The translations under genes were made by a program, and so were the position numbers. DNA of 48,882 bases from a virus (Duplodnaviria; Caudoviricetes), in IMG/VR virus record IMGVR_UViG_3300011335_000824, positions 1-48,882 of that record; one strand, 5' to 3'. The notes beneath the pieces are model-generated. The model worked only from the letters and a program-made list of their open reading frames with translations, was not told the DNA's origin and did not search any database. Below are positions 1 to 48,882 of this stretch, in pieces (position 1 is the stretch's first letter; every line of letters starts with the position of its first letter).

Positions 1-110
1 GCTTGTTGTTGTAAATGGTCAAGGTTGGTAAATGTCAATGGTTTATTGTTATCAAAATATCCTTGCTTAAACATTTGCTCTACTAACCATTCTACTGCTG
101 TTTGTTTCAT
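1..110 (-). CDS. Partial small protein of the MKQTAVEWL family (runs off the window start)
   Basis: Manual translation from the ATG at 110: MKQTAVEWLVEQMFKQGYFDNNKPLTFTNLDHLQQQA...; same N-terminus as ORF 1675..1929. Confidence 0.75.
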   Translation of the reverse strand, partial: MKQTAVEWLVEQMFKQGYFDNNKPLTFTNLDHLQQQ

Positions 111-129
111 AGGTTATATCCTTTAATTA

Positions 130-288
130 TTATTTTTTTTCAATGCTATGCCCTTTATTTAGCCAAATTTTAATTAGTTCGTTGCAGTAAATCTTATCTT
201 CACAAATAGGTGTTTGTGTTATCTCAATTATGTATAACCCTATTTCTGTACTGCTCATTTCGTTTATTTGCCCTAATTCTATTCTCAT
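130..288 (-). CDS. Hypothetical protein, 52 aa (not in ORF track)
   Basis: Manual translation MRIELGQINEMSSTEIGLYIIEITQTPICEDKIYCNELIKIWLNKGHSIEKK*; A-rich start context; fills a gap on the coding strand. Confidence 0.55.
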   Translation of the reverse strand: MRIELGQINEMSSTEIGLYIIEITQTPICEDKIYCNELIKIWLNKGHSIEKK

Positions 289-326
289 AATTTTGTTATA
301 GCGACAATCCGCAAGTTAGCAGCAAC

Positions 327-641
327 CTAAGACAACGACTTCCAACCTTCTTCATTTTTCGGTTTAGGTAATGCTTCAAATTCTTCTTTTGTGTAAATCT
401 TGTAACCATCAGACTGCAACAACTCAAATCTTTTAGCTGCATATTTCATCGCATTATTGTAAAATGCCATTGCTGCTTTTGGGTCATTGACTGTTGGTTT
501 ACATATATCAGATAACGTATCAATGTTATCCAATAACGACCATAATTGTTCAGCAATTTCTCTCATAGATAGGCTGCTGCTAACAGGGGTTTTGTGAATA
601 TTGCCCTCGCCTTGATTAAACTTTTGTGGTTCTTTTGACAT
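327..641 (-). CDS. Hypothetical protein, cassette 1 cargo
   Basis: 104 aa ORF; its ATG lies in the loop of attC-like site 578-711. Confidence 0.7.
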   Translation of the reverse strand: MSKEPQKFNQGEGNIHKTPVSSSLSMREIAEQLWSLLDNIDTLSDICKPTVNDPKAAMAFYNNAMKYAAKRFELLQSDGYKIYTKEEFEALPKPKNEEGWKSLS

Positions 642-711
642 TTGTATTTCAATTTAACTGTTGTGCAATGTTTTAACAAGGGCAACATCACAAAGCCCCG
701 ATACGTTAGCA
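578..711 (+). repeat. attC-like inverted repeat 1
   Basis: TGCTAAC-A-GGGGTTTTGTGAATATTGCCCT (586-607) ... AGGGCAACATCACAAAGCCCC (679-699)-GATAC-GTTAGCA; one extra base in the left arm. Confidence 0.8.
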
Positions 712-726
712 AACATTAAAACGATT

Positions 727-1075
727 TGCTAACAAGGCATAAAACGTAATATTTAAAAATTTATATTGCATCTAACTCGCCTTCTAATCCCTCAATGAAC
801 TTTTCCAAATAAGAGATAGCGGAATGTTTAATGGCTTCAATCAAAATCCAATTTCCTGACTCTATTGCTTCTCCTATGCTAAACACACAATTATCAACGG
901 CACTTTCCCCCGATTTCTCAAACTTGATAAATTGATTTTTGTTTAGCTTTTCAAAATTGCCTTTTTGTATTTTAGCCACCTTTATCTTTTGTAAAAGTTC
1001 CGCTACTCTTTGTGCTTGTTCTATTTTCATATCGTTAAATTTTTAAATACTACGTTTATGCCATATACGTTATAC
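727..1075 (+). repeat. attC-like inverted repeat 2, with a whole ORF in its loop
   Basis: TGCTAAC-AA-GGCATAAAACGTAATATTTAAAAATTTA (736-763) ... TAAATTTTTAAATACTACGTTTATGCC (1036-1062)-ATATAC-GTTATAC; one extra base and one mismatch. Confidence 0.75.
761..1030 (-). CDS. Hypothetical protein, cassette 2 cargo
   Basis: 89 aa ORF lying between the two arms of attC-like repeat 2. Confidence 0.7.
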   Translation of the reverse strand: MKIEQAQRVAELLQKIKVAKIQKGNFEKLNKNQFIKFEKSGESAVDNCVFSIGEAIESGNWILIEAIKHSAISYLEKFIEGLEGELDAI

Positions 1076-1300
1076 GAAAGGTGGTTTTGGAAACTCTCTC
1101 CAATACAATACTTTTGGGTAACAACTCCACCTAAATTGTAAATAACCTTTATCGGTGGTATAACTTGCCTCTGCCATTCCTTGCTCTGTCCATATTAAAA
1201 TACTTCTGCTGTCATTAGGTGGAACATCTTCGTTAAACCACCCATCGCATAACAGAACATTGGCGTTATTGCTTTGTTCTTCGTTTGATACTTTTGTCAT
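1070..1300 (-). CDS. Hypothetical protein resembling DUF551-type phage proteins, cassette 3 cargo
   Basis: 76 aa; W...PP...ILIW...VLYWREFPKPP pattern; its stop codon is the TTA of the core site. Confidence 0.65.
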   Translation of the reverse strand: MTKVSNEEQSNNANVLLCDGWFNEDVPPNDSRSILIWTEQGMAEASYTTDKGYLQFRWSCYPKVLYWREFPKPPFV

Positions 1301-1366
1301 AATATTAAAGTTTATCGTTTCTAATTAAATTTTGTGGCAACAACGCCAATCTGCAAAACGTTAGGT
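1247..1366 (+). repeat. attC-like inverted repeat 3
   Basis: GCATAAC-AGAAC-ATTGGCGTTATTGC (1259-1272) ... GCAACAACGCCAAT (1337-1350)-CTGCAAAAC-GTTAGGT; 13/14 bp arm match. Confidence 0.8.
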
Positions 1367-1372
1367 GCAATG

Positions 1373-1555
1373 CTATGACGGCTCACATTTAGCATCAGGC
1401 ATTTGATTAAACACCTCTGCAATAGTTTCTTTTGTAAAACCATCAATCTCTAATGCTAATTGAATTGCATCTCTAATGGCATAAGGATAATGCACATCTT
1501 TTAAGTCAATTGTAACTTCGGGTTGTTGTTCGTTTCTTTTTACTACTATTTTCAT
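1373..1555 (-). CDS. Hypothetical protein, cassette 4 cargo (alternative GTG start at 1594)
   Basis: ORF track 1373..1594; the ATG at 1555 (MKIVVKR...) has an AAATAAA context. Confidence 0.65.
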   Translation of the reverse strand: MKIVVKRNEQQPEVTIDLKDVHYPYAIRDAIQLALEIDGFTKETIAEVFNQMPDAKCEPS

Positions 1556-1631
1556 TTTATTTGAATTTGTGAGAAGCACTGCACCTAACAGCACATAGGC
1601 AATAGTTGCCAGAAACTTCTCGGTTAATAAT

Positions 1632-1673
1632 TTAATTTATCATAGTCAACCATTCTACTGCTGTTTGTTTCAT
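1632..1673 (-). pseudogene. Truncated MKQTAVEWL-family remnant (MKQTAVEWLTMIN*)
   Basis: 27 bp identical to 85-111, fused to the truncated left arm of the fourth attC-like site. Confidence 0.55.
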
Positions 1674-1674
1674 A

Positions 1675-1929
1675 TTAGTCTTGTTTGTTTTTAATATAAT
1701 TTACTAAACCATCTAACCCTGATGATATTTCAGCTTCATGGTGAAATGGTTTATTACAGTTAGGTAATTCTTTATTTTTATATTCTTTAATTAGTAATAA
1801 AAAAGCATTAACTATCTGCTCCTTCTCCATTTCTTTTGCTTGTTCAATCAATTTTTCAAAACTTACATCTTCATTTCCCCAATGTGTATGTAGTTGTATT
1901 ACTAACCATTCTACTGCTGTTTTTTTCAT
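1675..1929 (-). CDS. Hypothetical protein, MKQTAVEWL family
   Basis: 84 aa; MKKTAVEWL...EQAKEMEKEQI; ATGA overlap with the upstream gene. Confidence 0.8.
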   Translation of the reverse strand: MKKTAVEWLVIQLHTHWGNEDVSFEKLIEQAKEMEKEQIVNAFLLLIKEYKNKELPNCNKPFHHEAEISSGLDGLVNYIKNKQD

Positions 1930-2606
1930 AGTTTAAATGTATTTCCGTGACTACTTAATTTTCCAAACTTACCATCAGTGACAACACTTCCATTGCTGTA
2001 AATTGTATCGTGGTTTGACAGTTTCATTGTTCCAGCATTGATGATGTCTTCATTGTTGTGAATGTGTCCAAACAAGCATAGTTTAGGATTTAAAAGATAC
2101 ATACGTTTTCTTAATGCCTCATCTCCACAAAATTCTACACAATTTAACTGGTGATAAGCCAAGTCTAGTATTCCTTTAGGTGGTCCGTGTGTAACCACAA
2201 TGTCAACATCATCTGGGATTTCTTTCCATATGTCATGTAAAGCACTTCTTTTCTTGTTAAATGCCCATCCTTCACCAAATGTAGGTGTAAATGGAGAGCC
2301 CCATATTTTAAGTCCTTCTACCTCAGTATAGTCATTTTCTAAGTAGACAATTCCATTTTTCATGAAGTCAATTTTTGTAACAAGATTTCTTTCAATGCAT
2401 AAATCATGGTTTCCAGCAACAAATACTTTGTGCTTGATGGGCAATGAACTAAACCAAGAGATAAAGTTTAACATTTCTTGTTCACTTGCATAAGGGTCTC
2501 TTGGATTAGTTGCATCACCACTGTGAATTACCATGTCAATGTCTTCAGGTACTTTTAACAGTCCGTGGTAGGTGTGGGTGTCACTTATGTGCCAAATTTT
2601 CATCAT
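1926..2606 (-). CDS. Calcineurin-like metallophosphoesterase
   Basis: Motifs ISDTH, HSGD, AGNHD, THGPP, FGHIH. Confidence 0.92.
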   Translation of the reverse strand: MMKIWHISDTHTYHGLLKVPEDIDMVIHSGDATNPRDPYASEQEMLNFISWFSSLPIKHKVFVAGNHDLCIERNLVTKIDFMKNGIVYLENDYTEVEGLKIWGSPFTPTFGEGWAFNKKRSALHDIWKEIPDDVDIVVTHGPPKGILDLAYHQLNCVEFCGDEALRKRMYLLNPKLCLFGHIHNNEDIINAGTMKLSNHDTIYSNGSVVTDGKFGKLSSHGNTFKL

Positions 2607-2610
2607 TGTT

Positions 2611-2642
2611 TAAATATATGTTAGTATATTTTGCAGGCCTAA
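2611..2642 (-). promoter_or_regulatory. Bacteroidota-type -33/-7 promoter
   Basis: TTAG-N20-TATATTTA on the minus strand; motif repeated about 12 times in the window. Confidence 0.7.
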
Positions 2643-3013
2643 TAATCCAACCAATTATTCTCTATTAATGTTCCTATAAACATTTTTAGTTGTGCAATTT
2701 CAGACTTGTTAAGTATGTTAGATATCTCATCTAATGCTTCTTTTTCACCTTTAAATAATCCCTTTATCCAAGTAACATTGTCCCAATAGTCTGACTCTTT
2801 TGTAAGTTTATTTGTGTATTTAATGTCAACAGTATCCTTAAAAAAGATTTCATTGTTGTAATCTGAATACATTCGAGATGCTTCAAACATGCAATCGTCT
2901 AGTTCAAGAAGACATTGTTGAGTGTATATTAAATCTTGTGGTTCTGTTTGTGGTTGTTCTTCTTCTTTAACATACCAAGTTCCATTTATTTGTATTCTGT
3001 CTTCTGTTTTCAT
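2639..3013 (-). CDS. Hypothetical protein
   Basis: 124 aa ORF, ATGA-coupled to the upstream gene. Confidence 0.75.
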   Translation of the reverse strand: MKTEDRIQINGTWYVKEEEQPQTEPQDLIYTQQCLLELDDCMFEASRMYSDYNNEIFFKDTVDIKYTNKLTKESDYWDNVTWIKGLFKGEKEALDEISNILNKSEIAQLKMFIGTLIENNWLDY

Positions 3014-3219
3014 AGTTTTTCTATTTCTTTTTTAACTTCATTCCAATAATCAAATCTTTTAGTTTCCATGTACACATTATCACTTCCATTCCAATTGTAA
3101 CATTCCTTGATAATTTCATCAACTGCTATTGTAGCAGCAGCCTTACCTCCATCTGTTGTCAATAGACATTCATTTGAAAACTTATCAACTAACTCTTTTG
3201 CTTTTTCCTTTGCTTTCAT
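3010..3219 (-). CDS. MTPKEKA-family small protein, copy 4
   Basis: MKAKEKAKELV...EVKKEIEKL. Confidence 0.8.
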   Translation of the reverse strand: MKAKEKAKELVDKFSNECLLTTDGGKAAATIAVDEIIKECYNWNGSDNVYMETKRFDYWNEVKKEIEKL

Positions 3220-3416
3220 AGTTTTTCTATTTCTTGTTTAACTTCAAACCAATATTCATATCTTATCATTCCTATCCTTAAGTCTTGACTGTATAGTATT
3301 TTTTTAATTTCATCCACCATAACTAAAGCACATTGTTTAGCTTCATTATAATCTAAACTTGTAACTGTAGTTTGGTAGTTAACAATTAACTCAGATGCCT
3401 TTTCTCTTGGTGTCAT
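3216..3416 (-). CDS. MTPKEKA-family small protein, copy 3
   Basis: MTPREKASEL...EVKQEIEKL. Confidence 0.8.
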   Translation of the reverse strand: MTPREKASELIVNYQTTVTSLDYNEAKQCALVMVDEIKKILYSQDLRIGMIRYEYWFEVKQEIEKL

Positions 3417-3637
3417 AGTTTTTCTATTTCTTGTTTAACTTCTTCCCAAAATATTATTTCATTACTATTATCTTCTATATGTCTATTGTGAAACTTAATC
3501 ATTAAAGACAATATCTCATTACAAGATATTAAAGCACATTGTTTAGATTGTTCTTTATAACCTCTATAAGTGTCATCAAAGTTAAACTCATCTGCATATT
3601 TATCAAATAACTCTTTTGCTTTTTCTTTTGGTGTCAT
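3413..3637 (-). CDS. MTPKEKA-family small protein, copy 2
   Basis: MTPKEKAKEL...EVKQEIEKL. Confidence 0.8.
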   Translation of the reverse strand: MTPKEKAKELFDKYADEFNFDDTYRGYKEQSKQCALISCNEILSLMIKFHNRHIEDNSNEIIFWEEVKQEIEKL

Positions 3638-4410
3638 AGTTTTTCTATTTCTTGTTTAACTTCAATCCAATAACTTTTAGCAGCTACATTAGGTGTCATG
3701 AAATTGTACTGTGTTATAATTTCATCAACTGCTATTGTAGCAGCAGCCTTACCTCCATCTGTTGTCAATGAGATCGCAAATGAATATGTGTCAACTAACT
3801 CTTTTGCTTTTTCTTTTGGTGTCATTTGTTTATGTTTGTTTAACGCATCTTTTAATAATTCAATGTCAAATACTATTGGACCATACTCTTCATTAGAGCA
3901 GTCAAATATTACTTTGTTGTCTTCAAGTTTAATGTAAGCTGACCTATGCCATTTTGCATCTCCTTTAAATACCATTGTTGATTTTACATCCTCATTGTGC
4001 TCATAAGCTCCATCAGGCCCAATTTGAAAGTCATCTGAAATGTATGGCTCATTGTCTAAACCATCATTTAATGTTACATCCCAATCTTTTAATTCATCTT
4101 CTTCAGGTAATGGTCCGCAGTCACAGTAAGATGTGTGACCACAGTAACATTTGGTTACCATTTTATCTTCTTCAGATGTAATTATTCTTGCAAATTTAGG
4201 AAAGTGCTCAGGTCCGTTGTTGTCAAAATCAATGAATATTTCAAAGTCTACTTCCAATCCTTCATTAGAATCATACAATGCTAATCCATTTAATCTACCA
4301 TTGTCTACTAATGGCAGTGCATTTTGATTTTTCTTTACAATGTTTTCTCCAACTACTTCATCATAAATTACAATCCATCCTTGTGTTGTTTTATGCAATA
4401 TTCCTTTCAT
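3634..4410 (-). CDS. Mosaic hypothetical protein with a C-terminal MTPKEKA module (copy 1)
   Basis: 258 aa; internal CYCGHTSYCDC motif; the last ~63 aa are paralogous to the three downstream ORFs. Confidence 0.75.
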   Translation of the reverse strand: MKGILHKTTQGWIVIYDEVVGENIVKKNQNALPLVDNGRLNGLALYDSNEGLEVDFEIFIDFDNNGPEHFPKFARIITSEEDKMVTKCYCGHTSYCDCGPLPEEDELKDWDVTLNDGLDNEPYISDDFQIGPDGAYEHNEDVKSTMVFKGDAKWHRSAYIKLEDNKVIFDCSNEEYGPIVFDIELLKDALNKHKQMTPKEKAKELVDTYSFAISLTTDGGKAAATIAVDEIITQYNFMTPNVAAKSYWIEVKQEIEKL

Positions 4411-4430
4411 ATTATAACTTTTATTTAATG

Positions 4431-4462
4431 TGAATATATGATAGTTAACTTTGCAAGCCTAA
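4431..4462 (-). promoter_or_regulatory. Bacteroidota-type -33/-7 promoter
   Basis: TTAGGCTTGCAAA...CATATATTCA. Confidence 0.65.
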
Positions 4463-4465
4463 CTT

Positions 4466-5548
4466 TTACTCATAACTTCCTCTGTCTATTTTAATTACTT
4501 TAGGAAATCTTGGCTTACCATCAGGTGTTAAGTTGAAGTATTTCACTGTGGCTTGTTTGCCAATTAACTTATCTTTACTGTTCCACAGTTCTTCTAAATA
4601 GTCCCATCCACCATTTATTGAAGCGTTGAATGTGTCTCCTTTACTTGTTTTAAACACAAGTGCTCCCATTTTACCTGTTAAGTTGCCTTTACCCTGTTCT
4701 ACTCCTATAATTTTATACTCTGTGTCTATAAACGATTTGTGTTTTAAAAGCGACTTACTGCGTTTATTTTCATATGGTAAATTCAATCTTAACATTTGAC
4801 CTTCATAGCCTGATGCAACATAGTTACCATATAATGTTAGTGCGTCCTTTTCAGTTTCCACTAGATAAGTTTCAACTATTACACAGCAGCTAGGTAGTTT
4901 TATTTTATTATGCAACTCCTTGTATCGTTCCGTAAAGATACCAGCATTACTTGGTAGATCATAGATATGATATTCAATTACCTTAGCACTATCAATAAGA
5001 TCTTGTGCAGTGGGTTTTGTCTTCTTCACCAATGAACAAATGGCGTTAAAGTCATTTGCAAATTTGTCTGCGTACAACTCACCATCAAATATCAAATCAG
5101 GATTTACTGTAAATAAGTGCTTCATTGCTTCATAGATGTGAGGTGCAGATATAATTTTCTTTCCATTTCTACTCCACATGCCGTCTTCCTTAACAATACA
5201 ACGAATGCCGTCTAGTTTAGGTTGTGAGTAAATTGGATATTTTACTTTGTCTTTTTGATCTTCCCACTTATGAGCCAACATTGGTTCAAAATGAATTTCA
5301 TTGTCTATGTCTGACATGTTTTCAAATGAACCTGTTTCTATTTTTTTACGATGAATGGCTTGTGCTTCTTTTAACGCTTGTGCTTCTGCAGAACAGTAAG
5401 ATTTTGCTTCACACACTGTCCATTCAGATATGGTTTTTTTACCATCATCAAATCCAGTAATGCTTCGAAATTTGTTTGACTCAACTTCAATAATGAAGGT
5501 GTTAACCTTACCCTTTACTGAGCGTGAGTATAATGTGTTTAATTTCAT
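4466..5548 (-). CDS. ATP-dependent DNA ligase
   Basis: PMLA, QPKLDGIRC (motif I), FDGELY, YEGQMLR, LLKHK, and a C-terminal PRFP OB fold. Confidence 0.95.
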   Translation of the reverse strand: MKLNTLYSRSVKGKVNTFIIEVESNKFRSITGFDDGKKTISEWTVCEAKSYCSAEAQALKEAQAIHRKKIETGSFENMSDIDNEIHFEPMLAHKWEDQKDKVKYPIYSQPKLDGIRCIVKEDGMWSRNGKKIISAPHIYEAMKHLFTVNPDLIFDGELYADKFANDFNAICSLVKKTKPTAQDLIDSAKVIEYHIYDLPSNAGIFTERYKELHNKIKLPSCCVIVETYLVETEKDALTLYGNYVASGYEGQMLRLNLPYENKRSKSLLKHKSFIDTEYKIIGVEQGKGNLTGKMGALVFKTSKGDTFNASINGGWDYLEELWNSKDKLIGKQATVKYFNLTPDGKPRFPKVIKIDRGSYE

Positions 5549-5570
5549 AACCTTTATTTTTTTATTTACT

Positions 5571-5602
5571 TAAATATATGTTGAAAAACTTTGACTGCCT
5601 AA
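5571..5602 (-). promoter_or_regulatory. Bacteroidota-type -33/-7 promoter
   Basis: TTAGGCAGTCAAA...AACATATATTTA upstream of the ligase. Confidence 0.7.
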
Positions 5603-5872
5603 CTATTTGGTTTCTTTAAGTTCTTCAGCATGAATGTAGTCCCAAATTTCAAAAACTATAGGCAAAGGAAGTTCTACATTTTTGTCTTCAGATATTTTTG
5701 ATAAAATCTGTTCTAGGTGTTTTCGTTTTTCTTCTTCTTCTTGAAGAGCATTTTGCATTACACGAATAATTGCTCTGTATTCATTTCCCATTGCAGTGGG
5801 AAATACATTTTCTTTAATAAAAATTCTAAAGTTGTTTAGAGTTGTCTTTAGTGATGTCATCATTTTTTTCAT
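5603..5872 (-). CDS. Hypothetical protein
   Basis: 89 aa ORF on the coding strand. Confidence 0.65.
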   Translation of the reverse strand: MKKMMTSLKTTLNNFRIFIKENVFPTAMGNEYRAIIRVMQNALQEEEEKRKHLEQILSKISEDKNVELPLPIVFEIWDYIHAEELKETK

Positions 5873-6062
5873 TTAAGATGTTTTTTAAATTGTTAATGTA
5901 AGAAATGTAAAACTCGTAAGGTATTTTTGTTCCTAAACACAGTATAGTAAGATTGTCTATCATTTGTCTAGCTACTGTTATGTGATTTTTATTGACACAA
6001 GATGTGATTACATTGCATATTTTAATGTACTTTTCAAAAAAATGTTGATTATAGTCTTCCAT
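5826..6062 (-). CDS. Hypothetical protein
   Basis: 78 aa ORF on the coding strand. Confidence 0.6.
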   Translation of the reverse strand: MEDYNQHFFEKYIKICNVITSCVNKNHITVARQMIDNLTILCLGTKIPYEFYISYINNLKNILNEKNDDITKDNSKQL

Positions 6063-6339
6063 ATTTCTTAGATTTAACTACAACTCTAGAATCCATATCG
6101 TTTAAAAATATCAATCCTATTTTTTCAGGTTCTTTAACTAAAATGTTTGTACCGTATAAATATATTGGTCCTTCATACTGTTCAGTGACATATGACTGAT
6201 CATTATTTGAATGTGAAATGCGCCTTGGACTGTTGTATGAACGAAATTCTTTTGACGTCACCCTATACCATTCATTGTTTGACAGTTTCACTTCTAAACA
6301 GGCAGAAGCATTAAAAAGACACACCATTTTTTCTTTCAT
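6049..6339 (-). CDS. Hypothetical protein
   Basis: 96 aa ORF, ATGA-coupled. Confidence 0.7.
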   Translation of the reverse strand: MKEKMVCLFNASACLEVKLSNNEWYRVTSKEFRSYNSPRRISHSNNDQSYVTEQYEGPIYLYGTNILVKEPEKIGLIFLNDMDSRVVVKSKKYGRL

Positions 6340-6554
6340 ATAAACATTTGTTCAATTTTAAAGTATGATGCTCGTTGTAGCATGTTAAATTTTTCTTGGC
6401 CTCGCAAACATTTTGCGTTTAATATGTCTGTTGAAAAGTTAAGATCTCCACCTATTAAACCTACAAACACAGAGGCATGTTCATTCAACACAATGTATTC
6501 TGGCTCTATTTGTTGTGGTGGAATCCAACGTTTACATTTTCCATTCTTTTTCAT
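6336..6554 (-). CDS. Hypothetical protein (likely start MKKNGK at 6554)
   Basis: ORF track 6336..6608; the internal ATG reduces overlap with the upstream gene. Confidence 0.6.
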   Translation of the reverse strand: MKKNGKCKRWIPPQQIEPEYIVLNEHASVFVGLIGGDLNFSTDILNAKCLRGQEKFNMLQRASYFKIEQMFI

Positions 6555-6789
6555 AGTCTTTTCTTGTTGGCCAAATGTATGTTTCTGTGGCAATCCAAAA
6601 TCTCTCAAACCATGTTTCTACTTTAACACCTTCTAGTAAGTCTTTGTCTTTGGCTCCGTTTAAGTTGTTTTTGGTCAACATTAATATGCCTTTGTCAAGT
6701 ACTTGCTCAGCTTGTTCTAAGTTGTTTTCACTGATTAACTGGCGTGCTTCAAGCCATGTTTTTGTCATTGGTCCTTTTTCTTTCTTCAT
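6532..6789 (-). CDS. Hypothetical protein
   Basis: 85 aa ORF on the coding strand. Confidence 0.7.
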   Translation of the reverse strand: MKKEKGPMTKTWLEARQLISENNLEQAEQVLDKGILMLTKNNLNGAKDKDLLEGVKVETWFERFWIATETYIWPTRKDYEKEWKM

Positions 6790-6801
6790 TGGTTTGGTTT
6801 T

Positions 6802-6987
6802 TTAGTAAAAAAAGTAATATGAGATTGCACCAGCAATTATGTATATTGTAAGTCTAGTGTAGTCTCGTTCTATAATAATTCTTTTAATTTCTTCATAAAC
6901 AGCATAGATCATTCCAATCAGTAGTACAACTACAATTATTTGCATAATACCTCCCATAAGTGAATTTTCATTTTTATTGTCTTCCAT
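6802..6987 (-). CDS. Small membrane protein (2 hydrophobic segments)
   Basis: IMQIIVVVLLIGMIYAVY and LTIYIIAGAISYYFFY; has its own promoter. Confidence 0.7.
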   Translation of the reverse strand: MEDNKNENSLMGGIMQIIVVVLLIGMIYAVYEEIKRIIIERDYTRLTIYIIAGAISYYFFY

Positions 6988-7009
6988 AACCTTTATTTTT
7001 TTATTTACT

Positions 7010-7041
7010 TAAATATATGTTTAAAGACTTTGAAAGCCTAA
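7010..7041 (-). promoter_or_regulatory. Bacteroidota-type -33/-7 promoter
   Basis: TTAGGCTTTCAAA...AACATATATTTA. Confidence 0.7.
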
Positions 7042-7049
7042 CACTTTAC

Positions 7050-7796
7050 TTAACTATTTTTATATTTCCATTTAAACATACCTGCTGTTAATTGTTTTCC
7101 TGTACAACATGCATATATATCACCTTTAATATGGTGGTTAGCTTTTGTAACACTAGGCCATTCTTTAATAAAGTTTCCTTGTAAATCATATTGTAATACA
7201 GGTTTACTTTTTGATATTCTAATATTAGATAGACCAATTTCACTTTTATTTTTTAATTTTATTTTATGTTCATCAGATTTACTTTTTCCTAATAAGGATT
7301 TACTTATTTTTTCTTTAGTTTCTTTAGAATGTTTTTTACCTTTCATAGATATACTCTTTTTTAACTTAGTCTCATCAGATACTTTTTTTCCTTTTAATTT
7401 TAATCGAATTTTTTCTTTAGTTTCCTCAGAGTGTTTTTTCCCTAAACGGTATTTATTACCAATTAATAGTATCCGTAATTTCATTTTTTGTTCATCAGAT
7501 ATTTTTCTTCCTTTAGTAGCTATAGATATTTTCATATTTCGTTCTTTAGAAAAAACAGGATATGTTAATCCACCACCACCTTCATTTTTATTTTCCAATT
7601 CAAATCCCCAACTTTTATAAAGAGATATATAGTGTTTTTCCCAAAACCTCCATTCAGATGTAGGTACTTCATCTATAATATTTATTTCACATTTATATAT
7701 TCTTCTATGAGAATTAAATCTACCTTGAGAACTTCTTGTTTTACCTATATAAAAAGGTATTCCATTTTTTTCTAATGAATATATGAGAGTTGTCAT
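7050..7796 (-). CDS. GIY-YIG homing endonuclease with NUMOD3 repeats and a C-terminal NUMOD1-like HTH
   Basis: LIYSL...FYIGKT...R...E...N; HSEETKEKI repeats; KPVLQYDLQGNFIKEW; likely start MTTLIY at 7796, behind ATATTTATAA. Confidence 0.88.
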   Translation of the reverse strand: MTTLIYSLEKNGIPFYIGKTRSSQGRFNSHRRIYKCEINIIDEVPTSEWRFWEKHYISLYKSWGFELENKNEGGGGLTYPVFSKERNMKISIATKGRKISDEQKMKLRILLIGNKYRLGKKHSEETKEKIRLKLKGKKVSDETKLKKSISMKGKKHSKETKEKISKSLLGKSKSDEHKIKLKNKSEIGLSNIRISKSKPVLQYDLQGNFIKEWPSVTKANHHIKGDIYACCTGKQLTAGMFKWKYKNS

Positions 7797-7830
7797 TTTA
7801 TTATAAATATCACACCCTACCAATTTTCCA

Positions 7831-8133
7831 TCATTTGGACCCAATCTCTTTCATTATTTGCATATATCTAAGATATCCTACCATTTTACCTGTTTTAGGG
7901 TTGAGATACTTGCGCTTTGTTTTAGGCAATTTTACTTCCACCTGTACATCTGATGTCCATCCTTCAGGATAAAATTCCTCAACACACACAGGACCATATG
8001 GATTTTTGTCTAAGTTGTATGTCCAAACAGAACGATGTCCTGTATGGTCTTTAAATTCACGAGTAAATTTTGTTGGCTTTAAAGATAAATCTGTGGAGGA
8101 AATAGATGGTCTACCTCGTTTTTCTACTTTCAT
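7831..8133 (-). CDS. Hypothetical protein with an N-terminal AT-hook
   Basis: KRGRP at residues 5-9; AAATAAAAGTTATG start context. Confidence 0.75.
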   Translation of the reverse strand: MKVEKRGRPSISSTDLSLKPTKFTREFKDHTGHRSVWTYNLDKNPYGPVCVEEFYPEGWTSDVQVEVKLPKTKRKYLNPKTGKMVGYLRYMQIMKEIGSK

Positions 8134-8154
8134 AACTTTTATTTTTTACAGTTT

Positions 8155-8562
8155 TTATTTATTAAGATTTTGGCGGAGCAATGCACCACTAATAGCTCTA
8201 CGCATATACAATTTTACATCCTCACTATATCCTTCTCTATCAAGTAACTCATTATATGCTTTTTCTTTCTCATCTTTTGTAACCAGTTCTGTATTATTAA
8301 CAATAGCTTCAATTTCTGACCTTAATTTTTCAAGTTCTCTTTTAGCAGTAGTAGCTGGAAATTCTCCTGGAGTTTCTTTGATGTCTTTTTTAGATTTTAC
8401 TTTATATGTATTTTTAACAGTCAGGTCAGGAATTCTTCCTCCAGTCATTTTATCAGTGAGTTTTCTCATTACCTCACCATAACCAGATGCACCATCATCT
8501 TTGGTATTCATTATATTTTTAATTTCTTCCTTAATAAGTTGTTTCAGTTCTGATTTTTTCAT
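8155..8562 (-). CDS. Hypothetical, probable late/virion protein (MKKSELKQLIKEEI leader)
   Basis: N-terminus shared with 9771..10169; ATATTTATCA motif upstream. Confidence 0.7.
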   Translation of the reverse strand: MKKSELKQLIKEEIKNIMNTKDDGASGYGEVMRKLTDKMTGGRIPDLTVKNTYKVKSKKDIKETPGEFPATTAKRELEKLRSEIEAIVNNTELVTKDEKEKAYNELLDREGYSEDVKLYMRRAISGALLRQNLNK

Positions 8563-8586
8563 ATGTTGTGCTTTATGATAAATATA

Positions 8587-9108
8587 TTAAGATGTTTGTT
8601 TTTTCGGTCTGCCTCGCTTACCTGATGAATTAGACTTCTTAACCGCCAATTTAGCGTCACGTGTTGCTCTGTCTTCATCAGACATTCGCTTACGTCCGCG
8701 TTGTCCGCCTGTTGGAACATATGGTCCTTGATTCTTTTTCAATGATGGATCCATTTTTGGTCGGCCACGTTTTCCATTGCCCATAACATTTATTACTTTT
8801 TCTTTAACTGTGTTTTCAGTTTTGGAAAAATACTTCATCATTCTCAAATGATATGGATGAACTATTACTTGGTCTAGTTCAAAATTGTGAGTGCTGCCTT
8901 CAGGGCCATACACTTCAAAGCCACCATTTGGAAATGTTCTTTTTTCGCCTGGTGCAAACTGTGCTTTGAGCCAAAATATTGTGTTTGGTTCATTAAAGTA
9001 TGTCGCAGGTAACACTCGACATGTTTTAGTGAAATTGAAAAACTTTGGCTCTACTTCTGCGTAGTGCTTGCGTGGTGGGAAACATTCGTTATTAATTTCT
9101 ATATGCAT
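8587..9108 (-). CDS. Multi-AT-hook putative DNA-binding protein
   Basis: KRGRPK, QRGRKR and KRGRPKK in a basic C-terminal half. Confidence 0.75.
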   Translation of the reverse strand: MHIEINNECFPPRKHYAEVEPKFFNFTKTCRVLPATYFNEPNTIFWLKAQFAPGEKRTFPNGGFEVYGPEGSTHNFELDQVIVHPYHLRMMKYFSKTENTVKEKVINVMGNGKRGRPKMDPSLKKNQGPYVPTGGQRGRKRMSDEDRATRDAKLAVKKSNSSGKRGRPKKQTS

Positions 9109-9125
9109 AACTTTTATTTATACTT

Positions 9126-9157
9126 TAAATATATGTTAAGGGATTTTGTAAGCCAAA
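9126..9157 (-). promoter_or_regulatory. Bacteroidota-type -33/-7 promoter
   Basis: TTTGGCTTACAAAATCCCTTAACATATATTTA (TTTG-N20-TATATTTA). Confidence 0.75.
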
Positions 9158-9160
9158 TTT

Positions 9161-9691
9161 TTAATTTAATTTTTTTATGTATCCTTCTGGATATTTCCTA
9201 CCTAATTTTGTTTTAGATATTTTCTCACCTCTTTCTTTGGCGTTTTGAGTTTGCTTAATTTTTAACTTTCGTTTAGATTCTTCAGTATGGATGTGTTGTC
9301 CAAATAATCCATGTTCTTTTCCTTTTTTGGATGTAGATTTAGGTTTTCTCATATTTTCCTTCCATTCTTCAGAAATTTTTCTACCTTTATGAGACATACG
9401 CATTTTTTGTTTTGTTTCTTCAGAATGGTAACTGGGTCCACTCCCGCCACTTTTACGAACATTCATTAATATGAAGCCTAAAAATTTAAAATATTCTATC
9501 CAAAATGTTTCAAGTGGTTCCCAATCTTTATATTTAAGTGAATTTACTTCATCAATATAAGTATAGATAATTTGAGAACCATATGTTTTACTATGATTTA
9601 TTTCTCTTGAATTTTTAGTTTTACCTATATAAACTTTGTTTGGGTCTCCAAAGCAGTTGGTAACAAGGTAAATTTTGGTAGTATTTATCAT
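9161..9691 (-). CDS. GIY-YIG homing endonuclease with NUMOD3 repeats
   Basis: KIYLV...VYIGKT...R...E...N; HSEETKQKM, HTEESKRKL. Confidence 0.85.
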   Translation of the reverse strand: MINTTKIYLVTNCFGDPNKVYIGKTKNSREINHSKTYGSQIIYTYIDEVNSLKYKDWEPLETFWIEYFKFLGFILMNVRKSGGSGPSYHSEETKQKMRMSHKGRKISEEWKENMRKPKSTSKKGKEHGLFGQHIHTEESKRKLKIKQTQNAKERGEKISKTKLGRKYPEGYIKKLN

Positions 9692-9731
9692 CGTAATGTT
9701 TTTATTGTCCGATAATAAATATTACAAATAT

Positions 9732-9762
9732 AAAGAGCTATAACTGTTTGTTATAGCTTTTT
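9732..9762 (-). terminator. Stem-loop, probable intrinsic terminator
   Basis: AAAGAGCTATAAC-TGTTT-GTTATAGCTTTTT just downstream of ORF 9771..10169. Confidence 0.55.
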
Positions 9763-9770
9763 AAGTCCCT

Positions 9771-10169
9771 TTACTTTTTCCTTAACATTTTAAAATCTTC
9801 AGCGTCAATTTTTCCATTTTTATTGGCGTCAATTTTATTTTGTTTACCTTTAAGTTTTTCATTTACAGGTGTCATTGACATTGCTTTGTGACTAGTTGTG
9901 TCCTTGTGGCCAATTTCATCTTGATTAGTTAAAAAGTGATATACTTCTTCAACGTCATCTGTTGATGTGGCAATGTGATCAACAGCCCAACCATGTCCAT
10001 CTTCCAATATTTGATCTACTTTTGCTTTGTCCATTGCTAGCATTTCATCAATAGCATGTTTGAGAGTTTTTAAATTTTCAAAAAACATGTAGTTGTTTGA
10101 ACTGTGACTTTCACCTAATGCATTTTGAACTTCTTCTCTGATTAGTTGTCTTAGTTCTGATTGTTTCAT
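9771..10169 (-). CDS. Hypothetical, probable virion protein with a C-terminal EF-hand-like loop
   Basis: MKQSELRQLIREEV leader; DANKNGKIDAED fits DxNxNGxIDxxD. Confidence 0.75.
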   Translation of the reverse strand: MKQSELRQLIREEVQNALGESHSSNNYMFFENLKTLKHAIDEMLAMDKAKVDQILEDGHGWAVDHIATSTDDVEEVYHFLTNQDEIGHKDTTSHKAMSMTPVNEKLKGKQNKIDANKNGKIDAEDFKMLRKK

Positions 10170-10306
10170 TTTCCTTGGGCGTTGTATAGTTTTTTATAAT
10201 TTTTACTTGACTTCAATTGGCTGGTTTTCTTTTTACTGTGAACGCCAGGTCTTTTCACTTTAGGTTTGTCTAATGTTCGTGTTGTTGTTTCTTTAATTTT
10301 GGCCAT
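10166..10306 (-). CDS. Small basic protein, 46 aa (not in ORF track)
   Basis: MAKIKETTTRTLDKPKVKRPGVHSKKKTSQLKSSKNYKKLYNAQGK*; ATGA overlap with the next gene. Confidence 0.7.
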   Translation of the reverse strand: MAKIKETTTRTLDKPKVKRPGVHSKKKTSQLKSSKNYKKLYNAQGK

Positions 10307-10323
10307 GACTTTTGATATACATA

Positions 10324-10638
10324 TTATGTCTTGGGCTTATTTAACATACCTATGGCTTTGTTTATTTTTGAACATTCTTCATACCATTCACCTGCTTCAA
10401 AATATTTTAAATTTTCCTTTAAAGTGTCTGCGAAATGTGAACGTTCCAATGTTATGTCAAATGTTGTGTTTTCATCCATGCACTTTATAGACAACATGTG
10501 AATGAATTTTTTACGTGTTTTTAAGTTGCCTATAATTGCATTTACTATGGCCTTTGATATGTTGATGTCTTTTGATGTCACCATATCTTGAAACTGCTCC
10601 ATGTTGTCAACTTTAAATTCTGTAGGTTTCATTTTCAT
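10324..10638 (-). CDS. Hypothetical protein with a C-terminal UVR-like motif
   Basis: LKYFEAGEWYEECSKI resembles the UvrB/C motif. Confidence 0.7.
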   Translation of the reverse strand: MKMKPTEFKVDNMEQFQDMVTSKDINISKAIVNAIIGNLKTRKKFIHMLSIKCMDENTTFDITLERSHFADTLKENLKYFEAGEWYEECSKINKAIGMLNKPKT

Positions 10639-10640
10639 AG

Positions 10641-10799
10641 TTAGAATAAATTTAAAAAATTAGAATCAATGTGTTTTTCTTTTAATTTTTGTGATTTTTC
10701 ATCACGTTTTAACATTTGAGTGGCAAGTTTGTCTAAATGTTGAGATTTTTGCGCTTCATAATCTTTGACTAGCTTACTGTGTTTTTTACTTTTATGCAT
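10641..10799 (-). CDS. Hypothetical protein, 52 aa (not in ORF track)
   Basis: MHKSKKHSKLVKDYEAQKSQHLDKLATQMLKRDEKSQKLKEKHIDSNFLNLF*; ATATTTATAA directly upstream. Confidence 0.65.
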   Translation of the reverse strand: MHKSKKHSKLVKDYEAQKSQHLDKLATQMLKRDEKSQKLKEKHIDSNFLNLF

Positions 10800-10814
10800 C
10801 TGATTATAAATATT

Positions 10815-11468
10815 TTAAATTCTGGAAATGAATTCAGAACCGTCATTTTCTGCTTTGGGAGGATCATACAGTCCAAGTTCTTCCAGTCTTTGCTTTTGAT
10901 AGCTGTCTAACTGAAAGTCAATTTCTTTGGTAGTGCCGTTTGTTGGATTGTGCGTTTCAAGTTGATCTATGTCTTTTTTGTTGAATATGTCGCTTATGTT
11001 TAAAAAGAAACAATTGTAACATAAAAATCTTATGTTGCCTAAATTGTAGTGGTTTGGATTGTTGTCTTTAAAATTTAAAATGAGTGGAATTTTATAGTCA
11101 TTCAATCGTCTTTCTTTAAATGAACACATGCTGCATTCTTCCTTCAACACTCCTTCTTCAATCATTTTGGCTTTAATTTTTTCAGGAGAAAAGTGATTGG
11201 GAGAAATTCTTCCCTCAATGACGTCTAAAACATTCCATTTGCTTTTGGCAGCGTTGTTGCCTGTTAAAAATTTAGGAATGCCTTTGCCACATTGATTTTT
11301 GTGAGATTCAAAAAGTGAAGGACCACCTTCAACTGTGTGATAGCGTTTGGCCCACATTTTAAAGTGAATGTAACTTACATTGAGATAGCGAGCTGCTGAC
11401 TTGTTAGACAAAGTGTGTTTCATTGCCAGCAATATTTGCTCTTTCAATAAGTCTTTCCGTTTTGGCAT
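10815..11468 (-). CDS. HTH + degenerate HNH/zinc-finger protein
   Basis: SNKSAARYLNVSY (HTH-like); CSMC...LILNFKDNNPNHYNLGNIRFLCYNC lacks the usual DH catalytic His. Confidence 0.7.
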   Translation of the reverse strand: MPKRKDLLKEQILLAMKHTLSNKSAARYLNVSYIHFKMWAKRYHTVEGGPSLFESHKNQCGKGIPKFLTGNNAAKSKWNVLDVIEGRISPNHFSPEKIKAKMIEEGVLKEECSMCSFKERRLNDYKIPLILNFKDNNPNHYNLGNIRFLCYNCFFLNISDIFNKKDIDQLETHNPTNGTTKEIDFQLDSYQKQRLEELGLYDPPKAENDGSEFISRI

Positions 11469-11469
11469 A

Positions 11470-11778
11470 TTAGTATTCTAGTTCATTGTCATCTTCCTCT
11501 TCAACAATTTCCTCATCATCTGTTTCTGGAGTAAATAGTTTTTCTACATCTTTTAATTTGTTTTCTAACTTTTGATATTTAATGTAGTCTTCATGTTCTA
11601 TAATTATGGTTTCTAAATAGGTGTGATCTCCTTCTCCTTTCATAACTGTGACACCTGCTTTTTTGTTTGTGTTTGAACATTTGACACATTTAACAGCGTG
11701 TGGCAGTATTTCCAATCGTTTTGGGTGAATTGGCTCTTCACACATAATGCAATTTTTTTTCAATTTATTTTTCTTCAT
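11470..11778 (-). CDS. TraR/DksA C4-type zinc finger protein with an acidic tail
   Basis: CIMCEEPIHPKRLEILPHAVKCVKC. Confidence 0.8.
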   Translation of the reverse strand: MKKNKLKKNCIMCEEPIHPKRLEILPHAVKCVKCSNTNKKAGVTVMKGEGDHTYLETIIIEHEDYIKYQKLENKLKDVEKLFTPETDDEEIVEEEDDNELEY

Positions 11779-12175
11779 CTTTACGTTTTTGTTCTTCTAG
11801 TAGGTTTAAAAATTCCCATAATTCAGCTATGTTTTTAAGGTAAACTTTTTCATTTGGTTTTGATTTGTGGTGGAGAATAAGCGGTTGCACTACTCCTTTA
11901 TCATTTAATCTTCCATAAATGTACCACAACATAAGTTCTGTTTTCCACTCTCCAAACTTCAACAACAGTAAATCTTCAATGATTAAAAAAAAGTCCTCCT
12001 CATATTCTAGCAGGTTGGTTTTAAATTTATCATACAGTGAATTTGATCTTGTCCAACATTCTTCAATGCGGGAAAGTAAATCAACAAACATTTCTTTTTC
12101 AGTTAAAACTTTTACCTTTTTAACTCGTTTGGAAAGTTTAAGTTTTTTTCCAAAACTATTTAAGTCCAGTTTCAT
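11765..12175 (-). CDS. Hypothetical protein
   Basis: 136 aa ORF on the coding strand. Confidence 0.75.
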   Translation of the reverse strand: MKLDLNSFGKKLKLSKRVKKVKVLTEKEMFVDLLSRIEECWTRSNSLYDKFKTNLLEYEEDFFLIIEDLLLLKFGEWKTELMLWYIYGRLNDKGVVQPLILHHKSKPNEKVYLKNIAELWEFLNLLEEQKRKDEEK

Positions 12176-12338
12176 ATTCTTCTACCTCATATAAATTTAA
12201 AAACTCTTCCTCATCAAGTTGTTTGCGAAAAACAAAATAGTCTAAGGCGCTGTAGTAACTTGGTGCTACTACTCTATCAATTACTTCTTTTTTACTGTCA
12301 CCTTTAGTGTAGTAAATGTATGGTTTAAATGTTAGCAT
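12156..12338 (-). CDS. Hypothetical protein
   Basis: 60 aa ORF behind a promoter motif. Confidence 0.7.
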   Translation of the reverse strand: MLTFKPYIYYTKGDSKKEVIDRVVAPSYYSALDYFVFRKQLDEEEFLNLYEVEEYETGLK

Positions 12339-12350
12339 AGTCTTATTTTT

Positions 12351-12382
12351 TTAATATACTAATAAATATTTTGAAAGCCAAA
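12351..12382 (-). promoter_or_regulatory. Bacteroidota-type promoter with an embedded ATATTTATTA motif
   Basis: TTTGGCTTTCAAAATATTTATTAGTATATTAA. Confidence 0.65.
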
Positions 12383-12384
12383 TT

Positions 12385-13149
12385 TTATAAAAATTTTAGG
12401 TTGTTTTGGGAGTTATGTTTGATGTATGAAGACCACTTATACTTAGCATATTCATGACCTTGGACTTCAGCATTTATTCTCTTGTTTCCATTAACAGACA
12501 ATGAGGCAAAGTGATAAAAATGAGCGCTGTATGTTCTAAGCATTTTCATTCCTGACAATGTACATTTTAAAAAGAAGTCCCAATCTGCTACCATACCATC
12601 TTGATAATTTTCATCCCATCCTCCTACTTTTAAATAGTCTACTTTAGACATGAAAATAGGCAGTGTAGATCCTGTTTCGTGAACCTTTTTTTCATATGTC
12701 ACATCATTTAAAGCTTTTTCATATTCTTGAAAACGTTTTAAGTCAAATTCATCAACTGACTTTCCTAAATCTTTTATGTGAAATTGAGAAAACATGCTTG
12801 GTGTAGGTTCAATTTGGTTTGGAGAAATGACTGCATTAGGAACATAATCTTTTAATAAATTTTTGTCCCAATTTTGAGGAAATACATTGTCATCATTTAC
12901 TATTAAAATCAACTCATACTTCGCATTATAAACGCCTAAGTTGGTAGCTCGACAAAGGCCTACATTGTCTTCCAAGTTTAGAATATCAATTGATTCAGCG
13001 TATTTTTCCAACACATCTTTGTTGATGTCATAAAATCCATCTACAACTACTATAATTTGATTTTTGTTAGTTTGTCCTTCAACTGCTGATTTAAGACATA
13101 AGTCTAATGCTTCAGGTGATTGGTATGTGGGGATGATAACTGAGATCAT
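12385..13149 (-). CDS. Glycosyltransferase family 2
   Basis: ISVIIPTY, IIVVVDG, NLGV, VNDD, GGWDE. Confidence 0.92.
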   Translation of the reverse strand: MISVIIPTYQSPEALDLCLKSAVEGQTNKNQIIVVVDGFYDINKDVLEKYAESIDILNLEDNVGLCRATNLGVYNAKYELILIVNDDNVFPQNWDKNLLKDYVPNAVISPNQIEPTPSMFSQFHIKDLGKSVDEFDLKRFQEYEKALNDVTYEKKVHETGSTLPIFMSKVDYLKVGGWDENYQDGMVADWDFFLKCTLSGMKMLRTYSAHFYHFASLSVNGNKRINAEVQGHEYAKYKWSSYIKHNSQNNLKFL

Positions 13150-13769
13150 TTTTTTCCTATGATAGTTAAACCATTATTATTAGTGAATCTTTCAATTAAT
13201 TTCCAAGATGGGTTTGATTCTAAAAATTCTTCAATAGCTCTCCATATACCTATACCTTCTCCTTTCCATTCTTCACCTAAAGATTCATAGTTAGTTTCAT
13301 CTGTGTTAGCATATGATGTTGTATCATGGAATATTATATATTTTCTAGCTTTATGTGAATGTAATTTTAATTCAGATTTTAATTGTTTATACGAATGCCA
13401 TGTATCTAAAAATAATAGATCTGTTTCTTCTATTTCTACTTCTAAAACATTAGCTTGTATAAATTCATAATCCAATCCAAATTCAGACGCAACATCATAT
13501 ACTTCTTGGATAGTATTGTATCCTCTACTTACGGCATCTGCAGACATATGTATACTACCTTTATCCCAAAGTGAAGGATTTTCTAAATCATAACTAATTA
13601 ATTTTTTAGGACCACACCCCAAAAAAGCCCAAGTTGATGTTATCCATCTAACTCCCATTTCTGTAATATGTTCACATTCAGAACCATATTTTATTAAGGT
13701 TGGAATATGTTCATTTATATCTGAGGGATATTGATGAAGGTAGTTAACTATTTCTTCTAATTTATTCAT
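13146..13769 (-). CDS. Class I SAM-dependent methyltransferase (Methyltransf_24-like)
   Basis: ITEMGV, DLLFLDTWHSY, YIIFHDT, NNNGL. Confidence 0.75.
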   Translation of the reverse strand: MNKLEEIVNYLHQYPSDINEHIPTLIKYGSECEHITEMGVRWITSTWAFLGCGPKKLISYDLENPSLWDKGSIHMSADAVSRGYNTIQEVYDVASEFGLDYEFIQANVLEVEIEETDLLFLDTWHSYKQLKSELKLHSHKARKYIIFHDTTSYANTDETNYESLGEEWKGEGIGIWRAIEEFLESNPSWKLIERFTNNNGLTIIGKK

Positions 13770-13784
13770 GTTGCTTATTATTTA

Positions 13785-14471
13785 TTATTTATTATTTATT
13801 TGTTTCCAATCAATAGTAGGACTTAATAATCCTTCCATACAATGAGTTGATAATCCGGGAATGGGAGTAAATACAAATCTTTCTCTATTTTCATTCAGCC
13901 ATAAAAAAGTATTATGGTCTCCTACTGTAGTAGTCCATATGTCTAAATCTTTTTCAAAAGTTTCTCTACTAATAATAAAACTTCCACAAGTGCTTGGGGA
14001 TGTTCTCCAGTGATGGAGGGGAGTTGTTATTATTTTTGATACTAAATTATCATACATTGGGTGGAAGTATTTATCATTATGATCATATAACGAAATATAA
14101 TCTAAACCACTATATGTTTCAATTAAATTTTCTACTTTTTCTACCCAATGATCTACGTGTAGATAATCATTTTCAAGAAAATAAATTAACTCATTGGGTT
14201 CCATAGGTTGTTCCTTAATATATTCTAAAAGGGCTCTATATGAAAGTAAACTTGATTTATAATTAGTAGGAAATAAAGTAAATTTATCTTGATAGTTTTT
14301 AGTAAAATCATCATCTATATTTCCATCTAAAGCTAATGTTAAAGAAATATTTTCATACCCTTCTATAGTTTTAAGGAGATTATGGAAACATTTTTCATAA
14401 CTAAACCATATGGGTCTACTATGATTTCGATTATTATTTGAAGTATGTCTATAATAAATATGTATTTTCAT
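13785..14471 (-). CDS. GT-A fold glycosyltransferase-like protein
   Basis: IYFLENDYLH (DxD-like), PIPGLSTH. Confidence 0.6.
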   Translation of the reverse strand: MKIHIYYRHTSNNNRNHSRPIWFSYEKCFHNLLKTIEGYENISLTLALDGNIDDDFTKNYQDKFTLFPTNYKSSLLSYRALLEYIKEQPMEPNELIYFLENDYLHVDHWVEKVENLIETYSGLDYISLYDHNDKYFHPMYDNLVSKIITTPLHHWRTSPSTCGSFIISRETFEKDLDIWTTTVGDHNTFLWLNENRERFVFTPIPGLSTHCMEGLLSPTIDWKQINNK

Positions 14472-15613
14472 TTTTTACAAATTAACATAATACTAGAACA
14501 TAAATCGGGGTATTGTTGACCTAATTGGTAACAACCATCTAAGTATTCTTTACTAATAATATTTGTATTAAGTAATTGGTCCCATTGGAAATTAGCAAGT
14601 GCTTTAAAAAATATACCTGAGCGATAGATTGCATTTAGTCCTCCTAATTTAGTGTCTCTTTCTAGGGTATCTAAAGTATAAGTAATTTTATGTCCATGCT
14701 CCTCTTCAGCAGGGGTAATAGCTGAATTGTGGGAGATTAAGCCCATTTTAACTGCTATTTGTCTTGAAGGAGCATTTGCATTAGGGCATACTAAAAATAG
14801 TTTCCCATCTTCTGATAGCCATTCATTTTTAATTCTTGATAATAATCCTACTGGATCATCAATATGTTCTAGGACATGGGTTAAAATGATATTATCATAC
14901 TTTTTAGGTAATTCAACATTTTCAAATAATGAATTGCAATATGTAATATTATCTTTTAAATTTTGTTTAGATATTTTAATAGCTTCATCAGAGGCTTCTA
15001 TACAGGTAATATCATCAAAATAAGGAATAAGACGTTTAGTAAAATCTCCTTTAAAACTTCCTAATTCAAGACAATTGCCCTTAATAAAATGAGGTTTAAA
15101 TGATTCTATCATATAATGATGCATTACATCAAAATCAAAATTATAAGCATATTTGTGATCTGAAGTGTCTTTAAATTCCTTGTTATAATCTCTTTTAGTT
15201 AATTGTTGTTTTAATATCATTTTATTTTCTTTTATTTTATAATTAGTAAATCCTTGTTTAATATATAATTTAATTGCTTTATCATTGTTTACAAATACTT
15301 CTAAGAATATACTAAAATATTTTTTAGTTTTAAAGTACTTGTAGCATCTATTTAATAATTCAGTTGCTATACCTTTTCCAGAATATTCAGGGTCTACACT
15401 AACGTTAGTGATCCATCCAAATTGTTCAGTTGGATTATCATATGCCGCTACTAAACCAACTAATTTATCACCATCAAATTTTGTAAATAATATAGCTTGC
15501 TCAAATATTTTTTTAGAATATTCATTAACGTTTACATAACTATCTAAACTAGGTACAAAAGTATTAGAGCATGTTATTAAATGTTGTTGTACATGTTTTA
15601 ATGTTGGGATCAT
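14468..15613 (-). CDS. GNAT acetyltransferase fused to a class I SAM methyltransferase
   Basis: N-terminal VSVDPEYSGKGIA and NDKAIKLYIKQGF; C-terminal LELGSFKG, HVLEHIDDP, VCPNA. Confidence 0.85.
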   Translation of the reverse strand: MIPTLKHVQQHLITCSNTFVPSLDSYVNVNEYSKKIFEQAILFTKFDGDKLVGLVAAYDNPTEQFGWITNVSVDPEYSGKGIATELLNRCYKYFKTKKYFSIFLEVFVNNDKAIKLYIKQGFTNYKIKENKMILKQQLTKRDYNKEFKDTSDHKYAYNFDFDVMHHYMIESFKPHFIKGNCLELGSFKGDFTKRLIPYFDDITCIEASDEAIKISKQNLKDNITYCNSLFENVELPKKYDNIILTHVLEHIDDPVGLLSRIKNEWLSEDGKLFLVCPNANAPSRQIAVKMGLISHNSAITPAEEEHGHKITYTLDTLERDTKLGGLNAIYRSGIFFKALANFQWDQLLNTNIISKEYLDGCYQLGQQYPDLCSSIMLICKK

Positions 15614-16572
15614 TGTTCTAATATTGCTAATCCAAAACCATATTTTCCGAAATCGTTTCCATTAAAGGTCATATAATGAGTTCCATTTACTTCAAAAACA
15701 TGAGGATAATGATGCATTGTACTATCCCATCCTGTTTCTGAGTATTCTATTCCTGCTTCTTTATCTTTACGTTCCCAATTAATTAAGTCAGTTGAAGTAG
15801 CGTAACCTATTTTATATCCTCTTCCAGGTATATTTCTAAAATCTAAACCTTCTCTATATGCAAAATACATATGATACAACCCATCTTTATAAAATACATC
15901 AGGTCCAGCTTGACATTCGTTTTCATCTAAAATGTCTGGGATTATATTTTGATTGTGTCGTTTCCAGTTTATTCCATTGTCTGAAATTGCTAATCTGTTT
16001 TTATATATTATTTCAGGTTTGCCATTATAGTTAATCCATTTTGTTCCTGCTAAATAGAACATGTACCATTTATCGTTAAATTTTCTAACTTTAGGTCCAC
16101 TTAAGACAAAAGGTTCAAACGTGTCTGCTGATAATATAGGTCCTGGTCCTATTTTGTTAAATGTTTCTCCATTGTCTTCACTTATTGCTAATCCAATTGA
16201 GGTATTGAATGGTACAGATTGACAACGAGTCCAACCCGCATAATAGAATAATATTTTATCTTCATGTTTAATGTTACAAGAGGGGTATACTGCAAATTCA
16301 TCAAATGTTCCTAATTCACCTAGAGACATTACTGGTTTATCTGATACTTGAATGATTTTAGTTAAATTATTTTTATCTAAGTCTAGAAATGTTGTGTATG
16401 ATTTTGCAAAACCATTCTCATCATTCTCTGGTCGGCAAGAAAAATATATTCTAACTACATTATCTAAAACTAAAGCATGGGTACATTGAGAATGAGTTTT
16501 CATCCAAGGTCTATCAATTCCATCATTCCATGTTGTTGGATCAAATATATGTCCTAATTTTTTCCACTTCAT
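15610..16572 (-). CDS. Five-bladed beta-propeller glycoside hydrolase-like protein (GH32/43/130-type fold)
   Basis: Repeated GLAISED, LAISDNGINW, GYATSTDLINW blades. Confidence 0.75.
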   Translation of the reverse strand: MKWKKLGHIFDPTTWNDGIDRPWMKTHSQCTHALVLDNVVRIYFSCRPENDENGFAKSYTTFLDLDKNNLTKIIQVSDKPVMSLGELGTFDEFAVYPSCNIKHEDKILFYYAGWTRCQSVPFNTSIGLAISEDNGETFNKIGPGPILSADTFEPFVLSGPKVRKFNDKWYMFYLAGTKWINYNGKPEIIYKNRLAISDNGINWKRHNQNIIPDILDENECQAGPDVFYKDGLYHMYFAYREGLDFRNIPGRGYKIGYATSTDLINWERKDKEAGIEYSETGWDSTMHHYPHVFEVNGTHYMTFNGNDFGKYGFGLAILEQ

Positions 16573-17270
16573 ACTAGAGTATATTCGTTTAAATATTTAT
16601 TTATTTGTTCTTTTGAATTAAACATTAGTACATCAATTATTGATAACCAAGGGATAAATTCATTATTGAATTGTTTATATTGGATTGGATTTGATTTGAT
16701 AAAATTAAGTTTAATTTTGTTTTGTTTAAAAGTTTCTTTATCATATAATTCTACTCCTCCTATAGAGTTTATATATTGAGTAGCATTTCTTTCTTTACAT
16801 ATTGCTAATACTTTATCTTGTGATTTTAAAGTATGATCTGTATCTATTGTAGAAGAAATTATTACTTTAGTTTTAATATCTAAGTATTCATTTACTAAAA
16901 CAATACTATCATATATAAACCTAAATAGGTTAACTTCAGGATTATTTAAACATTTTGAAATTAAATCAAATGATTCTTTAAAATAAGGAGCCTTACTATA
17001 TGAAGATTTAATTGTATTTAGGATTTTGTTTTTATCTTTCTCCCATAACCCAGATAATTCTCGTTCTACTACATTTAAATAATCTGAATTTTTTTTTAAG
17101 GGTAGGGAGAATAATTGGTCTGTTCCATTAGATAAAATACGATTTCTATTAATAAATCCTTTTTTAGTATATTGAATGTTATCATATATAACAAATTCGT
17201 CTACTGAATTTATTAGTTGAAAGTAGCCAATATAAGGCATGAAATAGGGTTGCATTATTCCTACTACCAT
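16569..17270 (-). CDS. wbqC: WbqC family protein (putative glycyltransferase)
   Basis: IMQPYFMPYIGYFQLI, NRNRI, YSKAPYF, LSIIDVLMF. Confidence 0.93.
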   Translation of the reverse strand: MVVGIMQPYFMPYIGYFQLINSVDEFVIYDNIQYTKKGFINRNRILSNGTDQLFSLPLKKNSDYLNVVERELSGLWEKDKNKILNTIKSSYSKAPYFKESFDLISKCLNNPEVNLFRFIYDSIVLVNEYLDIKTKVIISSTIDTDHTLKSQDKVLAICKERNATQYINSIGGVELYDKETFKQNKIKLNFIKSNPIQYKQFNNEFIPWLSIIDVLMFNSKEQINKYLNEYTLV

Positions 17271-17917
17271 TATCTATTTGCTTTAGTATAAATTTCAAAT
17301 TTAGATAAGTCTGGATAAGGCATTTCTAAGTCCTCATTTTGTTTGGGGGTTTCGCCATTATAAAACTGATTCATTAGTAACAATCCACGAGCCGCTAATT
17401 CAGGCATCATATAAAAATTCCAACCTAACATATCAAAATTATCATCGTGATATGAACATTCTCTTCTACCACTATATCTTGCTCGTTTAAACCAAAGATA
17501 AGCGTCATGACTATCTGTTAATATAGCTCCACCTTTAGATAGTTTAAAATGTTTAAATGGACCAGTAAAACTAATACACATATGTGTTCCTTTTTTATAC
17601 ATTTCTGTTGTAAATGATAAAGCTGAATCCCAAACATTTGAACCTTCTAAATTGTAAGCACCTTTAATTGTTTTTCCTTTAACTTGTCTAAATTTTACTT
17701 TCAATCCAGCATGAATAATTTCACATGGTACTGAGGGATATGTTCGATTAGGAATAGTAATTTCATTTACATGAATACTTTTCTTAACATAATTTTCATA
17801 GTATAAAGATAAAAATAAAGCGTTACTTTGATTGTCAACAGTCACTACATAAGGTGCTCCTGTGTATTCACCTAAGCGCCTTTCAAATTCATTTGTTATA
17901 TCATATACATTTTTCAT
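17270..17917 (-). CDS. Short DegT/DnrJ/EryC1/StrS-family PLP aminotransferase
   Basis: FERRLGEYTGAPY, WDSA, SFTGPFKHFKLSKGGAILTD, GWNFYM; only 215 aa. Confidence 0.8.
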   Translation of the reverse strand: MKNVYDITNEFERRLGEYTGAPYVVTVDNQSNALFLSLYYENYVKKSIHVNEITIPNRTYPSVPCEIIHAGLKVKFRQVKGKTIKGAYNLEGSNVWDSALSFTTEMYKKGTHMCISFTGPFKHFKLSKGGAILTDSHDAYLWFKRARYSGRRECSYHDDNFDMLGWNFYMMPELAARGLLLMNQFYNGETPKQNEDLEMPYPDLSKFEIYTKANR

Positions 17918-17921
17918 GCTT

Positions 17922-17953
17922 TAAATATATTAATTGTTTATTAAATTTCCAAG
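17922..17953 (-). promoter_or_regulatory. Bacteroidota-type promoter (weaker match)
   Basis: CTTG-N20-TATATTTA upstream of the DegT gene. Confidence 0.5.
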
Positions 17954-18844
17954 TTTACTTATTCTTTTTTGAATGTAAGAAGAAATATTTTCATCAAATG
18001 TATCTCTACTATTCCATGTATTGTTTAGTTTAATATTGTTTTTGTAATAAGAATATAAACTAAAGTTTTCAAAATTTTTACAATATGATAATCTGTATAT
18101 TGTTTGTCCTTCTAAAACATATTGTTGAACATCTCCTCTTATTTGTTTAAAATAACTACTAACATTCATTGAATATGTGTCCCATCCTCCCTTACCTTTC
18201 CATTCATCCCAAATGGGTGCTAAGTCCTCAACATATGATTTACTATATAAGTCAAACCATCCAGCATACTTAAAACAATTTATTGGTTGTAAAGATATTT
18301 CTTGGTTTAAGTTATCTTGATTATTTATTATTTCAAATGAATTAAGTCTATTTCCATATGGAATATTATTGTAAATAGGATTAACTAAAATATCCCATGA
18401 ACTATCCCACATTTTAGGAATTTGAGGGGTGATTACAAAATATTTATTTTTTACTTGTTTAGCTCCTTCAATCATATAAGCTATTACATACTCACTAAAT
18501 ATCATATCAGGACATAAATTTATATAAGCATCTATTTCTGGTGATATAGATTCTCTTTCAAAATCTAAATGCCCATATAGTTCACTACCATCATATATTT
18601 TTAAGGTTCTTTTAAATTCAGTAGGAAATAAAAAATCTAAATTTTTATATTTTTCTATAAAAAATTCTTTTGATAATTTAGATTCATTCCAATTAATCAT
18701 ATAACTAGAAAGATTTAAACATAATTCTAAAATCACATTATCTTTTTTATCAAAATGATAAAACGATTTAACTAACTGATTACATGTTAATAAAGCAGAG
18801 TCTAACTCCCAAGGCATTAAATGCAGTCTAAGTTTAATATTCAT
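17930..18844 (-). CDS. Hypothetical protein, possibly a glycosyltransferase
   Basis: 304 aa; YINLCPDMIF and GKGGWD resemble GT-A motifs; lies within the sugar island. Confidence 0.55.
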   Translation of the reverse strand: MNIKLRLHLMPWELDSALLTCNQLVKSFYHFDKKDNVILELCLNLSSYMINWNESKLSKEFFIEKYKNLDFLFPTEFKRTLKIYDGSELYGHLDFERESISPEIDAYINLCPDMIFSEYVIAYMIEGAKQVKNKYFVITPQIPKMWDSSWDILVNPIYNNIPYGNRLNSFEIINNQDNLNQEISLQPINCFKYAGWFDLYSKSYVEDLAPIWDEWKGKGGWDTYSMNVSSYFKQIRGDVQQYVLEGQTIYRLSYCKNFENFSLYSYYKNNIKLNNTWNSRDTFDENISSYIQKRISKLGNLINN

Positions 18845-19610
18845 TTCTTAATTTATTATATGTTTTTACAATACCTTGCTCTAATCCAATATAATTTATT
18901 CCTAAGTCAGTAAATTTTCCTATGTACCTTGTTCCTATACCTGAGTTGTTTAGTTTAATTTCAACTTGATGACCATTTAAATGATTAATTATGTCAGTTA
19001 TATGATACAGTGTTTTTGATTCACAATAAGTACAATCAATTTCTTTAGGTAAATTATTATTTAATATATAAAATTCTACTAATGAAACCAAATCTTCCAT
19101 GTAAAAGAAATCCATGTATTTATTTTGATGAATTTCCATAGATTCATTATTAATGTATTTTTTAATGCTTGTTTTAATGAATCTAGTTTCCCATTCATTT
19201 TCATCAAATACTCCAAATATTCTTATGTTGTAAAAGTTTTCTTTTTCTATTATAGATTTATAAATAATATGTTTACTTAAACCATACGGAGTGTCTTTTT
19301 GCAATAACTCAGCGCCAGATCCAAAGTTAATAAACTTGTTGTATTTGTTTTTATGTGTTAGTAAGTTGTAGTACATTTGAAGATTTTGGTCCATAATGGA
19401 TGAATCTTCTGGTTTAAGTCTACTGCCTCCTACAACTGCACAATGAATAACTACATCAAAATACTTGTCTTCAAACCAAGTGTTTATTGCTTTACTGTCT
19501 ATTAAGTTTAACTGCTGTCTTGTTGGAGCATACACTTCATGTGTATTTCTTAAAGCAGCTGTTAAACTTTTAGCCACATAACCATTTCCTCCTGTTATTA
19601 ATATTTTCAT
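18834..19610 (-). CDS. NAD-dependent epimerase/dehydratase (extended SDR)
   Basis: MKILITGGNGYVA, VIHCA, YGLSK; start at 19610 gives an ATGA overlap. Confidence 0.9.
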   Translation of the reverse strand: MKILITGGNGYVAKSLTAALRNTHEVYAPTRQQLNLIDSKAINTWFEDKYFDVVIHCAVVGGSRLKPEDSSIMDQNLQMYYNLLTHKNKYNKFINFGSGAELLQKDTPYGLSKHIIYKSIIEKENFYNIRIFGVFDENEWETRFIKTSIKKYINNESMEIHQNKYMDFFYMEDLVSLVEFYILNNNLPKEIDCTYCESKTLYHITDIINHLNGHQVEIKLNNSGIGTRYIGKFTDLGINYIGLEQGIVKTYNKLRNEY

Positions 19611-21334
19611 TCTATCCATTGTATGTTACTTAACTCTCCGGGTATAAATTTTCCTTCTGCATCTAGCTTTGCTACTACCTTTGGTTCATGGAACTCATCA
19701 GGATCAGTAAAGATTTCTAACACACATGGACCTTCCTGAGATAAGAATTTATTTAGGGTTGGTTGTATGGTATCGTTATCTTTTATACTGTAGTATGGCA
19801 GATCATATGCTTTAATTACTTTCTCATAGTTAGGAAATGATACACCACTATTCTTTTCTGATGCCACATAGTTACCATTAAAGAATGTTTTTTGAGATAC
19901 TTTTATAGATAAGTATCCATCATTATTAATTACTATTAATTTAATAGGAAGATTGTAATGTTTCATAGTTTGTAATTCATGAATATTTAAATGTAAACTT
20001 CCATCTCCTTCTATACAAACTATTTTATTATGTGTAGCAGCTCCAATAGCAGCTGGTAAGCCATAACCCATAGGAGCACACCCTGTATTAGTAATTAATC
20101 TTTGATTTCCTGTTAAATCCATCACTTGCATAGTAACTACATTAGCTGAGCCATCACTAGTAACAACATGATGATCTTTAGGTAAAACTTTTGATAATTG
20201 TTCTATAAAAGCATAAACACTAGCACTACCTTTTTTATTTCTATGTCTAGGCAATACTTTAGGAGCTTTATTACTTTCTTTACATTCTGCTAACCATTCT
20301 AAATTACTTACATTAATATCTTCTTGTAACAACTTATTAATAAAATCTTTAGCATCTGAATGTATCTTATGGTCGGGAAATAGAGTTGGTTTGTCTAATT
20401 CATTTTTATCTATGTCAACATATATTCTATAAGCTTGTTTAGCAAATCCTTTAAAGTTATATCCTGTTTGTCTCACATATAACCTACTTCCTATTGATAA
20501 TAGAAAATCACATTCACTTAATAATTTATTAGCGCTAATTTGAGCATGTGTTCCAAACCTACCGCAATAATGTTCATAGTCTGAAGTTACTATATCGTTT
20601 CCGTTTACAGCTGAGATAGTTGGTATGTTTGTTTTAGTTAGTAATTCTCTTAACTCATTTACCCCTCCTGATAATCTTATTCCATTACCAACTAATAGTA
20701 AGGGTTTCTTTGCATTATTCCACTTAGTAATAACTTGTTCTATATCTAATTTACTAGCTTGAGGAAACTCAATAAATTCATTATATCCATGTAGTTGTTC
20801 AGGATTTATTTCAGCTGATTGTATATTAAGAGGTATATCTAACCATACAGGACCTGATCTTCCTGTTGTTGCTAAAGTACAAGCTTTTTCTAAATGAAAT
20901 CTTATATCATTTGTATCATTAACCTGCACTGCATATTTTGTCATATTTTTAACAGACTCTACTATGTTGTACTCCTGATCACCTAACTGTCTTAATGACT
21001 GTCTTGTGTAGTTTGTTGTTAGCTCTTTATTAACTTGACCACTAATAACAATAACAGGTATTGAATCTAGCCAACTGCATAGAGTACCAGTCATTGCATT
21101 TGTAGCTCCAGGTCCACTTGTTACTATACAAACTCCTAGTTTATTATTCATTCTAGCATAACCTTCTGCTGCTATTGCTGCTGCCTGTTCATGATGAGTA
21201 GCTACATAATTAACTCCCTCAGTGTGCCCTAATGAATCTATAAGAAAGATACATCCCCCTCCTGACACAGTAAATATAGTATCAGTGTTGTATTTATCTC
21301 TTAAGTATTGTATTATATAATCAGATACTCTCAT
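19607..21334 (-). CDS. Thiamine diphosphate-dependent enzyme (acetolactate synthase/YerE-like)
   Basis: HHEQAAAIAAEGY, TSGPG, GPVWLDIP, MGYGLPAAIGA, GDGS...NNDGY. Confidence 0.93.
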   Translation of the reverse strand: MRVSDYIIQYLRDKYNTDTIFTVSGGGCIFLIDSLGHTEGVNYVATHHEQAAAIAAEGYARMNNKLGVCIVTSGPGATNAMTGTLCSWLDSIPVIVISGQVNKELTTNYTRQSLRQLGDQEYNIVESVKNMTKYAVQVNDTNDIRFHLEKACTLATTGRSGPVWLDIPLNIQSAEINPEQLHGYNEFIEFPQASKLDIEQVITKWNNAKKPLLLVGNGIRLSGGVNELRELLTKTNIPTISAVNGNDIVTSDYEHYCGRFGTHAQISANKLLSECDFLLSIGSRLYVRQTGYNFKGFAKQAYRIYVDIDKNELDKPTLFPDHKIHSDAKDFINKLLQEDINVSNLEWLAECKESNKAPKVLPRHRNKKGSASVYAFIEQLSKVLPKDHHVVTSDGSANVVTMQVMDLTGNQRLITNTGCAPMGYGLPAAIGAATHNKIVCIEGDGSLHLNIHELQTMKHYNLPIKLIVINNDGYLSIKVSQKTFFNGNYVASEKNSGVSFPNYEKVIKAYDLPYYSIKDNDTIQPTLNKFLSQEGPCVLEIFTDPDEFHEPKVVAKLDAEGKFIPGELSNIQWIE

Positions 21335-22337
21335 ATGTTTCTTGTAATACTTGTTTTATTATTTTTATATCTTCTATATCTTGAAGAAAGTTATGGTCTG
21401 TTGATAGAGCCATTGTTAACTTTCCTGTACTTTTTTTATCTGATTTTACTATTTCTAATAGACTTTCTAAATTAAACCAAGACTGTTCTAATTTTATATT
21501 TGATTGATGTATTAATTCTATTCCTTTTTCAAGGAGTTGATTGTAATTAGGTACTTTATATTCTAATTTAGAAGTAATTCGACTTGCAATCATACTTCCT
21601 AAAATAACAGCTATACCATGAGGGAGATTATTTTGTGATGTGGTTTCTAAGGCATGTCCAAATGTATGTCCAAAATTTAAATACTTACGTTCTCCTTTAT
21701 CAAATTCATCTCTAGAAAGTATATCTCCTTTAAATAATAATCCTTTATATATCATATCATTTATATCTCCATCAATGTCAAATTGATCAATTCTATTTTC
21801 TAGTATATGAAATTTATATATCTCTCCTAATCCACTACAATAGTCTAATGTAGATAAAGTTTTTAAAAATTCAGTACAAATATAAATGTTGTTAGGTGGA
21901 TAAAATGTTCCTAAAATATTTTTCTTACCTTTAACATTTATAGAAGTTTTCCCTCCTAAACAACTATCAGCTTGAGATAATAAAGTTGTTGGAACTAAAG
22001 CATATTGAATTCCTCTACAATATATTGAAGCACAAAACCCAATTAGATCTTGTAAAATACCTCCTCCTATTACTACTAATTTAGTTTGTATATTAGCTTT
22101 TCGTTCAATTAAAGTATCAAAAATACTATATGTACCCTCTAAGGTCTTAGTATTTTCATTACATTCTATCCTAATATTTTCTTCTCTATACAATTCAGGA
22201 TATAATTTAGAAACATTATTATCTATAAAAGTAATAGTATTAGGTTGGTCAATGAGAGACTGTATGTTATTAAGAGTATCTACAAACTGAATATTATAGT
22301 TATTAATTTTTGATTGTATTTCTATAGTATTGTACAT
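21321..22337 (-). CDS. 3-dehydroquinate synthase-like (sugar phosphate cyclase superfamily)
   Basis: GGGILQD, RGI, PTTLLSQADS, GGKT, KNILGTF, LNFGHTFGHALE, HGIAV, DKK. Confidence 0.9.
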   Translation of the reverse strand: MYNTIEIQSKINNYNIQFVDTLNNIQSLIDQPNTITFIDNNVSKLYPELYREENIRIECNENTKTLEGTYSIFDTLIERKANIQTKLVVIGGGILQDLIGFCASIYCRGIQYALVPTTLLSQADSCLGGKTSINVKGKKNILGTFYPPNNIYICTEFLKTLSTLDYCSGLGEIYKFHILENRIDQFDIDGDINDMIYKGLLFKGDILSRDEFDKGERKYLNFGHTFGHALETTSQNNLPHGIAVILGSMIASRITSKLEYKVPNYNQLLEKGIELIHQSNIKLEQSWFNLESLLEIVKSDKKSTGKLTMALSTDHNFLQDIEDIKIIKQVLQETYESI

Positions 22338-22957
22338 GAATATCCTCCGTCTATTATTATATTTTGTCCTGCTATATAATTATTTTCTACTGTAAGTTGA
22401 TATACTAATTTTGCTACTTCTTCTGGTGTACCTAATCTTTTTAAAGGTATTTGACTTGTTATGTTTTGTATCTCTAATTCTGAATTATTTTGATAGGTTA
22501 AATCTGTCCCTATAAATCCAGGTGATATTGTATTAGCTATTATACCTTGATCTCCGTATTCAGCTACAATTGATTTTGTTAATGCATGTAGAGCATTTTT
22601 ACTAGCACTATATGCTAATCTTTTAGGTTTAGCTAATTCTATCCAAATACTCCCTATGTTTATTATTCTTCCATAACTTTTATTTAACATATAAGGAAGA
22701 CATTGTTGAATAATTGAAAGAGGTGACTGATAATTTACCTGCATCACCTTATTATTATCTATTTCTTCAATATATTTTAAAGGATTTATCCCAGCATTAT
22801 TAATAATAATATCAAAATCAGTTTTTACTAGTATAAAATTCTTTGTTAGATCTAACTCTTCCCTTGTTGGAGAATAAACACTATGATCATTTTCTTTAAA
22901 TAGGGTTACAATTGCTTTACCTATACCTCTAGAACCTCCTGTAACTAGTATCTTCAT
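22322..22957 (-). CDS. Classical SDR oxidoreductase
   Basis: TGGSRGIG, NNAG, YSASK, PGFI. Confidence 0.93.
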   Translation of the reverse strand: MKILVTGGSRGIGKAIVTLFKENDHSVYSPTREELDLTKNFILVKTDFDIIINNAGINPLKYIEEIDNNKVMQVNYQSPLSIIQQCLPYMLNKSYGRIINIGSIWIELAKPKRLAYSASKNALHALTKSIVAEYGDQGIIANTISPGFIGTDLTYQNNSELEIQNITSQIPLKRLGTPEEVAKLVYQLTVENNYIAGQNIIIDGGYSCTIL

Positions 22958-22958
22958 A

Positions 22959-23756
22959 TTAAAATGTAGAAGATTGATTAATACGATCTTGGATCATTTT
23001 AATTCGTTTAATATCTTGATTTGCTAAAGTAGTATAGTATTCATGCTTGCTTGTCATCCACTCATACTCAAACATTTGAGCTTTAGCTAACACTCTAGAT
23101 AAATTCTTTAATGCTATTGACGGATCAAAAATACAATATCTAGTTTCAAATTTATCAAGTAATCCTTCTGAGTGTAGTTTCTTAAGAAAATCTAATGACT
23201 CAATAGATACAGCTCCTCCTAAACAAGCTTTTAAACCTTTAGTTTTTGCTTTAATGAATACTTGTTTTGTTAATTTGTAAATCTCTTCACTATTTACATA
23301 AGATCTATCCTTACCCATTGATGATACTAAGTCAACTCTACCTACAGTCACCCCATACAGATCTTGTACTTCAGGAATAGATAATATTTTATCAGAATTA
23401 TTCATAGCAGTTATTGTTTCTAAGTTTACATTTAACTGTAATGAACTTAAAGTATCTTTTGATATATGAGTTTTAGTGGCTTGTAAGAATTTTATTAATC
23501 CAAATTCTGATTCAACCATAGGTGCCACAATTCCTTTTACTCCAATAATAGTAGAGTCTTTTAAATCCCTAATAGCTTCTGGTCCTCCAATCTTTAATGT
23601 AATTTTTACTTTAGCTTCATTACATACTTGTTTAAGTCTAACTGTTTCATTAAAGGTAGCGCCTTCATCTTCAAAGCTAGTTTTGATACCTATTAGTCCC
23701 TCACTCTCAATAAGGTCTGTTAGGATTTTTACACATTTTGATTCTCTTATATTCAT
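22959..23756 (-). CDS. HpcH/HpaI aldolase / citrate lyase family protein
   Basis: KIGGPEA, APMVES, NLET, VGRVDL; likely ATG at 23756. Confidence 0.8.
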   Translation of the reverse strand: MNIRESKCVKILTDLIESEGLIGIKTSFEDEGATFNETVRLKQVCNEAKVKITLKIGGPEAIRDLKDSTIIGVKGIVAPMVESEFGLIKFLQATKTHISKDTLSSLQLNVNLETITAMNNSDKILSIPEVQDLYGVTVGRVDLVSSMGKDRSYVNSEEIYKLTKQVFIKAKTKGLKACLGGAVSIESLDFLKKLHSEGLLDKFETRYCIFDPSIALKNLSRVLAKAQMFEYEWMTSKHEYYTTLANQDIKRIKMIQDRINQSSTF

Positions 23757-23758
23757 GT

Positions 23759-24109
23759 TTACCAAATAAATTTATTTTTATAATATTCAACTATATGTTT
23801 TAACTCTTTATCAAATTGTTTTTTAGACTTCCACCCTAATGCTCTTAATTTAGAGTCATCTAAAGCGTATCTAACATCTTGTCCTGGTCTAATACAAGAC
23901 CAATCAATATGTTTATTTATATCTTCTATATTTATATCATTTAATATAAGTAATTTTTTTACAGTATCAAAATTACTTTGCTTAAAACCTCCACAAATGT
24001 TAAAAATCTCATTTTTAACTTCAGATTTTATAATTGTTATTATAGCATTAGCAGTATCTTGAGCATGTAACTAATTTCGAATTGGAGTACCATTATCATA
24101 TATTTTCAT
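23759..24109 (-). pseudogene. rmlB: dTDP-glucose 4,6-dehydratase remnant (large internal deletion plus nonsense codon)
   Basis: MKIYDNGTPIRN*LHAQD...RPGQDVRYALDDSKLRALGW...; TAG at 24071-24073 replaces the conserved Trp; no Rossmann domain. Confidence 0.85.
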
Positions 24110-25050
24110 TTTATATTTTTAAAGGTATTTATGTTATAATATAAATCATTATCAAAATCAGAAAATTGAGAATAATTAAATATTAAATCTTCTACAATTT
24201 CTTCTGCTTTATATTTAGGTGTAAAATTAAGAAATTTTTTTGCTTTTTCCAAACTTACTTTGTAATTTCTTACATCATGTATATTTAAAGTTTTTATTTC
24301 TATTGATTTTTCTATAAATTTTTCTACTTTATTTTTAACTATTTCTGCTAATTCTTTTATTTGATAGTTATCTGAAAATACATTGTATGTACCTGATGGA
24401 GCATCTATTTCTACAGCGTTAACATATGCTTGAACCGCATCTTGAATTGATAAAATTGGTCTCCATATTTCTGGGTTGTTAACTGTGATGACATTGTCAG
24501 ACATAGCATTTTTAAACATAATATTTAAAACTAAATCTAATCTCATTCTAGGAGAATATCCACATACTGTTCCTTTTCTTAAAGCAATAACTTTAAAATT
24601 ATCATCAGCTATTTGTAATACTCCTCTTTCACCTTGCAGTTTAGAAATACCATATGGATGTTGAGTGATTGTTAAATCTTCTTCAGTTGAAAATTTATCA
24701 TCTGTAAATCCATACACTGAACAACTGCTTGCATATACAAATTTCTTTACTCCTGCTTTTTTAGCTATGTAAGCTAAATATGAAGGACAAGCCGCATTGT
24801 ATATAAAATTTTTAGCAGGTGAAAAATCTGCCATGGGGTCATTTGATAAACCCGCTGTAAAAATAACACAATCAAAATTAGATAAATAGTTAGTGTTTAT
24901 ATCAAAAATATCTTTATTAATTACTTCTTGACCTGTTTTATTTCCAAACCATTGTAAATCAACTATGGTAACATTATGATTTCGTTGGTTGAGTGTTTTT
25001 ACTAATTGGGTACCTACATATCCACAACCTCCAGCTATTAATATATTCAT
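24106..25050 (-). CDS. NAD-dependent epimerase/dehydratase (extended SDR)
   Basis: AGGCGYVG, ASSCSVYG, YGISK, RMRLDLVLN. Confidence 0.9.
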   Translation of the reverse strand: MNILIAGGCGYVGTQLVKTLNQRNHNVTIVDLQWFGNKTGQEVINKDIFDINTNYLSNFDCVIFTAGLSNDPMADFSPAKNFIYNAACPSYLAYIAKKAGVKKFVYASSCSVYGFTDDKFSTEEDLTITQHPYGISKLQGERGVLQIADDNFKVIALRKGTVCGYSPRMRLDLVLNIMFKNAMSDNVITVNNPEIWRPILSIQDAVQAYVNAVEIDAPSGTYNVFSDNYQIKELAEIVKNKVEKFIEKSIEIKTLNIHDVRNYKVSLEKAKKFLNFTPKYKAEEIVEDLIFNYSQFSDFDNDLYYNINTFKNIK

Positions 25051-25051
25051 A

Positions 25052-26392
25052 TTATTTTAAATTTTGAAAAAATTTATCAACTACTATTTCAATGTAATTT
25101 AATTGTTCTTCTGTTAATCCAGGATAAACTCCCATAAAGAATGTATCTTTACTTGATTTAGTAGCTATTGGAAATTGTTCTCTAGGATTTTCATAATTAG
25201 CTGCTAATTCTTCATATGCTGGGTGAAATAAAGCATTACCAGTAAAGTAAGATCGTGTTTGTATTTTAGCATTTTCTAAATGTTCTACTAAATCATTTTT
25301 GTTAAATCCACAATTGTCTTTTAAAGTAATTAAATATCCAAACCAAGATGGATCTGCTTTGTCTAATGTTTCAGGTAAATAAACTAAATCTTCATATTTT
25401 TTAAAAATGCTGTACATTCTTTTAAAATTTGATCTTCTTCGAGTATGCATTTCATCTAATTTATCTAACTGAGCTAAACCCATTGCTGCTTGCATTTCAG
25501 TTGGTTTTAAATTATAGCCTATTTCATCAAATACAAATCTATGATCATAAACTATATCATCTTGTCCTTTAAACCAATTGCTTAATCTATTGCCACAAGC
25601 TGTTCCTCCAATAATGTTACCTGGTTTGACACTGTTACAGTAACATGCTCGTCCCCAATCTCTTAAAGATGCTAAAGCCATTCTATGCCTTGGATGATTA
25701 ACTGCTACAAATCCTCCTTCAGCCATTGTCATATGGTGAGCAGGAAAAAATGAACATGTTGAAATGTCACCAAATGATCCTAAAGGTTTTTCATCCCATA
25801 TTGAACCTAATGCATCACAACTATCTTCTAAAAATATTAATTTATATTTTTTAACAATTTGCATTACTCTATCCATGTCAGGTGGATTACCTAATACATG
25901 AGCAAAAATAAGTCCTTTAATTTCTCCATTTACATCTTCTTCAAGTAATTTTTCAACTGCATCTAAATCAATGTTTAAACTAGGTAAAGTAACATCTACA
26001 AATACTGGCTCAAAACCACACTGTATCAATGGATTAATTGTAGTTGGAAAACATACTACTGGAGTAATGAATTTAGATCCTTTAGGTAATTTTCCCCAAC
26101 GTTTTGTTTTTAATAATGAAACCATTAATAAATTAGCTGAACTACCTGAGTTGACTAATATACCATCTCTTTTTCCTAATAGTGGGGCAAATTTTTGTTC
26201 AAATTGTCTTCCTTTTTCTCCTAAAATAAACCAACCTCCTAATAATGACTCAACAGCTGCTGTGTATTCTTTAGAGTCAAAATATGGTCCTGAGTATTGT
26301 ATCCAATCTTCTCCTGGTTTCCAGGTTTTATTTTGATTTTTTTCTTCTATATATGAAGTAATTAAATTTAGTATTTCTTCTTTTTTATTCAT
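25052..26392 (-). CDS. rfbH: NDP-4-keto-6-deoxyglucose 3-dehydratase (RfbH/DdhC, E1)
   Basis: NSGSSANL, FPTTINP, HVLGNP, EDSCDALG, SFFPAHHMTMAEGG (His in place of the PLP Lys), RDWGRACYC...C Fe-S ligands. Confidence 0.92.
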   Translation of the reverse strand: MNKKEEILNLITSYIEEKNQNKTWKPGEDWIQYSGPYFDSKEYTAAVESLLGGWFILGEKGRQFEQKFAPLLGKRDGILVNSGSSANLLMVSLLKTKRWGKLPKGSKFITPVVCFPTTINPLIQCGFEPVFVDVTLPSLNIDLDAVEKLLEEDVNGEIKGLIFAHVLGNPPDMDRVMQIVKKYKLIFLEDSCDALGSIWDEKPLGSFGDISTCSFFPAHHMTMAEGGFVAVNHPRHRMALASLRDWGRACYCNSVKPGNIIGGTACGNRLSNWFKGQDDIVYDHRFVFDEIGYNLKPTEMQAAMGLAQLDKLDEMHTRRRSNFKRMYSIFKKYEDLVYLPETLDKADPSWFGYLITLKDNCGFNKNDLVEHLENAKIQTRSYFTGNALFHPAYEELAANYENPREQFPIATKSSKDTFFMGVYPGLTEEQLNYIEIVVDKFFQNLK

Positions 26393-27201
26393 ATTAAATT
26401 ATTTAATTTAAATATTTCTGTTAATTTATTAGTGACATTTTGTTCATAATTAACATATTGAAGAGCCTTTTGATAGTTGTCTTCAATTGCATTAACATGT
26501 TGATGATAATATTCTCCATTTAATTTGTTTGAAATATAAATAAAATCATCTACATTTCCAAATTCTATTATTCCCTCTTTATTGAAGAAATCACCTATAT
26601 TTGAACATCCCCAATAGATAGGAATTGTTTTTAATAAAAAGCAGTCTAATATTTTTTCACTAAACCATCCTCTATGAGAAAAATTTTCAATGGCAATCCC
26701 ATATTGAACATCTCCAAATACTTTTTCTTTACCTATTCTAGCATCTTCAATATTATGTCTATTTCCTATTGTTTTGTAAAATTTTGTAGGTATTTTTATT
26801 TCTTTTTCTCTAGCTAAAATTTCATGACGTATTTGATGTCCATAAGATTTTAGCAACTCACCACATAAATGAGCTACTTTAAATTCTTTTTTATGTTCTT
26901 TTTCATATTGATCAGATTTAAACCAAGTATGGCCAAAAGGTAAAAATACAGCATTTTCACAGTTGTTTAATATTTTATCATCCCAAGTTAATATAGCTGC
27001 AAATGTATCTTTATTTTGAATAGCCCAATCATGTAAACCAAAATATTCATTTGGTTCATGTAAGGTTATTATGTTTATAGAAGATAGTTCTTCTTGTGTT
27101 GACGGAATACATTCAATAAATAAAGAAAAATCAATGTCTTTTAAATGATTTAGCTTTTCTTTAAATGTTTCAGAATTGAAAAAATTACTTTTTATTTTCA
27201 T
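26389..27201 (-). CDS. Glycosyltransferase family 10-like (fucosyltransferase-type)
   Basis: IAIEN...FSEKILDCF...TIPIYWG. Confidence 0.8.
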   Translation of the reverse strand: MKIKSNFFNSETFKEKLNHLKDIDFSLFIECIPSTQEELSSINIITLHEPNEYFGLHDWAIQNKDTFAAILTWDDKILNNCENAVFLPFGHTWFKSDQYEKEHKKEFKVAHLCGELLKSYGHQIRHEILAREKEIKIPTKFYKTIGNRHNIEDARIGKEKVFGDVQYGIAIENFSHRGWFSEKILDCFLLKTIPIYWGCSNIGDFFNKEGIIEFGNVDDFIYISNKLNGEYYHQHVNAIEDNYQKALQYVNYEQNVTNKLTEIFKLNNLI

Positions 27202-28081
27202 ATACTTTTTTTATTCCATCTGCAAATTTAGTAAAAGTAAAGTTAGGTAATATTTTATTCATTTTGGTAATTGACACATCTTTTCTATATTGACCATCTA
27301 ATTCAGGTGAACTATAAATTATGTTCCAATGACTCTTATTTAACGTTTTTAAAGCTATGTCAGCTAATTCATTAATACTATATGTTTCAGGATTAGACAC
27401 ATTAAATGATTTATTTACATTGTTATTTACCATTATTTTTATTATGTCTGCAACGTCACCAGCATAAGTAAATTGTCTTAAAGGTTTTCCAGTTCCTAAT
27501 AAGTTAATAGTTGTTCCTCCAATTAAGTCTTGTTCTATAATTTTATCAATTAAAGCAGTCACATAATGGGCTTTTATTTGTTTGTTAGTGTCTAATTCAC
27601 TGTAAAGATTAGATGGAGTAATGTAGCAGTATTGTGTATTGTATTGTTTATTGTATGCTTCTATTAAGCTAATCATACATCTTTTACTGTAGGCATAACC
27701 AAAGTTAGTTGGTGAAGGAGGTCCTTGAAATGTATCCTCTTCAGTCATAGGATAGTTGTCAACTTTATCTGGATAGGAACATGTGCTTGAAAGTGCTATT
27801 AGTTTATTAACATTTGTTTTGTAAGATGCCTTAATAACATTGGTGTTAATTAGTAAATTTTGTTCTAAATAATCTACTGGTCTGTTAATGTTGTCTTGTA
27901 TGCCTCCAACAAGTCCAGCTAAATGAATGACAATGTTTGGTGATATGTCTTTGAATATTTTTAATGTTTGGTTGTAATCAGTTAAGTCACAGTCTTTACT
28001 GCTATGATAAATAGCTTGAGGTAACATTTGTTTTAAGTGTTTACCAACAGTACTAGTACCTCCTGTGACTAATATTTTCAT
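27185..28081 (-). CDS. GDP-L-fucose synthase-like epimerase/reductase
   Basis: HLAGLVGGI..N, SSTCSYP, TNFGYAYSK, GTGKPLRQF. Confidence 0.85.
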   Translation of the reverse strand: MKILVTGGTSTVGKHLKQMLPQAIYHSSKDCDLTDYNQTLKIFKDISPNIVIHLAGLVGGIQDNINRPVDYLEQNLLINTNVIKASYKTNVNKLIALSSTCSYPDKVDNYPMTEEDTFQGPPSPTNFGYAYSKRCMISLIEAYNKQYNTQYCYITPSNLYSELDTNKQIKAHYVTALIDKIIEQDLIGGTTINLLGTGKPLRQFTYAGDVADIIKIMVNNNVNKSFNVSNPETYSINELADIALKTLNKSHWNIIYSSPELDGQYRKDVSITKMNKILPNFTFTKFADGIKKVYENKK

Positions 28082-28707
28082 AATGTACTATAATAATTGT
28101 TTTGTTTTTCTTGCTTTGCTATTATTTTGTGATGCAATAAACAGTATTCTAATGCTGGTGGCAAATTAGCATATGTATTAAATCCTGATAGGCACTCATG
28201 TACTTTATTTATCCAAACAATTTTAGAATCATTTTTGTAAATTCTCCATTGATAATCAGGAAAATTTATCCAATTATTTTCATTCACATTCCACTTCCAT
28301 TTGTTGATATGTTCATCTGTTAATCCATCTACTGTGTTGATTCTAGCAACTAAGTAAACTTCATTGTTTAAATTGTATTTTAAAATGTCAGGTAAGTTTT
28401 GAATTAATGTTTCACTAACCATTTCATCAGCATCTATTTGAAAAATATAGTCTCCTGAACAGTAACTATTAAGTTTGTTTTTCCAATTGGCAAAGTGTCC
28501 TTCAAATTCTCCTGGCCACACAACCATGTGATCCATGTTGTGCATTTCATAATGACGCAGAGTTGATGTTAACTGTTCATTAGCTTTTACTGTGTCCATT
28601 AACACTACAATTTCATCTTGCTTTTGCTTGTTTTTAAGAAGAAGATCAAGTAATCTTATTATTTCTTCTAACTCATTACAAACAGTAATTGCATAACTAA
28701 TTTTCAT
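28078..28707 (-). CDS. Glycosyltransferase family 2
   Basis: ISYAITVCNE, FQIDADE, PDYQWR, KVHE. Confidence 0.88.
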   Translation of the reverse strand: MKISYAITVCNELEEIIRLLDLLLKNKQKQDEIVVLMDTVKANEQLTSTLRHYEMHNMDHMVVWPGEFEGHFANWKNKLNSYCSGDYIFQIDADEMVSETLIQNLPDILKYNLNNEVYLVARINTVDGLTDEHINKWKWNVNENNWINFPDYQWRIYKNDSKIVWINKVHECLSGFNTYANLPPALEYCLLHHKIIAKQEKQNNYYSTL

Positions 28708-28711
28708 ACTT

Positions 28712-28743
28712 TAAATATATAAAGTTTATTTTGCTTTTACAAA
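28712..28743 (-). promoter_or_regulatory. Bacteroidota-type -33/-7 promoter
   Basis: TTTG-N20-TATATTTA. Confidence 0.65.
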
Positions 28744-28744
28744 T

Positions 28745-29203
28745 TTACTCTGGAATTACTCCTATGTAAGATAAAGCCTCCATAAAATCTTTCATTTCAA
28801 AAGACTTCATTGTAGTCATGTCCATTCTCCATTTGTAAAATTCGCCTGGTTTGCTTTTAATTGGATATTTTGCTTTTTCCTCCTCTAAAACTTCAACAGC
28901 TTTTACTCCTGCCCATTTAGCATTTTCTTTAGATGTGCCATTGTAAAATACCATACCTTGTTGTGGCACGTTTATAGTAGTAGGCATCCATATTAAGTTG
29001 TCTTCATCTTTAAATGTTGAATCTTTATACAGTTCAGGTAACACTTCTAGTTGTTGAGTGTAAAATTCTTCTCCTTCTTTCATTAAAGAGTTTGTTGTGA
29101 ATCCACATCCAAAGCAAGAATATGTTTTTATTGACGTAGAGTTTTCTACAACATAGCATGCATCTGAAGAGCAGTGTTTACATATAATTAAGTTGTCTTT
29201 CAT
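28745..29203 (-). CDS. Hypothetical zinc-ribbon protein
   Basis: CKHC...CFGCG. Confidence 0.75.
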   Translation of the reverse strand: MKDNLIICKHCSSDACYVVENSTSIKTYSCFGCGFTTNSLMKEGEEFYTQQLEVLPELYKDSTFKDEDNLIWMPTTINVPQQGMVFYNGTSKENAKWAGVKAVEVLEEEKAKYPIKSKPGEFYKWRMDMTTMKSFEMKDFMEALSYIGVIPE

Positions 29204-30501
29204 ATTTTAGTTAGTTTTGGTAATTCGATTTTTTTCAATTGTGGTAATTTTAATTGTATTTGTTTTGGAAATTCAGGAATTAGTTTTAAGTACTCAGACA
29301 TTTTTTCAGTCATTTTTTCAAATGAGAAATTTTGTTTACAGTAAAATCCTTGCCTTTTTCCTCCATCAACATAGTTTTTATAATTTTCAAACATGTCTTT
29401 TAAGTAAAATCCTACTTGACCTGTGTCAGGTGAAAACCATGAACCTTCTTTCAACAACATGTTGTTTGCAGCACTTGGATGAACAGGTGTTAAAGTGCCA
29501 TTGATTAAAGTTGTAAATTCTGGCTTTAAGAAGTCTAAATGGCCACTAAAGTTTGTTGTTATAATTGGCTTTTTACTTTGAGTAAACTCAAGTAGTGGTC
29601 TTCCAAATCCTTCACCTTTAGTTAACGATACCATTGCCTTTACTTTTACATGGTTATACAATTCATTTATTTCTTCATCTGTAAATTCTCCATGTAACAA
29701 GTAAATGTTAGGCATGTCTACAGTGGCACATGTTGATTTAATTTGTTCAATTCTTTTTAAAATTTCATCACGTTCCATGTATGATGAACCTACTAAAGAT
29801 GTTTTTAAAATAAGAGCAGGTTTTACTTTTTTATTTTTAAATGTTTCTATAAATGCTTTAATTAGCAGTCCTACATTTTTTCTGTCTTCTCCTAAGTCAC
29901 CTGGAAGCCAATGTCCTAAAAACAAGTAGCAAAAATCTTCAGAAATTGAATCTAGGTTGCCTATTTTTTTGTTAGACACTTCTAAGTATTTGTAAATGTT
30001 TGTGTCAACACCTTCAAATATTACTTCAATAGGTGTTTTCATTTCAACAATACTTTCTACTTGTTTTGTTGTGTCATTTACTTTTTGAAATTTAGACGCT
30101 AAAAATGCTTTTTTAGAATGTTCTGATGACACTAATGTTAAGTCCATTCTGTTCATTCCTTCAATCCATTCAGCAGGTACCATGTTTATTTCTAAACCTG
30201 CAGTTATGCCAATGTTGTATTTTCCTACTTTTTGAAATTCATTTGGCACAGTAATCCAAATCATAACATCTGGCTGAGTGGTAAGTTGTTGTGGATAAAG
30301 ATATTTATTTAAAAAATGCCATTCAGGATTGTCTTCAATAAATCCATTTGGAGTGTTTCCCCAATTGCAAGGTATAATTTTAAAATCCCATTCATCTTTT
30401 TTCAATTCAATGATTGATTTTACAGTGTCTCGAGAGCGAGAGCCATATCCTGATAATGTATCTACTGGTGCGTAGATTACGCATGTATTTTTACTATTCA
30501 T
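29200..30501 (-). CDS. Glycosyltransferase family 4 (GT-B)
   Basis: SGYG, RKN, GEGFGRPLLE. Confidence 0.9.
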   Translation of the reverse strand: MNSKNTCVIYAPVDTLSGYGSRSRDTVKSIIELKKDEWDFKIIPCNWGNTPNGFIEDNPEWHFLNKYLYPQQLTTQPDVMIWITVPNEFQKVGKYNIGITAGLEINMVPAEWIEGMNRMDLTLVSSEHSKKAFLASKFQKVNDTTKQVESIVEMKTPIEVIFEGVDTNIYKYLEVSNKKIGNLDSISEDFCYLFLGHWLPGDLGEDRKNVGLLIKAFIETFKNKKVKPALILKTSLVGSSYMERDEILKRIEQIKSTCATVDMPNIYLLHGEFTDEEINELYNHVKVKAMVSLTKGEGFGRPLLEFTQSKKPIITTNFSGHLDFLKPEFTTLINGTLTPVHPSAANNMLLKEGSWFSPDTGQVGFYLKDMFENYKNYVDGGKRQGFYCKQNFSFEKMTEKMSEYLKLIPEFPKQIQLKLPQLKKIELPKLTKI

Positions 30502-30506
30502 AAATT

Positions 30507-31187
30507 TTATTTAATGTTTATATTTTTAATTTTTTCTATTGCTTGTGAAGGTATGTTATTTAATGTATAATATCCTTGTTTATAATTAGGATCAGTATAT
30601 AGTTTTAAATAATCCCCAGGAACCATATCTGTTTTTATTTTTAATATTGTCCAATCATTTATTCCTGTTTTTTGAAAAAACATTTCACCTAAATTTTCTA
30701 CATCTTTTAAATCTTTAGATAAATAAACTCTGTCAGGATGATATGATGCTTTTGATCTTGATTTAGGAACTAGTCCTATTTTTAAAATTTTATCAGCATT
30801 TTGAGTTGGAGTAATATGGTATAAAATATCCGGTATGTTTTCAACTATTTCTTCATCAAATTTGGCTTCAAATCTTAACTTAATTTCACCTTCTTTAAAA
30901 TATTTTTCATTCCATTTACCTGTGTATTCTTCTGTTTCTACATATGAAGGAAACCATCCTAAATTATTTGCATCTTTAATAATTCCATTGTTTAAAGCAT
31001 TTATGTCAGTACTAAAAGTCTTAATAGAAAATGAATTTTTAGATTTAGAAAATATAAATTTTGAAGAATATTTTTTTTCTAAAATGTTTAGAGTTTTTCC
31101 TATATTTGTAGTTTTAATTAAACCTTCTGTTAAATTTAAATTATATTCTTCTTTGTATATTTCTAATAATAATTTTAATAATTTCAT
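30507..31187 (-). CDS. Putative ADP-ribosyltransferase-fold protein (Tpt1/KptA-like C-terminal domain)
   Basis: LYHIT...ILKIGLVP...RVYLS...ILKI...NIP..AI. Confidence 0.55.
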   Translation of the reverse strand: MKLLKLLLEIYKEEYNLNLTEGLIKTTNIGKTLNILEKKYSSKFIFSKSKNSFSIKTFSTDINALNNGIIKDANNLGWFPSYVETEEYTGKWNEKYFKEGEIKLRFEAKFDEEIVENIPDILYHITPTQNADKILKIGLVPKSRSKASYHPDRVYLSKDLKDVENLGEMFFQKTGINDWTILKIKTDMVPGDYLKLYTDPNYKQGYYTLNNIPSQAIEKIKNINIK

Positions 31188-32632
31188 TAATATATAATTT
31201 TATGATTTAATACTCTTTTTTCTACATTTTTGGTGTTGATAAGTTCAAATTTTGCTCTTGGCTTCCAAGTTGAAAACAAAATGTCTAAATATTTAATGAT
31301 TCTTTGACCCATTTTTTCTCCTGTTAATCCTGCTTCATCACTTAAAGCCCATTGTCTACCTTTCAATCCTCTTGCTTTACGTTCTTCTTTACTTAAGTCA
31401 TAAACTGCTTTAATTTGTAATGCTGCATTTTCAGCTGTGCACCTGTCGTCCCAAATGTATGGAGTAATAGGAGAACCTTGAATTGATCTGCTAGTTGGAA
31501 ATACTGGGAAGGCCCATTCTCCATGTTCTTTAACTGTGCCATTGTGGTTGGAAGGAAAATCAGCGTCCAATTCCATCCATTTTTTATCTTTTACAAAACG
31601 CATTTGATCTTGCATTCCTCCTGTTACATTTGCTACAATTACATTTCCACATAAAATGGCTTCTGTTAATGCCAATCCCCAACCTTCATTGCTTGTTAGC
31701 AATATTTGAGCGTCTGTTAAGTTGTATAAATAGCTCATTTGTTGAGGATTTAACATTCCTGGTGAAAACAAAATGTTGTATTTTTCATCATCACTAAACA
31801 AGTATTCTTTTACTGCTGCTAAATCTGTTCCATTGTCATCACATATTTGAGTGTGTAACATTATAGCACAACGTTTTGCTTTTTCTTTAGGCAATTCATC
31901 AATGAACAATTTATATGCTAGTAAAGTGTCTGGAATTTGTTTTCTGCGAATGTTTCTTGAGTTGAAAAATAAAACAAAGTCATATTCTTTTCCTTTAAAC
32001 ATTTCATTTTTAAATTTAACATATTCAGGATTTTTCTTTTCCTCATTGGAAAAAGGTCTGAATAAATCATGATTTAATCCATGAGGCACATATTCAATTA
32101 TTTTATCTTTTACTTTATCTCCTAACACTAACTTGTTGATGTTTACAGTTTGTTTAGAAATGCCTAACAATGCATCACATGCTTCATAGTATGGTCTGTT
32201 GTACATTGGAGCTGGATAGTTGTCCCAAATGTTTAAGTAAACAATGGGAATTTTTCTTCTAATTTCATTTTCAATTTGAAACAGCCAAATGAAATATCTT
32301 GGATCAGTGATTAAAAATACAGCGTCAGGTTTTTCAATTTTAATAAGTTGTCTAATTAAATTAGCGTCACCATATCCATCTACTGGATAAATGGCAATTG
32401 AACTGTCTGTCAATCCTGTGTTAAGATTAGTGTCTTGAGAAATGTCTAATTTTTTACCCTTGTCTGGATGGTTTAGTGCTCCTGCAACTTGTATCCAGTT
32501 GAAGTGTTGGGCTGTGTTAAGAACCATTTCTCGAGCAACAGTTGCTACTCCTGAGTGTACTCGAATGTCGTCACAAATGAGCATGATTTTTTTCCTCTCA
32601 TTTTGAGGCAAATAGGCAAAACTTGAATTCAT
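31187..32632 (-). CDS. Glycosyltransferase family 4 (GT-B)
   Basis: HSGV, VPHG, RNIRRK, NEGWGLALTEA. Confidence 0.9.
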   Translation of the reverse strand: MNSSFAYLPQNERKKIMLICDDIRVHSGVATVAREMVLNTAQHFNWIQVAGALNHPDKGKKLDISQDTNLNTGLTDSSIAIYPVDGYGDANLIRQLIKIEKPDAVFLITDPRYFIWLFQIENEIRRKIPIVYLNIWDNYPAPMYNRPYYEACDALLGISKQTVNINKLVLGDKVKDKIIEYVPHGLNHDLFRPFSNEEKKNPEYVKFKNEMFKGKEYDFVLFFNSRNIRRKQIPDTLLAYKLFIDELPKEKAKRCAIMLHTQICDDNGTDLAAVKEYLFSDDEKYNILFSPGMLNPQQMSYLYNLTDAQILLTSNEGWGLALTEAILCGNVIVANVTGGMQDQMRFVKDKKWMELDADFPSNHNGTVKEHGEWAFPVFPTSRSIQGSPITPYIWDDRCTAENAALQIKAVYDLSKEERKARGLKGRQWALSDEAGLTGEKMGQRIIKYLDILFSTWKPRAKFELINTKNVEKRVLNHKIIY

Positions 32633-32648
32633 ATAACTTGTTTAGTGT

Positions 32649-32816
32649 TTATTTATTGTGATTGGTAACTTGTTTTCTAAATTCTTCTGAGTTAAGATAT
32701 AAATCCATTGCTCGATTTACAAGCTTATTTAAAGAAAATTTACGTTTAATGCATTCTATTTTAAAAGTGTCAAATATTTCTTTGTTAACTTTTACTGATG
32801 TGAGTATTTCATCCAT
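32649..32816 (-). CDS. Ribbon-helix-helix-like small regulator, 55 aa (not in ORF track)
   Basis: MDEILTSVKVNKEIFDTFKIECIKRKFSLNKLVNRAMDLYLNSEEFRKQVTNHNK*; strand-helix-helix pattern. Confidence 0.7.
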   Translation of the reverse strand: MDEILTSVKVNKEIFDTFKIECIKRKFSLNKLVNRAMDLYLNSEEFRKQVTNHNK

Positions 32817-32886
32817 AGTAGTATATATTGGTTATATATAAATATATGTATTCTACTTTAAAATCGCCTCATTGTATAAATCTTTA

Positions 32887-33690
32887 CTAAGGTTTGGTAT
32901 TCCATATTATTTTTCTTCCTTTTAAGGCTTTTCCTATGTTTTCTTTATGTTGTTTAGACATATGTTTTTTAACTCCTTTATCTTTTTTTGTCAAAAACAT
33001 TTCTAAATCAAACCTAGGAGGAAGTGGATCTGTTTTTTTTCTCCATATGTATCCTCCTGATGTTTTGGCCTTTTTGTTTATACATGAATTTACATCTAAA
33101 TTTAGTATTTTTTTAACTTCAATTCTCCCTTCCCATTCTTTAATAAAATTCCCCTGTAAATCATATTGGAGGATAGGTTTTCGTAAACTTTTACTAGTTT
33201 TTAGTATATGTTCTTTTGATTTAGGAATACCTTTACCTCTACTTACACCCATATTGCTTTTACTTTTTAATTTTTTAGTTTCCTCAGATTCAATTCTTCC
33301 CATAAGTGACATTGATTTTTTTAAACATGATTCTGTAGAATGTTTTCTTCCTTTATTTGCCTTACTTATTTTATCTTTAGTTTCTTGACTTTTATATCCT
33401 CCTTTTCCATCAATTAAATGACAAAATAATGCTTTATTCCAACCAAATTCATTTATAAATTGTTGTTTATAAAATATTTCTTTTTCATCTAATTGTTCAA
33501 CTAAACATTCTTCTATAACTTCAGACATATGTTTTTCCCAACTGTATTTTTTAAGTGAATTATAAAGTTTAGGTTGATCTTTACATTTTACTTTTGAATA
33601 ATATTTCCATCTATTATCTATCTCAGTTGATTGTCCTATATAAACTTTACCACTAGGGCTCGTTATTTTATAAATTCCTAGATTTTTCAT
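32887..33690 (-). CDS. GIY-YIG homing endonuclease with NUMOD3 and NUMOD1-like domains
   Basis: GIYKITSPSGKVYIGQS...RW; SQETKDKIS; KPILQYDLQGNFIKEW. Confidence 0.92.
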   Translation of the reverse strand: MKNLGIYKITSPSGKVYIGQSTEIDNRWKYYSKVKCKDQPKLYNSLKKYSWEKHMSEVIEECLVEQLDEKEIFYKQQFINEFGWNKALFCHLIDGKGGYKSQETKDKISKANKGRKHSTESCLKKSMSLMGRIESEETKKLKSKSNMGVSRGKGIPKSKEHILKTSKSLRKPILQYDLQGNFIKEWEGRIEVKKILNLDVNSCINKKAKTSGGYIWRKKTDPLPPRFDLEMFLTKKDKGVKKHMSKQHKENIGKALKGRKIIWNTKP

Positions 33691-33738
33691 ATTTATGTTT
33701 TATTATAAATATTACAAAAATATAAAAAATCTATGTAA

Positions 33739-34686
33739 TTATATTCCTTCTGAACATAATGATTTTAGTTGGCGGTAAGGACAATATGCACAAGCCCATT
33801 TTGACGGTGTTGCTTGGTGACTTACAGTCTTATATGAACCATCAAGATTAAATGTTTCTTCTATAAAAGTGCCCAATGCTGTTTTGGCTTTTTTAACTTT
33901 TGTTTTGCCATTTGCAGGGTTGAACTGTTGAATGCGTTTTTGAGGAAATTCACTTTCTTCCCATATTTTTCTTTTTACTATAAAAAATTCAACATCTATG
34001 TTTTCTTCATCTACTCCAAACTGTTCACTAAAAAATGACTTGTACAACAATATTTGAAATTGTTTAACTTCATCTTTCTTTTCTTTGTCTTTCCATCCAC
34101 GAGTGCTAGTTTTTATGTCGTATATAATGAATTGATTTGTAGGTTCATGGTATAAGACTAAGTCAATAAATCCATTGAATAAAACGTTGTTATGCGTTTT
34201 ATTTGGCGCAATAACAATGGGCATTTCAATTCCTACTAAATGCCAATCTTTCAAACTAAAATATTCACTTCTCTTTTTCTTGATGAAGTCTAAAATGGCT
34301 AAACCATCATCATAGAATTCTCTCATTTCTTTTGGACTGCTGAAGTGAACATTTTTATTGTCCTTATAGCCCTTTGCATAGTTTTCTCTAAATCTTTCTT
34401 CAAAGTATTCTTCTATGTTTATAGCATCTGCCTTTACTCCACTTTCATTGTACATCACAGACAGGTAATTTTGCAGTGTTTCATGCACTGCAGTGCCAAA
34501 AGTCATGTTGATAGAAAAACTAGGTATTTTATGTCCTTCCTTATACTGTAAAGACCACTTTTTAGGGCAAGATAAAAACATTGACAGTTGTGAGTAAGAT
34601 ATGCTCTTTTGAAAAGCATAGTCTACAGCTGTTGGCTTGTATGCCTGTATTTTCTTTATGATGGAAGGAATTTTGTTTTTAGCCAT
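33739..34686 (-). CDS. PD-(D/E)XK nuclease (RecB/Cas4-like exonuclease)
   Basis: ISYS...CP, FGTAVH, E...GFIDL...DIKT, Q..LY, CAYCPY...C. Confidence 0.88.
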   Translation of the reverse strand: MAKNKIPSIIKKIQAYKPTAVDYAFQKSISYSQLSMFLSCPKKWSLQYKEGHKIPSFSINMTFGTAVHETLQNYLSVMYNESGVKADAINIEEYFEERFRENYAKGYKDNKNVHFSSPKEMREFYDDGLAILDFIKKKRSEYFSLKDWHLVGIEMPIVIAPNKTHNNVLFNGFIDLVLYHEPTNQFIIYDIKTSTRGWKDKEKKDEVKQFQILLYKSFFSEQFGVDEENIDVEFFIVKRKIWEESEFPQKRIQQFNPANGKTKVKKAKTALGTFIEETFNLDGSYKTVSHQATPSKWACAYCPYRQLKSLCSEGI

Positions 34687-34894
34687 TAGATTTTAACATT
34701 GTTTTTACTTTTTGAAGATATAAAATGGCGTCCATATGTTCTTGCAAGGCATGTTCAATAAAGTCTTCAATTGATAAGTCAACTCTGTCTAATGTTACAC
34801 CGTATTTTTTTTCTCCCATTTTAGCTCTGTCAACAAATTTTTCTACAATTGTTTGAACAATTGAATCGGGAGTGTATTCTGTGTATTTTATCAT
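34679..34894 (-). CDS. Small all-alpha protein, possibly NTP-pyrophosphatase-like
   Basis: GEKKYG...HALQEHMDAILY. Confidence 0.6.
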   Translation of the reverse strand: MIKYTEYTPDSIVQTIVEKFVDRAKMGEKKYGVTLDRVDLSIEDFIEHALQEHMDAILYLQKVKTMLKSNG

Positions 34895-35337
34895 TTAATT
34901 AATTTTTTAACTTGTTTTTCATCAACTCCCTTACTTAGCAAAACATTTTCCAGCCATTTATCATCTGTAATTTGAATGTATTCTTCTGCTTCAACTGTTG
35001 AACATTTAAAATATTCAGAAACATGCTGAAGCACTTCAGGTGGCAAGGTTTTTTTAACAGTTGACTTAATGTAAGGAGAGTAAGTGTTTTTACTTTGTGG
35101 AATCATAAAACAGTACACTTCATACAATTTTTTAGGATCTTGAATGTTTAACTTTTGAATGTAGTTGGTAATGTCAATGTACTTTGGATTCATGCTTAAA
35201 AATTTATGAATCATGTATATGTTAAACACTTTTCTTTGTTCAGGTCCAAATGTGTCCCAATTTGGCTTTGTGTCAATGATTGCTTTAAGAAAATCAAAGA
35301 TGGTAAATGTCTTTACTTTACTAGATGTTTTTGTCAT
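34891..35337 (-). CDS. Clamp loader small subunit (T4 gp62-like)
   Basis: IFDFLKAI...FNIYMIHKFLS; VSEYFKCS..EAEEY; replication-cluster context. Confidence 0.7.
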   Translation of the reverse strand: MTKTSSKVKTFTIFDFLKAIIDTKPNWDTFGPEQRKVFNIYMIHKFLSMNPKYIDITNYIQKLNIQDPKKLYEVYCFMIPQSKNTYSPYIKSTVKKTLPPEVLQHVSEYFKCSTVEAEEYIQITDDKWLENVLLSKGVDEKQVKKLIK

Positions 35338-35338
35338 A

Positions 35339-35596
35339 TTATTTTCCTAAAGTAAAACCAATGTCTTTATAATCATCTCTAATTTCTTTAGGAATCATGT
35401 CTAAAAGAATCTTGTTAGTGCTAACATTATACATAACAGGAATTGGAATTAAAGCATCCTCAGCTGTTCCTGCTAGAAATTTACTCATTTTTCTTAAAAC
35501 CGCTCCTTCAGCTAGTAGTATTGGTTTTCCATCTTCTGAAAGAATGGGAGTGGACTGAGTGATGTCCATTTTCATTTTTAATTGTTCGTTGCTCAT
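35339..35596 (-). CDS. Hypothetical protein
   Basis: 85 aa; LRKMSKFLAGT..DALIPIPV. Confidence 0.75.
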   Translation of the reverse strand: MSNEQLKMKMDITQSTPILSEDGKPILLAEGAVLRKMSKFLAGTAEDALIPIPVMYNVSTNKILLDMIPKEIRDDYKDIGFTLGK

Positions 35597-35781
35597 ATTT
35601 GTTTATTTGATTGTTTTTCTTCGATTAATTTTAATAGTGTTCTTTCTTCTTCTCTGAGTCTAGCAGCGTTTTCGTACTCCATTGCTCGTACAGCAATGTT
35701 TTTCTTTTTATTAACTTCAGCTAAACGTTGTTCTAATTCTTCTAATGTTTCCATTTTCATTTTTAATTGTTCTTGGCTCAT
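35593..35781 (-). CDS. UVR (UvrB/UvrC motif) small protein
   Basis: KNIAVRAMEYENAARLREEE. Confidence 0.75.
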   Translation of the reverse strand: MSQEQLKMKMETLEELEQRLAEVNKKKNIAVRAMEYENAARLREEERTLLKLIEEKQSNKQI

Positions 35782-35812
35782 TTTTTTTTTTGTTTATTTG
35801 ATTGTTAGTTTA

Positions 35813-36271
35813 TTATGTTAATGATAAAAATATACGTTCCTCTTTTTTAAAACACTCTCCATTTATTATCATGTCACCATTTTCATTTCTTTCATTTTCA
35901 ACAATACAATAAATCCAACGAAGTTGTTCAAGATAAGATACAACTTTAGTAATTTTACACCATTTTGGTTTAAACATATCACTAGCTGTATCAATGTCAT
36001 CCAATATTTTAAAATACTTCTCTACTATTTTATAAAGTGGTGCAACATTTATAGCTTTTCGTTTTGCCATATCTACATTATATGTATCATCATAAATTTG
36101 CTTCAATGTAGCATCATCTTCATTAGCTTGCTTTACTTTGCTTTGACAATACTTTACATAGTTTTTATTACCTTCTATACCTTCATATCCCTCAAGAATA
36201 TTTTCAATTGATAATAAAATATCTCTTAATTTATTTGCTGCGTACAGCATTTGATGTTTATTATTTTTCAT
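35813..36271 (-). CDS. Hypothetical protein
   Basis: 152 aa ORF, ATGA-coupled. Confidence 0.7.
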   Translation of the reverse strand: MKNNKHQMLYAANKLRDILLSIENILEGYEGIEGNKNYVKYCQSKVKQANEDDATLKQIYDDTYNVDMAKRKAINVAPLYKIVEKYFKILDDIDTASDMFKPKWCKITKVVSYLEQLRWIYCIVENERNENGDMIINGECFKKEERIFLSLT

Positions 36272-36975
36272 ATTTTTTTATATTCCCAAATATAATTAAG
36301 GGAAACGTATTTTCCAATTTTTAATTTATCTCTTTTTCTTGGTAAGTGTTTTTCATTTTGAACACAACATGCATTGATAGCCATGTAACTTAATCCTAAC
36401 TCAGTTGATGCTTTTTTACCTGTTTCCCATTCCTTAATTACATTACCTTTAAGATCTTTTTGTAAAATAGGTCGTCCGAAAGATTTTGATGCTGATTCAG
36501 AAAGATTTTTCTTCCATTCATTATCTTTTACATGTCCTAATTTAATTTGGCTTTTTTTCTTTTTAGTTTCTTCACTATCTTTTTTTCCTAAATGAGATAA
36601 GCTTTGTTTTAATTTAGTTTCTTTTGAAAATGTTTTACCTAAATTTGTTTTTTTGGTTTTCATTAATTTAGAAAATTCTAATTTTACAGATTCATATGTT
36701 CTACTACTAATACAATAAGATTCTGCTGTTTTCCATCTTCGTTTTCCTGTAGCCATTAACCATAAAGAATATTTTAGTTTTTCATTTTTAGGATAAATTT
36801 CAACCAATAAACGATGACATAAAAAATGTTCTCTTGCTGTTAGTTCTACTATATTTTCTTTATTGTTTGATCCACCTAAACATTTAGGTATGGCATGGTG
36901 TTTTTCTTTATAACCTTGTATTTGACGAATTTTAGCACGTTCTATTATTTGACTGTATATTCTTTGATAATCCAT
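36268..36975 (-). CDS. HNH homing endonuclease with NUMOD3 and NUMOD1-like domains
   Basis: EKHHAIPKCLGGSNNKENIVELTAREHFLCH; SKETKLKQS. Confidence 0.92.
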   Translation of the reverse strand: MDYQRIYSQIIERAKIRQIQGYKEKHHAIPKCLGGSNNKENIVELTAREHFLCHRLLVEIYPKNEKLKYSLWLMATGKRRWKTAESYCISSRTYESVKLEFSKLMKTKKTNLGKTFSKETKLKQSLSHLGKKDSEETKKKKSQIKLGHVKDNEWKKNLSESASKSFGRPILQKDLKGNVIKEWETGKKASTELGLSYMAINACCVQNEKHLPRKRDKLKIGKYVSLNYIWEYKKI

Positions 36976-37022
36976 GTTTTATTATAAATATTGTCAAAAT
37001 GGATAAGGAAACAAACGTTCAA

Positions 37023-37952
37023 TTATTTTTTAGTAGAAATGATTTCCAATACACGAGAAATAGTGCTCATAATATTTATCTCTTTGTCCAAAACAAAATG
37101 AGCGTGATACATATGTTCCTCCAAAGTACATATAATTGTACCTTCATTTTCTTTAGCATATTCATTTAATTTATTGTATAAAAATTTATATAAACTTTCA
37201 AAGTCATCTACTTCCGAATTTGCAACAATTTGCCTTATAACATTAAACGACTTAGTAGATGGTTTTTTTAATTCTTCTAGTATTTTTACTTGATAGTCAT
37301 TAGATTCATTTATTGAGTTGTCTAATGTTAAAGTTCCATCAATAGTGTACTTTTGACAGTTGTTGATGATTTTTCTAAAGTCAGGATAAAACTTGTTTAC
37401 AATAGTGACTAAATCAGGAATTTCATATTCAATGTCTTCTTTGTCTAAGATAATGCTAACATGTTGTGCCACTACTTTTTTACTTGGGGGAGACAAGTCA
37501 AATTCTTGACATCTGCTTCTTAAAGGTTCTATAAGTCGTTCTGCATAGTTTCCTGTTAAAATAAAACGAGTAGTTAAAGAATATGTTTCCATCATGTTTA
37601 ACAAAATGACTTGTCCTGCTTGTAAAATGTGAGTTGCTTCATCCAATATCACTATTTTGAGTGGTGCAAAGCTACCAGCAGCAGCAAATGCTCCTACTTT
37701 GTCTCTCATAATGTCTATGCTTCTCTCATCTGTAGCATTTATGTAAAGAAAGTCACAGTCAATGTTGTTGACTAATATTTTTGCAAGTGTTGTTTTTCCT
37801 GCGCCTGGTTTTCCTGCAAATAGGAGGTGTGGAATGTCTTGTTTGTCAATGAATTCTTGAAATTTAGCTTTCACTTCATCTTTACAAATGTATCCTTCTA
37901 AAGTGTCTGGACGATACTTTTCATTTAATATTGTGTGTAACCTTTTTGACAT
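37023..37952 (-). CDS. Clamp loader AAA+ subunit (RFC small subunit / T4 gp44-like)
   Basis: EKYRP, GKPGAGKTT, ILDEA, LRSRC. Confidence 0.95.
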   Translation of the reverse strand: MSKRLHTILNEKYRPDTLEGYICKDEVKAKFQEFIDKQDIPHLLFAGKPGAGKTTLAKILVNNIDCDFLYINATDERSIDIMRDKVGAFAAAGSFAPLKIVILDEATHILQAGQVILLNMMETYSLTTRFILTGNYAERLIEPLRSRCQEFDLSPPSKKVVAQHVSIILDKEDIEYEIPDLVTIVNKFYPDFRKIINNCQKYTIDGTLTLDNSINESNDYQVKILEELKKPSTKSFNVIRQIVANSEVDDFESLYKFLYNKLNEYAKENEGTIICTLEEHMYHAHFVLDKEINIMSTISRVLEIISTKK

Positions 37953-37961
37953 AACTTTTAT

Positions 37962-38180
37962 TTAAAAATTGTATTTCTTCTTCATTGTCTCATAAAACTC
38001 AGGACATTCAGGAGCATATTTTTTAAGCAAATTAAGATAATATTGGTGTTTAAATTTCTTATCATCTGTGCTTTCATATATAATTAAATCTCTTAATTTA
38101 GCAGCCATTTCATAACGTTCTTTTTCAACACACCAGTCTAAACGGTCTTGCATTACTTCAATGTATGCATTTTGAGTCAT
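37962..38180 (-). CDS. UVR-motif small protein
   Basis: CVEKERYEMAAKLRDLI. Confidence 0.7.
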   Translation of the reverse strand: MTQNAYIEVMQDRLDWCVEKERYEMAAKLRDLIIYESTDDKKFKHQYYLNLLKKYAPECPEFYETMKKKYNF

Positions 38181-38196
38181 AACTTTTATTTTTATT

Positions 38197-38228
38197 TAAA
38201 TATATGTTAGAGAATTTTGTAAGCCAAA
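38197..38228 (-). promoter_or_regulatory. Bacteroidota-type -33/-7 promoter
   Basis: TTTGGCTTACAAAATTCTCTAACATATATTTA. Confidence 0.75.
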
Positions 38229-38465
38229 CTAGTCTCCGTAAATGTTAAATTTTTTAGGCGGTTCAGGAGCCACAGTTTCATTTGTGATGATGTATATTTC
38301 TCCTTTTAAAGGCGACAGTTTAAAGTCATAAGCCGTTTGAGTTTTTTGATAGTATGCCTCTAATGCTTCTGTTAAAGACTTATGTATAACCTTATCATCA
38401 ATCAACTTCCAAGAATCTCCTGGTGGATAGCGTTTAGCGATTAGTGTGTAAACTTCTTGTTCCAT
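38229..38465 (-). CDS. Hypothetical protein
   Basis: 78 aa ORF directly downstream of groEL. Confidence 0.7.
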   Translation of the reverse strand: MEQEVYTLIAKRYPPGDSWKLIDDKVIHKSLTEALEAYYQKTQTAYDFKLSPLKGEIYIITNETVAPEPPKKFNIYGD

Positions 38466-38468
38466 GTT

Positions 38469-40097
38469 TTAGTACATTTGAGGTGAAGCTAATTCTTCTT
38501 TTTTGTCATTGTTTACTTCTACAATTGCTGCTTCTGTTAACAAAACTGTGCCTGCAACAGATGATGCATTTTCTAAAGCATTTCTTGTTACTTTAGTTGG
38601 ATCAATGATGCCTGCCTCTTTCATGTCTACAAATGTTTCACTTTTGATGTTGTATCCTTTCCAATTGTTTTTTCCTTCCATTTTGTTGATCAACCTGTAA
38701 CAATCTCCTTCGGTGTAGCCAGCATTTGTTAAAATTTTCATAAATGGAGCAAGACATGCTTCTTTAACAATTTTTTTACCAATGTGAATGTCTGAGTTTA
38801 AATCTTCTTTAGAAATGGTAATAGCTTCTCTAGCGTATAACAATGCAGCTCCTCCTCCTGGTACTATGCCTTCCTCAATGGCTGCTTTTGTAGCGTGTAA
38901 AGCATCATCTACTCTGTCTTTAGTTTCTTTCATTTCTAATTCACTATTTCCTCCAACATGTATAATTGCTACTCCACCTATAAACTTTGCTAAACGTTCT
39001 TGTAGTTTTTCTTTTTCAAATGGTACTGTTGACTTGTCAATTTGCATTTGCAGTTCATCAATTCTTTCTTCAATTTTTTCAACTGTTCCTTTACCATCAA
39101 CAATTGTTGTTTGGTCTTTAGTTACTGTAACCAAACGAGCACTTCCAAACCATTCCCAAGAAAACTTGTCTAACTTCATGCCTTTTTCACTGCTAAACAC
39201 TTGTCCACCTGTCATTGTGGCAATGTCTTCTAAAATGAGTTTTCTACGGTCTCCAAAGTCAGGAGCTTTTACTGCTGCCACTTTAATTGTGCCTCGAATT
39301 TTGTTTACTATAAGTGTAGATAAAGCTTCTCCATCTATGTCTTCAGCAATGATAAATAAAGATTTACCTGTTGATGAAATACTTTCTAAAATTGGCAGTA
39401 AGTCTTTTACTTGAGTAAATCGTTTGTCTGCAATTAAAATGTATGGTTCTTCTAAAGTGCAAGTCATGTCATTGTTGTTTGTGACAAAATAATGTGACTT
39501 GTATCCTCTGTCAAATTGCATTCCTTCTACTGTTTCTAAATATGTGTCTCCACTTTTAGACTCTTCAATGTGAACTACTCCTTCACGACCTACTTTTTCC
39601 ATTGCTGCTGCAATTAATTTTCCAATTTCAACATCATTGTTTGCAGAAATTGTTGCTACTTGTTCTAGTTGAGTTTCTGAAGTAATGTCTTTAGAAATGT
39701 CTTTGCGTAAAGATGTTACTACTTCTTTTACTGCAGCATCTATTCCACGTTTGATTTCTACTGCATTTGCTCCTTTGTCTAAGTAAGTTAAACCTCCATT
39801 TATAATACTTTGAGCTAGTAGAGTTGATGTGGTTGTTCCATCACCTGCATTGTTGCCTGTTTTAATGGCTGCTTGTTTAATCATTTGAGCGCCTAAATTT
39901 TCCACTTGATCTTCTAAGTCGGAAATTTGTTTAGCACAAGTAACTCCGTCTTTTGTTGACCTTACTTCACCGTACTCAGTGTAAATGACATTTCGACCAT
40001 TTGGTCCTAATGTTGAGGTAACTGCGTTGGCTACCTTGTTGATTCCACTGACAAGTTTTTTTCTTGCTTCAGAACCAAATTCAATGTTTTTGTTCAT
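38469..40097 (-). CDS. groEL: Chaperonin GroEL
   Basis: TLGPNGRNV, TKDGVT, AGDGTTT, EGMQFDRGY, KAPDFGDRRK, EEGIVPGGG. Confidence 0.98.
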   Translation of the reverse strand: MNKNIEFGSEARKKLVSGINKVANAVTSTLGPNGRNVIYTEYGEVRSTKDGVTCAKQISDLEDQVENLGAQMIKQAAIKTGNNAGDGTTTSTLLAQSIINGGLTYLDKGANAVEIKRGIDAAVKEVVTSLRKDISKDITSETQLEQVATISANNDVEIGKLIAAAMEKVGREGVVHIEESKSGDTYLETVEGMQFDRGYKSHYFVTNNNDMTCTLEEPYILIADKRFTQVKDLLPILESISSTGKSLFIIAEDIDGEALSTLIVNKIRGTIKVAAVKAPDFGDRRKLILEDIATMTGGQVFSSEKGMKLDKFSWEWFGSARLVTVTKDQTTIVDGKGTVEKIEERIDELQMQIDKSTVPFEKEKLQERLAKFIGGVAIIHVGGNSELEMKETKDRVDDALHATKAAIEEGIVPGGGAALLYAREAITISKEDLNSDIHIGKKIVKEACLAPFMKILTNAGYTEGDCYRLINKMEGKNNWKGYNIKSETFVDMKEAGIIDPTKVTRNALENASSVAGTVLLTEAAIVEVNNDKKEELASPQMY

Positions 40098-40106
40098 AAC
40101 TTTGTT

Positions 40107-40397
40107 TTAGTCGTTTATAATTGCTATTACTTGATTTTCTAATGTACCATAGTATTCTTCTCCTTCAAATTCTATTTTAGTTGGTCCCATTTGAGGTAAA
40201 ATTACCTTTTGACCTACTTTTAATGTTGAAGCTACAAATTCTCCTGTTGCACAGTGATAACCAGGACCTACAGACACAATAGTACCTGTTAGGTTCTTCT
40301 CGCGGCCGAGGTCAGGAACTATGATACTTCCATAAGTAGTTTCTTCTTGTGTTTGGGGTTTGACAATGATTGAGTTGAAAACTGCTGTTAATTTCAT
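40107..40397 (-). CDS. groES: Co-chaperonin GroES
   Basis: EETTYGSIIVPD, GTIVSVGPG, LKVGQKV; adjacent to groEL. Confidence 0.93.
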   Translation of the reverse strand: MKLTAVFNSIIVKPQTQEETTYGSIIVPDLGREKNLTGTIVSVGPGYHCATGEFVASTLKVGQKVILPQMGPTKIEFEGEEYYGTLENQVIAIIND

Positions 40398-40429
40398 ATA
40401 ACTTTTTTGGTTTATAACTTATTTTACTA

Positions 40430-40464
40430 TGATAAATATATTAAGATTCAGGTGGATAAACAAG
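40430..40464 (-). promoter_or_regulatory. Composite promoter upstream of groES
   Basis: CTTG-N20-TATATTTA overlapping ATATTTATCA. Confidence 0.55.
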
Positions 40465-40671
40465 CTTAATTTCTTCTTCTTCAACTAATTGTGCTTCTTC
40501 AATCTTTTGGCAAAAGTAATATAAACCATCTTTTTTCAACACAGTGTCAGCACAAATGTACTCCTTGTACTCCTGCACAAAATCTGCAGGAAATGTATCT
40601 TCTTTAAGAATGCGTTTAATTATGTATAAAGCATCTTCCCATTCTACTACTTGTTTGCTTATTGTAAACAT
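40441..40671 (-). CDS. Hypothetical protein
   Basis: 76 aa ORF on the coding strand. Confidence 0.7.
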   Translation of the reverse strand: MFTISKQVVEWEDALYIIKRILKEDTFPADFVQEYKEYICADTVLKKDGLYYFCQKIEEAQLVEEEEIKLVYPPES

Positions 40672-41411
40672 TATATGTCTTTTTTAACCATGTAATATGT
40701 GCTTACGGTGTTAGCTGTTTCAAATGACAACTTTAACAGTCCATCTAAGTTAATGCTCATTTTTGCTTTAACAGAGTCTTTATTGGCTGATAGTATTTCC
40801 TTCAACAAGTTTGAACTAAAACTTAAAGTAAAGTCAGATGGCACATCTTTTTGTGTAAAGTTAGTCATAAAGTAAGATACTTTATTTGCATATTCAATGT
40901 CTCCTCCAAATGTAAGTTCAAGTTGAAAGTCTCCATCTATGCTTGTGGTTGGTTTGAACACAACTGTTTCACTTTCAGACAAGGCAGATTTTGCTTTTAT
41001 TAGGGCAGTTATAATTTCTCCATTTAATTCTGTTTCTAAGTTGAATATGTTAGAACCATTAAACGCTCCAGTTTTTGGAACAGTTAATATGTCTGCTAAG
41101 GCATAGTTGACAGTGAATTGATTGTCTGCAATAATAAGTTTAGTAAATGTTTTACCATTTTTAATGTAGTCTAACATTATTTCTCCACTTGAAATTCCTA
41201 TGAGTTTAAGAAGTTGAGTTGTGTTGCTTATTCCAACTGATGAGTCTACTAAGTTAAAATTGCTGTAGTTTATTTCTCCAATCATTTCTCTAGTTGGAGC
41301 AGTAAATTTAATGTTTAGATTGTTACTTTTTACATCCCATTTAACTCCTTCTATGAGGCCGTTTAAATAGTATTTGTTTATAACTGCTTGAAATTCTACT
41401 TTTGAAATCAT
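40671..41411 (-). CDS. DNA polymerase sliding clamp (gp45/PCNA-like)
   Basis: 246 aa with alternating beta/alpha pattern and C-terminal GLLKLSF...STYYMV; lies between polymerase and clamp loader. Confidence 0.7.
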   Translation of the reverse strand: MISKVEFQAVINKYYLNGLIEGVKWDVKSNNLNIKFTAPTREMIGEINYSNFNLVDSSVGISNTTQLLKLIGISSGEIMLDYIKNGKTFTKLIIADNQFTVNYALADILTVPKTGAFNGSNIFNLETELNGEIITALIKAKSALSESETVVFKPTTSIDGDFQLELTFGGDIEYANKVSYFMTNFTQKDVPSDFTLSFSSNLLKEILSANKDSVKAKMSINLDGLLKLSFETANTVSTYYMVKKDI

Positions 41412-41415
41412 AACT

Positions 41416-41447
41416 TTAATATATGTTTTTAAATATTGTAAGCCAAA
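41416..41447 (-). promoter_or_regulatory. Bacteroidota-type -33/-7 promoter
   Basis: TTTGGCTTACAAT...AACATATATTAA. Confidence 0.7.
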
Positions 41448-41449
41448 TC

Positions 41450-42136
41450 TTATTTATATTTCCATTTAAAACCTCCTGCTGTTTTTTGTTTTCCTGAGAG
41501 GGATGCATTTATGTCTGCTTTAATATATTTTTTAGCTTCAATTATACTTGGCCATTCTTTAATTAGATTTCCTTTTAAATCATACTGTATGATGGGTTTT
41601 TGATTTCTAGTAATACCTTTATTATTTTTACTTATATTATCAGAATGATGTTTAGTTTTTGATTTCCCTATAAGTGATTTACTTATATTATCACCACGTT
41701 TTTTATTTCCTATTAAAGATTTACTTATCTTTAAACCCCGTTTTGGATTAGAAAGAGAAATATTTCCTTTAAGAGATTCACTACGTTTTTGTATAGTTTC
41801 TTTAGATTGTATTCTTCCTTTAAGAGCTTTACTTATACTGTCTTTAGTTTCTTTAGAATGAGACCATCCACCATTACCTAATTCTTCTCTAACATTACAT
41901 AAATTTTCATAACCAATTTGTTTACATATTTCTGCTTCTAACTCAAATGCTTTTATTTCAGATATATTATTTACAAGTATTATAGATTCAAAACCATGTT
42001 TATTAACTATATTCCACCAATGTGGATTTCTACTTTCTTTAGCTTTATATCTTTTTCTTGATCCTTTACCAATGTAAAAACATTTACCATCTGTTTTTCT
42101 TAAATGAGCATATACATAAAATCGTGCATTTTCCAT
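41450..42136 (-). CDS. GIY-YIG homing endonuclease with NUMOD3 and NUMOD1-like domains
   Basis: FYVYAH...FYIGKG..KR; AFELE; HSKETKDSIS; KPIIQYDLKG. Confidence 0.9.
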   Translation of the reverse strand: MENARFYVYAHLRKTDGKCFYIGKGSRKRYKAKESRNPHWWNIVNKHGFESIILVNNISEIKAFELEAEICKQIGYENLCNVREELGNGGWSHSKETKDSISKALKGRIQSKETIQKRSESLKGNISLSNPKRGLKISKSLIGNKKRGDNISKSLIGKSKTKHHSDNISKNNKGITRNQKPIIQYDLKGNLIKEWPSIIEAKKYIKADINASLSGKQKTAGGFKWKYK

Positions 42137-42150
42137 TTGTTATAAATATG

Positions 42151-44736
42151 CTAGAAGTTAAAGAACTTTCCAACATTTGGATTTAAGATAACCCAACCCC
42201 ATTTTAGATCACTATATATACTCTTTAATTTGTTGGCTAATAATGAGTCAAATATTTCTTCTATATCTATATATGTCTTTACAAACTCCTCAATTTCAGG
42301 AGGTACTTTCGCGTTTGGTATCCCTATAACCCTTAATCCAAATGGATTTTGTTTTAGGTTAATGATAAACAATTTGTCACCTTCAATTATACTTTCATAT
42401 TTTTTGTCTAGCTTTTTAAACTTTAACAAGTCATTATATACCACAGCGGCACGAGTATTTATAGGAGTTTTCAACTTAAATCTACTAAATATTTCTCCTG
42501 TTGTTGCTTTTACTTGATAGTTTGTTATTTGTTTTACTCCCATTGGTTTGCCTAACACTTTAGGATCTAGTGTTTTAAGTGACTTGTAAAAGTTAACAAT
42601 TGAACTGTCTATTTCTTCTTGTGGTTTTCCAAACAGTATATCCTTGATAAAATTTTCACCAAACTTTTTAAACAGTTTGTTCATGTTGGACTTCATCAAC
42701 TCAATGCCTTTCATGTCTAATTCTTCAACGTCTACTCCTTCCTTGTTGGTAACATACATTGCGTATCTTCTTTTGCCTGTTGTAAGCACTCCAGCACAAA
42801 TTACCTCTTGTTTGAGCTGGAAGTAGTGAGTGTTGGGCTTGATGTTGAACAAACGTTTGCTTAACTCATTTAAGTAAAAATTGGATGAGTTTTGTATTTC
42901 TTGAGCTAATTCTAATATTTTACCATTTTTATCTTCTTGTTTAAGATTTGGAAATCTATGTTTTAAAAGATCACCCAACACAATGTACAGTGAATCAGTG
43001 TCACTAATACAAATGTTTTGTTTTTTTTCTTTAATTTCAGTGTTAATTTTATCATTTACAAAGTTAATGCTTTCTTTTGTTAGTCTTTGTCCTGAGTTTG
43101 TAATAGCTGAACTGCATATTAAGTGTCCATCAGTAAATCTCCAACCATTTTTTGCAAATGTACCATACATTGCATTTTGTAAAATTTTAAAAGAAAATTG
43201 AAATAAGTCATATGAATTGTACTTTGTCCAGTCTTTTTCCTTACCTGCTTTTTTCTTTAATGTTCGATAGTGTTCTCTCTTTTCAAACCAACTTTCTAAT
43301 ATTTTTGCAACTACACTTTGTTCATCAGTTCTAAACATGGCTCCTGATGCTGCTACTGTAAAGTTGTTTTTTTCAATTATGTCAATTAAGTCTCCCAATT
43401 TTATTTTGGTTGATTTAAGAGTATAATTTTCTTTGTTTAACTTTTCAATATTTACTATTTCACTTACATCTCTTTGTTTGAGCTTTTCCAATGAGTGATT
43501 TTGTTCATATGTTGGATTATGATCTACTTTAATTCTGCCTACTAATGTTTCAATGCCTAAGTTTAAAGACTTGATAATTGAAGGATACAGTGATGTAAAG
43601 TCTAAGTCTATAACATCAAAGTACAAGCCTGGCACTGGTTCAAGTATGTATCCTCCAGCATATGTTTCATTTGCCATTTTTAAAGATGGATTGTGTGTTG
43701 TTGGTTTATTTGGTGATATGATGCCTTCTCGTTTGAGATATTTTAAAATGGCACCTTCATTCATTACTGTGTTGTAGTAAATGCTCTCATAAGGTATGTT
43801 GCATATATGAGATATCATTATGGTTAATTCAATAAATTTAAGTTTTTCCTCTAATTTTTCAATAATTTCAACGTCGCGTAAGTTATAGTCAATAAACACA
43901 TTTAAATCGTTTTTAAACAACGTGTTTAAATTTCCCTCATATTCTACCTTACCTAAGTCAACATATTTTAAACCAATGTCATTTAATTTATATGATGGCT
44001 CTTCCTTCATAATGTATTTTTTATGAAGCAACATGTAGTCTAAATGGTTGACTCCTCCTATGGTAACTTGTAAAGCACCTGCAAATTCTTTAAAGTGAAC
44101 TTTTCTAATTGGAGACAATTTTAACACTTCATCTTTACCTAACACACGTTTGATTCTAAAGTATAAGTAAGGAATGTCAAAGTAAGCACTGTTCCATCCA
44201 GTTACTATTGTTGGGTCTAACTCTTCCCATTTGTTTAAGAATTTTTTAATTAATTCTTTTTCAGAAACACAAGGTATAATGTGTTTTCCATTTTCATTTA
44301 CTTCTTCAATTTCTTTACTTTTGTCTACAACAAAACACATTTTGGTCTTTGTGGTAATGTCTATTAAAGCAATTGAAGTTAAAGACATAGGAGCATCCTT
44401 AATGTATTCAGGTGTTAAAGCACCTCCCATTTCAATTTCAATGTCTAAGTATAAGATGTTGTGCCATGAAGGAACTACATCATCATATTTGGAATATAAA
44501 TCTCTCAACAGTATTAGTTCTTTGTTGATGTCTTTTTCCAATATGTTTACATTGTCTTTGCTGTATTTTTTAGTTGGAATAGCATATCCTCCTGTCAACA
44601 CAGGTTGAGCATTTTCTTGCCACTTGTTGACTCGTTTCCAAAAAGTAGGTTGATATTGGAAGTGACTCCATCCTTCTTCATCATCACGTAAATAGTAAGT
44701 GTACGTTTTAAAATCGTAGTGAATTGCCTGATACAT
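42151..44736 (-). CDS. Family B DNA polymerase with 3'-5' exonuclease
   Basis: LDIE, GWNSAYFDIPY, YNLRD, DFTSLYPS, KILQNAMYG, DTDS, KRRY. Confidence 0.97.
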   Translation of the reverse strand: MYQAIHYDFKTYTYYLRDDEEGWSHFQYQPTFWKRVNKWQENAQPVLTGGYAIPTKKYSKDNVNILEKDINKELILLRDLYSKYDDVVPSWHNILYLDIEIEMGGALTPEYIKDAPMSLTSIALIDITTKTKMCFVVDKSKEIEEVNENGKHIIPCVSEKELIKKFLNKWEELDPTIVTGWNSAYFDIPYLYFRIKRVLGKDEVLKLSPIRKVHFKEFAGALQVTIGGVNHLDYMLLHKKYIMKEEPSYKLNDIGLKYVDLGKVEYEGNLNTLFKNDLNVFIDYNLRDVEIIEKLEEKLKFIELTIMISHICNIPYESIYYNTVMNEGAILKYLKREGIISPNKPTTHNPSLKMANETYAGGYILEPVPGLYFDVIDLDFTSLYPSIIKSLNLGIETLVGRIKVDHNPTYEQNHSLEKLKQRDVSEIVNIEKLNKENYTLKSTKIKLGDLIDIIEKNNFTVAASGAMFRTDEQSVVAKILESWFEKREHYRTLKKKAGKEKDWTKYNSYDLFQFSFKILQNAMYGTFAKNGWRFTDGHLICSSAITNSGQRLTKESINFVNDKINTEIKEKKQNICISDTDSLYIVLGDLLKHRFPNLKQEDKNGKILELAQEIQNSSNFYLNELSKRLFNIKPNTHYFQLKQEVICAGVLTTGKRRYAMYVTNKEGVDVEELDMKGIELMKSNMNKLFKKFGENFIKDILFGKPQEEIDSSIVNFYKSLKTLDPKVLGKPMGVKQITNYQVKATTGEIFSRFKLKTPINTRAAVVYNDLLKFKKLDKKYESIIEGDKLFIINLKQNPFGLRVIGIPNAKVPPEIEEFVKTYIDIEEIFDSLLANKLKSIYSDLKWGWVILNPNVGKFFNF

Positions 44737-44757
44737 AACTTTTATTTTGAAAATACT

Positions 44758-45231
44758 TTAAAGAAATTTCTTTAAATTGGGTCTGAAGTAGTTGATTGAT
44801 TTTAACACTTTTTTGTCTGATTTCCTGTACACCACCCAATATTCTCCTACCTGTTCATAGTATGTTTCTTCACCAATTCGTTTTGCTTCACTTTCTGCTG
44901 TTTGTTTAGCTTCTTGTTCTGTTTTACATGCTTTAGACATATTTGAAGCTTGCACTTCAGCATATGCATCCATAAATTTATCTTTTAAACCATGTAACAT
45001 AACTCCATTTCCTGTTGCAACATAAGTAATGTCACAAAGTGCATCTAACACTTCTACAATGTCTCCTGTTTCACAAGCATGTTTATATTCTTCTAATTCT
45101 TCTAAAATGAAATTGTAAACAAATTCCCATTCTTTACGTTCTGGAATGTTTGGAGTGTAGGTGTTTGGCTTGCCCATAGTGGCATTAAATGTTTCTACTT
45201 CAGAAACAAATGGTACGTATTTTTTTTCCAT
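44758..45231 (-). CDS. MazG-like/PRA-PH nucleoside triphosphate pyrophosphohydrolase
   Basis: EELEEY, EVLDALCDITYV, EVQASNMSK, KVLKS. Confidence 0.85.
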   Translation of the reverse strand: MEKKYVPFVSEVETFNATMGKPNTYTPNIPERKEWEFVYNFILEELEEYKHACETGDIVEVLDALCDITYVATGNGVMLHGLKDKFMDAYAEVQASNMSKACKTEQEAKQTAESEAKRIGEETYYEQVGEYWVVYRKSDKKVLKSINYFRPNLKKFL

Positions 45232-45248
45232 AGTTTTATTTTTATGAT

Positions 45249-45280
45249 TAAATATAAGAAAAAATATTTAAACAACCAAG
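45249..45280 (-). promoter_or_regulatory. Bacteroidota-type -33/-7 promoter
   Basis: CTTGG...CTTATATTTA with N20 spacing, upstream of the MazG-polymerase genes. Confidence 0.6.
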
Positions 45281-45288
45281 TTTTTATT

Positions 45289-45552
45289 TTAGTAAAGTAT
45301 GTTTCCAAAATTTAATGTTGGAAGTGAATTTCCATTTTTGTCTTTAGCAAAATCTAAACATAAACAAGTTAAGTTGCCATTGTCTGACAATGCAAAGAAT
45401 AAAAAGTCTTTTACTGTTGACTCAGCACAGTTAGTTAAAATGTACATCGCATCTTTTCTTGCTGATGATTTGATGTTTTCTTTAACTAATTGTTTAAGTA
45501 CTTTTTTTAACTTAGAATTGACTTTACATGAGTTGTTAGAAGTCTTTGCCAT
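45289..45552 (-). CDS. Hypothetical protein
   Basis: 87 aa ORF on the coding strand. Confidence 0.55.
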   Translation of the reverse strand: MAKTSNNSCKVNSKLKKVLKQLVKENIKSSARKDAMYILTNCAESTVKDFLFFALSDNGNLTCLCLDFAKDKNGNSLPTLNFGNILY

Positions 45553-46171
45553 TTTTCATTATTGCTTGTAAAAATTCATCACGAATCATATTGTTTGGCT
45601 CCATAAATACTCCACTGAATTTATTGGTGGTCATTGTTGAAGTAGGATGTTTAATGCCTCTGTTTGAACAACACATGTGTTTAGCTGCTACACTTACTGC
45701 TACAGATTTACAGTTCATCTTTTCAGTTAAAAATGAGTGAATTTGTTGAGTTAGAGATTCTTGCATTTGTGGTCTACGAGAAAACCAATCTACTACTCTG
45801 TTTAATTTGCTTAAACCAACTACTTTTTCTTCAGGCACATATGCTACAGAGGCATATCCTGTAAATGGTAAATTGTGATGAGCACACATAGACACTACTG
45901 GAATTCCTGTTTGAATAACTATTCCATCATAGTTTTCTTCATTTGGAAACACAGTCATTGAAGGAGCTTCTGTTACTGAGCCTACAATTAAATCTTTTAG
46001 CCAAGCTTTTGCTACTCTCTTTGGTGTGTCAACAGTTTGTCTGTCTTTTTCATAGTCAAATCCCACTGCTTTTAAAAATTCACCATAATGTTTAGATGCT
46101 TTTTCAATCATCTTTTCAATTTCTTTTGGTGTGCGGGGAGCATTTTCATTTGCTTTGTTTAGTAATTCCAT
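45536..46171 (-). CDS. folE: GTP cyclohydrolase I
   Basis: TPKRVAK, SMCAHHNLPF, VGLSKLNR, RPQMQE, HMCCSNRG. Confidence 0.96.
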   Translation of the reverse strand: MELLNKANENAPRTPKEIEKMIEKASKHYGEFLKAVGFDYEKDRQTVDTPKRVAKAWLKDLIVGSVTEAPSMTVFPNEENYDGIVIQTGIPVVSMCAHHNLPFTGYASVAYVPEEKVVGLSKLNRVVDWFSRRPQMQESLTQQIHSFLTEKMNCKSVAVSVAAKHMCCSNRGIKHPTSTMTTNKFSGVFMEPNNMIRDEFLQAIMKNGKDF

Positions 46172-46173
46172 TT

Positions 46174-46572
46174 TTATTTTTCGTTTGTTAAAGTATTTAA
46201 TATGTAAGTTAAACCGTCTAATTCATTGTTGAATATTAATTCATCCATTTTTATTTTTCGCTTGTCTAAACATCTATGAACCATACTTGTTAGTTCACTA
46301 CTAAATGTTTCATTTAAATAAGTTTCAATAAATAGCTTATGATTGGTAATTTTAATTTTATTTAGTCCTAATATCAATGTGTAGTCTTTTTTTTCTGTTT
46401 GAATGTAAATAACTTCTGATGTTGGAAATACAGTTATGATATTTTTGTCATTTGACAGTAAAGAAGCAATTGTTTTTTTAATTAAAACTTCATTAGAATC
46501 AGGAGTATGTTTTTTGTAAAGTTTATTGTTGATAATAACTCTAAGTTTTTTAAATTTATACTTAAATTTCAT
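46174..46572 (-). CDS. Hypothetical protein
   Basis: 132 aa ORF on the coding strand. Confidence 0.7.
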   Translation of the reverse strand: MKFKYKFKKLRVIINNKLYKKHTPDSNEVLIKKTIASLLSNDKNIITVFPTSEVIYIQTEKKDYTLILGLNKIKITNHKLFIETYLNETFSSELTSMVHRCLDKRKIKMDELIFNNELDGLTYILNTLTNEK

Positions 46573-46582
46573 TGTTATGTGT

Positions 46583-47302
46583 TTAATGTTTTAAGTTATT
46601 GTTTAGTATTGTTTCTATCTGATTTAATTCTTTATAACTAAATATAAGAAGTTTAATTTGATTTTCCAAACAATACTGTTTTTTTATTTTGTCTCTTATT
46701 TGAAGATAATTAAATGTTTCTTGTCCTCCAAAAAACTTAATAGGTTTATAGTGTTGTAGACCGTTATATTCAATAATCATATTTTTCTTAGGTATATAAA
46801 AATCAAAATAATGATATGAATCATCTATTCTTACTTGATGTTGGAAAATATATTTTATATCATTTTGATTTAACCAAATTGCTACTTGTTCTTCACCCTT
46901 TGATACATTACATTCAGGACAATTACTTTTAGCATATAAGTGAATTGATGGTAATTGTAAAAAAGAACCATGGTTAATACATATTATTTCTATTTCAGTA
47001 TATAAATTAACAAAAACAATATTTTTATAATTGTATTTAAAATTATGTATTTTATTTGCTCTTTCTATAAATTGTTCTTTAGTAATTTGTTTAGGATTAG
47101 GTCTCCTATTTTGACATTTTAAACATCCAAATCCTTTATAAAAGGAAACAGGATCTTTAATTTCTTGATTTCCACAATGTTTACAAATTAAAATAACAGG
47201 AATATGTGCTCCTTTATATTCTAATTTAGAGAAATCAAATTTATCAATACCAAATTTATTTTCTATTCTTTTAATAAAATCATTTTGAGTTAACTTATGC
47301 AT
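46583..47302 (-). CDS. Putative homing endonuclease: zinc-finger repeats plus a C-terminal Vsr/DUF559-like nuclease
   Basis: CKHCG..GCLKC and CINHG..CPEC repeats; SKGE, FDFY, IEYNGLQHY, RDKIK. Confidence 0.8.
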   Translation of the reverse strand: MHKLTQNDFIKRIENKFGIDKFDFSKLEYKGAHIPVILICKHCGNQEIKDPVSFYKGFGCLKCQNRRPNPKQITKEQFIERANKIHNFKYNYKNIVFVNLYTEIEIICINHGSFLQLPSIHLYAKSNCPECNVSKGEEQVAIWLNQNDIKYIFQHQVRIDDSYHYFDFYIPKKNMIIEYNGLQHYKPIKFFGGQETFNYLQIRDKIKKQYCLENQIKLLIFSYKELNQIETILNNNLKH

Positions 47303-47335
47303 ATGTTTTATTATAAATATATGGAATAAAATTCT

Positions 47336-48196
47336 TTACACATTAATTACACGATCCCAAGCTGAAATGTGCATTCTGCTCATTCCTCTAAACTTATACT
47401 TTTTAGCCATTTCCATTACAAATTGAGTTCTCTCATGAAAGTCTGTTTGACTGTCTAAACCAGGCATACAAACAACGTTTTTAAGCGGTATATTAAATGG
47501 CTCTACAAAGTCATGAAACATTTCCTTAATGTCATCTTCAGTTGAAATAACAAATTTAAATTGGTAGTTTGTGTGTTGTTTAATGCGTTCTATTGCTTCT
47601 GGTACTATACGTCTCTTTTCTTCCATACCTGAGTTACTTAGCTTTGGTGAACAGTTGATTTGGTCTAAGAAACTAAATAGTGGTTGATCTATTACTATAG
47701 TACCATTTGTTTCAATTTCATCAAATGGAATAAAATTAGAAGTGTAACCATTTTCTTTCATCTCTTTCATTTCTAATTGATACCAATAGCTTCTAAAGTT
47801 AACAATTGCTTCTTGATGTCCTTTAATTGTAGGTTCACCACCAGTCCAAATAATGTGAATAGTACCATTTCTAATATGTTCATAGATACCTTGTTCTTTC
47901 CACTGATCAATTAAGTATTGGAAGTCTTTATCTTCACCTCTCCACAACCATTGAGATGTACTATCACAAGTCCAAGATGCTTTACCTTCTTGTTCTAAGT
48001 CACCTTTAAATATTTCTCCATCTGCTAATGTTGCTTCTTTCAATAGTTTGTTAGTAAATGCTCTTGACATTCCACAGTTTAAGTTACATAAACCTAAACG
48101 AACAAAGTATGATGGTATGCCAGTTGATATACCTTCTCCTTGCACTGAGTAGAAGTCACTGCTGATTAACAGTTTATTTGAATTTATTTTGCTCAT
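47336..48196 (-). CDS. queE: 7-carboxy-7-deazaguanine synthase (radical SAM)
   Basis: FYSVQGEG..TGIPSYFVRLGLCNLNC...CDS (insertion before the third Cys), TGGEP, IETNGT, SPKL, RMH. Confidence 0.92.
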   Translation of the reverse strand: MSKINSNKLLISSDFYSVQGEGISTGIPSYFVRLGLCNLNCGMSRAFTNKLLKEATLADGEIFKGDLEQEGKASWTCDSTSQWLWRGEDKDFQYLIDQWKEQGIYEHIRNGTIHIIWTGGEPTIKGHQEAIVNFRSYWYQLEMKEMKENGYTSNFIPFDEIETNGTIVIDQPLFSFLDQINCSPKLSNSGMEEKRRIVPEAIERIKQHTNYQFKFVISTEDDIKEMFHDFVEPFNIPLKNVVCMPGLDSQTDFHERTQFVMEMAKKYKFRGMSRMHISAWDRVINV

Positions 48197-48199
48197 ATT

Positions 48200-48469
48200 T
48201 TAAAATGGTAGTTCAATTTGAACTGGTTCTTTGTTTGGATTGAAATAATTTATTAAAAATGATGTTGGATAAAGCATAACCTTACCTGTGTACTTAGTAT
48301 TTGACACATCTCTAGTTGTAACTTTAATGTTAGCTTTTTTAGCTGCTGTTGACACAGCTTTTCCTAAGTCACTACCTGCGGCTTTGCCTAAGTAGTCGTA
48401 AAGTGAAATCATGTTTTCTTCTGTCATATAGTTTATTTTTATGTTTGGATATGTTGATGTACTATTCAT
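48200..48469 (-). CDS. Hypothetical protein
   Basis: SLYDYLGKAAG...YTGKVMLYP. Confidence 0.7.
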   Translation of the reverse strand: MNSTSTYPNIKINYMTEENMISLYDYLGKAAGSDLGKAVSTAAKKANIKVTTRDVSNTKYTGKVMLYPTSFLINYFNPNKEPVQIELPF

Positions 48470-48478
48470 ATGGTGTTT

Positions 48479-48724
48479 TTAGTCTAGTTTTAAGTTGCTG
48501 TCATTTAATATGTTTCTAATCATCTCTCTGTATTTTTCTGCAATGTCCTGTTCAAATTCAGGTGCTTCTGATTCACTATGGATTACACTAACTCCATATT
48601 TAGTTGTTTGTCTTAACTTTTGATCTAATTCCCACATAGCATGTTGCCATTTATATCCATCTAATGCTGTTCTAGCATCATTTGCTTCTTCTTGAGAGTC
48701 AAACTCTAATATTATTTTTCCCAT
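48479..48724 (-). CDS. Hypothetical protein
   Basis: 81 aa ORF on the coding strand. Confidence 0.7.
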   Translation of the reverse strand: MGKIILEFDSQEEANDARTALDGYKWQHAMWELDQKLRQTTKYGVSVIHSESEAPEFEQDIAEKYREMIRNILNDSNLKLD

Positions 48725-48735
48725 TTGTTTATTTA

Positions 48736-48882
48736 TTACTCTCCATATATAGCTGAGTTCTTTTCATTCTCTTTAAACTCTACTTGAGTAACACGTACTC
48801 TATTATTTGTTTCTTCTAGTACAAATTCATTTACTTTATTGTAAATGTATTTAGCAAATTGTTCTGCTCCAGTAGCTGGAAT
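48736..48882 (-). CDS. queD: C-terminal part of a QueD/PTPS-family synthase (runs off the window end)
   Basis: Manual translation ...IPATGAEQFAKYIY...RVRVTQVEFKENEKNSAIYGE*; lies near queE and folE. Confidence 0.75.
   Translation of the reverse strand: MPATGAEQFAKYIYNKVNEFVLEETNNRVRVTQVEFKENEKNSAIYGE

Follow-up and report, generated by a model that had tools for sequence, protein, structure and literature searches.

A candidate inside-out cassette in a phage array of attC-like sites

Can an attC-like recombination site carry a whole gene in the loop of its hairpin and still belong to a mobile cassette? The question arises near the left end of a 48.9-kb linear virus record, about 35% complete, whose full length of 48,882 nt is the window analysed here. 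In the available text of the cited papers, natural attC sites measure 57-141 bp (PMC5371416) and their loops 3-100 nt (PMC7439510, PMC4889954), and the reverse arrangement is represented by synthetic attC sites that can be embedded in genes (PMC7439510). We consider it probable that positions 706-1069 of the window form a mobile integron-style cassette built inside out, with a 29-nt mini-hairpin in the gene slot and the gene in the loop of the recombination hairpin. This reading rests on the anatomy of the site, the register it shares with its neighbours, alleles that differ at GTT cores, and recurrence of the layout with dozens of unrelated genes. The features are as follows.

315..320, + strand: head insertion site, crossover G/TT at 315/316, no hairpin upstream; alleles in records L001 and L090 and runs X11 and X10
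315..704, + strand: cassette 1, ordinary body 315-584 followed by a 120-nt site to the GTT at 705
705..733, + strand: empty cassette body (mini-hairpin) of 29 nt, R' and R'' boxes, 9-bp stem, 11-nt conserved loop
736..763, + strand: left arm of the oversized site, holding the gene's stop codon
761..1030, - strand: ORF of the cargo, encoding a small phage protein (89 aa) outside any known family
1036..1062, + strand: right arm of the oversized site, which is the A-rich leader of the - strand gene
1069..1075, + strand: R' core closing the oversized site, presumed crossover G/TT at 1069/1070; run X10 forks after 1074
1069..1359, + strand: cassette 3, body to 1253 and 106-nt site to the GTT at 1360
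1360..1640, + strand: cassette 4, body 1360-1589 with ORF 1373..1555 (- strand), left arm only

The anatomy described in an earlier note on this DNA was borne out. A GTT stands at 705 and an AAC ends at 733, the core and inverse core that had been placed there with about 11 bp between them; the 9-bp stems at 705-713 and 725-733 are perfectly complementary and enclose 11 nt (714-724). The arms, given as 27-28 bp, are 28 nt on the left (736-763) and 27 nt on the right (1036-1062), and pair through 26 Watson-Crick pairs and one A/C mismatch of the + strand that becomes T·G on the - strand, the left arm having one extra base as a bulge. Between them lies the 89-aa ORF, whose stop codon TAA (761-763) falls in the left arm as claimed. 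The site, announced as about 350 bp with a gene in its loop, spans 349 bp from R'' (727) to R' (1075) with a loop of 272 nt. The anchored arm score of 49 is the best in the window on either strand; the next best is 35, and the maximum among 60 Markov shuffles of 5 kb was 30, so the arms are far above chance. Their predicted pairing probability on the - strand is 0.89, and the predicted folding energy of the site is -48.4 kcal/mol for the bottom versus -43.2 kcal/mol for the top strand. An inverse core AAC and a core GTT flanking an imperfect inverted repeat, as in attC sites, are present at 727-1075; a length of 57-141 bp with the gene outside is not, the site being 349 bp with its gene inside. 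Judging from published loop lengths, size-limited attC searches would miss such a site.

The cargo ORF is likely to be a real gene, because it is present on 29 contigs and its protein has homologues at 42-66% identity. The protein has no match in Pfam, PHROG or NCBIfam; its look-alikes in the Atlas are unnamed phage proteins, with PF26819 as the single weak lead. One apparent homologue (L003) proved spurious, a helicase match, and no contigs bearing the three distant homologues were found among metagenome or viral contigs.

The oversized site is the second of an array of four units with cores at 315, 705, 1069 and 1360. From AAC to GTT the first site spans 120 nt, the oversized one 335 and the third 106 nt, and they share one register: in all three the spacer after AAC is 5 nt long and that before GTT 9 nt. 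In cassettes 1 and 3 the genes are already partly within the site: the ORFs 327..641 and 1070..1300 (both - strand) start inside the loop and extend past the inverse core into the body; the stop codon of 1070..1300 lies on the GTT core. No matching right arm was detected for cassette 4, and it has likely decayed. Our own site parser lists three attC-like sites and no integrase in the window. Directly after cassette 4 follows one of several runs of small paralogous genes (3010-3860, 81-119, 1644-1682 and 1900-1938), in which gene starts are near-identical and stop/start junctions overlap; these are likely hotspots of homologous recombination.

The array is mobile, because sister records carry different cassettes at the GTT of 315. 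One (L002) has the same allele as the window, with no extra head cassette; another (L001) is 99.98% identical to the window over 4.7 kb and carries at GTTAGC (315-320) an inserted 752-bp cassette with an N6/N4 methyltransferase. In a related phage (L090) yet another cassette occupies the head site and is followed by a resident gene with its stop on the closing GTT. Contigs assembled from public runs show a branch at 320 into the methyltransferase allele (X11) and the end of a further cassette ahead of 315 (X10). Units are gained and lost at G/TT, as at attC sites, the exact base being ambiguous within the shared GTTA(GC/TA). Across related phages, no fewer than four different cassettes have entered at the bare GTT of the head site as the first of the array; no integrase lies next to this site, and it behaves like an attI or attG target.

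For the oversized site, a junction is seen in run X10, where one unbroken contig covers 315-1074 and then continues in two ways at the GTTATA. One branch is the window's cassette 3 (depth 7.0), the other a resident flank gene (depth 6.2) that matches the flank gene of the related phage L090 at 28 of 30 letters; owing to this fork, which rests on a 71-nt contig of one run, possibly the window's source sample, the oversized site has two different right neighbours joined within GTTATA. Insertion at the site, excision up to it or re-insertion of the unit once excised from another place would each require the oversized site to recombine, and the junction suggests that oversized sites are really used. 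A joint skipping 706-1069 was absent from the contigs of runs X1, X3, X9, X10 and X11, a kind of data that cannot show absence. Runs X1 and X3 contain a second arm after the same body at 734, not assignable to the window phage.

Which enzyme might act on the array? A profile search found no PF00589 or other tyrosine recombinase gene in the window record, which is 35% complete, and none was found in its two sister records either. PF00589 was found in four of the 15 virus records that bear the motif or are sisters, among them two of the five complete genomes; in the other three complete phage genomes with the body motif no such recombinase was found. In genomes G003 and G005 it lies at the array head on the bottom strand, and around 33 such recombinase genes the sites fall on one strand (74 vs 9). 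The array-heading phage enzyme combines PF13495 and PF00589; its best-scoring models are NF040815 and TIGR02249-like ones, with scores below both cut-offs. Its alignment to XerA/XerD has no long gap and that to VchIntIA covers residues 17-172 only, from which it follows that the IntI insert is absent. This insert is said to be essential for integron function in the available text of PMC8138268, and an adjacent IntI with it, the hallmark of a complete integron, was not found in the window. Chromosomal homologues of the recombinase exist in 3 of 151 genomes at E<=1e-55; the two examined had no array within about 20 kb on either side, and GenBank phages gave no match at 1e-40. The earlier note's reading of a non-canonical cassette is supported, within limits: register, array alleles and the GTT junction speak for it, but with no IntI insert in the associated recombinase and a different spacer geometry, the site can be called attC-like and not a proven integron attC.

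The same empty body recurs in other viruses. A first search for it gave 59 viral loci, two of them the sister records of the window. Under neutral scoring, a matching site followed downstream in 33 of 37 loci with a 29-nt body and enough flank, in 2 of 12 with a 38-nt body variant and in none of five with other bodies (five loci were too short); among shuffles, 7 of 300 reached the threshold. The 25 distinct sites from this search measure 136-1150 nt, and 21 hold a bottom-strand ORF of 48-308 aa. Their gaps fall on both arms (8 vs 12) and, next to the single left-arm bulge and 5/9 spacer of the window site, no conserved G bulge appears across the set. G·T pairs number 58 on the bottom and 17 on the top strand (neutral scoring); as the bottom strand is the mRNA-like strand here, this wobble bias alone cannot separate DNA from RNA folding.

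A second body search, with four stem letters per side left free, reached at least 125 viral loci and at least 129 matches. Among the 129 matches listed, 76 have a site, 31 lack one on short flanks and 22 lack one despite ample flank. The 62 distinct units among them have 15 body sequences, with a body stem of 9/9 in 53 and 8/9 in nine; in these listed units the stems covary around an invariant 11-nt loop. Of the listed units, 11 carry an ordinary site (109-136 nt) and the other 51 a long one (183-1310 nt); an antisense ORF lies in 49 of the long sites, three of these ORFs filling less than 30% of the loop. Long and short sites have a common flank consensus and register, and many share arm families, so that they are not independent. 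The inside-out layout is a minority one, found in 1 of 45 units in arrays chosen by their recombinase, where a trade-off between body and loop was not significant (p = 0.13). A gene whose start lies in the loop and whose end lies in the body, presumably an intermediate on the way to an empty body and a common one, occurs at 73 of 260 sites, a sample enriched for empty bodies. A unit of 165 bp (L009, L026, L027, L053, L057) has an empty body, a 136-nt site, no complete ORF and four neighbour sets. In chromosomes the body motif is scarce: it was found in one of 301 genomes of the bacterial order searched, the metagenome bin of the first sighting, and the exact motif had 21 matches in the species collection, four with a valid site, all on bin contigs, one as long as a viral contig. 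Ordinary 81-120-nt sites of the window type occur at 9 of 17 bacterial loci, mostly with top-strand genes.

We propose that a XerA-like recombinase, supplied in trans or encoded in an unseen part of the genome, would act on the array and recombine the folded bottom strand at AAC and G/TT. Folding predictions give the excised single-strand circle the dumbbell form of an ordinary cassette, with R stem, unpaired spacer and L stem; in the circle of 706-1069 the mini-hairpin would cap the R end and the gene the L end. Predicted pairing in this circle is 0.99 for the R stem and 0.89 for the arms, and dumbbell folding was predicted for every circle tested, 34 of them inside-out and 34 ordinary. Because both sets fold alike, the two layouts would be the same dumbbell with its cargo in opposite loops, and either end loop could therefore carry cargo. 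Relative to the classical cassette direction the gene is antisense, so it runs with the phage's own operon, the replication and chaperone genes of the window being nearly all on the - strand. For excision from the array the 272-nt loop would have to close, which should be favoured on single-stranded DNA and rare from supercoiled duplex; loop length matters little when DNA is delivered single-stranded, according to the accessible part of PMC8946536. The cap may have arisen by collapse of the body once an antisense gene fitted in the loop, as is suggested by filled bodies of 176, 272 and 558 nt with the same two ends (including one in Polaribacter phage Danklef_1). We had also considered an 'easy in, hard out' lock by the mini-hairpin and rejected it. 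In the integrated form, R-box pairing of the oversized unit is predicted to be near zero, equally so in ordinary cassettes (median 0.015 in inside-out units, 34 of 36 folded; 0.002 in ordinary units, 34 of 62 folded), and is not specific to the inside-out layout.

A bolder extension, which we regard as possible but doubtful, is that Bacteroidota phages run their own integron-like system, with a XerA-like enzyme lacking the IntI insert, a two-loop dumbbell that takes cargo of up to 1.3 kb in either loop, and bodies and sites swapped separately by crossovers at R' and R''. Such a system would explain why one standard cap sits on dozens of unrelated gene-filled sites. It would also explain a pair for which we could not account by crossover at G/TT alone: in L034/L035 versus L186, a 215-aa methyltransferase-like cargo with its arms is 95.8% identical under two caps that are six compensatory changes apart. 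L034 and L035 are two copies 1.9 kb apart on one contig. If true, this would be a route by which new cassettes are made. Five clusters in which the same short site stands under different bodies were set aside as proof of R'' crossover, as they may only reflect site families.

Three other explanations of the oversized unit were weighed against the inside-out cassette. It is unlikely, though the strongest of the three, that the unit is a frozen relic: either an ordinary site took up a gene in its loop or a deletion collapsed the body, leaving an inactive oversized site that spreads by homologous recombination between phages. The filled bodies with the same ends would allow the 29-mer to be a collapsed body, in replicating duplex DNA a long loop lowers recombination by as much as 4 logs (PMC8946536, in its accessible part), and the unit has a single upstream neighbour throughout the records seen. 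However, a relic accounts poorly for the two downstream junctions at its GTT in run X10, for near-perfect arms kept around dozens of unrelated genes, and for other long units with different neighbours at both GTT ends. Among 61 cargo clusters, 19 have several members (mostly duplicates of one contig), and in two, with cargoes of 215 aa and 63 aa, different neighbours are joined at GTT.

Improbable, too, is an element acting at the RNA level, in whose transcript the arms would bring together the leader and the 3' end of the gene and the mini-hairpin would be a processing or termination signal. The arms do coincide with leader and stop region, wobble pairs lie on the coding strand, and the 11-nt loop is invariant; yet gain and loss have their boundaries at GTT cores, promoter, terminator and Rfam scans of the stretch returned no matches, and the A-versus-G mismatch recurs (by eye, uncounted) at chromosomal same-type sites whose genes lie on the top strand. 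An RNA role could be secondary to the recombination role. Least credible of all is that the arms are the terminal inverted repeats of a gene-capturing MITE or non-autonomous IS, to which 27-28-bp inverted repeats around one ORF bear an outward resemblance. A MITE or IS with a target duplication was the outcome that the earlier note had named as fatal to its proposal, but there is no duplication beside the arms and no transposase in the window, which argues that 706-1069 is not a MITE; moreover, the mismatches are strand-biased, and arm sequences vary between units while the AAC...GTT register is constant.

Read as an inside-out cassette, the oversized unit is a variant of the attC cassette kind and not a member of the classical integrons. 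With integron attC cassettes (R''-L''-VTS-L'-R' in the available text of PMC2727003 and PMC5371416) it shares AAC/GTT cores and paired arms, and possibly the unpaired spacer and bulge. The array is further like integron cassettes in its one-orientation tandem order, gain and loss at G/TT, newest unit at the head and predicted bottom-strand preference. In contrast to them, the window unit's body is empty, the genes are antisense and the spacer is 5/9 instead of roughly symmetric 5/5-6, and the array-heading enzyme, unlike IntI, stays below the NF040815/TIGR02249 cut-offs, lacks the insert and aligns like XerA/XerD. Roughly symmetric attC spacers include 5/6; that of the VCR is 5/5 (PMC2727003, available text). 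The site, with 349 bp and a whole gene in a 272-nt loop, also differs from the attC range of 57-141 bp and 3-100 nt quoted above. As in attG insertion, according to the accessible text of 10.1101/2022.09.11.507474, the bare GTT head site fits the GWT consensus, is used repeatedly and apparently lies in the stop-codon region of a resident gene; unlike there, it is a natural phage hotspot and the enzyme is not IntI1-3.

Also close are the CALINs of virulent phages, notably Polaribacter phage P12002L (Qi et al. 2023, PMC9892861), which the array resembles in an attC-like cluster without a neighbouring integrase, methyltransferase cargo and a Bacteroidota host. Such a host is likely for the window phage, given the weak matches of its cassette genes to Flavobacterium phages and the attC-like site type. 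Set against the main text of that paper, the gene inside the loop, the empty mini-hairpin body and the natural alleles are particular to our locus. In the same main text, the bottom strand of one Polaribacter phage site is reported as a substrate that IntI1 recombined; our site parser finds same-type sites in the genome of that test. Phage P12002L (L280) has same-type sites at 32495-40552, including ones of 188, 197 and 397 nt that overlap genes, and offers a cultured, bench-accessible system for such sites. In the literature searched, as listings and the openings of abstracts with subscription papers outside, we found no description of a gene-in-loop cassette.

If the oversized site is active, the ceiling of about 140 bp does not hold for attC-type sites, and cargo may also lie within them; what recombines would be a dumbbell with two usable loops, and the strategy of cassette searches would have to change. 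Activity would further point to a family of single-strand-hairpin recombinases without the insert thought essential, and would give a testable handle on the origin of cassettes and on the shuffling of small genes and methyltransferases by phages. What the locus adds is a set of natural alleles within one phage population, among them a junction at the oversized site.

Two further observations concern the rest of the window. A conserved 47-nt intergenic repeat lies 5' of - strand genes at 2596-2642, 4416-4462, 5556-5602 and 6995-7041, with further copies near 9135 and 38206, and is likely a phage promoter. A long cluster of sugar-nucleotide, glycosyltransferase and methyltransferase-like genes, named by inspection of their translations alone, extends from 12385 to 32632 and possibly serves DNA or capsid modification.
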